Shown one piece after another: positions 1-64,000 of a stretch of DNA of 64,000 nucleotides. Positions within the stretch are counted from its first letter, which is position 1. Each line of letters opens with the position of its first letter. Origin of the DNA: Dimorphilus gyrociliatus (taxonomy: Eukaryota; Animalia; Annelida); assembly GCA_904063045.1 (NCBI GenBank), contig CAJFCJ010000006.1, positions 3,364,408-3,428,407 on the forward strand, given 5' to 3'. The notes under the pieces are model-generated. The model was not told the DNA's origin, ran no database searches, and saw only the letters and a list, made by a program, of their open reading frames with translations. The translations under genes were made by a program, and so were the position numbers.

Positions 1-165
1 ATGTCTGCTATAAACATAATATTTCGTATCTTAATCATATTTTTTTTTAATTAATTTTCATGAATCAGATTTATTAAAACATTATTTATCTAGTATTTTT
101 ATGTGATTTCCCGATCGTCTACGAAAGACCAAAAATTTGTACAAGAACCACACTAACGGTTTTCT

Positions 166-175
166 AAGATGGCGG
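166..175 (+). promoter_or_regulatory. YY1-like motif AAGATGGCGG just upstream of INCENP
   Basis: Matches the YY1 consensus AAGATGGCGG, 48 bp before the ATG. A similar AAAATGGCGG occurs near 5001, upstream of RGM. Confidence 0.4.
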
Positions 176-222
176 TGAGCGGTACTCGTATGACTTCATT
201 GTAGAGAAATTTCGCCAAAAAC

Positions 223-2290
223 ATGCCGAAAGCAAAGAAACCAGGCAGATCTGATCTGCTATTAAATCTGCGGATGTCGATTAACAAAACTTTGGTTCCA
301 TTGAGGGATCAATCGAATCAGATGATGGCTTATCTGGATGAAGTTGTACCGATGGCAAAGGAAACTATAAAAGCGTTAAAGTTAGAATCTGAACAAATAT
401 TTTTATGTTACTTAATCTTCTTAACATTTTTTTTTCACACTATAGAGAAAAACGAGATGATGCAGTATACGTTGTACCCAAAACTCCCACAGCTAAGAAA
501 AAACGAAAGGCGTTGCCTGGTGTAAGCACAAGGTGTACGAGGCGTATGGCCAAAATGCAGGGTTTAGATGATGAAAGCGAGAGTGAAACGACTTCTATGG
601 ATGCGTCGGTAGTTAAACATACAAGACCAAAAGTGGTAGATAGAGAAGTTACTTTCAGAAGTGAAGCGGAAGAGAGTGATAAGGAGAACAATTCTAAAAA
701 TAAAACAAACGTAAAATTATTTAATCAACAAACGGGCGAAAAGAGATCACGTAACAAAATGGATGAAAATACTGCCAAAAAGAAAGATAGCGAAGAACCT
801 GAGACAAAACGAAAAGCATACGCCTCGACGGAAAAAAAGAGTGATTCCAACGATTCAACTGAACCTTCACCCCCGGTAGACAAAACGAAGACAGACAGTG
901 ACGTTAGTACAGCTTCAAAAGATAGGCAAGATATAACTTCAGATGAAAGCGACGGAATCGAAGATGAAGACAATGATATGGATAATGATAATCATGACGA
1001 TGTAACAAATAAAAAATCTAAGCCTGCAGCTGAGCCGGAAAAACCGGCACCTGTTAAAAAGGTAGAGGAAAGAGTAATTAAACCTGCTGAAAACGAAAAT
1101 ATGCGTCAAACAAGATCTAAACTTAAAAAAATCGATGATAACATTTCACCAAGAAAACGAAAACAAGATGGCGATACTGAAACAACGGGAAAAATTCAAA
1201 AATTTGATTCACGGGAATCCTCAAACCAGCAAGAAATTAGAATCACCAGATCAAAAACCAAGCATATAATGGAAGCATCAACTATAAAACCAATTATTAA
1301 ACCGCGTCTTAATCATATTGATCCTCGAACAGGAATGCCGTTAACTTCATTCTTGCCGAGTGCCCTGAAAGGAACTCCTGACAGAGTGAATCGAATGAAG
1401 TTAGCCGAGGAACAAAAGAGAAAACAATTAGAGTTGAAAGAAAGAATTACGCGCGAAAGGCAAGAAGAAATGAAAAGAAATCAGCAATTACGATTGGAAG
1501 AACTTAGGAAGAGAAATGAAGAAAAGCAAGCTAAAGCAAAAGAACGACGAAATCAACTATCTCCATCAGTTGGACGAACTAATAATGTTCTTAGCAGTCT
1601 TCATGCTATGAGGTCGGGTCTTCCAAAACCCCAAACTGAAAGTCGAATTGAGATGACTGAAGAAGAAATGAGGAGAAAGAAACTAGAAGAACAGCAACAT
1701 TTAGAAGAGATAAAGAGAAAGAGAGAAGAGCACCGTCGAAAACAGGAATTGCAGAGGCAAATTGATGAAGAAGCTAAAAGAAAGAAAATCGAAGCACAGA
1801 GAATCGCCGAAGAGAAAGCAAGACTTGCGGCAGCTAAGAAAGTCGAAGATGAAAAGCTAGCTCTTTTGAAGAAAGAACGCCAAATGGCTATGCAATCGTC
1901 ATACCTGAACTCCACTGTTGATAGGATCGCGGAACCTCTATCGAGTGTTTCGTCTTACAATATAAATGATCTAGAGACAGATGGAGAATCAGATGATGAA
2001 GAGCATCCAAGGCACCGCTGCCCGACCTGGATAAGCGGTTAGTAATTGAAAACTTAAATATTTAATATATGTGTATTTTTGACGTTTTTAAATTCTCATT
2101 TGCAGACCAAAAGTTCAAGATATCTTTACTGAAACAAGCCATGTCGGATGATAGAGAGATTAGAAAGATTTGGGGACGAATTAAGCAACCGGATTTATAT
2201 GCCCTATTTACTCGTCAAAGCACAAGTTTTAGAAAACGAACGTCGAGTGCTCACTGGGATCATCCTATGGTGCCGCGAAGAGTTCCTTAA
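223..2290 (+). CDS. INCENP: Inner centromere protein (chromosomal passenger complex), 3 exons: 223-380, 446-2037, 2106-2290
   Basis: N-terminal YLDEVV...VPKTPTAKKKRK resembles the INCENP N-terminus. A long charged single-alpha-helix region follows, then the C-terminal IN-box (SYNINDLETDGESDDEEHP...W...KRTSSAHW). GT-AG introns 381-445 and 2038-2105 restore frame. Confidence 0.9.
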
Positions 2291-2440
2291 ATTAAAAAAT
2301 CAAACTTGATATTTGTTTTTTTTTTCATATTCAATGCTTGATGCCTTCTTATTTTTTTAAATAATGCTGTAGTCATCCATATAACTGATTTTAAAAACCC
2401 GCAAAAATAGTATATAGAAAAAAAAAAACGATATTTCATG

Positions 2441-2455
2441 AGCGCCATCTGGCAG
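2441..2455 (-). promoter_or_regulatory. CTCF-like motif (CTGCCAGATGGCGCT)
   Basis: Close match to the CTCF core CCRCYAGRTGGCGC; intergenic, just 3' of INCENP. Confidence 0.45.
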
Positions 2456-5298
2456 CTTACATCTGCTACTAATCTCGGACGTTAGATCTGATTTAATGGT
2501 TTATACGGGTTTCACAAGCGTATTTTTATAACCGACACCGAGTGTTTTTCTTATCGAACCGACGCTTGCGGTAAAAGTTTGCTTTGCAGTAGCGCATAGG
2601 CCTAGCGGCGATGACCTTTGAAAAAGTTGCGCTTGATAAGCGATACGTGTCAGCGAGCTAAACAGGCGGCGGCGAAAAATAACTGTGATTTGCGGACCAA
2701 TGAAGGCGCCGGAGCAATTTATTCAACTTTGCTTTATAGGCCGATTCCATTGTCTGAACGTGCGAATGCGCCGGGGGCGGTCCTATCGACCAGTAGAATG
2801 AGATCGGATATAAGAATTTCAATAGGGTATTTTAAAACGGAAAAAAAATATCTTTAATCTTTGTAAAAGTTTCCCGGTTTGTAAAGTCAAAATGGAAACA
2901 GTTTAAAGTGGGATAAGATAGATTTGAGATGGTTTTATTATCGGAAACCGTCTTTCAGGAACGAAATAATCCAATCCCCTCTAAATGCAATTAGATCTGC
3001 TCATTCAGCCGTATCTTTTGGCGTGAAAATATGCTAACCCCTTTTGAATATAGCTAACCTCTTCACAATTGCAAATTCATTTTTGATGAAACTTTTTCTT
3101 ATCACCTAGGTGGCGTTCTTGCATAATAAATCATTCTTTCTTTTTACGCGTTTACTCCTCATGCCTACCATGCTCGGTAGCTCCTACCGTTAAGAGAAAA
3201 AAATTGGGTAAGTTTGAAAAACTACTTATCTCCCTACTTTTCTTCTCTTTAGCTTAGCGTTTAGTTATTTGATTATAGGCCAAAATAATAAAATTAGATT
3301 GAATTGTAAATAGCGAACAGTTAAACAGTAGTATAAAATAAAAAAAAGGGAACGTGGCAAATTGGCCAGTTGCAAACGTTCATCAGAGCCGAATACAAAC
3401 AAATAACGAATGATTTGTGTTTATTTTACGAAGCGTTCGTTCGTCTCAGGTTATTTTTTCCTGATCGACGTGAATCTGTGTAGTAGAAAGAGAAAGGTAC
3501 GAAAGAAGAATAAGGGAAATAAATGAAATATCTTTGCCAAAAGTCGATCTTAAAGAAGGACGTCGGCGTCTTTTGATGTCTATATTTGATACAGAACTCG
3601 TACAGATGTTTGTAATTGCTACCCGGGGGCACCCACGAGGTTCCCGATTAAAGAAACTGTAATGAATTTTGCATATATTCCTGGAATATGAGGGTGGTGG
3701 CTAGAGCTTTATACATAATAGCTAATTGTAAGAATAAAAAGGGCGGCAGGTTATATAGGCGAAAGAAGAGTAAGGCGAAAACTGAAAAAAAAGCCGACAG
3801 AAGGAGAGACCGAAATGATAGAAAGATAAAATGATGAATAAGTGAAAAAGAGGGGATTGTAGGAGAAAATGAACAGGATAAGAGAGAAGTTTTCATTACC
3901 TAAAAAAAACATAAGAAAGAAAAATACTTGGCGCGAAATATAAAAAGAACACCTGCATGAACGCCGAATAGTTTGTGTACATACGTTCTTTCACACTCTT
4001 TCGAACGCCAATCCTTGCGGGGGCCTTTCAAGATATTCACTCTATTCGTCTTAATTGCCAAACGATTATTATAAATTGGACAGTTTACGATCGTCGAAAG
4101 ATAGAATTACTTAACATATAATAGGAGCCTATTGATTTGTCTCCTTCCTTCCGTATTTCCGTTATTCCCTTAGGGTACACTTTTTACCGGCGGGTGAAAA
4201 AGTAGGAAGAAAAAACCCCCCTCTTTTTCTCTGTTGAAATCGCCTGTTTAAGCTCGACAGCTTTGTTCATAGGCATTAGCGTAGCTACTTTTTCCGATTC
4301 ATTTGCATTACGCTGATCAGTTTACATGCATCTGCCCTCAGTTTGTTTGAAAGCGATCTCTAAGAACAGAAGGGATCCTTTGATGGTCAGGAAAGTGGAC
4401 TCTAAATTCCTTCTTTCCCCACCGTCAGCCTCTTGATCTGGTGATTGAACATGTTCTTCGGCTAGCTCGTGTTTTCTCCTTCTATTCAAGCGTTGTTTGA
4501 TTAAAGTCTTTTATGTACTATTTGTCCTTCTCTCTTTCCCTCCCTTTTTTATTTCGATTCCTTCATTATCCATTTCTTGCCGTCTCTAATACTACCAACG
4601 TGTTTTGAGATTTATTTACATTCGGTTTACAGATTTTCTCATTATAGGAGCGCTAATTGCTATTGGCCTTATATAACAAGCTCAAGACCCAGCAGGGTAG
4701 TTTTCAACAACCTTCCTCTTTAAAAAGATGTCAGGCGAATTTAATCAACTTTCAATAGCCCAATTCAAACTCCTCTTTGTATCTTATGGGGTTTCCTTTA
4801 TTGTAAGCGCTATGTGAATAATCGTTTCTTACCCTTAACAACTAATATTAAAAGAACCCTATATGACCCCTTGGACTTTTGGATTGCCAATCAAAGTCAG
4901 CGTAGTGATGATGATTGGATGGTTGTAGGACTAAACGGCTAAGTCCCGCCTATCGCTATTTGTTTTCTTTTGGTGAAAGCGGAGTGGGTCGCTCTTTCTA
5001 AAATGGCGGGTAGTAAGGTCTATGGGCGGAATCCATGATTGTTTCGTCATACCCCGTTACAAAAGCGTAGGCGATGAAAAGGTTAGATTCTATGGAGTGT
5101 TGACAGTCGAATTTGATTAGCGCTCGCTCAATGTGTATTCCGGTTTTTGCTGAATTTTTACAGCATAGGCAGAAAGATTTAATAGTTTTTCTATTGCAAA
5201 TCTACAATGACTATTCTTACTTTTAGATTTGAGGGATTAATGAGTATTTGGAAATTTTCGACATATTTATCGATTCGGAGAAGATGCTGTGACAGGTC

Positions 5299-7244
5299 AT
5301 GGACCAAACTCATCTGCCAACTTTAATTGTCATCTTAATTTTAATGCTTATGAAACGCGTTGAACAGTTAAAACTTTCTGGTAAGTGATAAATTGACAAT
5401 TATTTGACGTAATTGCGAAATTAGTCAATAATGTTTGTTTTCGGGTGATACACATGCAAATTTGTTGTAATTTGTGCCATACTCATATATCGCTCAATTT
5501 GTTTTGCTTATAAATTGCGAAAAGTTTACGCTGCTGGATCGATTTGCTAACATAAGATGAATGTTTTCTGTTTTACTTGTTTGCACTTGCACACATTGAC
5601 ACGTGCGGTTGTATGCCAAACATCAGTGTCTGGTGTTTGTCATGTGTAAACCCATTTCCTAACTTTTTACATCTTGTTAAATCAATTATTTTACCGCAGA
5701 ACCCTTGCAACGTCAATGCGACGATCTTCTTAGAAAATGCCATGGAGATTTATATTTACAAGCTCACGATTTTTATCGTATAGAAGATTTAATGGACCCA
5801 CCTGAACCCATTTCTAAGGATTATGCAGACAAAGCTTGCATCATATTACGAACAGTTTCAAACTGTATCGAAAGCCAAATAAAGAAGACTCCATCTCTTT
5901 CCGCTTGCCGCTCGACAACAAGCTATGTTTGGAACACTGGCCTCTTTAAGAGGAAAATGCAGAATTATTCCTGTTCCGCTAGCGGTAAATTATTTGATCC
6001 ATCTGTGCTCCCTACGGAGCCGAGCATGATGGAATATTGTGCTTTGGAAGATTCTCATACTCCTAGATTGCTTTGCTCATTAACGTCCGCCTCTCATTTA
6101 AAAACGTATAAAGGTCAAATGAACCATTGTCTAACGGAAGGCTCTTCAGTACTTGTTGATAACGAGTATCTACATGTGGTCACTACGGCTGAAAAACTAG
6201 TGTCAAGAGAAAATTATCATCCGGTGCTCGTTCTAAAGAAGGTCGGTTTATCAAAACGATTGGCGTTCTTATCGCTAACAGCTGTTCTCGCGTACCGCGG
6301 CAGAGCCGTGATAGCGCTTTGTTCAGTTTGCACGCCTATTGCCTATTTTCTATTAATTCTTAAATAGATTATTGATTCAAAGAGGTAGTAAAACAAATCT
6401 TACAAACTATGCTGGTGATAACTTAAAAGCCGGATATGTTAATTATATTGACGTGTGCTGAAAAGGGATTATCGCCTTTTTCTCGACTTGACCGGTCCGC
6501 CAGTCGTTGAATAAAAAACGTTATAAATTTAGCACGACACCTCTCTTATTCACATTTTAAGCCTTATTTATAAAATGTCACGTTCTTTTTATACAGATTA
6601 CGGTCGTATTTAAGAGTCATCCAAAGGACGAATGCTCACCGGAAGAAAACTATTTATCTTATACGGCCTCTTCAGATGAACAATTACCAGTTGTTCTCAG
6701 CAACGGCCTTACTCATGGAGGCGGAAAAGAATCTCGTTCAATTCGTCTCTTAAGACCGTCCAAAAATGAAACAGAAATATACGTTCGTTATATGAACAGT
6801 ACGATAGTTATTCGCCATTCTTCGCTCACTCTCTCTATCTCAATAGCCATTCCCCAACTATTTACAGTTGGTCAAGACTCATTTCAATTATGTAGTGACG
6901 GTTGCGAAAGAGACGCCACCGAAGACGTTCAGCGCTTTTTAGCTAAGAATCACAAAACAAGCTACGCCGAAAATATTTGCAGAAAATCAACTGTAGATCA
7001 GTATTTTGACTGTTGCGTGTTTGACGCCTTAGTTTTCGGAAATCATATGGCTACTCCTTTTTCTATATTTGCTCAGCGTGATGCCGTTCGGTTACAAATT
7101 GAAAAAGGATTCCTAACTGCCCTAAATCGAACTGATTTCACTAGCTATAAAATAGCTTATTCAAGAGCGAGTGAAAGAAATTTACCGTTTACTTCTCTCA
7201 TATTATTTTCTTTCATTTTCATTCTTCTTAAAAGTATTTGTTGA
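5299..7244 (+). CDS. RGM: Repulsive guidance molecule (RGM/hemojuvelin/DRAG-1) family protein, GPI-anchor-like tail; exons 5299-5380, 5700-6241, 6597-7244
   Basis: Signal-peptide exon MDQTHLPTLIVILILML with a gtaagt donor. CSLTSASHLKTY..C...G...LVDNEYLHV aligns with RGM CGLFGDPHLRTF..C...GAWPLIDNNYL. Also ITVVFK, YMNSTIVIR, QLCSDGC, DQYFDCCVFDAL and a hydrophobic C-terminus. All splice phases are consistent. Confidence 0.85.
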
Positions 7245-7532
7245 ATCTTTTACTCTATTTTTAAGTGTTCAAAAAGTATTATTTCCGATATGATTGTACT
7301 GACTGCTATTGTTAAACAATATTTATAATATTTCTAATCAAGAATTTTTTTTTTGGAGTAAAATATTACGTTAATCTATCACCATTAAACAATAAATAAA
7401 CTGTTTGTACAATTTTATATACTTCCGTCATTTAGGTCGACAATGATGCCATGAAAAATTATTTTTTTTTATAGCTTAAGTCAATAAATGTCATCGTTTG
7501 AACACGATAGATCAGTTATCTACTAGATTTCA

Positions 7533-10062
7533 TTAATTATTTTCGTGCAAATCAAATAGTTTAGCCACTTCAGTCAAATCATCATATTTCCTTTGTTCTT
7601 TTAATATTCTTCGGGCAATACTCATTTTGTTAAATACATTCCACATGACCATTCCAACAACTACATTATCCTTTGTGTAAAAGATTACCCCCTTTCCGAA
7701 GTCTTCTGTACCATTTGGGGGGGCTGGTTTTGTTTCCGAATCGACTTTAACCTTCTGTCGATAGTAAAGAATTTACTTGAAAAGGTAATTTATAATTTGT
7801 AGAATTTGAACTTAAAAACGGAATTAAAAATATTTTTTTTACGTCTAGAACTTACTTCAATGCAAACAGACTAGAAATTAATATCAATATAATTAAGTCT
7901 AATATATTAAGTTTTAAGAATCGAATGTAAATATCAATTAAAAATTTGAATAAGAAATATTTAAACAAAATTACCTCTTCGGTCTCACTTCGTAGATTTT
8001 CATTCGTTTCCTCAACAACAGCCCTTGGACTATCTGATTTACAGGCTTTTGCAAATACAGCCGTCGTTGGTAGGCTACTGTCAACAAGTCCAATCGCCTC
8101 ATACCCGACTTCCGGACCTAAATCAGACCAAAACATACTTTGGTGCCAATAGGGTTTAGATTTACCGGACATGTTCTCGCCGGCTAATCTTCCACTGACA
8201 ACAGCGTGGTCATGGTGTTCAACCCTACGTCTTCCTAATTTAATATCATAAAACGAAGCTGCATCTCCAGCAACCCAGATATCTTCTCTAGCTTTCATTT
8301 CTGCATTGACGAGGAAACCTCCACGAATAGGATCTACTTCAAGTCCTGAACATTCTGCAATGGAAACATCTGGCTCCAAGCCGATAGCGACAACAATGTG
8401 ATCAACTTGAATTTCTTGACCATTTGATAAAGTTAATGCTACTTTGTCATTTTTGCACATTGTGGCCTTTGTGAGAGTTGATTCAGGGATGATATTTACG
8501 TTTTCATTGCGAACTTTCTCCGTTGTCCAATTAGATAGATATTGAGGTAAAACTTTTCCCATGTTACCTTTCTCCGGGAATATTTGGTAAATTTTAGCAT
8601 TACTTTTTTTCGCTTTGTTTCCTAGAGCAACAGCCAATTCCGAGCCAAGAAAACCCCCTCCTATTACTGCAACGGACTTTCCTTTGCTCGTTACGCAATC
8701 AAGTTTTTGAAAATCAACAATTTTCCTGTAAACAGTTGTCCTCTTCTTTACTTCTTCATCTGAATTATCAATTATGGGATGTTGACGAGGTTTACCACCA
8801 GTAGCAATCAAAAGTTTATCGTAATTTATCTGCCATTTATTATCTAAGGAAACAACTTTGTTTTCGACGTCAATTTTTTGAACTTTACGACCAAGAGCAA
8901 CAGCAACACCTCCGCATGATTTATAAGGAAGTTCCTTTGGGCTAGTGTAGAAACAGTCTTTTTCATAGAATATGCTTCGTTCTTTTCCGTTCCATTGTTT
9001 GAACTTTAGATCTTCAGTAAGCTTACGACTGTCATTAAACCATAATTCCTTGGACAATGGCGGTCTCATGTATGGCAAATTGCATTCTTCACTGATGATG
9101 AGGACTTTTGCCTTCGGATTGTTAGTTCGAATAGCTCTGTAAGCCGCATTTGCTGCTGTACCTGCACCAATAATTAAATATGATGCATATCCTGGTATAG
9201 CCGGACAATTTTTCCAATCTGGATATTTAGGTGGTGGTAATCTCTTAGCACTCGGTCCATCACCCGGTTGATCTGGAGTTGGAGTATTTAAAACTACACA
9301 TTCTCTCTCCGGTTCCTTATCGCATTTTATAGAGATAGGATCATCTGCTCTTTTTTCTTTTCTCGACGTCGGTGAATCTGTTTTATCTTCTGGACAAATA
9401 CCAAGGAGAGCTAAAAATTCTGTCCAATTTTTCCATAGCTAAAAACAAAATATTGTTAATCTAAAAAAAAGACAGTAAAACAAATGTGCAAATATCTTAC
9501 ATAATATCCTAGTCCAGCAGCTCCAGCGGCTCCAATAATCAAGTATGGAGTTACAGATTCCTTAGTAGGTGGTGGTGGTGGTGGTGGAGGTAGTGGACGG
9601 TCTGATGAAGCATAACGTTTGTAGTTTCTAATGTAGGTTGGAGTTTGAAGAAAGCCTTGGGATACGAATTTTGGTAGTGTAAAGCCATTAATGTCTTTGT
9701 ATGGATCTCTGTCACCCCATTTACCATATCTTACGAGTTTATTAGCTTGTGTAACATCTTTATGAGCGCCATTTGAATAATTGCATTGTAAGATAGGGAT
9801 TGCAGTTTTCTCAAAGTCTTGAGCTGCAAAAAGTATTAGGTAATAAATCACAGTCAAATTCTATAGATTAATTGCTAATTGAGAAAATTCCAGAGGTCAT
9901 GGATGACATGCAAACAAGTAGAAATACAAATTATCGCTCATTTTTGTGCTAATTCAATTTTCGCTCTTCCAACATACCTTTGATATTTATTACCCTAGCG
10001 TTCAAATTATCAAACTTTCGAAGGAGCTGTTTAGTAGCAAACGATCGTCCAACACGTTGCAT
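7533..10062 (-). CDS. AIFM1: Apoptosis-inducing factor 1, mitochondrial flavoprotein; exons about 10062-9978, 9823-9500, 9439-7975, 7870-7856, 7754-7533
   Basis: YLIIGAGTAA FAD motif, LPYMRPPLSKELW, IGGGFLGSELA, RRRVEHHDHAVVSGRLAGENM, YWHQSMFWSDLGP, and C-terminal GKGVIFY...EVAKLF. Confidence 0.95.
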
Positions 10063-10240
10063 AATCTGTTGTATTAAGAATATTAAATCGAAATTCGGCG
10101 GCGGCCTAAGAACGGAAGTTGGTTATTTTTGAGTTTCAAATACTGAAGATTTACGTATATTCTGACGTATTTTGGCGGCTTAAAGAAAAGTTTAAAAAAT
10201 TGAAATATGTGAAAATGACGAAAATTTATTATGTGAGACA

Positions 10241-11047
10241 ATGTCAAAGAAGGAGCCGAATTGGTTGAGCACAATAGGATCTCTGTCATCAGCGAACACA
10301 ATTTTAAGTGGCGGCTTTGATGAAGAACTTGTCAAAATTGGAGAAAGAATAGCTAGAGCTGAGCCGGCCTATAGGAAAGCAGAGATGGGCAGGCAATTAA
10401 AGAGCACAAGCAAAGCGGATTCTCAAGGAAAATCTGAGAGAATGTTTAAAATTGAAACAATGCTAGACAATCTTATATCATCCTCAACGTCTGAATTGGA
10501 AGGCAATTTTTCAACGAATAACATAGGAACAGTAATGGCTGATAATGAAATCCCAAATATTGATTATGTCATGTCAGAGCCAATGCTTAACGGTTTATCT
10601 CAAAATAGAACGGCATTCATAACAAATTCTACGCCTTATTTACAAATTCCGATGTCAGAGCAACAATCCACTCTATCTTCTATTGTTAATGTTGAATATC
10701 TAAACGATTCAGTTGAAAACGACGTTGAAACTTCAGCTTATCTACAGGCAGCCAGTGGGGATTACTGTACGGATGAGGACGCTAGAAGTGACGATACAGT
10801 ACTCTCACTAGAAGCCTTCTGTAGCGAAAAGTCGATTAAACAACTTAAACTACTTGGTGAACGTTTGCTATTGTATGGAGAAAAGTTATGTCGTATTGGG
10901 AAAAAATTACAAAAATTGGAACAATCAAGAAGAATTAAAATCGGTACAATAAGACAGTTAGGTGGAACATTAGCATCTTTATCAAATAGACTAGAAGGGG
11001 CTGGGAAATTACTAAGAGTCTTTGATGAATCGAAAGAAGAGATATAA
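10241..11047 (+). CDS. Single-exon 268-aa protein of unknown function with helical LGxxL repeats
   Basis: Long uninterrupted ATG ORF in AT-rich DNA, divergent from AIFM1. No family recognised. Confidence 0.7.
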   Translation: MSKKEPNWLSTIGSLSSANTILSGGFDEELVKIGERIARAEPAYRKAEMGRQLKSTSKADSQGKSERMFKIETMLDNLISSSTSELEGNFSTNNIGTVMADNEIPNIDYVMSEPMLNGLSQNRTAFITNSTPYLQIPMSEQQSTLSSIVNVEYLNDSVENDVETSAYLQAASGDYCTDEDARSDDTVLSLEAFCSEKSIKQLKLLGERLLLYGEKLCRIGKKLQKLEQSRRIKIGTIRQLGGTLASLSNRLEGAGKLLRVFDESKEEI

Positions 11048-11086
11048 AAAAAGAGTTTTTTTATTTGTACAAGATTAGTAGTATTA

Positions 11087-11111
11087 ATATATATATATAT
11101 ATATATATATA
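11087..11111. repeat. (AT)n microsatellite between convergent stop codons
   Basis: Direct reading. Confidence 0.9.
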
Positions 11112-11149
11112 CAGTATATGAATGTTTTATTAAAGCAAATGTTTTAACA

Positions 11150-13394
11150 TTAGAATACAAGCTCAGAATTGGTCCTGATTAAATTTTCTTTATCGTTATC
11201 TTTGGCAACACTTAACTGAACGCCTTTACCGAAGCGGCGATAGGTGGCACTATTGGTCCATAAATTTTTCCTTCTTCTTAGGTACTTTAAGCAAGCGGAT
11301 TCTGAAGAACTTTGTATTCTTACAACCATACTATCAGCAGTTATACTTGAACCAAGTACGTCATCTGTCGATACGATAACTTTTGCCGAATAATCAGCTT
11401 CTTTTTCTGCGTTGTCATAACAACATAAGCGTCTCTTCCTGGTTCTATTTGTAATATAAAAGCAAGCCCCCTCTGTCCTACAACTGCCAATATGTCTACT
11501 TCCCATCATTGGACAGTCAGTTAACATGCTGCGTAGTCCACTGCCGTTTTCATCTAATTGTTGACCAATCCAATTTTTAAACCATTCTTCTACTATTTCG
11601 TGGAACATCATCTATACATAGAACATTAAAAAAATTGAAAAAGATAGAAACTGTTACAAAAGAAGATATTCTATTTTAGATATTTATTTGTCTATTTTAA
11701 AGAATAGTTTAAAAATAACAAAATTACTTCAACGCAAAAGGATTCGCCTTCTTCTATAAGTCTTCCAATTTGTTCCAGCATGCCTAGGAGCGGTTGACGA
11801 ATTGCGTCGTGCGCAGTATTGAGAATTACAGCCAGTTTTGCTGCGGGGTGTGATATTAAATAGGGCTACATCGTTTCAGGAAAATCTCTTATTTCAACTC
11901 ATTTTTTCATTTAGCTTGTTAATTCAAAACTAAACTACAAATCAGTTTTCTTACCACTTATCCTTATAGTAAGATTGTCTCCCACTTTAACAATGCACTC
12001 GGCATCGACCTTTCTCACTATAGGCTGACTGAGATAATTTTCTCGTAAATTCTCCAGCATTTCTCTGCGACGGCTGTGACAAAAAAAGCGACAAGATATT
12101 AGACAAATAGAAAAGAGGGTTGAAGGGGAAGCGAGAGGTAAGAGAGTTAGTTGGGAAAAAAAAACAATCTTTTAATGTAGGCCTAGGAGATCGAGCTCGT
12201 TAAAAACGTATAAATTCGGGTTTCGGTCCTTGTTCTTCACAACTGGTACCACTTCTTTATTAACTAGTTCTAGAGAAAAGATATTCTTTACATTTCGAGG
12301 GGAAAAATTATTATTTAGTTAAGGCCGACTTTAAAATCGATTTATGGATTCCTTTTACCGGTTATCAATCTATTTGAAAACCACTATCAATAACATTCTA
12401 TGGAACACTACGAAAAGATTTAGCTAAGCATGTATCCAAAGAGGCTGAGAATTTAAAGGAGGAATAATGATTAAGCACGCAATTAATGATGATTGTAAAG
12501 GAGGGACCCTGGCTAATCAAGAGGAAATCAGTTTTAAGATTTTTTTTAGATTAATAAAAAAAATTTAACGTATTTTTCGTTAAATATATTTAAGAGGCAG
12601 CAGAAGTTTTTAGGTTTATTTCCTCCCCTCACCCTTCCTTTGGAGCGACAGTGAAATATCTAGTAACATTTGTTTGTTTATTCCGTGCTCTTTTCTTCCT
12701 ATTCCGTAATAAGAAAAGTTTACTTTTCGCCTACGGACCTTTACTAAACGATTAGCGTCTAACGAACTCTTTCAACTGCTAAAGCTCGCAGTCGGGGATA
12801 GTTTGAGCCGATTTTGCTAATTGTAAATCTTGAAATTGTTAAACTATATAACGTAAACATCTATTAGTTCTGAAAAAAGACTCTTACGTGCCAAAATAAA
12901 CGGACATCTAGAAGAGGATTCTGAATTGATTTGGAATACAAAATTTCAGTTGCGAATGGTATCAATAGCTCATCTACAGTCCGAATCAATGATTGAGTTC
13001 TGTCGGGTCTCTTTCTCTCTCTTATTCTCTCAACTTTAAAACTCAAGAAGTGTGAATTTGAATTAGTCACGCGATTTCATTGTGCTTTTGCATCAGATCA
13101 CAAAAGAAATCGAAAACCGATTCAGTAAACAGAATCTGCATTTTAACTTGTTTTTCTTTTGACATTTTTCCAACTGCTTACCTGCTTATTAAACCATCTT
13201 CGTCGTATAAATATAAATGGGAGCATTCTTCTGTATTATCGTCATTCTTTTTTACAACGTCATCCAAAACCGTTGGATCGGCTTCGAAATCCTGCCAATG
13301 CAGCAGAGTGATTGCAGTCGTATCCATATAACGCCCGCAATTGCAAGGACAAACTCTACCGTTGGCCGCCGCTATTGCAATGCGCGCCAAGCAT
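11150..13394 (-). CDS. Multi-exon protein of unknown function (about 330-350 aa); 5' end uncertain (ATG at 13327 or an upstream exon)
   Basis: The last four coding exons (about 13025-12890, 12076-11956, 11840-11728, 11611-11150) join in frame through canonical sites: VERIRERK...LFWH/RRREMLENL...IRIS/AKLAVIL...FCVE/MMFHEIVEEW. The first-to-second exon join is ambiguous. Confidence 0.65.
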
Positions 13395-13597
13395 CTGCAA
13401 AAAAAAAACACCGCCCTTGTTTGCTGCCTTTTTTCCTAGCCCTCGCCTTTCTTTTTTTTTAACATTCTAAATAGTGGTGTACGAGTTACGAAAAAGTAAG
13501 CCTACGTATGTCGCTTTTCTCACCAACGACTACATATAAATTATTCAATGTTAATTTTCAACGAAAATCGTGTTTATTGAACGAAAAAGAATACGGT

Positions 13598-15847
13598 CTA
13601 ATAAGAAGAGTAGTTATTGAGCCTGAAAAAAAAACTCAGATAAACAAATGCAAATAATTAAAATGTAATGTAAAAACCTAAATAAAAATGCTCTTCCACC
13701 GCGGTTTCCTACGCTAAAGTAACCGCTATTCAATGAAAAGTCTAAACATGTTGGAACTCCCAGACGTTTACGAAACGGTGGAAAATTTGAGAAAACTGTC
13801 AAAGACTCCACATGCACCTGTTGGAAGAAAATTAAGTTTTTAGAAAAAAAAATTTCTTTGCAAAATTCAATTACTAAGAATTTTACTATAAAAAGAAAAC
13901 TAACTAGTTTGCAAGCATTGGCTTCTGACTCCGATGCGCAGGCTAAAATCTCGCTTGTGTTATTAAATTTCAGAAGTGTACAACTGGTTGTTAAATTCAT
14001 CAAACTTTTGACGGGAGATGGCGTTGCTGTACCGCAATCCAAACCGTCCTGATCGTATATATTGATTACACCGGTTGATGAGCTAGTAAGTGAAATGAAG
14101 AAAAAAAAATAATACTATTAGGCTAACGAAAAGAAAATTGATGAAATGTGAATGCTAACCCGCAGGCTAAGTATTGTCCATTTTTAGATGCTGCTATAGA
14201 CGTCCCTATTAAAGCACCTTCATCAATGAATTTCCTTAGACACTGTCGCCTGTTGAGGTCCCAAATGTATACTTCTGCATCGTTGCCACAAGAATAGAGT
14301 CGAGATCCGTCCGAATTGAAATCGAAATCTAATACTTTTCCATTCATTTTTAATGAATCAATTCTTTCTTTTGTCTGTTGGAAAGAGATATACCTTCAAA
14401 CCGAATATATCATTAGAGAATAATACTTACATCCGTTGTTATAACATGCATAAATCCATTATTACCACGCACAACGAAATATTTACCGCAGGGAGATACT
14501 TTAAAATATGTTGTGTCTAAATCGTTGCTTCCTGAATGCAAAACAAAATGTGTAATACAAATATTAAAAAAAAGATCAGTAAGCGATTTAGCAATACCGA
14601 AGTTACTTCTCAGATGATTTATTCGATTAATCTTCCCTTCAATCATATCGTAGCAGTGAAATGCATTTCCTTTTGATCCAATCAATATCTGACACAAAAT
14701 GAAATTAATGATAATACGATGATAAATTGAAGACTATTTGGATTTTTTACTTCTTTGCCATTCTTTGTAAAATGACACGAATAAATAGGACATTTCTTCA
14801 ATTCCACAGTTTGTATTAGGGGATTATATTTACCATCGATCTGAAAAATCAAATGTCAATATTTCAAATACAATCATTTTCAATTAATTGATAGCTTACT
14901 TCAAAAAGTTTTACAGAATTTTCTACTTTATCGGAACTTAAAAAGACTTGCGCATTAGGATGAAATTCAACATTTCTCAACTGTCCCTAATTTATTAATA
15001 AGAGTTAGTTTAATATTAATAGAGCTATGCATCTATACTTTCGAACGTCTTTCCTTATTTGCATCTGTCACGCGCTTGATGTGAAGAAGTCCAGCTGAAA
15101 GAGTTCCTGATTTGTTTGTTAAATAGGTATCAGTGCTTTTCAAAAGTTCTTCTATATCACTTTCGTCTTCGCTTTCTATTAATAATAAGATAAAAGTCTG
15201 GTAAAAAATAAATAAGAGAAATGAAATATAAGATATTTACCCTCTGATTTCCTTCTTTTATTTATTTTTTGAGCGGCCCAAGTTTTTTTCCCCATAGCGT
15301 CTTCAAAACTAAAACACACAGCTAAAACTTTGTACGCCTAAAAGAAATTATGAAAATGAAATTACTTTTTACGCAATATTTTCGAATAGGATGCATTCGT
15401 GACAGTTTTCTTAAGTTTTCTTTTCCGGGTTGCCAGCCTTTCAGTTATTTCATATCTAAAATTAAGTTATTATTCTGTCAGTATAATATATCAAGTGCAG
15501 AAACAATTGAAGCATTATATATTACTCGTCATCGTCTTCATCATCTTCATCAATCCATGCCGCTTCAGGTAATTTATCTGATTGCTCAGTAACATCAGCT
15601 TCTGCCTTCTAATAAAGATGTATTTCAGTTATGTTAATTGGTAAGCTGTATTGATGGGAATTAGAACTGATAATGTTACCTTTTCGTTTAATATTTGATT
15701 ATGTTCACTCGGCTGAGATTTTCCAAAGATTAAACTTTCTAAGTCCTTTTCATCTTTGGTTTTTGGTTCATTTTCAATTATTTTTAAAAATGAAGTACGA
15801 CTTTTGTCTTCCTTTTTCAATTTTTGTTGTTTTAATTTCTTTCCCAT
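13598..15847 (-). CDS. UTP18: U3 snoRNA-associated protein 18 (WD40), about 10 short exons
   Basis: EKDLESLIFG, AAWIDEDDE, YIWDLNRRQCLRKFIDEGALIGTSIA, VKSLMNLTT, TVFSNFP, and terminal GRAFLFRLNNYSSY. Confidence 0.9.
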
Positions 15848-17075
15848 CTGAACTTTATTCCAATAACAAAATCCTTCGAAAAACAGGCGTGCAAAATTTG
15901 TGCAAATTTCCTGTTCCGGTTAATAAACGTTTTACGATTTATTTTCTGCGGTTCTAAAACTCAGTGGAAAAAATTGCTTACGCGCCAAAATAATTAAATG
16001 TATTGTTGATTTGAAGGTTGTTTTTTTCTAATGCTTAATGATATTTTTTGTGTTTACAAAAAAAGCGCGTTCATGAATATTTAATTAAGCACATACGAAA
16101 TTTAAGAACATTTGAGTTTGTATTTGATGTTGATACTTCTGTCAGCGAATTCATATTGAACCAATAAAATTAAATAGTAAAAACATTTTCTAGTTGAGAA
16201 GTCATATTTTTCTAATTAACCAACAATAAAAATTTAATACAATTGAAGAGAAATCAACAGTCGTGAGTGTTAGCTATATAAAAAAAATACTCTAATATTT
16301 TTGAACTAACCAGTATAGGATGCCATCTACTGTATAAAACATGATATAACTGTTGTACATAAGGCGTCTGTTTTTTTTGTGCCTAATTAATATGAATATG
16401 CAACATTATCACTTTTTAATATATTTAAAAATGTACTCAAAATAGAAATAACCCAACATTTTTATGAAAGAGATGATAAATAAAAAAGAAAAAAAAAGTT
16501 CACTGACGGGAGGCAACAGATGCATGAGGGAATGAAACAACTGTATGAAAGGGGTAAATATGTAACTTAAACAAATCGGAAAGCTTATTGATACGATCTA
16601 GGGTATAAATATAAATATTGAAATAATTTATATATCGTAATTTGCTAGTATTTTAATAGAAAATTGACTTTTTGATTAGAAACAGAAAGGAAAGTAAAGA
16701 TAATTTTCAGGGATAAAATACATTGTATTATATTTAACTAGAAATTTCTGGAAGGGAATGTTAACTTAGGCAGTTGTAAAAATATGTTTAAGTTTTTTCA
16801 ACTAAAGAGAGTTTTTATAAGAATACGAAAGAAAAGGAAATATACAGCAGAGAGGAATTTAGTATATGATTAAAAGAAAGGATATTTTGCATGTTTTATA
16901 GTTTTTCTTCTACAAATAAATACTTAAATGTCAAGTATATTATCATAATTTCCATAGATAATCATATCTCAATACAAAAATTAGAGTATTTACTCCAAAA
17001 CAATCACACTAATAGAACATTACGGAGAGTGGGAAGAGGAAGAATGGGGAAGAACTAGAGGATTATGTTCATTAA

Positions 17076-20000
17076 TTAAGAGTGTGGTATCATTCCACCT
17101 TCCATAAAAAATTTTCGTCTTGCAATGGCTGTAGGGGATAGAGTTTGAGATGATAATATTCTCCTAGGTGGTGACGTTCCGTCATAATCTCCTCTATAAG
17201 AAATTAAGGTTTTATCTTTATCAAAATGCTCGACGATTTCCTTTAATTGTTTGTTAACTGTTGCTACTTCCTCTTCCAATTTCCGTATACTTCTTGTTTG
17301 CCTAGTAATCTGGTTTTGTATATTAAAATCGATTTCTTCACCCTCCGGGGATGCTACTTTTATTTTAGAATTATCTTTTCCGGATAAAAAATTTCCTAAA
17401 CGCTCGAGAAAAGATAAAGAACTTTTATTCGGTTGTACTTGTAACTGTCTTTTGTATACTCTTCTCTGTAAAAAACCAGGTAGCATATTTTCGGTATAGC
17501 CCAAAAGATCGACTTGCATAGATAACCTTTGAACGTGTGCATTGGCCTGAATTTGACCAATATCTCCAACAGCTATACCAATCAACAGATTCATAAGTAC
17601 AACGGGCATAATGAAGAGAAATATAGCCAAAAGAAAATAAACATCCGTGTCAAAAGGCTGGAATTTTTTAAACTTTTTTAAGAAATCATCCTGAAAATCT
17701 ATTTCACCCAAGGTCATAATAAAGACTTGATAAAGAGTTGTTATCATATCTCTAAAAGGGTTGATCTCACTATGATCCTTTTCGATTATCACGTGGAAGC
17801 ACATGGAAAAGGCTAACAAAAAAAAGAGGAACATGAGAACAGCTTTCATCAAAGAGGCCAATACTTGAAGAAACATAATTATATAAATTCCTATATAAGG
17901 AACCCTTCTTAAATAAAGAGTAAGGTTTAGCCATACGAAGAATATGGTTATCCAACCGGATCTTCTGTAATATTCACAAGGTGACTTATTGTGTATGGTG
18001 AAGAGGATGGTGGAGATGATAACCGCAATTGCACACCAATTGTCGACTATTACTAAACTGGCAAGTTTTTGTTGGTAGATTGTTAGCATTTCGCGGCAGC
18101 AAGAAATTATGACAAGTATAAAAAGTAAGGCTTGAGTTATCCTAGTTGAGATAAGGAAATCCTGCTTTGCAGTAAGATAGAAAGTATCACTTGTAATATT
18201 GGGATAACAATCTGTTCCATTTCTGGCTTGTAAATTACCCTTGGCATGCAGGTAAAGTACAGTCAAATATACAATATAAAAAAGAACATTCATGGCGCAC
18301 ATTTTTCTTCCAAAAGAATTCCATTTATAGGCCATATTTGCTTGGCAAATGGGATGAGAAAGTAGCTTCTCTCTCCTGTATGTGGCCATTGTCTAAAAAG
18401 TTTGAAATAGTAAAATTTTATCTCAAGTGGAGAAGTACTCTGTATATTTAACTCTATCACCTTTAAGGCGTAATAGCGTTGGTTTGCCTGATTTAACTCG
18501 TCTGGACCAGGATCTAAATACCTAAAATCATATAGAACTGTTAAAGATGGATCAGAATCGTCCAAGTTAGACTTTTGGGATGTGTTATCCAATAAAATCT
18601 GAAATAAAAGCATATAAAAGAAAAATTTACAAAGTCTTTTAATAATGCAGTAAGAGGACCTTTGCGGCTTCCGGTAATTTGATAATAAGTTTCTCGAGAG
18701 GGGACATACCAACTTCATCCTTCATTTCCATACACTCTCTCCAGCTTTAATATTGGAGGATTAGAAATAGAAATCGTTATTAATTAGTAATTACTTGTAT
18801 TAATTAAAGTCAGTTATTTACCATCTATGCTTTAGCATAGTAATTGCTACTTCTTGCTGGAAATTTTCAATGGAAATATCCAAAGGCGTCTGATTTTGAG
18901 AATTTCTCACCGTGACATCCGCCCTGGCGTCTAATAGAGCGAGAACAATTTGAACATGTCCGTTGGCACACGCATAATGAAGGGATGTATTTTTTAGGCG
19001 GTCATTTGCTAGTACATCTGCATGGTTAAGTAAGAGTAGTTGAATTGTTGAAGTGTGACCCGTTGCGGAGGCCAGCATTAAAGGGGTGCAGTAGTGATCA
19101 TCCCTATTGGATAGGTCAGCCCCATGGCTTAGCAGGAGAGATAATATTTTATTATGACCTGATAAGCAGGCCAAATGGAGCGGTGTTCGACCGTCAACAT
19201 CGCTATCGTTTGTCTCTTGCCCTGATTTATCTAACAGGGCTTTAACGCACTCATAATGACCGTATTTAGCAGCATAGTGAAGTGACGCTCTCTCATCCCT
19301 GTCCTTAGCACCCACTTCTGCATTGTTAGACAACATCAGTTTTAGAATATCTAAATTGCCTTTTTTCGCAGCGTAATGTAGGGCAGACATATCCGAATAG
19401 TCTTTCATCTGAATCAACCTTGTTCTTCCGTATTTTATTAGAATAACGGCACATTCGTATTGTCCATTTTCTACAGCCCAGTGAAGAGCCGTTTTATCAA
19501 AGACATCAATTTCATATATATTTTCATGATCAGTCCTCTCTAAAAGAAACTTAACCGCGTCTACTTGACCTTTCCAAGCTGCTAAATGAATTGGTAATAG
19601 ACCATCTCTATCCTTTCTATTAGCTGAAGCTCCTCTTTGTAATAATACTTCCAGTGTCTTGACATGATTATATTGGGATGCCCGATGTAATGGTGTGCAA
19701 TCTTCTAAATCAACACAATCAATAATTGCCTGTAGTTTTATGTACAATTAATAGTAATAATGCAAATATATAACTACTTATAAACAAATATGGAATACAT
19801 AGTAATCGAGAATGAGGGAGACGACTGCTGTAAGACCCTGGGCGGAGGCGAGATGAAGGGCTGTAACACCGTTTTCCTGGCCAAAAAAATAAAGAAGATT
19901 TTTGTTTTCTCCCAAGAATTTATATTAAAAGAAGAGTATACTTTTCTTTCCATCACGTTAGCTCCCTTATCCAACAGGAATTTGATAGTCTGATAAAGTA

Positions 20001-21163
20001 AAGTAAAGAAGAACACATTGTTAAAACCGAATAGACAACGGGAGTTTTATTTAAGTGAAACCTCGTATTGTTGATTTTGAATGGCTAAGTGTAATGCAGT
20101 AGCCCCTTCAATGTCTTTATGATTAACGAGTTCTTCGCAAACTTTATTCATATTCTCGGCTGTATCGAACAATTCGTGTACGTATTTGTTTGTTTGTGTT
20201 GTTCTCTGTTTGTTTGTTCGTTGTTCAATATTTGTAAGCTTATTTACCGTAATCGAAGATTTTTTGAAGAACACCGTTATGTCCATCTGCCGCTGCCAGC
20301 ATAATAGGTGTCATATTGTTGCAGTCGGTTGCCATGAGATTAGCTCCCCGAGATATCTGTTTATTAGGCGAAATAAAACTATTTGTTCAGTAATATTTTT
20401 ACTACTGGCTCTTATCACATACCAGAACGTCTACTAATTCGGCGTTTCCGTTTACGCTAGCCATATGTAAAGGCGTTGTATTGTCTATATCGGGCCAATC
20501 AACGTAGCAATCTGGTAAAGAGGTTAACATCTTTACCAAAGTGACATGACCTCTCCGTGCAGCGTAATGGAGAGCTGTTCGACTCTTGTTGTCTTTCGCG
20601 TTCTTGTCTGCTCCAGCTTGCAGGAGGCACGCAACAGCCTTTTCACTTTGGTATAGGGCTCCTATATGTAGTGGAGTTTGTTCCTCACCAGCACTACGAA
20701 CGTCAACTTGAATACCCCCGATTGAGCAGAGGAATACTACAACTTCATCTTGATTATATCGGGTTGCATGATGGAGAATACTCAGACCATCTTCATCGAG
20801 GTCATTAACTCGAAAACTATAATCCGTTTCGAACTTTTGACGTAATATTTCCACTAAGCCTTCCCGGGCAGCTTGATAAGGATTGTAGTTTTTAGCATCA
20901 AGCAAGTTGACACTACTTCCCATGTGCTTGGACAAGAGCCTTTTGGATCTTAGTCGTTTCCTCGTACTGAAGCTTGATATGGCAAGGGTAGTAGCCTTTA
21001 GCGAGTGCCCCCGCTTGTGACCATTTGAAAATCCTGAAGCAATAGACTTCCGAGTTACCATTTCGAAAGCTTCGCTGACAGTTCTTCTAACTCCTGATTT
21101 CTTTCTCTTTCTGTCCTCTTCGTACTGCACAGAATAGAATCGTACTTTTCGCCGTTCCGACAT
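17076..21163 (-). CDS. TRPA1: TRPA1-like ankyrin-repeat cation channel (possible extra N-terminal exons up to 22837)
   Basis: Many ankyrin repeats (TPLH/TALH motifs), LLSHPIC...KWNSFG pre-S1, six TM segments, pore MTLGEIDF, and S6 LMNLLIGIAVGDI. Confidence 0.9.
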
Positions 21164-23150
21164 ATCTTTTACAAAAAGTTGTACAGAATATCACTATACC
21201 AGGCCTTTGAATATCTGATATCTCAGTTCATATACAAGCGGATATATGTACATGCATATGTATGTATACACTTTACAAATATACATATTAGGGCTATATG
21301 TATAAATAAAAGTATACGCACATACTTACATACATATATGCATATGTGTACTACAAACTATATAAAGTATATAAACTGCATAACTGGCTGGTTTGTAGTC
21401 GGTGCTATCGAGTGTCTGTGTTTCTGCGAATGATAAATCTTGTTTCTTGTAACTTCTATAATTAAACAGTACCGTCTGGTGTATGTATTTATATAACTAT
21501 ATAGATTCTGTTTATAGATATATAAAAGTATTCATTTTTACTTTCGAATCTATTGTTGATACATAAAATTAGAATTATGAGTTTAGACACTGATAGACAA
21601 CATTTCTTTCTATTTTGACTAAACTATTTTTGATAAGGGTTTTAGTAATTTTCCTATAGTCCAGTTTGTCCCTTCAAAGGCCTTTGGTTAGTCTAAGTAC
21701 AAACAACTGGCTCTGATTTTCTTATTACACAGTTTATTCCTAGTTAGTCGGATAGTAAGAGTTTTATGGTTGATGGAATACGAGAAAATAAGAAAACTTT
21801 TTCTTACAAACAAAATTTGTTTAATAAGAATTTTACCTATTTTAAATGAGGTGAAAAAATGACATTTAAACGATTAATTATCATTAATACAACACTTAAG
21901 CTTTGGTAATTAACATTATTTCAGTTTAATTTGGAAAGTATTTAAAAGACCTTATTTACATATACAAATACTGTACATACTTTAGATGCATTTTTACATC
22001 TTCTAACTATGTATCTATGTATAAATATATATATAAACTAATATATATTTATATATATATATATATTTAACATAAAGCGTTTTTATCTTTTACATGGACG
22101 AATAAATTACTGTAGAAAAAAGCGAAAATGTTCTTATACTCGCCTTTTTCTTTCCTTAGCCAGTTAAAATATGGGAGGAGGGAATTTTTAATCGACCTCG
22201 CAGCAAAGTTCTACAGCGACTGCACCATTGCGGTACGTTACAGGCTGTATCTCGGTTTATCTGTAGCGAAACCCCCCTATACATACTATACCATAAGTCT
22301 ATTAGATTTACGTATATTAACAGCTAACAGAAAATGGTCCGTTAGTAAAAAATTCTTTCTTTTCTCTCTTTATTTATAATACTAATAATACAAATCAAAA
22401 ATCAAAAGGAAATACTTAAGTTTCTTACTCTTTTACTCTCTAAAATAAGTGTCTGTCTCCCTGACTTATTCTCATTCTCCCACTTTCCTCCTTCTTTACA
22501 AAGTATTTATAGAATTTTATCTTAAACTAGGAAGCCTTATTATGTATAAAACAAATAGATCGAAAGAGTTTATTTAAGGAAATAATCAAAGATTCTATGG
22601 GATGGTAGATGATTTGAAATTCGTTGTTATTGCAATTCTAAATTTGATATAGTAATAATTGTAAAATATAAAAAGAGACTTTGTTATATAAATATTTCAA
22701 CATATAAGCAGTTTTTTGGATATAAACCGCCATGAAAATTTCTGCTTTCGTTTAAAGGAACCCTAGAAAGGTTTTGGCTGACGTAAAGTTTACAAATAAT
22801 TTGTTTGACGTAAGTAATTTACAGGAGATTTTTCCATTTCGCCTTCTTATTCACAGTCTTATCTACATATAAATGAACAGTAGAATTTCTGGATTACTAT
22901 GAAGAACCTTTAGGAAAAAACTCGCGGGATAACACCTACCTATCTTTTACCGTATTTTCTTTTTTCTAGAATACTAAACAAATAAATTTTATCCTTTTAT
23001 TTATATATTTTCTCTCTCTCTCTCTATGATTTTTAGTATATAAAACTACGCAAAAGTCCACATAGAAACGCCTGTAGAAAGTTTTAATATAAAACAAACA
23101 ACTGTCTAAACTGAATATATCCAAAATATCTACTTTTTATAAGTCTATTA

Positions 23151-23184
23151 ACAACAGATGTCGCCTTATTTGGTAGCGACACCT
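23151..23184. promoter_or_regulatory. Pair of opposed CTCF-variant motifs (CAGATGTCGCC ... AGCGACACCT)
   Basis: Two GC-rich motifs of opposite orientation in AT-rich intergenic DNA between SLC5 and TRPA1. Confidence 0.3.
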
Positions 23185-23539
23185 ATAAAACTAAATCTTT
23201 AATAGCTTTGAAGGATTTACGCTTCCGTGATGTATTTTATCTTATTTTTATTTTCGTGGACCAATCTATCTCTCTTTGTCTTTTCTGCAGACTTTCAAAA
23301 TTAAAAGAGAGAAAAAAAAGACGCTCAAGAGAGATTTATTAATTTCGCGTCAAACAAAATCGCTAGATACTTAATCAAATGCGTTCTCGGTTCATTTTTC
23401 AATCGTAGAAAAACTGTATTGAAAAGTAAAAACAGGAATTTTGATAGACAAAGTGATATAAAAAACAATATCGAAAAAAAAACATTCATTTCCTATAGAG
23501 GTTAAAAGGAAACGAAAATCGTTATTTATACTAATTTCA

Positions 23540-26500
23540 TTAGGATGATGGATGGATAGCATTCTTCGAATATTTCTGATATTTCGTTATTTGCAGATTT
23601 TTAAGCGTTAAAAGGGAATGAAAAGAAGAGCGTAATTAATAATTTATTATATAAAAAAAAAAATTTGAAATATTTCACCTTCATTTCTACATTCTCGTTG
23701 CTCTTCTCTTCTAATTTATCTTTCCTAAACGGTTTACACGAGAATAGACGACGTGAGCAGGGTAAGATGTATTTTTCATCTTCTTCAGACATCTTATGGA
23801 AACCAGTTATCCAACTTACTATCAATCCAACGATAACACACGTTAAAGTACCAACAAGAGATACATACATAAAAGATATTCTAAAAAGACCGAAAACATT
23901 ATCTTTATTCTGAGGTACCGGAGAAAAGGTTAAATTGTACATGTGACATCTTGATATATTAGTGTCCAATCTTCCCGAATGAGGTCTTTCAATATATTGA
24001 CCCACAGCAATAGTTAGATTTAAAACTGCCCCAAAAAGTGCACCAAACAATGCTCCATACCAGTTGGCGCATGGGAAAAAACCACCTAAAATGAAAAGAC
24101 CGAAAACTGGACCAGCCATTCCACCTGATAAAGTTGTTGAAGCCTGTAAAACGTGACCACCCAACTGCGCAGCTAGGAATGCCATTCCTATTGCAATTAT
24201 ACCCGAAATGACAACAATAACTTTTGATATGATTGTTTTTTTTCTTTCAGGTAGGTAATAAAATTTTAGTTCCAAAATGTCTTTCCATACTATTGCAGAA
24301 ATTGAATTCAAAGAAGACGAAACTGATGATAGAGCCCCAGAGAATAATACAGATACAAACAACCCCGATAATCCATTTATTCCTATTTCATTTGTAATAA
24401 AAAACGGTAGAAGTTGATTTTGGCTGCGCATTACTGCTCTCCCTCCATTTACAGTCCTTGCCCTTAAGGGATCGCATCCAACTTTATCATAATAAGTGAA
24501 AACCACTAAACCAGTTATGCATACTAAGGTATAGCTGATAATGTAAGCAGGAGTTAATAATATTGTAGACAGTTGAGCTTTTCTTAAAGAAGGTAGAGAA
24601 CAAAAACGTTGTACAGATACCTGACCTGTGCCTGTATTTGAGATAATTTGGGAAAATCGTCCAATAATTACAGTCCAAAATGATAATCTTATTAAAGGAT
24701 TTGGATTCATACTGTTGTTTTTAAATTAAAAATTAACTCAAAACAAATAAACAAATAAATTAAATATTGTCTTATTAAGTTATTACTTGTCGAACTTTAG
24801 CCGATTCATAGCTTTCGCCCTTTGAAATACAATCGACAATCCTCCAACCTTTTTCGCACCCTGTTTTAAGTGGTAAATTGATTGTTATTGGGTGAAGAGA
24901 TGATAAGATAAATATATACGGAACCAGACATAAAATACTATTGCAAAATACATGTCGTTTTTTTTATATAAAAGCCTTTTTTACCATTTTCCTATCTAAT
25001 ACGTATAACAAATCTTAAAGTATTGTTTACAATATTAACAGTTTATTCTATCTCTACTCCTCGCCCCTGCCTCTCTCTCGCTCTCTCTCTTTCTCTCTCG
25101 CTCAGTCACTCTCTATTTCTATTCTTAGATGAAAAATTATTAGAGAACTTTGACTTTCGTACTCCAATTATTTTATAATAGAAACAACGTTAATATAAGA
25201 ATTCGACTTTGAAAATATCTGCCAAGACTATTACTTGTTTTGTTTTTTCTTTTTCGTTTGCTTGTTGATCATTCCATCTGTCTTCAGTTTTACGATAACA
25301 AATATTTTGTCTATTTTATTAAGATAACTTATATTACTTTGCTAGTGAAAAATGTTCATTCAATATATTGTTTAATATCGTTTTAACTTCACTTTAGAAT
25401 TGAAATAACGTTTAAATTAGAATTTCCGACATATAAGGAACAAATCATCTTTTTCCACGTATACTAGTTAGGCTGTTATACGCAATTCTTTTAGAGATGT
25501 TTATATCAATATTATCAAGGAAATTTTACTTATTGTCAACATCTTTCTCTCAACAAGTGTTTTTTCCTTTCTAAAATATATGACTGACTGCACGTAGAGT
25601 ATAGTATATCTGGTACTGCAAATATTTGTGTGTATACAGTATATACTGTATGTGATGAATCAAGGATTTTACTTCAACTAGAATTACAATAAGACCGATA
25701 AACATAACCAAGGCTTGGAAGACATCTGTCCATACGACTGCTTTGAATCCACCCTAAATAAGAATCTAATACAGAGTTTTCGCAACAAAATATAATAGTA
25801 ATACACACCAAAGTTGTATAAATAGTGCAGACAACGGACATTACCAGTAAACTAGCCCATACTGGTATGTTTGTCACTTAAAAAAAAAAGAACAATTGAC
25901 AGTAAAAAACAAACTGCCACTTAAATTTTGGAAAGGCTAAACAATATTTTCTTTTACAAACCGGCATCCAAGGCTATTGCTGGGGAAAACATTGCAATGC
26001 CTGTGTAGAGTACCTACAAAATTAATGGTAATTTTTTTATTACAGTAAATATTAGTCCAATGAAGAAAAAAGCAACAAAAGATACCGTTGATATTAAGAT
26101 GCAAATACTTCCGACCAGTTTAACTGATTTTGACTTGAATCTCATTTCTAAGTACTGTATAAGCAAGAATTTAATATTAATGATTAAGTAGTGACATTTT
26201 CACAAAAGGTTTATATTACTTCGAAGGATGACGTTAATTTTAAAGGATAGAATAACGGTACAAAAATTAAAGCTGCAATTATATATGCTACAGTTGCTCC
26301 GACAGGTGCTAACCACATTTGAGCTCCGTGTAGGTACATCTCCGCCGTATTCCCTAATACCATTACCGCCGATGTAACAGACATAAACATTGAAAGAGAA
26401 ATTGGGATAACTCTTAAGTTTCTGTTTATTACAATTTAAATGGTAAAATAGATTATAAACTAATAAATCATACCTATTTCCCAAGAAATATTCATCCGTA

Positions 26501-26685
26501 GTCTTTTCACGATTTCCAGTTAAAGCATAATAAGCACCAATTAGCAATGATACAATAAGTGGTACTATTGCAATTAAAACAGTAATATTCTATTTATAAA
26601 TTATTTCATTCGTACTGAAAATCTTACCAGCAAATAAAACGTAATCTAACCATTTAAATGGTGCTTTTAAATCTTGAACGTCCAT
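23540..26685 (-). CDS. Sodium:solute symporter, SLC5A6/A8/A12-like (SMVT/SMCT)
   Basis: DEYFLGNR, SAVMVLGNTAEMY, YLEMRF, GGFKAVVWTDVFQ, SVQRFCS, GLFVSVLFSGALSSVSSSLNS, and GPVFGLFILG. Confidence 0.9.
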
Positions 26686-26827
26686 TTATATAATATTTAA
26701 TAATCTGCTGTTTAAAATGTATCCAATACTTCTCACTGTAAAAAAACTATGCACAGAGGAATCAGTTGAAATATAGGTCTTTAAGTATAAACTACAACTG
26801 ATAAGATTGTAACACTTTGCGAAGATA

Positions 26828-26852
<25 letters not shown>
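26828..26852. repeat. (TA)n microsatellite
   Basis: Direct reading. Confidence 0.9.
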
Positions 26853-26858
<6 letters not shown>

Positions 26859-27298
26859 TAATGTATAAAAATACCCACAAAATCACTTTAATAAACTTGG
26901 ACTTTCTTATTGTAGAGAGCAAGCAATGTGATAGCATCACTTTTAAAAGTAAAATAGATATTTTAAGATATTATAAAGGTCTTACATGGTCGATTATATA
27001 CTAAATTTGCATGTTGTTATCAATGAAATATACTGATAAAATCTAAAAATCTAAAGTCGCTTTATGCATGTTTAACAAACAAAAAAACATCTCTTTTTAT
27101 GGACAATAAATCAATATGGATTACTCATGAAAACCCTTAAAATCCTTTTAAAAGTATCTATTGAATATATACAGTATATATGTATATATACTACGCGAAA
27201 CATCTTGAACTTTAATCCATTCCGGATTAATGATTTATTCATAGTTAAAAATTATTACGGAGACAGACTGCATTCTAGAATTTTTTCAATAGTTGACT

Positions 27299-28201
27299 AT
27301 GGTTTCAAGAAACTTATCTCTCTTTTTTAAGTTAACTGCAATTGGGATTGTATTTATTCTCTTTCAAGCTTATTTACTATGGATATTTTCTCTTAGTAAG
27401 CCAGTGGAAAAGATCTCTTGTTCAGTTAATACATGTAATTGTACTAAATCAAATAAACATTTACTAGGTCTGGTGATTATTCTATCTTCTCCTGGTAATC
27501 GTTACGAACGTCAACTAATTAGAAAGAGTTATATGAAGGATATCAATAAAATAACAAACTTACGTTTAATCTTTGCGGTTGGCTTAACCGAAGAAGAAAC
27601 TATTCAAAATGAAATAGATAGGGAACTAGAGGATTTCGACGACATAATTCAAGTTGACGTGTACGATTGTTTAAGAAATACTACAGCTAAACACATCGCA
27701 TCCTTAAACTATATTTACAGTTGTATAAGGACCAGTTATGTAATAAAAGTAGATGACAACATTTTAATTAATGTAAAAAATCTTTTAAATTACTTACAAA
27801 ACAACATTGAAAACTTGTCAAAAGGTGAAATATGTTCAATTAAAAAACACGTTAAAGTGGACAGATATATCTTTCGAGATCATTACATAACAAACGAAGA
27901 CTTTGAAGGTGATTTCTACCCAAAACACTGCGAAAGTTTTGCCTATATAACAAGCTCCCAAATGGTTTGGATATTGGTAAAAATCTCTCAACTTTATCAA
28001 AATTATTATTTTATGGATAATGTTTTTCTAACTGGAATTGTTAATGATATTATAGACGGAGATCTTATTAACTTTCCCGAATATTCTATAGCAAACTTTT
28101 CGGAAAGTTCCAACTTTGATAGAGTTCTATTTTTTCGTCCAAAGTATAAATTGACAAAAGAAGATGAATGGCTAAGCATATGGAATAGAATTAGAATTTA
28201 A
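27299..28201 (+). CDS. GT31 beta-1,3-galactosyl/GlcNAc-transferase-like type II membrane protein, single exon, degenerate catalytic motifs
   Basis: N-terminal TM anchor, IILSSPGNRYERQLIRKSY, DIIQVDVYD..RNTTAK, YVIKVDDNILIN, YPKHC, and MDNVFLTG. Confidence 0.85.
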   Translation: MVSRNLSLFFKLTAIGIVFILFQAYLLWIFSLSKPVEKISCSVNTCNCTKSNKHLLGLVIILSSPGNRYERQLIRKSYMKDINKITNLRLIFAVGLTEEETIQNEIDRELEDFDDIIQVDVYDCLRNTTAKHIASLNYIYSCIRTSYVIKVDDNILINVKNLLNYLQNNIENLSKGEICSIKKHVKVDRYIFRDHYITNEDFEGDFYPKHCESFAYITSSQMVWILVKISQLYQNYYFMDNVFLTGIVNDIIDGDLINFPEYSIANFSESSNFDRVLFFRPKYKLTKEDEWLSIWNRIRI

Positions 28202-29043
28202 ATTATGTATGTGTTAAGTATATAAAAGAAGGTATATTAATTGATTACGAAAGAGAGGAGTCTTCGAACGATTGATAAACTTTACAGAACGGGAAGAGAA
28301 CACCTTATCTATCTGCAACAGAACTTATAGAATTCAATACAATTTTATCACAGTCAGACATGTAGAGATGTTTTCCTAAATCTGGGGCAAATTAGGATGA
28401 ATGATGAATAAAAGAGTCTTTCCTTCCATAACAATAAACATATTCCTGCTATGCGCATGATACTCAGTTTTATTATAATTTACATAGAGAACTTATGTTA
28501 ATGTATTAAGAAAACTCTAGAAACAAAGATAATTTTTCTCAAAGGTCTTTGTAGTAATCATCCTAGACTCATTTTCTCTGCGTACAAGTAGTGTTTATAA
28601 TACATGAATCTTCCTTAAAACAATCTTGAAGAGGCTTACCTACGTATAGAAAATAATCGTGTAGATTACCTCAATTAGATTATCTAATATTAAAAATAGA
28701 AAAGAAATTAAATTACAATCTATAAGGTAAATTAATAATTAATTAAATAATAGGAAATGGTTTGAAATGAACTTTCCCTGGCTTACTTATAGTTTTTCAT
28801 CTAAATATATATTCAATCTTGTTGAGAGTGTTATTAATTTGTAAGAAAAGTAGCTATGACATTTAAATCAGTTTGACATAAATAAACAATAATAATTATG
28901 AACGAAAACTGATCAATTTACGTATGTTTCATATGTCATATCTTCAAGTTTCGCAATAAATTTTATTTTTATATGTCCTATATATAAAACATCAATTGTA
29001 CTTGTTACTTTATATCTCAATATTCTCCCTGAAAAAGATTAAA

Positions 29044-29058
29044 TGTAGATGGCGCCCA
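29044..29058 (+). promoter_or_regulatory. CTCF-like motif (TGTAGATGGCGCCCA)
   Basis: AGATGGCGC core in intergenic DNA. Confidence 0.4.
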
Positions 29059-29397
29059 CCTATGGATAAAGAATATGAGGAAAGAGAAATAGAATTAAAC
29101 AATAATTTAAAAAAAAAATTAAAATACAGCATTTAATTGATTTTATCGAAGAAATTCCGTTCCATTGTTCGAGATTTAAAGGTTCAATTTTCACTTGAAT
29201 AATAGACAATTGAATATTATGATAAATGTAACGCTATTTGTATAGAGGAAAATCGAAAATCTGAATCAATTATTTCAAAAAGGATGTAACTCTTGAATTA
29301 ATAAAAATTTCAGTTTGTTATTATCGATCGATCAGTCTCTGCGAATACAAAATGTGCAGGATAGTCTATTGCTGAGCAGTCATAACCTTGAAACGGT

Positions 29398-30545
29398 ATG
29401 GAGAGAATCGTCTATATCAGTACGATATTCAATTTACTAATTATTCTTGGAGCTGGCTTACGATGTAAAAAAGGAAATGCAGATTTCTTATATGCCATAG
29501 CAAGTCAACAGAACGTCGAATGTGGATCAAAGGTAAGCTTTTTTGTTCATAAAATATATTCCACATACTAATATATATTCATATTTAATTACAGCTATGC
29601 GCTTCTAAAGTAAAGTATGATGGAGGACAACTATCTATTCAAAACGAATGTCATTCACAATCAGAATGCAATTCAAAAACACAGCAATACTCTGCTAGTT
29701 GTATAAATTTAACACCTTCGAATAAGATCCAAGAGTGTTATAAATGTTGTTCTACGGAACTATGCAATGACAGCATATTTACAAGTAATCTATTATTTAA
29801 CGATTTAAAGTTCTCTGCAGTGATTTGTTTTTATCGATTTTATATATATTGTTTATAGGATCCGGAAGTAGTTGCCAACCTGGAGAGTTTCAATTTCCAT
29901 CGGATGATTCTCATTGCTATTTTCTATCTAGTAGACATAAACGATCTTTTGATAACGGTGTGAACCATTGTAAGTCTGCGATGCTGTCAAAGTTATCGGA
30001 TACTTCTTCAACGAACGATTTAAATTACTTGAAAGACGTTATGAAGAAATTTGGTAATAAGAAAAAAAAACTCTTTCTTTATAGCTGATAAACAAGGGAA
30101 TAATATTTTCTTTTTTACTCTATTACAGATATAAACAACGTCTGGCTTGCATACAGGGGAATGATTTCATCTAACCAAATATATAACTACTATATTAATA
30201 GTTATGTCGAAAATCCTTTTGATGATAGCCCTTTAAGCAGTTCAAATGTTTATGTTCAATTCTATAATTCTGGCGTTCTAGACTTTGAAAAAGCCGATAA
30301 AGACGCCGCTATGCTTTGTAAAAGGCCTGTAACTCCTTTAACTAATACAGAAACCACAACGATTCCAATCTCAACTTTAAACCTGCTTACAAGTATTTAT
30401 GAGCTCTTATTACTTGATATTGACAAAAAATTTACAGATAATACATTCCTTTTTTTTCACCTAGCTAAACTATCTACCAACAAGCCCACCACAACTCAAG
30501 TCACAACTGATGCTAAAACAGAAATAGGTACCACTCAACGAGGAG
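29398..30545 (+). CDS. Secreted Ly6/uPAR (three-finger) + C-type lectin-like + Thr-rich protein; 3' end unresolved
   Basis: Signal peptide, then a 10-Cys domain ending CCSTELCN, then CQPGEFQFPSDDSHCYF...C...VWLAY...MLCKRP, then a Thr-rich stalk. Exons 29398-29532, 29595-29784, 29859-30053 and from 30129 join in phase. Confidence 0.75.
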
Positions 30546-32068
30546 GTAAGGAAAACTAATGAAAAAATTGGTAAAAAAAAATCCAGTGCTCAATGAAATT
30601 TAAAACAATTTTATAGTTTAGTTTAGCATTTAATCATATTTTCCCAAGGAAATTTTAGTATCCTAGAATTTTTAAGGTTGGTAAATCACAAACACGATAA
30701 TAGGAGATATTTTGAAGATAAGAGAAAAATTCGAATCAAAACAACGTAAACCTGGTAACAACCATCTGAAGACGGAGAATATTTTCCATTCGATCGTTGA
30801 GAAATCGTTGGCTCGTGACCAAGATATTAAACCTAAATCTCATCGTTTATACTTTTATGTTAAACAGATAAATTAGAAGGAAAGATATAAAAGCTCTACT
30901 TCATTTTAGTTACAAGATAATTGTACTTGAAAATTATATCAATTCATAAAAACAATAAATACTCTTCTTGTACTAATATATTCACATTTACACGATAGAT
31001 ATGGTAAAACCTAAACAGTTTTTATTACGTATTTAAATAGGTCAGTTATTATGTGCGAGTAAAGAGAAGAAAATATAACCGCCTCAAAGTTAATATGTCA
31101 CTTATCGTATCATAGTACAACGTTCAAATTAAATTGATAAAATAGGATTTTTTGTTCATAGCCCTATTAAATACATTTCATATTTAACTAAGTTAACTCT
31201 GTTACCCCTATTCACGATATAGCCTTATTGACAGACAACATTCCAACAGACTACATCATTAATAGGTTTAAAGTACACTTAAAAATTATGTTTATTGAAA
31301 AAAAGATGGATTTTTTTAGAAATAATTAGGCTCAAGAAATATGAATTTATGAATGAAGCGTTTTTATGTTACCTCTTCCCGTTCAATAGATGTCACAACA
31401 AAATACTTATATTTACATTATGATCATTAAATAACTAGTACAATTGAATAAAAACATATTTATTGTTAAGTCCAAATTCTTTTTTATGACAAGTGGGTCA
31501 CGTATAAACAAATCACGATTATTTCCCAAAACCCACCTTGTTATGCTTGTTATATTTCATTGTTATCTCAAATTCAATAAAAATTGTATTTATATATACT
31601 GTATATATAAAACGAGTACTATTTTGAGAATGCTGTGGTTTTTGGTTAGAAATCGTTAAACATTAATAGATTACTTGTTTGTTCGTGATGGAATAAAAAC
31701 AATAGACTAATTGTGGAAAAAATTTTAAGATACATTATAAAATAATAGCTAACTAGATTAATTAGATAATCAGTAACGTTGAGATAGTAGTTTTATTATC
31801 CTTTAAAAAATAAAAGACGGGGTGAGAAGGATGGAAGGTAAAATGAAATATGTATATAATATATGTTGAAAGAAAGACATACAGCAAAAGAAAGAACAAA
31901 TGCATATACTATATAGATAAGTATATATACTGTATATATATATTATAGTAAAATGTAAAGATACAGTTTCATTATAATAAAAATCTATTACCCTTAAAAT
32001 ATTAACCTGCTGACACAGTTAATTTGTCCTGATAACTATGATAATCTTCTTTAACATTAAATAACATG

Positions 32069-33234
32069 TTAGACGATATTTTCCCTTTGTTTATTGTAGT
32101 TATTCCTCCCATTTCGACCATTTGTAGTTACTTTAGATATGGTGACGTTTAGCGTGAGTGCACTTATAAAATCAGGTAATTGATATTCATTCGGTATAGA
32201 TGAATGAGTGTTCTCCTCTAGAAAGTTTATGAACATATTCCATGGATTCCTCTTCCGCCTATTGTTTGTCCTTAAATTTGTATTATCAGCATAGGCGTGA
32301 TAAAACGAAAAACTCTGATAAGTTATAAACCATGCTAAAATCACATCAACTGTATAATGATCGTGAGCATAGATCAGTAATACCATTACAGATAAACAAA
32401 GTAATTTATACAGCCAGTGTATTAACACCCAACTTGATGGTGTATATTCAAGCATAGTTAAGGTCAGTACAACAGCGTTAAGAGTATGACCGCTGTAGAT
32501 ATAATCACCACACATTGCAGCTGAGTTAATTGACATCCCCATTCCCTTTAGTATAAGAAACATACGATTTATTTGCTCTTGATAACTTTTTGTTTTTTCC
32601 TATGAAAAAAATGATATAAAACAATATTTGCGTTTCGTATTAATTAAAGAAAAGAAACTTAATTAATGACATGTTTAGAGAAACTATGTATATCTAATTA
32701 CCAAACTAGAGCACCGAGAATGAGTTGCAGTCGGAGCAGGTAATGAGGTAACGCTCATTGTTATACATCTAAGCAGCATAAGTGATCCCATTATAAATAG
32801 CGATCTTCTCATAATGATACATCTTTTAAAAAATAAGTTAAAAATTTTTAATGTTCAACCTCTTATTTCTATAGTTTACGAACACAATATTTCTCTTATG
32901 ACAAAGGAGACAGAGAAATATATATATATATATATTGTAAGAATAAGTAATTATTTAATTACCTGTGTTTATGAAGAATGCATAAACATACACATGATAT
33001 AATTAATACTACAATAACAATTTCGCATAGTGGTAAGGCCCAAAACCTGTACTCAATCTTTTCCAGGAATACATCAGGTAATTGTGAAAACTTTCCTATT
33101 TGTGGTAGTCTATCATGAACAACGACGGTCATTACAGCTGACATCGATAAAGCAAACGCCCAATAGAAAGCCACTATTAGAAGTTTATTTAAATCCTTTG
33201 GGGGATCAGTCTTCATCACCTCATGATCAGCCAT
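32069..33234 (-). CDS. SGMS: Sphingomyelin synthase family protein (no SAM domain), 3-4 exons
   Basis: VHDRLP, LPDVF, LLRCITMSVTSLP, CGDYIYSGHT, and AHDHYTVDV; the catalytic H-H-D residues are intact. Confidence 0.9.
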
Positions 33235-34326
33235 ATCCTACTTAATTAGCAACGTACGTAAAGCTTTCCTTGATATTTTTCGACGAGTATTGCTATGAAT
33301 CACTCATTGTATACTGTTCGCTTAGTCAAACTGATATGGCCGCTTCTTGTTATCTTATCTCAAACGTTGTATTTGTACTGGTGATGAAAGATTCTGGCGT
33401 CTGGATGAGAGTTGCATAGTTAAAGAAATACTTATATTTCACATTTAATGACAAAGCCCAACTCTGAAATGCTAAAAAAAAATTATATTGTCGATATTTA
33501 TTTCAAAAAGAAATCAATTTGAATGCACTGTATAGTATACATTTTTCTAAATTATCTAAATAGGCCTGTACTAAAACTTATACACTGTAAAGGTGATTCA
33601 AGAAAGACTATGATAACCTAACTGATATAATTAAGCCTCTAGTTTTTCACTATGACAGTTATAGAATCCATAAGTATCTTATTATAATTCAGATAGCCCA
33701 TTAACTAACTATTATGGATTAATTGTATTCTTCATGTTTTTGACTAAATATATTGTTCTTGTCAAAGTTTCCTTAATAATCTAAAGGAGCTTTAATTAAA
33801 AAGATAGTTGTTTTTTTTATAGATAGTCTTCAAAATTATAAAATATGTCACTATAAAGCCTAAATTTTAATAAAATACACGATCTTTATTGATTCACATA
33901 ATTATATAATGGTTATATTGTGATCTTTGTTTCGATTCTTCTTTCTATTTAGAGAGCTAAGCTTATTTGCATAAATTGATAAAATATGATGATATATGGA
34001 AGGAAAGTATGACTTTGTGTCCTTCACTTATGACTTTTCTCAGTAAGAAGAATTAATTGGGAATCTTAATCTTATCAGTAAAGCAGAATGAATAGTTTTC
34101 AAAATTTTACTCATTCCCGCCAAAAATCTATACCAGTTTCCTCTAACAAATATAACTCTTATACTTCTTAAGCATGAATCAGTTTCCACGTTTATTTTAT
34201 CGTTTATCAAAGATAATCAAGTCTCTTTTCAAGCCTATAAATGAATCTCCCACTTTTTATCAGAAATCTAGTCAAAAAGGAGGAGGTGCCATCGTTTTAA
34301 ATGGAAATACAAATTCTCCAGTGAAA

Positions 34327-37308
34327 ATGACCTGCTACACAATTTTTTTGTTTGTTGCATGCTGCTTAATTATTTCCTACTGTAATATACCAGTTTTACC
34401 ACTGACTGATCCTGATAGTCTACCTTTTAGGAATACTTCTCTTCCTCTGCATTTAAGGGTTAACGATTTGGTGAACAGGTAACTTTGCTTTCTCTTAAGA
34501 AATGCGTATTGATAATATTTGTATTTGTTTTTATAGATTAACTTTGGAGGAAATACAGGAGCAAAGTCAAGCTTTATATGGGAGAGCAACTCCAGCAATT
34601 AGAAGACTAGCAATAAAACCTTATATATGGATAACGGAGTGCCTACATGGTCAGGTGGGAGCAAACTCAACTTCATACCCACAATCTCTTGGTCTGTCAT
34701 CTTCATTCAGGTAAATAATTAATCAGCAGTAAAAAATTTTTTTACATTAATGTAATGTCTCTATTTCATGAATTATGTAGCCGGGATTTGCTTTTCAATA
34801 TGTCAACTGCTGTTAGTACGGAAGTCAGGGCTCAGTGGAATAACAAAGTTCAGCATAATCAATATGTTACCAGTTTTGGCTTGAACTGCTTCTCGCCTGT
34901 TGTTAACATTATGAGGCATCCATTATGGGGAAGAAATCAAGAAACTTACGGTGAAGATCCCTATCTAAGCGGTGAATTGGCAAAAAACTTTATAAGAGGT
35001 TTAAGGGGCCAAGATAAAAGATATGTAAAAGTTGGTACTACCTGTAAACATTTTGATGCTCATGGAGGACCAGAGAATATACCATCTTCAAGATTTTCAT
35101 TTGACGCTAAAGTTTGTTCTTTAGAATAAAAATATCTCGGTTTTGTAACTTAATTATACACAGGTTGCAATGAGAGATTGGAGAATGACGTTTCTTCCTC
35201 AATTCAGAGCTTGTAACGATGCTGGTACTGATGGTTATATGTGTAGCTATAATAGGTATAAAAATTTTATTGAATAACAAGGGAATAAAAAAGTACTTTT
35301 ATATACGAAAATTACTATTTTATCAGTATCAATGGAGTACCTGCATGCGCTAATGAGTTTCTATTAAAAGATATTACTAGGAAGGAGTGGAAATTTAAAG
35401 GTTATATTATAAGCGATTCTGGAGCTATAGTAAACATAAGAACCTATCATAATTATACAAAGACTGATGTGGAAACGGTTGCTACAGCTATTAAAGCTGG
35501 AACTAATATAGAATTAACAGGTCCACCAGCTGTCTACTCAAACATGCTTAAAGCTATACAAACAGGTTTATTAACAGGTATATCGAGCTTTAACAACACT
35601 AGTTATTATAGAATTATTAATTGTTACATTATTAACAGAACAAGAAGTGCGCGAAAATGTTAAAATTCTAATGAAGTTTCGCTTTCAAATTGGAGAGTTT
35701 GATCCTCCAGCAAATATACCATACAACAAACTTGGCATGGAACAAGTACAAAAATTAGAGCATAGACAATTATCTTTAAAAGCTGCCCAAATGTCATTCG
35801 TTCTTCTAAAGAATAGAAATAATTTCCTCCCTCTTAAAACAAGACTTAAAAAAGTTACAGTAAGCCTATTGTAACATACATCTTCTAGTCATAGCGAGTA
35901 AAATTTATCTATTGTATATTTTATTCTCGTAAGGTTGTCGGTCCAATGGCTAATAATTCAAATCAAATGTTTGGAGACTATGGTTCAATGAACGTTGAGA
36001 AGTTTACAACAACGCCTTACCAGGCCTTTTTAAAAATCGCCGAAAATATTTTTTACGAGCCTGGCTGTCTTGATAAAGATATGACAAAATGTACTCGATA
36101 TAATCGCACATCGGTTATTCAATCAGTTAAAAAAGGCGATATTATCTTTCTATGTTTAGGAACTGGACCGGTATGAAAACTTGAAATTTAATACAACTAT
36201 TAATAACAAAAAGATAATTCTTATATAATAGGTACTCGAATCTGAATCAAATGATAGAAGGTCACTAAATCTACCTGGAAAACAACTAGATCTACTCAAG
36301 GATGTCGTTGAACAGAGTAATCGAAATTTTTTTATTGCTCTTCTTATCACTATAATTGTGTTATATTTCTTTTTAAATAGGTAATGGAAAACCTATAGTT
36401 TTATTACTCTTTAATGCTGGACCACTCGATATTAGTTATGCAGAAAAAGAAAACAGAATATTAGCTATTTTAGAATGCTTTTTTCCTGGTCAAACTACTG
36501 GAGAAGCTATTATAAGAACATTAATGATGAAAGACGGCCATGTGTCTGTTCCAGCTGCCCGATTAACGGCAACGTGGTACAAATCCTTAAATCAGGCAAG
36601 ATTAAATTGTTTAACTATAAAACAAACAAGACAACAACTATCAAAAAAATATGCTTTTTATATAGATTCCTCCTATAACTGATTATACAATGAAAGAGAG
36701 AACGTACCGCTATTTTACTCAAGAACCCTTATACCCTTTCGGCTATGGACTCTCTTATTCCACGTAAATTAACGATTTCTCTTTTAATTCATTAATTTTA
36801 TTTATATAGAATAAAAGATAAGATAAGAATCTTTTTCATTAATTTAGATTCCATTATACCGAAATGTCTTGGCCTGAAGCTATTAAGGGAGGTGAAACTC
36901 TTCGTGGTCAAGTTGTTGTTACTAATACTGGCAATTACGAAGCCGATGAAGTAAGTTTAAATATTCCATTAAAGAACCTTAATAAAGAAATATATATATT
37001 TATATATATGATATTAATAGGTTGTACAAGTATATATTTCCTGGAATACAACGGAAAATAGACCTAAGATTCAATTGGTTCAATTTGAAAGAGTAACCAT
37101 TCCTAGAGGAATAAGTTACAATGTAAAATTTGCTATAAACCCCAGAAGTTTGGCATTGTGGATGGACGATAAAACTAAATTCCTAATTCCTAAAGGAAAA
37201 ATTACATTGTTCGTTGGAGGTCAACAACCTGGACAGAAGAAAAATGTTGGCAGTAATATATTACAAACAGAAGTGTTGATAGAAACTTCAGCACACATTG
37301 CACCTTAA
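34327..37308 (+). CDS. Glycoside hydrolase family 3 beta-xylosidase/alpha-arabinosidase-like, secreted, about 12 exons (upstream in-frame ATG at 34174)
   Basis: PFRNTSLP..RVNDLV.RLTLEE, TECLHG, RHPLWGRNQETYGEDP, CKHFDAH, MCSYN, GYIISDSGAI (nucleophile Asp), LESESNDR, YPFGYGLSY, and an Fn3-like tail. Confidence 0.92.
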
Positions 37309-37727
37309 CACAAATACATGATACATGAATAGATTTATATAAAAGACATAGAATTTACATAGTTTTTCATGATAAAGCTAATTAGTGTTTAGTAAACTTT
37401 TTTGAAATTCTTAAGAGAATGATTTTTGATATGTTACACTATGTGATATAAGAATATGCATATTAAATTTATATATCTCTAATACTCAACCTGTGATATA
37501 ATAAAAAAGTTTGATTGAATTTAAACAATTTCTCAATTTCTTTGCATCCTAACGATCTTATTGGATATTATATATTTGTGATTTCGTAAATACTTTAGTA
37601 CATGTATGTTTTTATACAACGTATATATATAAAATATTAAAATAAATGACGAAATATCTATGCACAACGTTTAATTTTTGAAATTAAAACATATTAAACA
37701 AATAATCAATATAATAATTTAATAATT

Positions 37728-38477
37728 ATGCTTATAATAAGAAAATATTTCGATATATTCTTAATAACTGTTGGTATTATTACAACAGTTTGTACTTTAA
37801 TTAGATTTGCTTACTTCTGTTCAATTGATCCGCCAAAAAATGTTACGAATGGTGGTGGATCGTTCCTTAATCTTTTATTAATTATTCAATTTGTAGTTGT
37901 TCATTCATTATTTGTTGAATCAAACTTAATTCAATGGGCACGTAAATTTGGTGCTTTAGCTGAGATTCGACCATTTTATTTAATTTTAACATCAATATCG
38001 TTAAATAGTTTAATGACTTATTGGAGTCCTATATCAAGTTTTTTCTTATGGAAAACTGATAAGATCCTAATTTTTCGTCTAGTACATATTATTTGTTGGA
38101 TAATGATAATTTTTCAAAATATATCTTGGAATAATCTTGAAATATTCGGTATACCGCAATATAATGTTGTTTGGCGTACTAGTAGGCGGAGAATCCCGCA
38201 AAATACTGCAAATGAATTTACTAGAAGACACAGGCATGTAGGCCTAATTCCAATGTCATTAATATTCTGGTAAATTAATTAAGAAGTGATAAATAATATA
38301 ATAATTAACATTGCGACAATTTAAAGCTTCTTAATTAATTAAAGGTTTCATCCAACAATGACACCGAGTAGATTTGTTTTAAGCGTATCATTTACTTTAT
38401 ACTGGATAGCAGCTTTCCGCAATTCTCAGACTCACGTCAACAATCTACTGAAAACACGTTCATTAAGAAAAATTTAA
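37728..38477 (+). CDS. NRM: Nurim (nuclear envelope membrane protein), 2 exons
   Basis: QFVVVHSL, RPFYLILTSISL..LMTYW.P, LEIFGIPQ, RHRH...IFW/FHPTMTPSRFVL...LY match the nurim pattern. Confidence 0.8.
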
Positions 38478-38722
38478 ATACTGTCGTCTAGTTTCTTTTA
38501 AATAATTCATTGTTTTATGCTTGTTTGCTTGCTTTCTTCTTTCATTAATACACTATAATTATATTTAATATGTGAAAATAGAAGGGATTTCAATACGAAT
38601 TTATATATGAGGGTAATATGAAAGTCATTGATCCGTAGATTCAACAATACAAGATTCTATTCTTTCTGATACTATCTGGCCTTACTAAACAAACTACTGA
38701 AAACGTCATTAAAATAGGAGAA

Positions 38723-40990
38723 ATGAAATTATTGTTAATTTATTTATTAACTATTGTATCGGTTGATTCATCAGATATCTACACATCAATAAGTAATTTA
38801 CGAAGTGTTCTTGAAAGCGAGAACACTCTCCTCGACTCAGCCAATAGTATCATCAAATCGGAAAATGAAAGACTCGATAAAATTCGATCGTTTGTATTAG
38901 TTTAAATCTATATTCTTTAGTTGTTCAATATTCTTCTATCTCTTTTAAGATTCTTGAAATCTGTCCACTTGAATCCCATAAAAAGTCTATTAGATGAGAA
39001 AACTAGTGCTGAAACTTATATTGGTCATCCGTTGAACGCTTATAGCTTAATTAAGAGATTAGCTTTGGGATGGGGCGCTATTTTCCGAGAAGCCAATTTA
39101 AAAAATGAGGGTAATATTCTTGTTCTAAGGATTTTACTTTACTTGATCGAATTGTATTTTCTTTTTAATCAGATGTCAGGATAAGTCTGCCAGATGAGAG
39201 TGATATTGATGGAGCTGCCAATGCTATAGTTAGACTACAAAGAACTTATAGGCTACTTACTAAAGATCTAGTGGACGGTTACGTTCTTGGGTACAGACTA
39301 TAAATTGTTTGTTATTCTATATTTTATTATAATTTTTAACTGATTTTTAGGAAACCATCTCAAGAAATTGATTATTATGATTGCTATGTTATCGGAATGG
39401 CGGCGAAGAAAAGTGGCGATTTCGGTATAGCTCTTCAATGGCTAAATAAAAGTTTGGAAAAGTTTCAAGAGAATGAATACTTTGAATTTTCATATTTAAT
39501 TAGAGTTATAGCCGATCTATATATTTCTGTAATTAATTTATACAAATTATCAACTTAATTATCATTATTTATATTCTTCATTCAATAGATTGGCAATTAT
39601 CAAAAAGCCGTTGATACACTTTCTTTCGGAATAGATACAGGTATAGAGTTAAATGATTAATCTATCATTGCTACTTTATGAATATTACTTTATTCTATAG
39701 TTCAAAATGATGAGCACAGAGAAAATCTTAAAACTTATTACGAAGTACAACGGGAATATCACATTGATTTACAGGCACAGGGGTATTCTGAGTCGTACGA
39801 TGAGTATTCATGGCCTAAACATATGTCAGAAAGTTTGGCAAAGTATGAAGCACTTTGCCGAGGAGATAAAGCCGTTTGTACTCTTGAATTTCATCGATAT
39901 AAATAATTTAAAAAAAACGATCTTTCCATAACCTTTCTTTAACGATCAATAGGCTATGCGAAAGACTTCAAAGGCGCTCAGGTGTAGGTACGTGAGGAGT
40001 CGTCACGTACCGTTTGAATATTTCAAACAAGAAATTTTCAACTATAAACCCTTCGTTTCTATCATTTATGATGTTATTTCTGATAAAGAAATTGAAATAC
40101 TTAAAGATCTTGCCACTCCCATAGTTAGTAACGCCAGCGTTAATTCTGAAATTGCAAAATATACGAACCAACTTGTTTATTTTTGTAGCTCTCGAGGGCA
40201 TTGGTCGGTGAGGCTACAAATCCAGAATTAAGTAATAATCGAGTTGGAAAAGTTGGATGGCTGTGGGACATTTCAGATAATAAAACTGTTGCTTTACTTG
40301 GTGAAAGAGTTAGCAGAGCTACAGGATTGAGTACAACATTTAGATTAGAAGGATCAGATTCTGAACCTTTTCAAGTGGTAAATTATGGTATTGGGGGACA
40401 GTATGAGCCACATACTGATTTCTACGATGTGAGTATTTTAAATACATCAAGATCAATTATAAAAAATGGCGCCTTAATATAAATACAGCACAGGGAGTCT
40501 TTGAAAACTGTTCCGAGTTTTATTCAAGGAACTGGAGATCGAATTTGTACCTGGATGTTCTATCTCAGCGATGTTGAAGCAGGAGGGGCAACAGTCTTTC
40601 CACATTTAGGAGTCAGACTTCCGCCAGTAAAGGTAACAATACTTGAAATTTAAAGTTTATACTCCAAAAAGTCTGTTAAATGAACTATACAGAACGCAGC
40701 AGCATTCTGGTATAACTTTGAAAAGGATGGCAGTATGGATATGAAGACAGAACACGCAGGATGCCCTGTTCTTTTAGGCAACAAATGGGGTAAATATATT
40801 GTCCTTGTAAAGTTTATAATATATTATAGTATATCTTGCTTTGTATATTTATTATGCAGTGGCTAATAAATGGATAAGAGAAAATGGACAAATATTCAAT
40901 AGGCCTTGTGGCAAAGATGCTAATGAAATGGAGGCTGATAACTATTTATTAAAATTAGGCTATTCTCCAAAAGATATAAGGGAAACTTGA
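38723..40990 (+). CDS. P4HA: Prolyl 4-hydroxylase alpha subunit, multi-exon
   Basis: Signal peptide, GHPLNAYSLIKRL, GAANAIVRLQRTY, YEALCRG, QVVNYGIGGQYEPHTD, RICTWMFYLSDVEAGGATVFP, and HAGCPVLLGNKWVANKWI. Confidence 0.95.
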
Positions 40991-41001
40991 TAATTTGCAA
41001 T

Positions 41002-41016
41002 CCCCCCCCCCCCCCC
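41002..41016 (+). repeat. C15 homopolymer followed by a (CT)n tract in the P4HA 3'UTR
   Basis: Direct reading; starts 12 nt after the stop codon. Confidence 0.9.
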
Positions 41017-41229
41017 TCCACTCTCTCTCTCTCTCCTCTCTTCTCCAAAATTTACCATAGCGTTCCATGGCTATATAATGTTTAATTGTTGATATTTTCA
41101 TTGAAATGTAATCATTTGAATATTACTAGTTGAGAATGTTTTAATTGTTAAAATTCAAATGACTCATAGCATCATAATTGTTTTTAATCTTTTAATAATC
41201 TAGAATAAATAAAGAATAAGAGACAAAAA

Positions 41230-42616
41230 ATGCTCTTTACATTAATTACAATGTTTAATATATTCAACATTGTTATATCGGAAAATAGTTTAAATCTTAT
41301 TAGTCATTTTTGTGATACGAAATTTGATAATTCGTCGAAATCTTTAATAATGCATTGTGATAATAAAAATTCTACTGATCACAAACCTAATAGAACAGAC
41401 ATAATTATCAATATGAAAATGAGGTTATCTTAACTAGTTGCTTTTTTTATGACTAATAATTGATAAGGGTATGTTGTATCAACAGGCATTTTATAGTGAA
41501 CTGTTTAAAGAATATAGATGCCCCAGAAATATTTCTCATTAATATAAATATAGAAAATGTTGAATTAATAGATTCTTTTACTTTTCATAAATGTCAACCT
41601 TTAATATCTATTTATGATAAAAATAATGAGTCATTTGCAAATATTTCATCAATTAAATCGATTTTATTCAATCAAAGTCGACATTTACTCTGTAATATTA
41701 AAATTCAAGAAGTACATAATATTACTCTAGTTATTGATAGATGTAATCGAAAGTTAGATTACCTTCAAATGTGTCCTCAATCTAGAAACGAACCATCATT
41801 TATTGAAAGTGTTAATGTGTTAAAAATTCAAGTTATTGGCAATTGTTTTAATAATTATAAATATTTTAGCGATTTTAACTTCCTGTTTATTAAATCATTT
41901 TCATCCGTTAAAGAATTAACTATTAATTATAATAATTCGCCTATTTATTTTAAAGATAGGCCTAACGAAAGTTTATTAGATAACTTGTCAAAAACAAAAC
42001 TATATTTACAATTTACAAGGCAATGTTTTAATCAATCGATTTTGTTTACATGTTACCTAAGAGACAGATTACTTTTTGATAATATCGAAGATGAAATTAG
42101 GTATGATAAATGTGAAAACATTTCATTACCAGAAGATAAGGACTCTTTCATTCACAAAACGAATAATTTATGGTAATTATCTTTTCTATTTTGAGTCGAC
42201 AAAGGAAAATTTACATCTAGACTAACTGTTTCTAAAATATTCAATTATACAGCAATGGTAAACATATATACGAAGATGGAAGAGAATTCGAAAATGATTA
42301 TAACGAGAATTACAAACTACATACAACTAGCTCATCATCATCTTTGTTAGACTACGTTCATATTGTCCTTTTGGTGTTTACTATTTTGATTTTAGTTTTT
42401 TTCCTTGTTTCCTACTTTTGTTATTGGTGCAATTCATTATATTTTGGTAATAATGGCAGCGAACTAATAGCGCCAGAAATTCCCAAAAGAACGTCGGAAA
42501 AAGCAAATTTTAGTAATCAAAAAAAGAGTAGCCTAATCTCTGTTTCGGCTTCAAAAAGCGTTGGGAAAAGCAGACGATATCCCACACTAATGACTGTTAA
42601 AGAGCTACACATGTAA
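41230..42616 (+). CDS. Type I membrane protein with degenerate LRR-like ectodomain; 3 exons (41230-~41423, ~41486-42172, 42253-42616)
   Basis: Signal peptide, Cys/Asn-rich ectodomain with VELIDSFTFHKCQPLISI and VKELTINYNN, one TM helix (YVHIVLLVFTILILVFFLVSYFCYW), and a short tail. Splice phases are consistent. Confidence 0.65.
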
Positions 42617-43082
42617 AATTCACATATAAAGTTAATACGATAGTGTGAATAAATTTATATAAAAACTTTTAAAAAGTTGATAATTTGGCGGGAAATCATG
42701 GACTATGCTAAATACGAATAATATTTTTTAAAGATTCATCAACTTCCTGTTGTGTTCTCTATGTGACATGTCCCAAGTTTATGATTAAGGTTTTGCTGTG
42801 AGTATAGTTGATCATCCAAATAATCTCAATTAATTTAATATTTATTTTTTATCTATGATTTATGATTGAATTTCCCAGTGTAGCTTTTACCTCATCCGAA
42901 TGCCGGTATAAAATTTTGCTTTGACCACTAATATAAACTTTATTTTTAAATCTGCATGTTTATGGTTAATAAAAATAATTATTGGCTTGCTCGAAATAAT
43001 ATATAAGTTATTTATAAGCAAATTTTACATTGTTCTATATTTATAGGAGATAAGACAAACAATTAAGAATTTCACCACTTCA

Positions 43083-44256
43083 ATGCCATCAATATCACAA
43101 TCAACAGACTTTTATATAGGGCTATCCCTAGCAATATTATCCTCAGCATTTATAGGAAGTTCTTTCATATTGAAAAAAAAAGGTCTACTCAAATTAGCCG
43201 CACAAAGTCAATCCGTTCGGGCAGGTCAAGGAGGATTCGGCTATTTGAGAGAATGGCTTTGGTGGGTTGGAATGATATTGAGTAAGAATTTAATAGTTTA
43301 GTAAACTAAAGTGCAAAGCAGAATGGCTAAATCTAACTTTTTCTTATATATTCTTAAGTGGCTGTTGGGGAAATTTGCAATTTTACTGCTTACGCCTTCG
43401 CTCCTGCAACTTTAGTGACTCCTTTGGGAGCTTTAAGCGTTTTAGTTAGGTAACTATTTTCATCCATTAAAACACAACTTCTTGCATTCATCTTTTCAAT
43501 GAAATTTGCTGATTCAGCGCTGTCTTAGCCTCGTATTTGTTAAGTGAATATTTAAATTTATTGGGAAAAATTGGATGCGTAGTTTGTTTACTCGGATCAA
43601 CCGTGATAGTTCTTCACGCTCCCAAAGAAGGTGAAATTAAAGATATGAACGAAATGGCTAATAGATTAAAGGATGCTGGATTCATTATTTATATAGTTAT
43701 CATCACTCTCGCAAACCTTTGGCTAATATTTTTCGTCGGACCAAGATTTGGTCAGACAAATGCTATGGTATATGTCTTAATTACCGGATCTATTGGTTCT
43801 TTATCTGTTATGGCATGTAAAGGCTTGGGAGTGGCTTTGAAGTCTACATTTAATGGCCATAATGAACTAACGAATCGTTATACTTGGATAATTTTAATTG
43901 CTGTCATATTCTGCATATCCATTCAAATGAACTATCTTAATAAAGCGCTGGACATTTTTAACACATCAGTCGTTACACCTATGCTCTATGTTGTATTTAC
44001 AACGTTTGTTATTATAGCCTCTGCTATATTGTTTAAAGAATGGAATTTTATGACTGTCATGGATATCGTTGGGGTGATTTGCGGATTTGGTTGTGTGATA
44101 AGTGGAATCTTCCTACTTCAGGCCTTTAAAGATTTAAATCTTTCTAAATTTCAGTTAGTAAAACAATTGGAACCAAAATCTAGTCAACAAGTAGATGACG
44201 AGTTACGATCATCCCTTCTTGAAGAGACTAGAGGTAGACACTCTCAAAATTGTTAA
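43083..44256 (+). CDS. NIPA2: Magnesium transporter NIPA, 3 exons
   Basis: [58 protein letters not shown], and [17 protein letters not shown]. Confidence 0.95.
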
Positions 44257-44305
44257 GATCTAAATTATTGTATTTTTTACCATTTCAAATAAAAATATTA
44301 TTTGT

Positions 44306-44809
44306 CTAATTGGCTGCAACCGGTTGAGCGGGCTCTTCAACGGCATTAGCTGTGGCCTCTTGTGTCATGTTCTGCGATTCGCCTGATTGTTGTAGATTCT
44401 GCTTGTTCTGTTCCGCGACAGTGCCATGGTCATACCAGTCATCTCTTGTCATGTAGTCGTTGTGCATGTAGCGTAATTTATGTACGTCAGGTACTGCCAT
44501 GGATCCGCTGCAATTTGGCATGGGAAAAGTGTTCCTTCCTCTGGAGGTTCCAATATTGGGATCGATATCCATCTGATACGAGGTCGCGTTGGGAGAGAGA
44601 TCCGCAGCATTTGGAGATGCAATTTTTGTTAGCAATGCATCTCTATACTTCTTCTGCATTCTACCTCCGACTGGCTGAATATCATAGGACTTGCGGCACA
44701 CAGGAAATACAGTTGGCCCCCCTTTTTCACCTCCAGAGCCTTTGCCAGTGGTTCCTCCACCTAAACCACAGAACTCTTCCTGATATTCGCTAATGTTCTT
44801 CGTTGCCAT
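44306..44809 (-). CDS. Single-exon 167-aa protein of unknown function
   Basis: GC-elevated ATG ORF with protein-like composition, flanked by AT-rich DNA. Confidence 0.65.
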   Translation of the reverse strand: MATKNISEYQEEFCGLGGGTTGKGSGGEKGGPTVFPVCRKSYDIQPVGGRMQKKYRDALLTKIASPNAADLSPNATSYQMDIDPNIGTSRGRNTFPMPNCSGSMAVPDVHKLRYMHNDYMTRDDWYDHGTVAEQNKQNLQQSGESQNMTQEATANAVEEPAQPVAAN

Positions 44810-44860
44810 CGTTTATGTCGGATGTGTAAACAATCTGTCGCTATGGTGCGCGCCGACAAC

Positions 44861-44874
44861 GATAGATGTCGCTG
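44861..44874 (+). promoter_or_regulatory. CTCF-variant motif (GATAGATGTCGCTG)
   Basis: Lies in the 141-bp gap between MRG15 and the 167-aa gene. The same AGATGTCGCT core recurs at 46656-46667 on the minus strand. Confidence 0.3.
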
Positions 44875-44950
44875 GCTTACAACCCGAATTATATTTATTC
44901 GAAGGGATCAAAAACAATTACATTAACAAAAATTAAATTAACTTTAAAAA

Positions 44951-46537
44951 TTATTCTTCATCACTGTCCGATGGTAGAGCAATGCCAAAGGATGACACCT
45001 CTTCCGGTCTCACATCGACCAACCTGTTTGATTCAAGGTACTTTTCGTAGTTTCTTGTTAAGAAATTTCCGAGATCAGTTAATAATAAATAAAATCCTTC
45101 TCTTTTTGAGTTAACTTCACCAATTAATGAAAAAGTCCTATTGATATAGAATAAAAGTCTGACAAGGTGAGGAGCACCAAATATATCAGTTAGGGGTATT
45201 CCTGGATTTTCTTTTAAAAGTCTGGCGTACTGGGGCCTTTCAACAACGGTTAACAATTCTTTCCCCAGAATAACATTAAAAAGACATTGGCATATAGAAA
45301 CCTGTTTCCTTAATCCATTTTGCAACCTTTCATTTTTGGTATATAATTCAGATTGAGTTAAATAGTCTGTAAATATTTCGCTAATGGTGTGCGATAAAGG
45401 AAAGTTAAACACCTGTAAATGATTTAAAATATTAATTGTTTTACTTCTTTATTTTCGTTACATAACTAAACGCAATTCTCACTTTATGATCTTTCCTAAT
45501 TTCACGATAAGTCGACGTAGTATAATTGAAAAGTTGATCGGGAATATTTATAGGATATAATCTCATGGCTTTGGCTTTAATAGCCTGTGGAAGAAAATAT
45601 AAATTAGTTAATTACTTGTTTTACTTGGTAAGTATTCTAATATCAACAGGATTCTCAGATAATCTCCCCGTCTCTGCTTCTTTCCTTCTCTCCGTCTAAA
45701 TTTTAAAATACAAAACTCAATAATTGAATTATTATAACAGATTTTTTTAACAGAACATACCCAACGTTTTAAAGCTTCCTTATAATAAGAATTCGACTCT
45801 TCAACCTCCATTTCTTTTTCGGAGTGAGGATTTACGTCCATTTTCCTTTCTGGGGCATTCACTATTGGTGTATGTTCTTTAGTGTGTGGCTGGCTTTTAG
45901 CTGATGGTAGTGACTCGGTTGATTCCTTTTTTTCAGATTTTTTCAAGTGCGGTTTTTGCTCTGTAAGGGGAGAAGTAGACATTTGGCTTGCAGAATAATT
46001 TTTGATTACGCCCTTTTCACCTGGAGCTGTTTTTATAATTTCGAATGATTTGTTTATTTTTTCAGCTTTTTGCCCATTACAACTGTTAGTGTGCAGAGAA
46101 GTACTGAGATTTTCGAATGAGTTTTTTATTGTCTCTCTTTTAATGCCATGTTTTTTTCGCTTTCTTCCTCTTTTTGATTCACCCATAGGATTTCTCTTTT
46201 TTTCGTATTTTTTCTTCTCGATAGATAGTTTGGACGCTCTCTGCTGAACTCGTTTGGCATCAGAATCAATTTTCATACGGTGTGTTTCGTCGTTTATGGG
46301 CATTACATTCTGCTTTTTAACAGTTTCATCCCATTTAGAATTCCATCCATTATAGTGAACCCTGTATGAGTCTCCGATAATTTCGAGTATTTTTGCATCA
46401 TACACAAGACCAGAACTGAGAACGTACACATTTTCTCCTATTTGGAAATCGATTCATTGAAGAAATTAACATTTTACGACAATAAAGAGACTTAAAATAC
46501 CTTCTTTAAATCTATTTCCCCGTTTATCTTCTGCCAT
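44951..46537 (-). CDS. MORF4L1: MRG15/MSL3-family chromo-barrel + MRG domain protein, about 5 exons
   Basis: GLVYDAKI...YRVHYNGWNSKWDE chromo barrel; FNVILGKELL..ERPQY...IFGAPHLVRL MRG domain. Confidence 0.85.
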
Positions 46538-47311
46538 TTACAAAAGGATAATGAGAAATAAACTATTATAGGCGAGAAATCTGCTTAATAGTAAAAATTT
46601 GAGGATCTTAAATGTAAACTTATCAACCGGTCAACCGGATATCCGGAAATGAGGTAGCGACATCTACATTTCAAAGTATTTTTGTTGAAAAAGTAAACAA
46701 GATTAAATAATCTAGCCTTAAGCTTTCATATTTTAATTCAACTTGTACACAGACTAATCTAAAGAAAAGATAAAATAGTAAAAATTATTCGAAAGGGAAA
46801 TTCTAAACTAAGTATAACGGTAAACTTATAAAAAACCAACCATTTTCAACTCACCGCCTAAAAGCTAATCTTTTAAATGAAAAAAACTATTTTATTTATT
46901 TATAAAATATAAAACAATATAAGCAAAAATCTTATGAATAACATTCAAAATAAACATGTTTAATAATATCAAAAAGAATAAAAATTATAATAAAATAAAG
47001 TTCTCAAAAGGCTAATAACGTAGATTTGACTTGTTATTTGTTATTCAAAATGATTGTAATTCAATGACTAAGATTGAAAAAAAAAAGAAAATTACTACTA
47101 GGATTACAAAAATCCTTCCCTAAATAAAAAGGAAATGCGCAAAAAACAACGTAAACAATAAAATAAATATTTTGAAAGAAAACTTGTTAGAAAAGACGAA
47201 TATTATTGCTTTATTGACATTTTAAATGGGTTAAAATAAGGTCTAATTACAGAAAATATGAATATATTAATATTTATCTGCTTTGTTGTTTTTTTCATCC
47301 TTTTTTATTTG

Positions 47312-47804
47312 TTAATAGCAAGCTTTCAATTCGTTTCGGTGTAGGCTTTCTATATGATAAATCCTTGAGAGTAACTCTTGCTGTTGATGATCGTGCTTGA
47401 GTTGTTCCACATCCCATGATTCGTTTAGCATAATATCTAATGAACTTTGAGGACGGCTATAGATTCTTTTTGTTCGATTATATCTTATATGTGGCCTAAG
47501 AAGATGTAATAGAATATATTAGTTTATAAGAAAGACGGTTAAAGGAATGTTAAATGGTAAATATTTGTATTCTAATATAAATTTAATAAAAGAAAATTAA
47601 AGATTTATTAGTTCTTTACCTATTTCTGGGAGAAAGTTCGTATTCTCGGAGGAAGACGTTGGTAAAAGATCGAGGTAAATTCATTCGATTATCTTTCGTT
47701 GAAGGTGATCTAATTTTATCATTTATAGAACATTCTTTAAATCGAATATGACTCCTATTCTCTCCATACAGTTCCAAGTTAATTACAGAACGACTAGCCG
47801 ACAT
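47312..47804 (-). CDS. Two-exon protein of about 120 aa, unknown function
   Basis: Exon 47804-~47620 ends AATAG|gtaaag and joins in phase 2 to an exon after ttcttag, giving ...SPRNR/PHIRYNR...ELKACY*. Confidence 0.55.
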
Positions 47805-49147
47805 TACTTCTCCTTAAGAAATTCCTCCGGAAAATAAACACTACAACTGTAAGTACTGAAATATGAGCGACAATAAACGCTATTGAATGATAGGATTAAA
47901 CGATTTTGTTGTTCTCTCTCCCCTTTACCGTGCTTATATAGTCATTTTGATTGAATAGAAAAACTTAACATAGGCCAATATTTAATATTTAATATTTATT
48001 TTTTTTTAATCCGAAAAATACTCATAATGCCAATAAAATAATGAAATAAGCAGAACATCATTAAGTCGTAAATATACTTGAAATAAAATGTTTTAACCAG
48101 TTAACAAGTTGGTGAAAAGTTCTACTCTTTAATTCTTTATTGCATAATACTTATTAAAGCAAAATTAAAAAGGAAAGGAAAGGGAAGATAAACAATGAAC
48201 GGAAAAGAGAAAAACAAAGAAAATTGAATTATAAAAAAGTTCTATTTACTTTTTTATTAATAATTCTTTTGTACGTTATTTTTTATTATTATTTGTATAA
48301 TAATTATATTATCTATCTATCTATCTTGTATGTTTCATTGCGTTGTTAATAAAACTCTCTTATACCGTATCTACATTCATTTTAGAGAATGATAATAAAC
48401 AGGAGTAACAAATGCCATCTTGCGCATATATAATAAATATCAAATATATTGTAATTAAGTTAATATTTCTATTCTTTCAATACATATTTGCCTAACATGC
48501 CTTTTTTTTTATTATAAATAATCAATTAAAAGTAATATTTCCAAATCAAAATTGCTTCTAGTGTCTACCATAATAAAATAATACAAGTTGAATTCCCTTA
48601 TATATTCGATAATAATTCAATTTTATATTCAATAAACTTGTGTAGTTTATTACGTTACCTTTCTAGAAAAAGTAATTATTCGAAACGGGCAATGAAACAA
48701 CGTATTGTTATTTTATCTTCCTTCTTTTCGTTATATTCATTTATAATATTTCTCTAAAGTAGTACTTTAACGAGCTCTAACAGAAAGTAATGGTTATTAG
48801 TATTTTATAAATGGCAAAAAATCTTCTTAAATCCCCTTCTCATCCGCTTTATTTGCAATACTAGTATTATCATTATTGGTAGTGGTAGCTTAATCTAGGA
48901 AGGTTGTTACAGAAGATATCAAATATTTGTATTTATTGAATTATTAATAAAAAATATTCAAGAATCTAATATCCACCTACAAAACAAATAGAACAACATT
49001 TTTGGCGTTTCTTAGATAAAGCATTACAGATTTGTAAAGATTTTAGGTAAATATTCATTAATCAAATGAATTTTCAATTAATTTAATTCAACTTTATTCT
49101 CTAACTATTCCAGTTATTTTGTGTCTTGAGTATTTATTATATCTGTC

Positions 49148-51939
49148 TTAATTAGATGCTTTGGCTTCTTCTCTACTTTTCTTCTTTTTTTTATAGCGTA
49201 GTAGTAATAAAAGACCAACAAAAAAAATACCGGATACTGACTGTAAACCACCAGCTAATAAGTTAGAGATTGTCACTATTTTACCAGTATTGTATGATAT
49301 ACATAAGTCATTGTCACGACAATCTAGATACTTCTGATTGCAATTTGAAATAATGATTTCTCTATAAGATGCCTGACCGGGAATGGAGCCCAGAATTGTT
49401 GCTGCAAATACTACACAAGAAAAGGATAAGGACTTTTGTTTCCTCTCTACAGTTCTATATTTAAAAAAAACAGATATTGGTCAAGGGTTTTTATATGAGA
49501 AATAATGAATAACCTTAGAATAAGGCTCAAAACCGGTATGTAACCAGATCCGCAAGCCATAGCCAAAATAAAGGCAACGAAAAGAAAGCCTCCGACATTC
49601 TTACACTCCTTAGAGCATTTATCAGCTTCCAAAATCTTGTCAGAAATGCTCGAGGAACAATTTGCATAATTCTAAGAAAGAGAAAAAATGAGTATAATAA
49701 AGATCTTTACTGTTTATATGTGCATTGGATATTCTATATTACAGTTAGGCACACTTACGCCATCATTCGTTATTTCTTTACATCCTGCATGACAAGCTGA
49801 AAAGTATGTTCCATTTGACGTACATATTCTTTCGAATTCAACTTCTTCGCAGTAACACGGAATACTTTTTTTGAATTACCATATTAATTAATAAATGAAT
49901 AGAATTTCAAGTTAAATTTCATTACCCTCTATCCGCGTAGAATTTAACTTCTGGAGAATTACATCTAAAAGCCAATAACACTATTGCTATACAGGTTATC
50001 GTCAAAGATATAGAGATTATATAAATTGTAAATCTTCTTGCAGTTTTAAGATATTTTGTAGTTAGAAATAATCCAAAGATTATTCCAAGTCCAGTTCCAA
50101 CACCAAAAACAAGACCTATTGAAATCATTTACACAATACTATATAGTTAAAATTAAAACTTTAATAAATAATCAAACCTGATAGCAGAAATGCTAGTCTA
50201 ATTTCCATCATAAAAACAGCAATTAAATAATGAGGTAAATTACTAAAATAGGCCAAATGAGTAAAGGCAGATATTATTGTTCCAACAATAATTAATATCC
50301 AATAAGGGTTTTTCAATAATTTTAATAAATAATCAAATATATCTGTTTTAATATTTAATTTGAGCTTAAACGTTTGAAATGTTTTAAAGAAAACTCTCTT
50401 TTTTTTGGTGTCTTACCCCTTAATTTATATTTTTTGAATCTCCTCCTTCGTTTCGTTTTCTTAGGTTCAGCTTTTTTTATTTTATCGTTCTTATCATCGG
50501 TTTCTTCTTTATTACTTTCATCTACTTCCTCGATTGTTATTGGAATTGTGTTGTCTGTTATGTTATTACTCTCTAACTCCTGACGTGAGGACTCAAGAGC
50601 AAATCCTTCATTTACATATCCGTTGTATTGCACTTTGCTTATTGACTCGGTTTGGTCAATTTGAGATTCAATATGAGTTTCATTAACTTTTTTTTTATTA
50701 TACAGACTAGTTTCTTCTGTTTTTGCAGGTTCTTCTTCATCTTTTTCAGATGCGTCCTCTTCTGCTAGTTCAACCTTAGTCCTATCTCTCTCAAGGGTTT
50801 CGAACGCATTTCTTTCAAAAATATTACCATTTTCAACATTTATAACAATAACAGTTGCTTCATCTTTATTGGAAGAGGATTGAATTGTTTCTGGTTGCGA
50901 ATTTTCAGTTTTAGTCTCAGACGTTGTCTCAACTTCCTTTTCCTCAACATTGGATTCTTCTTTGTCAGGTCTTTTCAAAGTTGTATTCTTCTTAGTACCT
51001 CTGGCATTTGCTTTAGACTTTGGCTTCCTTTTTGCGGTCGTTGTCTTTTGTGGTACACGCCTATACCCAGACCAAATCCATGCTCTCTTTATTATAAATC
51101 TAGGATAACAAAAAATAGGAATGGCAGTGAAAAATAAGAGCCCTGTAATAATAGCAAAACCAAGCCACCAAGCACCTATCCAATCAAGTCCACTTTTAAG
51201 ATTTTCATTTATCTCACCAAAACCAAAGCCCAGTAAAGCACCAATAGATTGACCAAAAAATTTCATACTTATTAATATTCCTGAAGCAAAAGTAGACATT
51301 ACAGGATTTTTATGATTTCATATTTGATATTCAACCTATAAACAGAATATATGTATATAGTATAATACCTATAAAATGTGTCGATTTAGTTAAATTATCA
51401 CAGTTGTCATCTATATACATTAAACCAAGAATTGTCCAAAGAGTTTGTCCGCATCCTATCAAAAATTGTCCAAGACTGAGTAATGATACGAAACGACTGC
51501 CTCGTTCAAACTTTTTTACAATATCACATTGCGAATAATATTTTCTAGTCCCAGTACAAATCGCAGCATCCCCGTGCAAAGCTGTCATATTTGATGGATC
51601 AAAGTTATCATATTGAACTTGTGGAACGAAACAAAGTAGCCCAACAATAGTAATGCAAACTCCTATTCCAATAACTTTTGGCCGGTGCAAATTATTACCA
51701 TAGTACCCTGCAAAAATCACACAACATGCCAGGCCAACGTCAGATAGACCATTCAAGAAAAATGAATAACGATCATCGAAGGCGAACCTCCTTTGCAGAT
51801 CAATAACCGCCCGTTTCGTATAAGACTCAATAAATCCAGTTGAGAAGAATAACAAACTCATCAAAATCAGGAAGCTTTGTATATTCGTCCATTTACTAGT
51901 TGAGCTTTTTTTAGAGGGCTGCACTTTACTTGGTTCCAT
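49148..51939 (-). CDS. SLCO: Organic anion transporting polypeptide (OATP/SLCO), about 8 exons
   Basis: LQRRF, HRPKVIGIG, GLMYIDDN, DWIGAWWLGF, Kazal-like Cys loop (PCYCEE...TYFSACHAGC), LGSIPGQASY, and CREDND. Confidence 0.9.
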
Positions 51940-51987
51940 TTTCCTTCGAAACGGTTGAACGATTTACCAAGAGGGCCTCCCTTATTA

Positions 51988-52001
51988 CGCCATCTAGCGG
52001 C
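51988..52001 (-). promoter_or_regulatory. CTCF-like motif (GCCGCTAGATGGCG)
   Basis: Near-consensus CTCF core 49 bp upstream of the SLCO ATG. Confidence 0.45.
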
Positions 52002-52363
52002 ATAGACAATAAAATTTGCGTTAACGTCATTCCCAAAAAAAAAACTATTTTTGCATGTAAATATACTAAAGAATTTGAAATATTCATAAAAAAAATGTAT
52101 GCAAATACGAACAAAAACGTCATTAAACAATTCATAAGGAAAATGTTATTATTATTTAAAAACTCATTATCAAGGTGGAAAATATTGTTAATGTTTGTAA
52201 TGAGGTGGCAAGAATCGGATAGGCCTACAAATCTATTCGTGCTTCCTAGAATAAAGGAACTCGTTCTATTTTCAATATAGAAGTAAACGTTAGCGGCCTA
52301 AAAGTATTGGATCTTCTTCGATTATTTTAATGAAAGTTGTCAGCTGCAAAAGGAGAGCATTAA

Positions 52364-52375
52364 CGCGCAGGCGCG
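52364..52375. promoter_or_regulatory. NRF1-like near-palindrome CGCGCAGGCGCG
   Basis: Resembles YGCGCAYGCGCR; an isolated GC island upstream of SLCO. Confidence 0.3.
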
Positions 52376-53175
52376 TAAATATCTTCTTTTGTTCTTGATA
52401 TTGTTTAAAAATAATGTATCTTTTCTTTTCATCTAACGAATATTCACATTATCTTATCTCTTTCAATTTATAACAAATATTTAAATTATATACCTCATTG
52501 TATGCATGTTAACTTTACCTTGACCACTGATTCGAAATAATAACAAATGTTATCGATTAATAGACAATTCTTACGTGGAATTTAGAGGATTTGTGTATTG
52601 ACATATTTTCAATAAAAATCTATAAGTTCTAGTTGATTAGATATTATAAGTTTATCGGTAGACTTATACGTTAGTACGCTCCTACTTTTGGGTCTGCGAT
52701 AAGAGGGAGGAAATACCATCGTTTAATCTTTTAGAGGTGTACATTTTCATTACGAGTGAAAGGAAAATGAAACGATTTAAAGGGGCGTACGAAGAACTTT
52801 GTTATAAAGGAACCTTTGAACATTGATAAATATAGACTAGACTGATAGTCTTAAAAAAACGAGTATTATTAGAAACGTTATAAAATACTAAATTACGTAA
52901 ATGTGGAAGGAAAAGGTTAAATGTTCTATATTTATTCTATTTTCGTTGTTTAATTGCTCCTAATATAATATGTAAGAAAGACACATCTATGTTAATTTTT
53001 GACACTATTTTCAATTTTTATTTCCATATTCTCATCTGGTTGAACAATTCAAAAAAACGTGCACTATAACGCTAAAGGCGTAAAGAATAATAATAAGTTA
53101 AAATAGTTCTTCTAATCGCCTTCTTTTTAAATTCGGCTGTTAAAAAACTGTAGACACTTGATTGATAAATTAAAT

Positions 53176-54935
53176 CTAATTTTGTTGAGATAGAGTCTCT
53201 TTAATTGCTTCAAGAAAATCCAAAGTGTACAAGTACTGATCCGGTTTAACGCTGTAATAATAGAGAAAGATTATTAGTTTATTTACTTGCTAAACAATGA
53301 AATATTTTCTTTTACTTACTTTTTAATTCCATAAATGCACCCAGCAAGATCCTTCGTCATTTTTCCACTGTCGATTGTATCGACACATGCTTTTTCTAAT
53401 GCCTGACAGAATCTGGCTAATTCGGGATTACTATCCAAATTTGCTCTGTGCTCCAAGCCTCTTGTCCAAGCAAAAATAGAGGCAACAGGATTAGTACTAG
53501 TCGGATTACCTTTTTGGTGTTCTCTATAATGTCTGGTTACAGTTCCATGAGCAGCTTCGCTCTCAATGGTCTTACCATCCGGGCACATGAGAACAGAGGT
53601 CATCAGACCAAGACTTCCATATCCTTGGGCAACGATATCACTTTGGACATCGCCATCGTAGTTTTTGCAAGCCCAAACGAATTCACCTTGAGATTTCAAA
53701 GCTTGAGCTACCATATCATCAATCAATCGATGTTCATACCAGATTCCTGCGGAATTGAAATCGTTTTCGTATTGTTTTTCAAAGATTTCTTGAAATATGT
53801 CTTTGAAACGGCCATCGTAGCGTTTAAGTATAGTGTTTTTAGTTGAAAGGTAGAGGGGCCATTTTTTCTTCAATGCATACTGAAAACAGGAGTTGGCGAA
53901 TCCTCTAATAGATTCGTCAGTGTTGTACATTCCCATACCAACACCACCTCCATCTCTGAAGTTGAATACTTCGTATCTCTCCTCTTTGCCTCCAGATGAC
54001 GGAGTAAAGACAAGTTCAAACTTTCCAGGTTGTGTAATAACTAAGTCTGTTGCCTTATATTGATCTCCAAATGCGTGACGCCCAATTGTAATTGCCGAAG
54101 TCCATCCAGGCACAAGTCGAGGTATAGATTTGCAAATAATGGGCTCTCTGAAAACGGTTCCACCAAGAATATTTCGGATGGTACCATTTGGAGAGAGCCA
54201 CATTTTCTTCAATTTAAACTCTTCCACTCTTTGCTCATCCGGGGTAATTGTAGCGCACTTTATACCAACGTTATACTTTTGTATAGCATGAGCAGCATCA
54301 ATAGTGACCTTGAAAATTCAAAAGTTAACAATAAAAGAACTTTGCTCGTACAAAAATAATTCAAAAAAATATTTTTAAATAGCAGTCCCCGCCCTTTTTC
54401 CCTAATGGATTCTATATTTATATATTCACCTGATCATTAGTTTGATCTCTGTATGGTAGACCTAAATCATAATATTTAACGTCTACGTCAAGGTAAGGGA
54501 AAATTAATTGCTCTTTTATTTTCTCCCATATTATTCTTGTCATTTCATCTCCATCTAAATCGACAACGGGATTTTTGACCTTGATTCGTCTCTCCGTTGA
54601 AACTAGAAAACGACCATATATATAAAAAACATATCAATTAAGCAAATAAAAAGTTATATTTCAAAGATTTACTGAATCGATAGCATTCATTTGCACTTGA
54701 ATTTTACAGTTACATTATTTTTTTATCGTAATAAAATTATCTATGTATGTAAATAAACATTTGGTATGTGGCATACGGGGCCGCTCTCCGGTAAGAAAAG
54801 GGAAAAGAATTTGGAGTATTTCTACTTACATTGACTCTTTTGCAAACTATTGCAGCCGATTGAGGCATAAACATGAGCATTCTTAGGTGCCGATCTAGCT
54901 AAACGAGCTGCAAATTTTCCAATTGAAGACGCCAT
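53176..54935 (-). CDS. IDH2: NADP-dependent isocitrate dehydrogenase, mitochondrial; 4 exons
   Basis: Presequence [60 protein letters not shown], and AEAAHG-type motif [13 protein letters not shown]. Confidence 0.97.
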
Positions 54936-55236
54936 CCGCCTAGTTCGAAATGCTGTAGAAAGCTTCAAGCGCAAATGGTTGAGATATTTGGCTCATGAAA
55001 TATCTGGGTGTCGGCATTTAAAAAGAAATTTTTCCTCTTAACTAGGATTTTAAATTCGAGAAATAGGCGAAAATTTTTTTTATAGCATGTATTTTAACAT
55101 TTATTTCATTATATTTTAATTATTTATGTGAAAAACTTGAAACATTTATTTTCTATAAGTCGTCCACCCCTATTTTTGTTTGGAAAATACCTTTAATAGA
55201 ATGTTCCGTTGCGAAATTTCTTGGTAACAACAAGAA

Positions 55237-55368
55237 CCAATCACCGAATTTGTTTTTGTCATTATACATGCAAAGCAGATTGGTAGGAGAGACGTGATTG
55301 GATAGAAAACTAGGAACTCCTTCGCGCAAATGGTGGCGAATGGACGTCTTTCAACGATTGCCGGAAGT
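55237..55368. promoter_or_regulatory. Candidate bidirectional promoter core between IDH2 and NNT
   Basis: CCAAT at 55237, ATTGG at 55279 and 55297, and CCGGAAGT (ETS/GABP) at 55361. Confidence 0.5.
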
Positions 55369-55472
55369 TTATTGAGTTGTAAGTTTGAAGTTGATCATAT
55401 AATAGCACTGCAGAGGATGCAAATGACTTAGTTTGACAATTAAAAGTATGAGACGCATTCTGAATGTTCTGA

Positions 55473-55544
55473 ACAGAATTCTAACATATGAAAATTATCA
55501 ATGATATTGTCTACGTGAGATCATTTTCACTTAGACCAGTCTGT
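55473..55544 (+). ncRNA. Candidate bantam-family pre-miRNA hairpin in the predicted NNT 5'UTR intron (55379-55666)
   Basis: The 3' arm begins TGAGATCATTTT at 55516. It pairs imperfectly with the 5' arm TCTAA-cata-TGAAAATtATC, and a lower stem forms between ACAGA and TCTGT. Confidence 0.35.
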
Positions 55545-55689
55545 GTCTAAAGATACGTGTTGGTGTATTTGGCGCTGCTTAGTTCAAATTGCATAAATAA
55601 ATTTTATTGTGTTTTTCTCGAAACAGTAATCTTATGATATGAGTTAACTAGATCATTTTTTCGCAGGTTCTCGATAAGAAAAAATTAAA

Positions 55690-58600
55690 ATGTTTCGATT
55701 ACAAGTAAGCTAAAATTAGCTTAACCTTACAAAAATAACAAAAAACAAATATTATTTAGAGTGCAGCCAGACCATACTGCAAGCTAAGAAGAGGATTTCA
55801 TACAACCATAAGACTAAAATGTAAAGTTGAGAAGGGAACTAGTTTTTCAAACTTAACAATCGGGGTTCCAAAAGAAACGTTCCTCAAAGAACGTCGTGTA
55901 GCTCTTGTCCCTGCCACAGTTGCTACATTAACCAAAAAAGGTTTCAATGTTAGCGTTGAAGAGAATGCTGGTGCTGAAGCCAAATTTTCCAACGACGACT
56001 ACGCCTCAGCCGGTGCCAAAATTACTTCTGCAAAAGAGGCATTTCAAACAGACATAACTCTAAAAGTACGAGCCCCGTTAGCGAATGAGGTTTCGTTATT
56101 TCGCGACAATGGAATACTTTATTCATTTCTCTATCCAGCTCAAAATCAAGAGTTAATATCAGAGCTAGCAAAAAAAAACTTAACAGTATTTGGAATGGAT
56201 TGCGTTCCAAGAATTTCCAGGGCCCAAGTTTTCGATGCATTATCATCCATGGCCAATATTGCAGGGTTAATAATAGCCTTCTTCAAAATAGTAAAATTCA
56301 TTACAATTACTTTTTTCAACTTTTAGTTACAAAGCAGTTATTGAAGCAGCTGGTGAATTTGGTCGATTTTTCACCGGTCAAATAACAGCAGCCGGTAAAG
56401 TTCCTCCAGCCAAAGTCTTAGTTATTGGAGGAGGTGTGGCAGGTTTAGCTGCTATTGGAACAGCAAAAAATATGGGCGCAGTAGTAAGAGCTTTTGACAC
56501 TCGTGAAGCTGTTCGGGAACAGGTGCAGTCAATGGGAGCAGAGTTTTTAGAACTCAATTTCAAAGTAAGAAGTAATAATATAAAATTAATCTCTTTAAAT
56601 AAGTTTCCGTCTCATATAGGAATCAGGTGAGGGCACTGGAGGATACGCAAAGGAAATGTCAAAGGAGTTTATCGAAGCTGAAATGGCTTTGTTTGCTAAG
56701 CAGGCGAAAGAAGTTGATATAATTATTACAACCGCTCTTATTCCTGGTAAACCTGCACCGAAGTTAATTAAAAAGGTTTCTTATACAACATTCACCGAGA
56801 GATAAATATTTCAATTACTATCAATGATATTTTTTATTAAAAGGAAATGATTGAATCGATGAAACCTGGTTCTGTTGTCGTTGATTTAGCAGCAGAAGCC
56901 GGTGGCAACATAGAAACAACTAGACCTGGTGAAACATACACTTATAAGGATGTCGTTCATATTGGCTATACAGATATGCCCTCTCGATTACCATCAACTT
57001 CATCAACCCTATACAGTAATAATATCAGCAAATTATTACTTTCAATGACTGAGAACGACAGATATTTTATTGATATAAAAGATGACGTAGTAAGAGGATC
57101 AATCGTTTTAGATAAGGTAGATGTCTCTCGTCATATAATTTATTGTCTTAAGTCATAAAAGTTTTATTATAATTCAGGGTGAATTGACTTGGCCCCCACC
57201 AGCTATAAAGGATCCGTCACCTCCTCAAGCTGTCAAAGTTCACGTTGAAGCTGAAAAAGAGATTGCACCAATTAATTACTTTAAAAATACTATGAATAGT
57301 GCGCTAATGTACACCGGAGGCTTAAGCACGGCTCTTGGTAAACAATTTTTAATAACTGGGAGTTAAATAGTTTGCTATTAATTTCATGGTTGTAAACAGC
57401 ACTTGGATACGTAGCACCTAACGCAGCTTTTAGCTCTATGATGACAACTTTTGGTCTTTCCGGAATTGTGGGTTATCATACGGTTTGGGGAGTTACACCC
57501 GCTCTCCATTCACCTCTTATGAGTGTAACGAACGCGATTTCGGGAATAACCGCAGTGGGTGGTTTGTGGCTAATGGGCGGTGGTAAGAGATCAGTGACAT
57601 AGAACTAGATTTCCTCCAATGTGTTCAATTTTTTTTATCCAGGCCTCGTACCGTCAACGACCGCTCAGGCAATGGCTGCTAGTGCCGCCTTTATATCCTC
57701 AATAAATATAGGAGGTGGTTTCCTTGTGACCCAAAGGATGTTAGACATGTTCAAGAGACCTACAGATCCTCCAGAATACAACTACTTGTATGCCATCCCA
57801 GGAGCAGTATTTTTAGCCGGCTACGGTGGAACAGTCTACCTAACAGATTTGCCTGATGTTCACCAGATGGCTTACCTAGCTGCATCACTATGTTGTGTAG
57901 GAGCCTTGACAGGCTTAAGCTCCCAAAAAACAGCTCGTTTGGGTAATGCTTTAGGTATAATTGGGGTAACATCCGGTGTTGCCGCAACTTTAGGCATTCT
58001 GAAACCATCTCCTGAGTTATTAACTCAAATGGCCTTAACAATGGGAGTAGGAGGGGCAATTGGTGTAATAATTTCAAAGAGAATGGAAGTAACAGATCTG
58101 CCTCAAATGGTTGCTTTGTTTCATTCTTTGGTTGGGGCAGCAGCAGTTATTACATGCATGGCGAATTTTATGGTAGAATTTCCACATTTAGCTGACAATC
58201 CAGCCTTAAACATGTTGAAGACGGTTATGTTTTTGGGAACTTACATTGGAGGAGTAACATTCACTGGTTCTCTAATCGCTTTTGGAAAGCTTCAAGGATT
58301 GCTTAAATCCGATCCTCTACTCCTTCCCGGTAGACACGCCATGAATGCAGCCCTAATGGCTACTAATATTGGTGCCATGGGTTATTTCTTGGCAAACGAC
58401 ACATTCGGAAGTGGTATGGGCATGCTACTAGCAACTGCCGGTCTATCAAGCGTTATGGGTGTTACTCTCACATCAGCAATCGGCGGAGCTGATATGCCAG
58501 TTGTCATCACTGTCCTTAATTCCTATTCTGGATGGGCTTTGTGTGCCGAAGGTTTTATGTTGAACAATAGTTTGATGACAGTCGTTGGAGCTTTAATTGG

Positions 58601-59322
58601 CTCATCCGGTGCAATTCTATCCTATATCATGTGCAAGGCTATGAACCGTTCTCTTCCAAATGTTATTTTAGGTGGTTACGGAACAAGCTCCTATGCCGGT
58701 GGAAAAGCTATGGAAATAACTGGAACTCACTCGGAAATAAACATTGATCAGACTGTTGATCTTATTGATGAAGCTCAAAATATAATGATTGTTCCCGGTT
58801 ATGGTCTTTGTGTAGCTAAGGCTCAATATCCCATTGCTGAAATGGTTGATGCTCTTCGAAAGAGAGGAAAGACTGTTCGTTTTGGTATACATCCTGTCGC
58901 TGGTAGAATGCCAGGACAATTGAACGTGCTGTTGGCAGAGGCTGGTGTGCCTTATGATATAGTTCATGAAATGGAGGAAATTAATGACGACATGCCTGAA
59001 GTTGACTTGACACTTGTAATTGGAGCTAATGACACCGTTAATTCGGCTGCCGAGGAAGATCCCAATTCTATTATTGCTGGTATGCCAGTTATTCGAGTTT
59101 GGTTGAGTAAACAGGTTAGTTAATTGAAATTCTGTAAGGTGGAAATACTGAATTTTAACAAATTAACAACAGGTTGTCGTCATGAAACGTACACTTGGCG
59201 TTGGCTATGCAGCGGTTGATAATCCAATTTTCTTTAAAGAAAATACATCTATGTTACTTGGAGATGCGAAGAAAACTTGCGACGGTTTACTTCAACAGAT
59301 CCGAAGCAAATCTGATTCTTAG
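55690..59322 (+). CDS. NNT: Mitochondrial NAD(P) transhydrogenase (fused dI-dII-dIII), about 9 coding exons
   Basis: IGVPKE....[84 protein letters not shown], and [10 protein letters not shown]. Confidence 0.98.
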
Positions 59323-59488
59323 AAAGATTAATAGTTTTAGATGAACTTTATTCCCTTTTTAGGGTGTTTAGCGTTTGCAGAGCTAATTAAAATATGAACT
59401 GTTTTAAACAGCACTATATTTTGTTTGGAACATATTACAAATCGAATCCAAAATGTACACATCATATTTGTCGTAATTTTAGTAATTA

Positions 59489-59504
59489 ACACCAGATGGC
59501 GCTG
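59489..59504 (+). promoter_or_regulatory. CTCF-like motif (ACACCAGATGGCGCTG)
   Basis: Near-consensus CTCF core just 3' of NNT. Confidence 0.45.
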
Positions 59505-59800
59505 GTAGGAATCAAAGAGCGCATCTTGAAGATGCTTAAAACTGCACCTTCAGATTTTTTCTTTTTAATGTTTTCCAATTCGATTTACGATATTTTACAT
59601 TTAAAAAAATAGCATACAAAAAAAATGAAATTCTAGATATAACATTTATCTTTCTTTTGATCTCTGACAATACCCGTATAGCCCTCATAATTTTAGTATG
59701 AATTACATGGGTAATATGTATTGGGTTTAATAAAAAAAAAATTATAAAAATATGTTTAATCGGGAAGAAAGTTCAACCGATTCTAAAATCCGCACGCGTT

Positions 59801-59814
59801 GTAGCTATGGAAAC
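59801..59814. promoter_or_regulatory. RFX X-box GTAGCTATGGAAAC
   Basis: Fits the GTHNYYATRRNAAC consensus at every position; flanked by two ACGCGT palindromes. Confidence 0.45.
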
Positions 59815-60454
59815 GCGTCTCTTGCGTCAAGTTTTTTTTAGATGTAGTATAGCTTGTTGCAGTTTGTATAAAATGACACCAATTGGTATTAATCGGTAAA
59901 AAAGTAGTATTGTTTGTCCAACCGTAGTTGTTTAAAGTTGAATCATCTAAGGCCTAAAAATGAACAGATGCGTTTTGGATAAATGTTTTAATAAAATTAA
60001 CAAGCACGTGATCAGCTCTCGTCAAAACAGTTCCAAGTGAAACAATAAACACTGAATGAATTATTTAAAAGTAAATTCAACACATTATATAATCGTTAGG
60101 AAGTATTTCAGATTCTAAACGAATAGTTTTAATTCTTAAACAATGAAAATAGCATTAGATGACCTTATGAATATTAATAAGTAGGGGGGGAAACAAGCGT
60201 TTGATGCAGCGCGCCAGATTGTCGAACATCTTGCAACGTTACGGATTGTAGTCTATCTGTTGTAGAGGGTTTGGTCAGTAGCGGATATTTTAAATTACAC
60301 ATAATTTGTAAATATTTTTGGAATTTAATGAGTTTTCTTCAAAAACTTCTTGTATTATGGATCGTATGTGAATCAAAGTTGAATTAATAGTATAATATAT
60401 CTCATTATCGCTCAATAGAGAATATTTTAACAAATAAATTTAACTAGTGGAAAA

Positions 60455-63400
60455 ATGATTCAACCCGAAATAGACATAAGTAGAGCAGTTATTAGACGTC
60501 CTTTGTGTGTTAGCGATGCTCCTCATGAAAAAAATTCGAAAGAACAATTTATTAATCGAATTCATAAGATCAAGGAAAAATCTCAAGAAGTTATAACGGC
60601 GAAGTGGTGGAAGAAAAAAATTCTGAGTACTTTCCCGTTTATTGGTATTTTTGGACAGTACAGTTTAAGGGAAGATTTAGTCGGTGATGTTGCTTCCGGT
60701 TTAACTGTTGGAATTATGAATATACCACAGGGTTTGTATTAAGTTTTAAGTATCATCTCATTTTCTTCTATAAAATCTCTTACAATACAAAAAACGGTTC
60801 CTTATCAGGCTATTCGCAGGCCTAGAAAACCGAAACGGTTTACGAGCACGAAACGCCTGTGCGTCGTTTCCTCTTGCGTGAGGCATCTATTATACGCCTT
60901 CATTTAGTTGGCTGTTTATAATCATTTATATATTTTTTCTGCTTTTTTTTCTCCCATCACAGGAATGGCGTATGCTTTTCTTGCATCACTTGGTCCAGTA
61001 TATGGACTCTATGTTTCATTCTTTCCAATCATTGTTTACTTTTTTTTTGGAACTTCAAAACACATCGCGATAGGAACTGCTTCCATTCCTTCACTTCTTA
61101 TAGGATCTATTGTTGAAAGAGATCTTGCTGAACGTTTTCAACCACCAATTAATACAACAAGTACCTCTTTAGAGGATTCAGAAATGCAGTATAAAATACA
61201 AATTGCTGTTGCTATGACATTGATGGCCGGAATTTTTCAGGTTGAATGACCAAAACTGATAAATTTATCCCGTCACGCGCTTTAATTATTCTTTAGAACC
61301 ATTTTTTGCTTATTCACTTTTGTCAACAGATAATAATGAGTTTCCTTCGCTTGGGCGGTGTAACCGTTCTCCTCTCTCCGGCCTTGGTCAGCGGATTTAC
61401 AACAGGAGCAGCAGTTCACGTTTTAACGAGTCAAGTCAAGTTTCTATTTGACATTCGAATTCCTCGGCATTCCGGTTCCTTGAACATTATCTACGTGAGT
61501 AAGCGCTACCATTCAACCATGTAAAATAACTTTTTTTTTCTTTCCCTTTTGTCCACTTCAGACTTACATTGACATTATAAAGAAAATTCCAGAAACAAAC
61601 ATCTGCGCCATAATTATCTCAATTATTTGCATTGTTATCCTTACCATATTTAAAGAAGTCATTAACCCCAAGTTTAAAGCTAAATTACGAATGCCATTTC
61701 CTATAGAGTTACTACTGGTAAAGAATTGAGAATCGAATATATTCGCTTAATTACATATTCTCTTCTCATAAAGTACTTTGTTATTTCTCCTTTTTTATGT
61801 TTTTTTGCAGGTAATTATTGCTACTCTTGCATCGCACTATGGTGGTCTTCCAAGTAAATACTCTGTGACTACTGTGGGAAAAATTCCAGCTGGTTTCAGT
61901 ACCCCGACCTTACCCAAAGCATCATTTATTCCTCATCTTATAGCAGATGCATTTACATTATCCGTTATCTCCTTTACTATAACTTTATCTCTGGCAAAGA
62001 TATTCGCCCAGCGTCATGATTACAACGTTGATCCGAATCAAGTGAGTAGGAAATTGTTTACTGCGAAGACAACGGAGACGTTGATCGATATTTAGACGCC
62101 TTAAGAATGACGTCGCTGTAGATCGAATACAAAGACCGGCATTCCTAATGAGCTTTTCTCTTACTCTCTGTCACTGTCGCTCCAATGTTTTATTTTAACT
62201 ATGAGAGTAATCAAATTCCCTTATTTTTAGCTACTTTTCTTTCTGTTTTTATTCGTGTATACCTTTAAGCTCCAATTCGTTAACAGGAACTTCTAGCATT
62301 AGGTTGGAGTAATACGATATCTTCCTTCTTTAATTGCTATGCTTGCTGCGCTTCCTTGTCGAGGAGTAGTGTTCAAGAATCAGTGGGTGGAAAGACACAG
62401 GTGAACCATACATAATAGTCATTAATAAGTCAACAAAGATATACTAAAATATTAATACACATCCTTATAGCTTGCTGGTTTGTTCTCGTGTGCATTAATT
62501 CTAATAGTCCTACTAGCCGCTGGTCCACTTTTTCAGCCATTACCAAAAGTATGCAATGATATATTCGAATACTAATCGTTTATTAATTAATAACAAAAAT
62601 TAATTATGTTTATGTCTTTCAAATTTACCTTTTATTTCTTTCTATCAAGTGTGTTCTCGCATCCATCATAGTCGTTGCTATCAAGAGCCTATTCAGTCAA
62701 TTTAAAGAACTAAAGCCTCTGTGGAAGACCTGCAAATACGACTTTGTAATTTGTTTTATTTTTATTAATCCTTGCCATTTCCGTTTTTCAATCTATAGTC
62801 TTTTTTTTTCTATTCTTTCGTGAAATTAATTTTTCTTTTTTTTACTCTTATTTCCACATACTCAACGAATAGTTGGTTTGGATTGTGGCCTTTGTCGGAG
62901 TCGTTATCTTGGACGTGGACATTGGTTTAGGTTTAGGAGTCATGTTCTCCCTACTAACAGTCGCATTTCGGTCTCATTATTCAAAAGTTCGAATTTTGGG
63001 AGTTGTTCCTGGCTCGGAATTGTATACAGATTTTAATGATACAAAAACTGTAGAAGAACTTCCAGGATTAAAGATATTGAAATTAGAGAATCCGTTAAAT
63101 CATATAAGCAGCCAACCATTTAAAAGTAGAGTTTATCATTTATCTGGAATAAACCCGGAAAAAAAGAAGAAAGAAGTATTAAGGAAACCGACAGCGTCAA
63201 CTACGGATGATAAACAGGTAATAAATCAACATTAATTCTATGTTGGTAATTAATCAGGATTTTCGAAGGATTCTATCACAGCGGAACTAGCTGAGAATGG
63301 TTTATCAGAGGCGGATGCACTGCACAGAAATAGCTTAAAAACAATTATTTTCGATTGTTCCGCAATTGCACACATGGATTCTGCCGGTCTTCATTGTCTC

Positions 63401-63764
63401 CTAAATGTAAGTAACCTATTTCATTAGAACAGAAAAACCACTTAAGACAATAAAACACATTTACATATCCGATTCATTTTCGTTTAGTTAATGAATGATT
63501 ACAAAGCCGTCGATATAACCGTTTTGTTGGCTTGTTGCACAAGTACGTTTGATTATGATTAATATGTATTTTTTAATTGTAACAAATATGATCATATGTT
63601 TACAAGGTCCGACTAGAAACATGCTGCGAACTGTTGAATCTCTATGGGATGACTGGCGACATCTGGTATTTAATACTGTACACGATGCCGTTTTGTTTCA
63701 TTATTATGGGAGAGAAACTGAAAAGTTGGAAGTTCACGTTCGATCAAGCAATACAAATGTGTAG
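60455..63764 (+). CDS. SLC26: SLC26/prestin-like sulfate/anion exchanger with STAS domain, about 11 exons
   Basis: DLVGDVASGLTVGIMNIPQGMAYA, PVYGLYVSFFP, GTSKHIAIGT, SGFTTGAAVHV, ELLALGWSN, SLSRSSVQES.GGKTQ, and STAS IIFDCSAIAHMDSAG. Confidence 0.95.
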
Positions 63765-63817
63765 GCGAACACATTTATATCTATTTTTCTTAGAAAAAGA
63801 TAGTGAATCTCTTCAAG

Positions 63818-63833
63818 CCCCCCCCCCCCCCCC
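63818..63833 (+). repeat. C16 homopolymer plus CU-rich tract in the SLC26 3'UTR
   Basis: Direct reading; starts 54 nt after the stop codon. Confidence 0.9.
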
Positions 63834-64000
63834 ACTCCTCACACCCTTATTCTTCTTTCCCTTTTCTCTAATGTACATTTCAAACAAAAATAATTGAATG
63901 TTTTCCTTCTACCCTTCTATATTTTGTACATATTTCTTTCAGGTAAACTTATGAAAGTTGCATCCCTAATATATCTATATAAGTATAGATATACCTAGAT

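Follow-up and report, generated by a model that had tools for sequence, protein, structure and literature searches.

In the 64,000-nucleotide window of DNA from the small marine worm Dimorphilus gyrociliatus analysed here, the nuclear genes IDH2 and NNT, which encode the principal NADPH-making enzymes of the mitochondrial matrix, are both expressed and form a divergent pair. Comparison of genome sequences establishes that the two genes were already arranged in this way in the common ancestor of bilaterians, and the old linkage has probably been preserved by selection. On the reading that we favour, with a probability of about 0.6, what has held the ancestral bilaterian pair in place would be selection acting on a bidirectional regulatory region that both genes share.

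The two genes point away from each other, 5'-5', with 754 bp from ATG to ATG. IDH2, on the minus strand, runs from its ATG at 54935 to a stop at 53176 and passes a frame check as four coding exons encoding 447 amino acids. Its first exon (54830-54963) includes a 5'UTR that extends to at least 54963, where the first record of the X1 transcriptome contigs ends, and encodes a basic presequence of 35 residues (K+R=5 and D+E=0 counted from the translation; K+R=6 and D+E=1 computed for the first 40 residues) that is homologous to those of IDH2 from Lingula, Pecten, Daphnia, the spider, Saccoglossus and amphioxus. The second coding exon (54430-54602) is delimited by joints 54602/54830 and 54306/54428 (cut +2) in X1 and X3 contigs. 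The large exon that follows (53320-54308, 329 codons, RNA joints) carries the Iso_dh domain (Pfam PF00180, 2.5e-60), and its best match in PDB is mitochondrial IDH2 (569 bits, versus 517 bits to cytosolic IDH1). The last coding exon (53176-53251), in frame and joined at 53251/53320 in X3 and X2 contigs, ends in LSQQN and lacks a peroxisomal -SKL/-AKL tail. Domain, closer similarity to IDH2 than to IDH1, presequence and missing peroxisomal signal together identify the predicted product as an IDH2 orthologue.

NNT, on the plus strand, extends from its ATG at 55690 to a stop at 59322 and, by frame checks, has nine coding exons encoding 1051 amino acids. These are preceded by a non-coding exon 1, which takes up the right part of 55165-55378 and ends at a donor at 55378/55379 (RNA joint 55378>55667), and by a 5'UTR intron of 288 bp (55379-55666, GT..AG joint in X3), long compared with the ~55-70 bp introns of this genome. 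Exon 2 (55667-55704, joints 55378/55667 and 55704/55760) contains 23 nt of 5'UTR, the ATG and the codons for MFRLQ, an N-terminus (MFRLQ/MFRIQ/MFRLL) common to Capitella, Lingula, amphioxus and Saccoglossus. The joints of exons 3-6 (55760-56265, 56327-56564, 56620-56775, 56844-57116) and 7-10 (57178-57337, 57400-57582, 57643-59117, 59173-59322) are found in X1 and X3 contigs, the last of them as a loose contig end at 59117 matching 59173 onward. Exon by exon, Pfam returns AlaDh_PNT_N, AlaDh_PNT_C, PNTB_4TM and PNTB, and sequence look-ups show a resemblance to other animal NNTs; by its domains the predicted product is a fused alpha+beta transhydrogenase, with dI, dII and dIII in a single polypeptide.

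For IDH2 and NNT alike, every predicted splice joint is present in transcriptome contigs from two independent runs, at 100% identity in X3 and ~99% in X1, and both genes are therefore expressed. The RNA contigs also back the two orientations, and with them the head-to-head layout of a bidirectional pair; the genes lie on opposite strands, each with a spliced mRNA of its own, which is not the organization of an operon or polycistronic unit. One further contig (X3 contig 11) is continuous from 54830 to 55380. The ratio of IDH2 to NNT depth is similar in two unrelated runs (2275/1377=1.65 and 18.5/10.5=1.76), a weak hint at most because these figures are contig depths, a poor measure, and assembled contigs cannot show 5' ends or expression levels. 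With NNT exon 1 ending at 55378 and the IDH2 mRNA extending to 54963 or beyond, no more than ~415 bp is left untranscribed between them. The starts of the two genes are accordingly less than 415 bp apart (an upper bound, from contigs), well inside the 1 kb that defines bidirectional pairs. An earlier note on this DNA had named the two genes, their divergence and their ATGs correctly, as Pfam, PDB and the RNA contigs now confirm. Its shared promoter of 754 bp has to be shortened: that figure is the distance between the ATGs, and the interval holds the IDH2 5'UTR, non-coding NNT exon 1 and the 288-bp intron, with ~340 bp of it being NNT 5'UTR intron and exon sequence.

The interval was footprinted by its identity to a sister species, against which introns are 51-70% identical and exons 0.78-0.86. 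Next to IDH2, a block comprising its 5'UTR and probable core promoter (54936-55012, minus strand) is 92% identical and contains CGCAAATGGT at 54970-54979; a TATA-like TTTAAA (~55017-55022, minus strand) lies just beyond it. An AT-rich, unconserved spacer follows (55013-55164), with indels and 55% identity, the neutral level. The conserved core block of 214 bp (55165-55378) is 86% identical, as an exon would be, and harbours CCAAT at 55237-55241, a TATA-like TTATACAT at 55262-55269, ATTGG at 55297-55301, a second, YY1-like CGCAAATGGT at 55325-55334 and an ETS/GABP-like CCGGAAGT at 55361-55368, which falls within NNT exon 1, 10 bp ahead of the splice donor. Inside the NNT 5'UTR intron, positions 55511-55640, with two TACGTG motifs, are 84% identical versus 53% for the rest of the intron; this block has no Rfam match and no convincing hairpin. 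The CCAAT/GABP signature that had been claimed for the promoter stands in part. Its sites are located exactly (CCAAT 55237, ATTGG 55279 and 55297, CCGGAAGT 55361), all core-block motifs except the ATTGG at 55279 are invariant in the sister species, and CCGGAAGT occurs above chance (P=0.0085, 2000 dinucleotide shuffles). One of the three CCAAT boxes, that at 55279, is unconserved, the count of three does not exceed chance (P=0.22, mean 1.66, 2000 dinucleotide shuffles), and the arrangement was not found in other phyla.

The strongest evidence comes from the genomes of other animals. NNT and IDH2 are 5'-5' in 9/9 bilaterian invertebrate genomes with readable context, from three superphyla: Annelida (three species), Brachiopoda, Mollusca, Arthropoda (two species), Hemichordata and Cephalochordata, mostly one species per phylum; cnidarians, placozoans, ctenophores, xenacoelomorphs, tunicates and nematodes were left out of the survey. 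From ATG to ATG the head-to-head genes are 755 bp apart in the sister species, at most 3315 bp in Capitella, 2145 bp in Lingula, 1672 bp in Pecten, 1284 bp in Daphnia magna, 4663 and 3838 bp in two Branchiostoma assemblies, 5491 bp in Saccoglossus and 8665 bp in the spider Oedothorax (adjacent tags JTE90_019463 and JTE90_019464). Each time the partner of NNT is the mitochondrial IDH isoform, as judged from NCBI names, PDB scores and homologous N-terminal presequences. The genes outside the pair differ in every genome (OATP and SLC26 in the worm; elsewhere SAND and Sec6, DCX/IQ, fibrillin or VPS51). These are the features of conserved ancient microsyntenic pairs (CAMPs): non-paralogous orthologues adjacent in distant lineages, a conserved orientation and no wider conserved neighbourhood. 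The pair was not found in two demosponges, Ephydatia and Amphimedon, and its presence across bilaterian phyla therefore dates it to the bilaterian ancestor. Pnt was absent from the flanks (up to 10 kb) of 80/80 metagenomic loci with a close IDH relative, so the pair is not an operon relic. The microsynteny check in relatives and outgroups that the earlier note had suggested thus came out strongly positive, and the adjacency is no accident of a compact genome. Its description of a gene pair rare in animals is better replaced by that of a typical representative of a small class, the divergent pairs that are of ancient origin and have been conserved.

The likeliest reason for this retention would be that the two genes are co-regulated from a bidirectional promoter common to both. 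In the worm, the regulatory region may be the 214-bp block at 55165-55378, with its two conserved CCAAT boxes and its TATA-like, YY1-like and ETS/GABP-like elements, lying between two back-to-back core promoters with transcription starts predicted near 54990 (IDH2) and 55295 (NNT). Such shared control could hold the IDH2:NNT expression ratio fixed for two enzymes whose biochemistry is coupled both by the isocitrate/2-oxoglutarate-transhydrogenase substrate cycle and by a common NADP(H) pool. A review (PMC3363418) considers that transhydrogenase might supply the NADPH with which IDH2 carries out reductive carboxylation, and discusses the two as joint actors in an isocitrate/2-oxoglutarate cycle; for the NNT/IDH substrate cycle it refers to Sazanov & Jackson 1994. 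The hallmarks of co-regulated CAMPs given by Irimia et al. 2012 (PMC3514665) are 5'-5' orientation, conservation of that orientation and short gaps.

The linkage could also have been conserved around a promoter that is not shared. The genes would then have independent back-to-back promoters, and breakpoints in the short interval or in interleaved regulatory sequence (e.g. the NNT 5'UTR-intron element) would damage one of them, or both would sit in one open-chromatin domain, with co-expression incidental or achieved in trans. We regard this as rather unlikely. Two conserved blocks split by an unconserved 150-bp spacer fit it equally well, as does a TATA-like element beside each gene, and vertebrate IDH2 and NNT keep a similar tissue preference though unlinked: in human both belong to a small set of genes preferential to heart and skeletal muscle (PMC8788487), an observation that counts for the favoured reading as well. 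The worm and its sister species alone have candidates for a classical bidirectional promoter of less than 1 kb; in other phyla the gaps are 1.3-8.7 kb from ATG to ATG, the ETS site was not found in the intergenic regions, CCAAT boxes there are scattered and unaligned, and no sequence similarity to the worm's region was seen. However, gaps of 4-9 kb weaken the argument from a small target for breakage, none of the nine genomes, drawn from three superphyla, departs from the 5'-5' orientation even as all the other neighbours have changed, and Irimia et al. (PMC3514665) tie head-to-head orientation with conserved intergenic sequence to co-regulation.

Selection might be dispensed with altogether if the pair were an ancestral accident, devoid of functional meaning and not yet broken in slowly rearranging genomes. 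The genomes of amphioxus, Capitella, Lingula, Pecten and Saccoglossus are generally known to be conservative, with macrosynteny broadly kept in those lineages. Slow rearrangement nevertheless fails to explain the retention, since the outer neighbours differ and are common to no two phyla; genomes that are compact or rearrange fast have retained the pair too (Daphnia, the miniature worm, the spider), and only 795 conserved groups among 17 genomes are reported by Irimia et al. (PMC3514665), all of which makes neutral persistence very improbable. That the genes became neighbours by chance where genes are dense, or that separate lineages assembled the pair convergently, has next to no probability: although roughly one in four neighbouring genes is divergent in any genome and the CCAAT boxes occur at chance frequency, the prior for head-to-head adjacency of two specified genes among ~15,000 is ~3e-5 per genome against 9/9 seen, the randomisations of Irimia et al. 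yield 0.015 conserved pairs per genome (PMC3514665), and microsynteny in nine bilaterian invertebrate genomes refutes it.

NNT-IDH2 joins an established class of divergent gene pairs whose ancient linkage has been conserved, e.g. HSPD1-HSPE1. PPAT-PAICS (GPAT/AIRC) is described for vertebrates, with a mapped bidirectional promoter, unlike NNT-IDH2, which is invertebrate-wide and has a predicted one. Both comprise two divergent enzyme genes of one metabolic system, those of PPAT-PAICS being transcribed from one short promoter that serves both (cited in PMC2871058). HSPD1-HSPE1 (Hsp60-Hsp10), the textbook co-regulated CAMP, likewise consists of coupled nuclear genes for mitochondrial-matrix proteins, 5'-5' and kept across animal phyla (PMC2871058; PMC3514665). 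Its products form one physical complex and experiments have demonstrated its shared promoter, whereas NNT and IDH2 act as separate enzymes whose only coupling is the NADP(H) pool, with a putative shared promoter; vertebrates, fungi and Capsaspora have retained HSPD1-HSPE1 too, whereas NNT-IDH2 was not found in two sponges and was lost in vertebrates. Among the co-regulated CAMPs of Irimia et al. 2012, HADHA-HADHB is a mitochondrial metabolic pair as well, and like NNT-IDH2 such pairs are non-paralogous, occur in several distant metazoan lineages, lie close together with a conserved block between the genes, and are 5'-5', an orientation both enriched and conserved. Bacterial pntAB or icd operons encode the same enzyme families; the animal genes differ from them in being on opposite strands, monocistronic and interrupted by introns.

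NNT-IDH2 is unnamed in the main text of Irimia et al. (PMC3514665), and our literature search returned no paper describing it. The pair is broken in vertebrates and was absent in the bird genome; being absent from human as well, it would have been missed by human-anchored analyses and co-expression tests. Vertebrates cope with unlinked genes, so the linkage is not indispensable. Tentatively, NNT-IDH2 could be a mitochondrial NADPH module common to bilaterians and over 500 million years in age, in which a single bidirectional region would set the NNT/IDH2 ratio for the isocitrate/2-oxoglutarate-transhydrogenase cycle, and which vertebrates may have dismantled by reciprocal loss of duplicates after two whole-genome duplications, not by rearrangement. 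In amphioxus, the order of the block is NNT-IDH2-fibrillin. In human, FBN1 and IDH2 are on chromosome 15 and FBN2 and NNT on chromosome 5, in paralogous regions.

The microsynteny comparison proposed in the earlier note finds IDH2 and NNT paired in annelids, a brachiopod, a mollusc, arthropods, a hemichordate and amphioxus. Gene neighbourhoods around either gene were inspected in other genomes starting from protein matches, most phyla being represented by one species, and gaps were taken from ATG to ATG (the returned ranges begin at the ATG in every case). NNT and an IDH gene lie head-to-head in Capitella teleta (gap at most 3315 bp, the IDH model being without its first exons), Lingula anatina (2145 bp), Pecten maximus (1672 bp), Branchiostoma belcheri (4663 bp), a second Branchiostoma assembly (3838 bp), Saccoglossus kowalevskii (5491 bp, including 1790 N), the spider Oedothorax gibbosus (8665 bp, with consecutive locus tags) and Daphnia magna (1284 bp). 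The IDH partner is of the mitochondrial type in each genome, and the NCBI names agree; the spider protein has IDH2 structures as its sole matches at E<=1e-200, and for the Daphnia exon the scores are 194.7 bits (IDH2) and 186.8 bits (IDH1). Between phyla the N-terminal presequences of IDH2 are visibly homologous, as are the NNT starts (MFRLQ, MFRIQ, MFRLL). In eight further animals (Ptychodera, Glandiceps, Antedon, Anneissia, Amphiura, Liolophura, Nucella and Limulus) both proteins fall on equal-sized contigs, which is only a hint of linkage; in Limulus no gene is called within 10 kb upstream of IDH2, despite the equal-sized contigs. Elsewhere the pair was not found: IDH2 of the crow is flanked by a semaphorin gene on one side and a zinc-finger gene on the other, with no NNT beside it, and NNT of the demosponges Ephydatia muelleri and Amphimedon queenslandica is surrounded by genes other than IDH2. 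An origin from a bacterial operon was also considered and rejected, since no transhydrogenase (Pnt) gene lies in the flanks (up to 10 kb) of any of 80 metagenomic loci carrying a close, mostly bacterial, IDH relative.

Two specified genes would lie head-to-head with a prior of the order of 1e-5 per genome, which leaves inheritance from the bilaterian ancestor as the only explanation of the pattern. The outer neighbours, by comparison, are common to no two phyla (SAND and Sec6, DCX/IQ, fibrillin-like, VPS51/COG5, OATP and SLC26). That the same orientation was kept while the surroundings changed argues for constraint on the retention of the pair.

In the window, exon-by-exon Pfam searches, structure matches and open reading frames bear out the identities, strands and start codons first assigned to the two genes from sequence. 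The genome around them is AT-rich (33-39% GC) with few introns. IDH2, on the minus strand with its ATG at 54935, has 4 exons by open reading frames and sequence (exon 1 from 54830 to at least 54963, and exons 2-4 at 54430-54602, 53320-54308 and 53176-53251) and a 447-aa product; its exons match Iso_dh. NNT, on the plus strand, has 9 coding exons from the ATG at 55690 to the stop at 59322, encodes 1051 aa and matches AlaDh_PNT_N, AlaDh_PNT_C, PNTB_4TM and PNTB. Solved mitochondrial IDH2 matches the large IDH2 exon at 569 bits and cytosolic IDH1 at 517 bits, the N-terminus is a basic presequence without acidic residues, and the C-terminus (...LSQQN) is not a peroxisomal signal. The next gene 3' of NNT encodes an SLC26-type sulfate transporter (60455-63235, plus strand; Sulfate_transp in the sister-species contig), and beyond IDH2 there is an OATP-type transporter; neither of the two flanks the pair in other phyla.

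The RNA evidence consists of assembled Logan contigs, which do not show 5' ends. All predicted splice joints of both genes are present in contigs of X3, the organism's own transcriptome (100% identical), and of X1, a coral metatranscriptome (about 99% identical). At the 5' end of NNT an RNA joint, 55378>55667 with GT..AG borders, defines a non-coding exon 1, with its end at 55378, followed by a 5'UTR intron of 288 bp, and the X1 contig of IDH2 extends to 54963. These contigs leave no more than about 415 bp untranscribed; the 754 bp that the earlier note called a shared promoter are therefore the distance between the two ATGs and not the length of a promoter. One X3 contig is continuous across 54830-55380. 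Some RNA therefore extends over all of the interval, whether its starts are dispersed or overlap or it stems from transcripts that begin upstream; the contig does not locate the starts. The ratio of mean contig depth of IDH2 to NNT is 1.65 in X3 and 1.76 in X1, contig depth being a poor measure that gives only a hint.

A sister species was reached through a protein 96% identical to an IDH exon. Its 38-kb Logan contig, L001, has the gene order of D. gyrociliatus (SLC26-like, NNT, IDH2, OATP-like) and an ATG-to-ATG distance of 755 bp. Between the two species identity is 0.51-0.70 in introns and 0.78-0.86 in coding exons. Within the interval, the IDH2 5'UTR and proximal region (54936-55012) reaches 0.92 and a core block (55165-55378), whose right part is the non-coding exon 1 of NNT, reaches 0.86, and the AT-rich spacer between them (55013-55164) has indels and an identity of 0.55. 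The two Branchiostoma assemblies, about 95% identical with indels, are too alike to inform such footprinting.

The four motifs reported from the first reading, three CCAAT/ATTGG boxes and one GABP-like site, stand exactly where they had been placed. The three CCAAT sites are not unusual in number (P=0.22, 2000 dinucleotide shuffles), and the ETS/GABP-like CCGGAAGT (55361-55368) is rare (P=0.0085, 2000 dinucleotide shuffles; 3 copies in the whole 64 kb). Invariant stretches in the sister species hold the CCAAT at 55237, the ATTGG at 55297 and CCGGAAGT; the ATTGG at 55279 is not conserved. Since CCGGAAGT sits 10 bp upstream of the donor of NNT exon 1, it lies within the transcribed exon. A decamer, CGCAAATGGT, is present in two copies with the same orientation, at 54970-54979 in the IDH2-proximal block and at 55325-55334 in the core block; by inspection it resembles a YY1 site (AAnATGGCG), and the sister species retains its core, GCAAATGGT. 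A TATA-like TTATACAT (55262-55269), conserved in the sister species, likewise lies in the core block. From the usual CCAAT-TATA-start spacing, NNT transcription is predicted to begin near 55295, and a TATA-like TTTAAA at about 55020 would place the IDH2 start near 54990.

Conserved ancient gene pairs, according to Irimia et al. (PMC3514665), are enriched in the 5'-5' orientation, keep that orientation, and have short gaps, conserved intergenic sequence and co-expression; NNT-IDH2 fits the same profile as their examples HSPE1-HSPD1 and HADHA-HADHB. The two enzymes are also coupled: the transhydrogenase is a possible source of the NADPH used by IDH2 in reductive carboxylation (review PMC3363418), a process reported to be coordinated by NNT (Gameiro et al. 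2013, as cited in PMC5426036). Human IDH2 and NNT, which are unlinked, both belong to a 27-gene mitochondria-associated set with preferential expression in striated muscle (PMC8788487). For these reasons we favor a single bidirectional control region common to both genes, which would fix the IDH2/NNT enzyme ratio. Independent promoters placed back to back, with nothing shared between them, fit the data equally well. The two conserved blocks are separated by a neutral spacer, and gaps in other phyla are kilobases long. The intergenic regions of 7 other species, searched for CCAAT, ETS, NRF-1, YY1, Sp1, CRE and ERR sites, have no common arrangement; CCGGAAGT was not found in them, its occurrence being confined to D. 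gyrociliatus and the sister species, and comparison of intergenic regions across phyla by blastn gave nothing above noise.

The loss of the pair in vertebrates may have followed from genome duplication. Immediately 3' of amphioxus IDH2 is a fibrillin-like gene (L009:34066-41058 and L010:30822-37585 in the two Branchiostoma contigs). The human genome has FBN1 on chromosome 15 together with IDH2 (15q26), and FBN2 on chromosome 5 together with NNT (5p12), and the regions 15q25-26 and 5q13-15 have many duplicated gene pairs in common. Together, the amphioxus neighbor and these human locations suggest the hypothesis that the vertebrate genome duplications copied the pair and that reciprocal loss then resolved the copies.

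We found no published description of IDH2-NNT linkage in full text, and a gene-pair catalogue may list it without comment; the pair is absent from the accessible part of the Davila-Lopez 2010 supplementary tables. Conserved ancient divergent pairs are a known kind of arrangement; this member, and what it means for mitochondrial NADPH metabolism, seem not to have been described. Neither human, mouse nor Drosophila has the pair, and work on model organisms would therefore have missed it. To our knowledge Drosophila is without NNT. Among animals, few pairs of non-paralogous metabolic genes are conserved so deeply, each being a natural experiment on gene-order constraint, and this one joins two suppliers of matrix NADPH, which serves antioxidant defence and reductive carboxylation. 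That it was retained over three bilaterian superphyla argues that the expression ratio of NNT and IDH2 matters. The interval of about 400 bp provides a compact test bed for bidirectional promoter function in a spiralian, and the pair itself a dated synteny marker (a bilaterian feature that was not found in two demosponges and that vertebrates have lost) and an example on which reciprocal loss of duplicates can be tested as a route to dissolving regulatory linkage.

Within the 5'UTR intron of NNT, a 130-bp block (55511-55640) is 84% identical to the sister species, whose identity over the remaining intron is 53%. TACGTG, a match to the hypoxia-response/bHLH-PAS core, occurs in the block as two conserved copies (P=0.01 by shuffling). 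A bantam-like miRNA in this intron was considered and is not supported: the intron has no Rfam match at E<=1, its folds are weak (z-scores -1.07, -0.74 and -2.04, with a short stem only) and the seed is altered in the sister species. A regulatory element within the intron is a more likely reading of the block than a miRNA. Unspliced against spliced depth in X3 is 71 against 773 for this intron (55379-55666) and 10 against about 2275 for IDH2 intron 1 (54603-54829), a hint, from contig depths only, that the NNT intron is retained much more.

The spliced transcripts of both genes in X1 extend over 53415-59077. They are from D. gyrociliatus or a very close strain, and the animal must therefore have lived with the sampled coral (inside it or on its surface) or in the coral's aquarium. 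The structure of NNT is itself variable. A 61-bp intron (56266-56326) is missing in the sister species, where 60 of the 61 positions are gapped and a single open reading frame runs across both exons; an intron was thus gained or lost between two close relatives. Full-length NNT is also found on many sponge-associated contigs. NNT has 9 coding exons in D. gyrociliatus and spans 36 kb in the spider; in Amphimedon (contig L016:10001-13216) and in Saccoglossus (contig L011:1297-4509), by contrast, one uninterrupted exon holds its coding sequence, and the intronless Saccoglossus gene is still head-to-head with IDH2.
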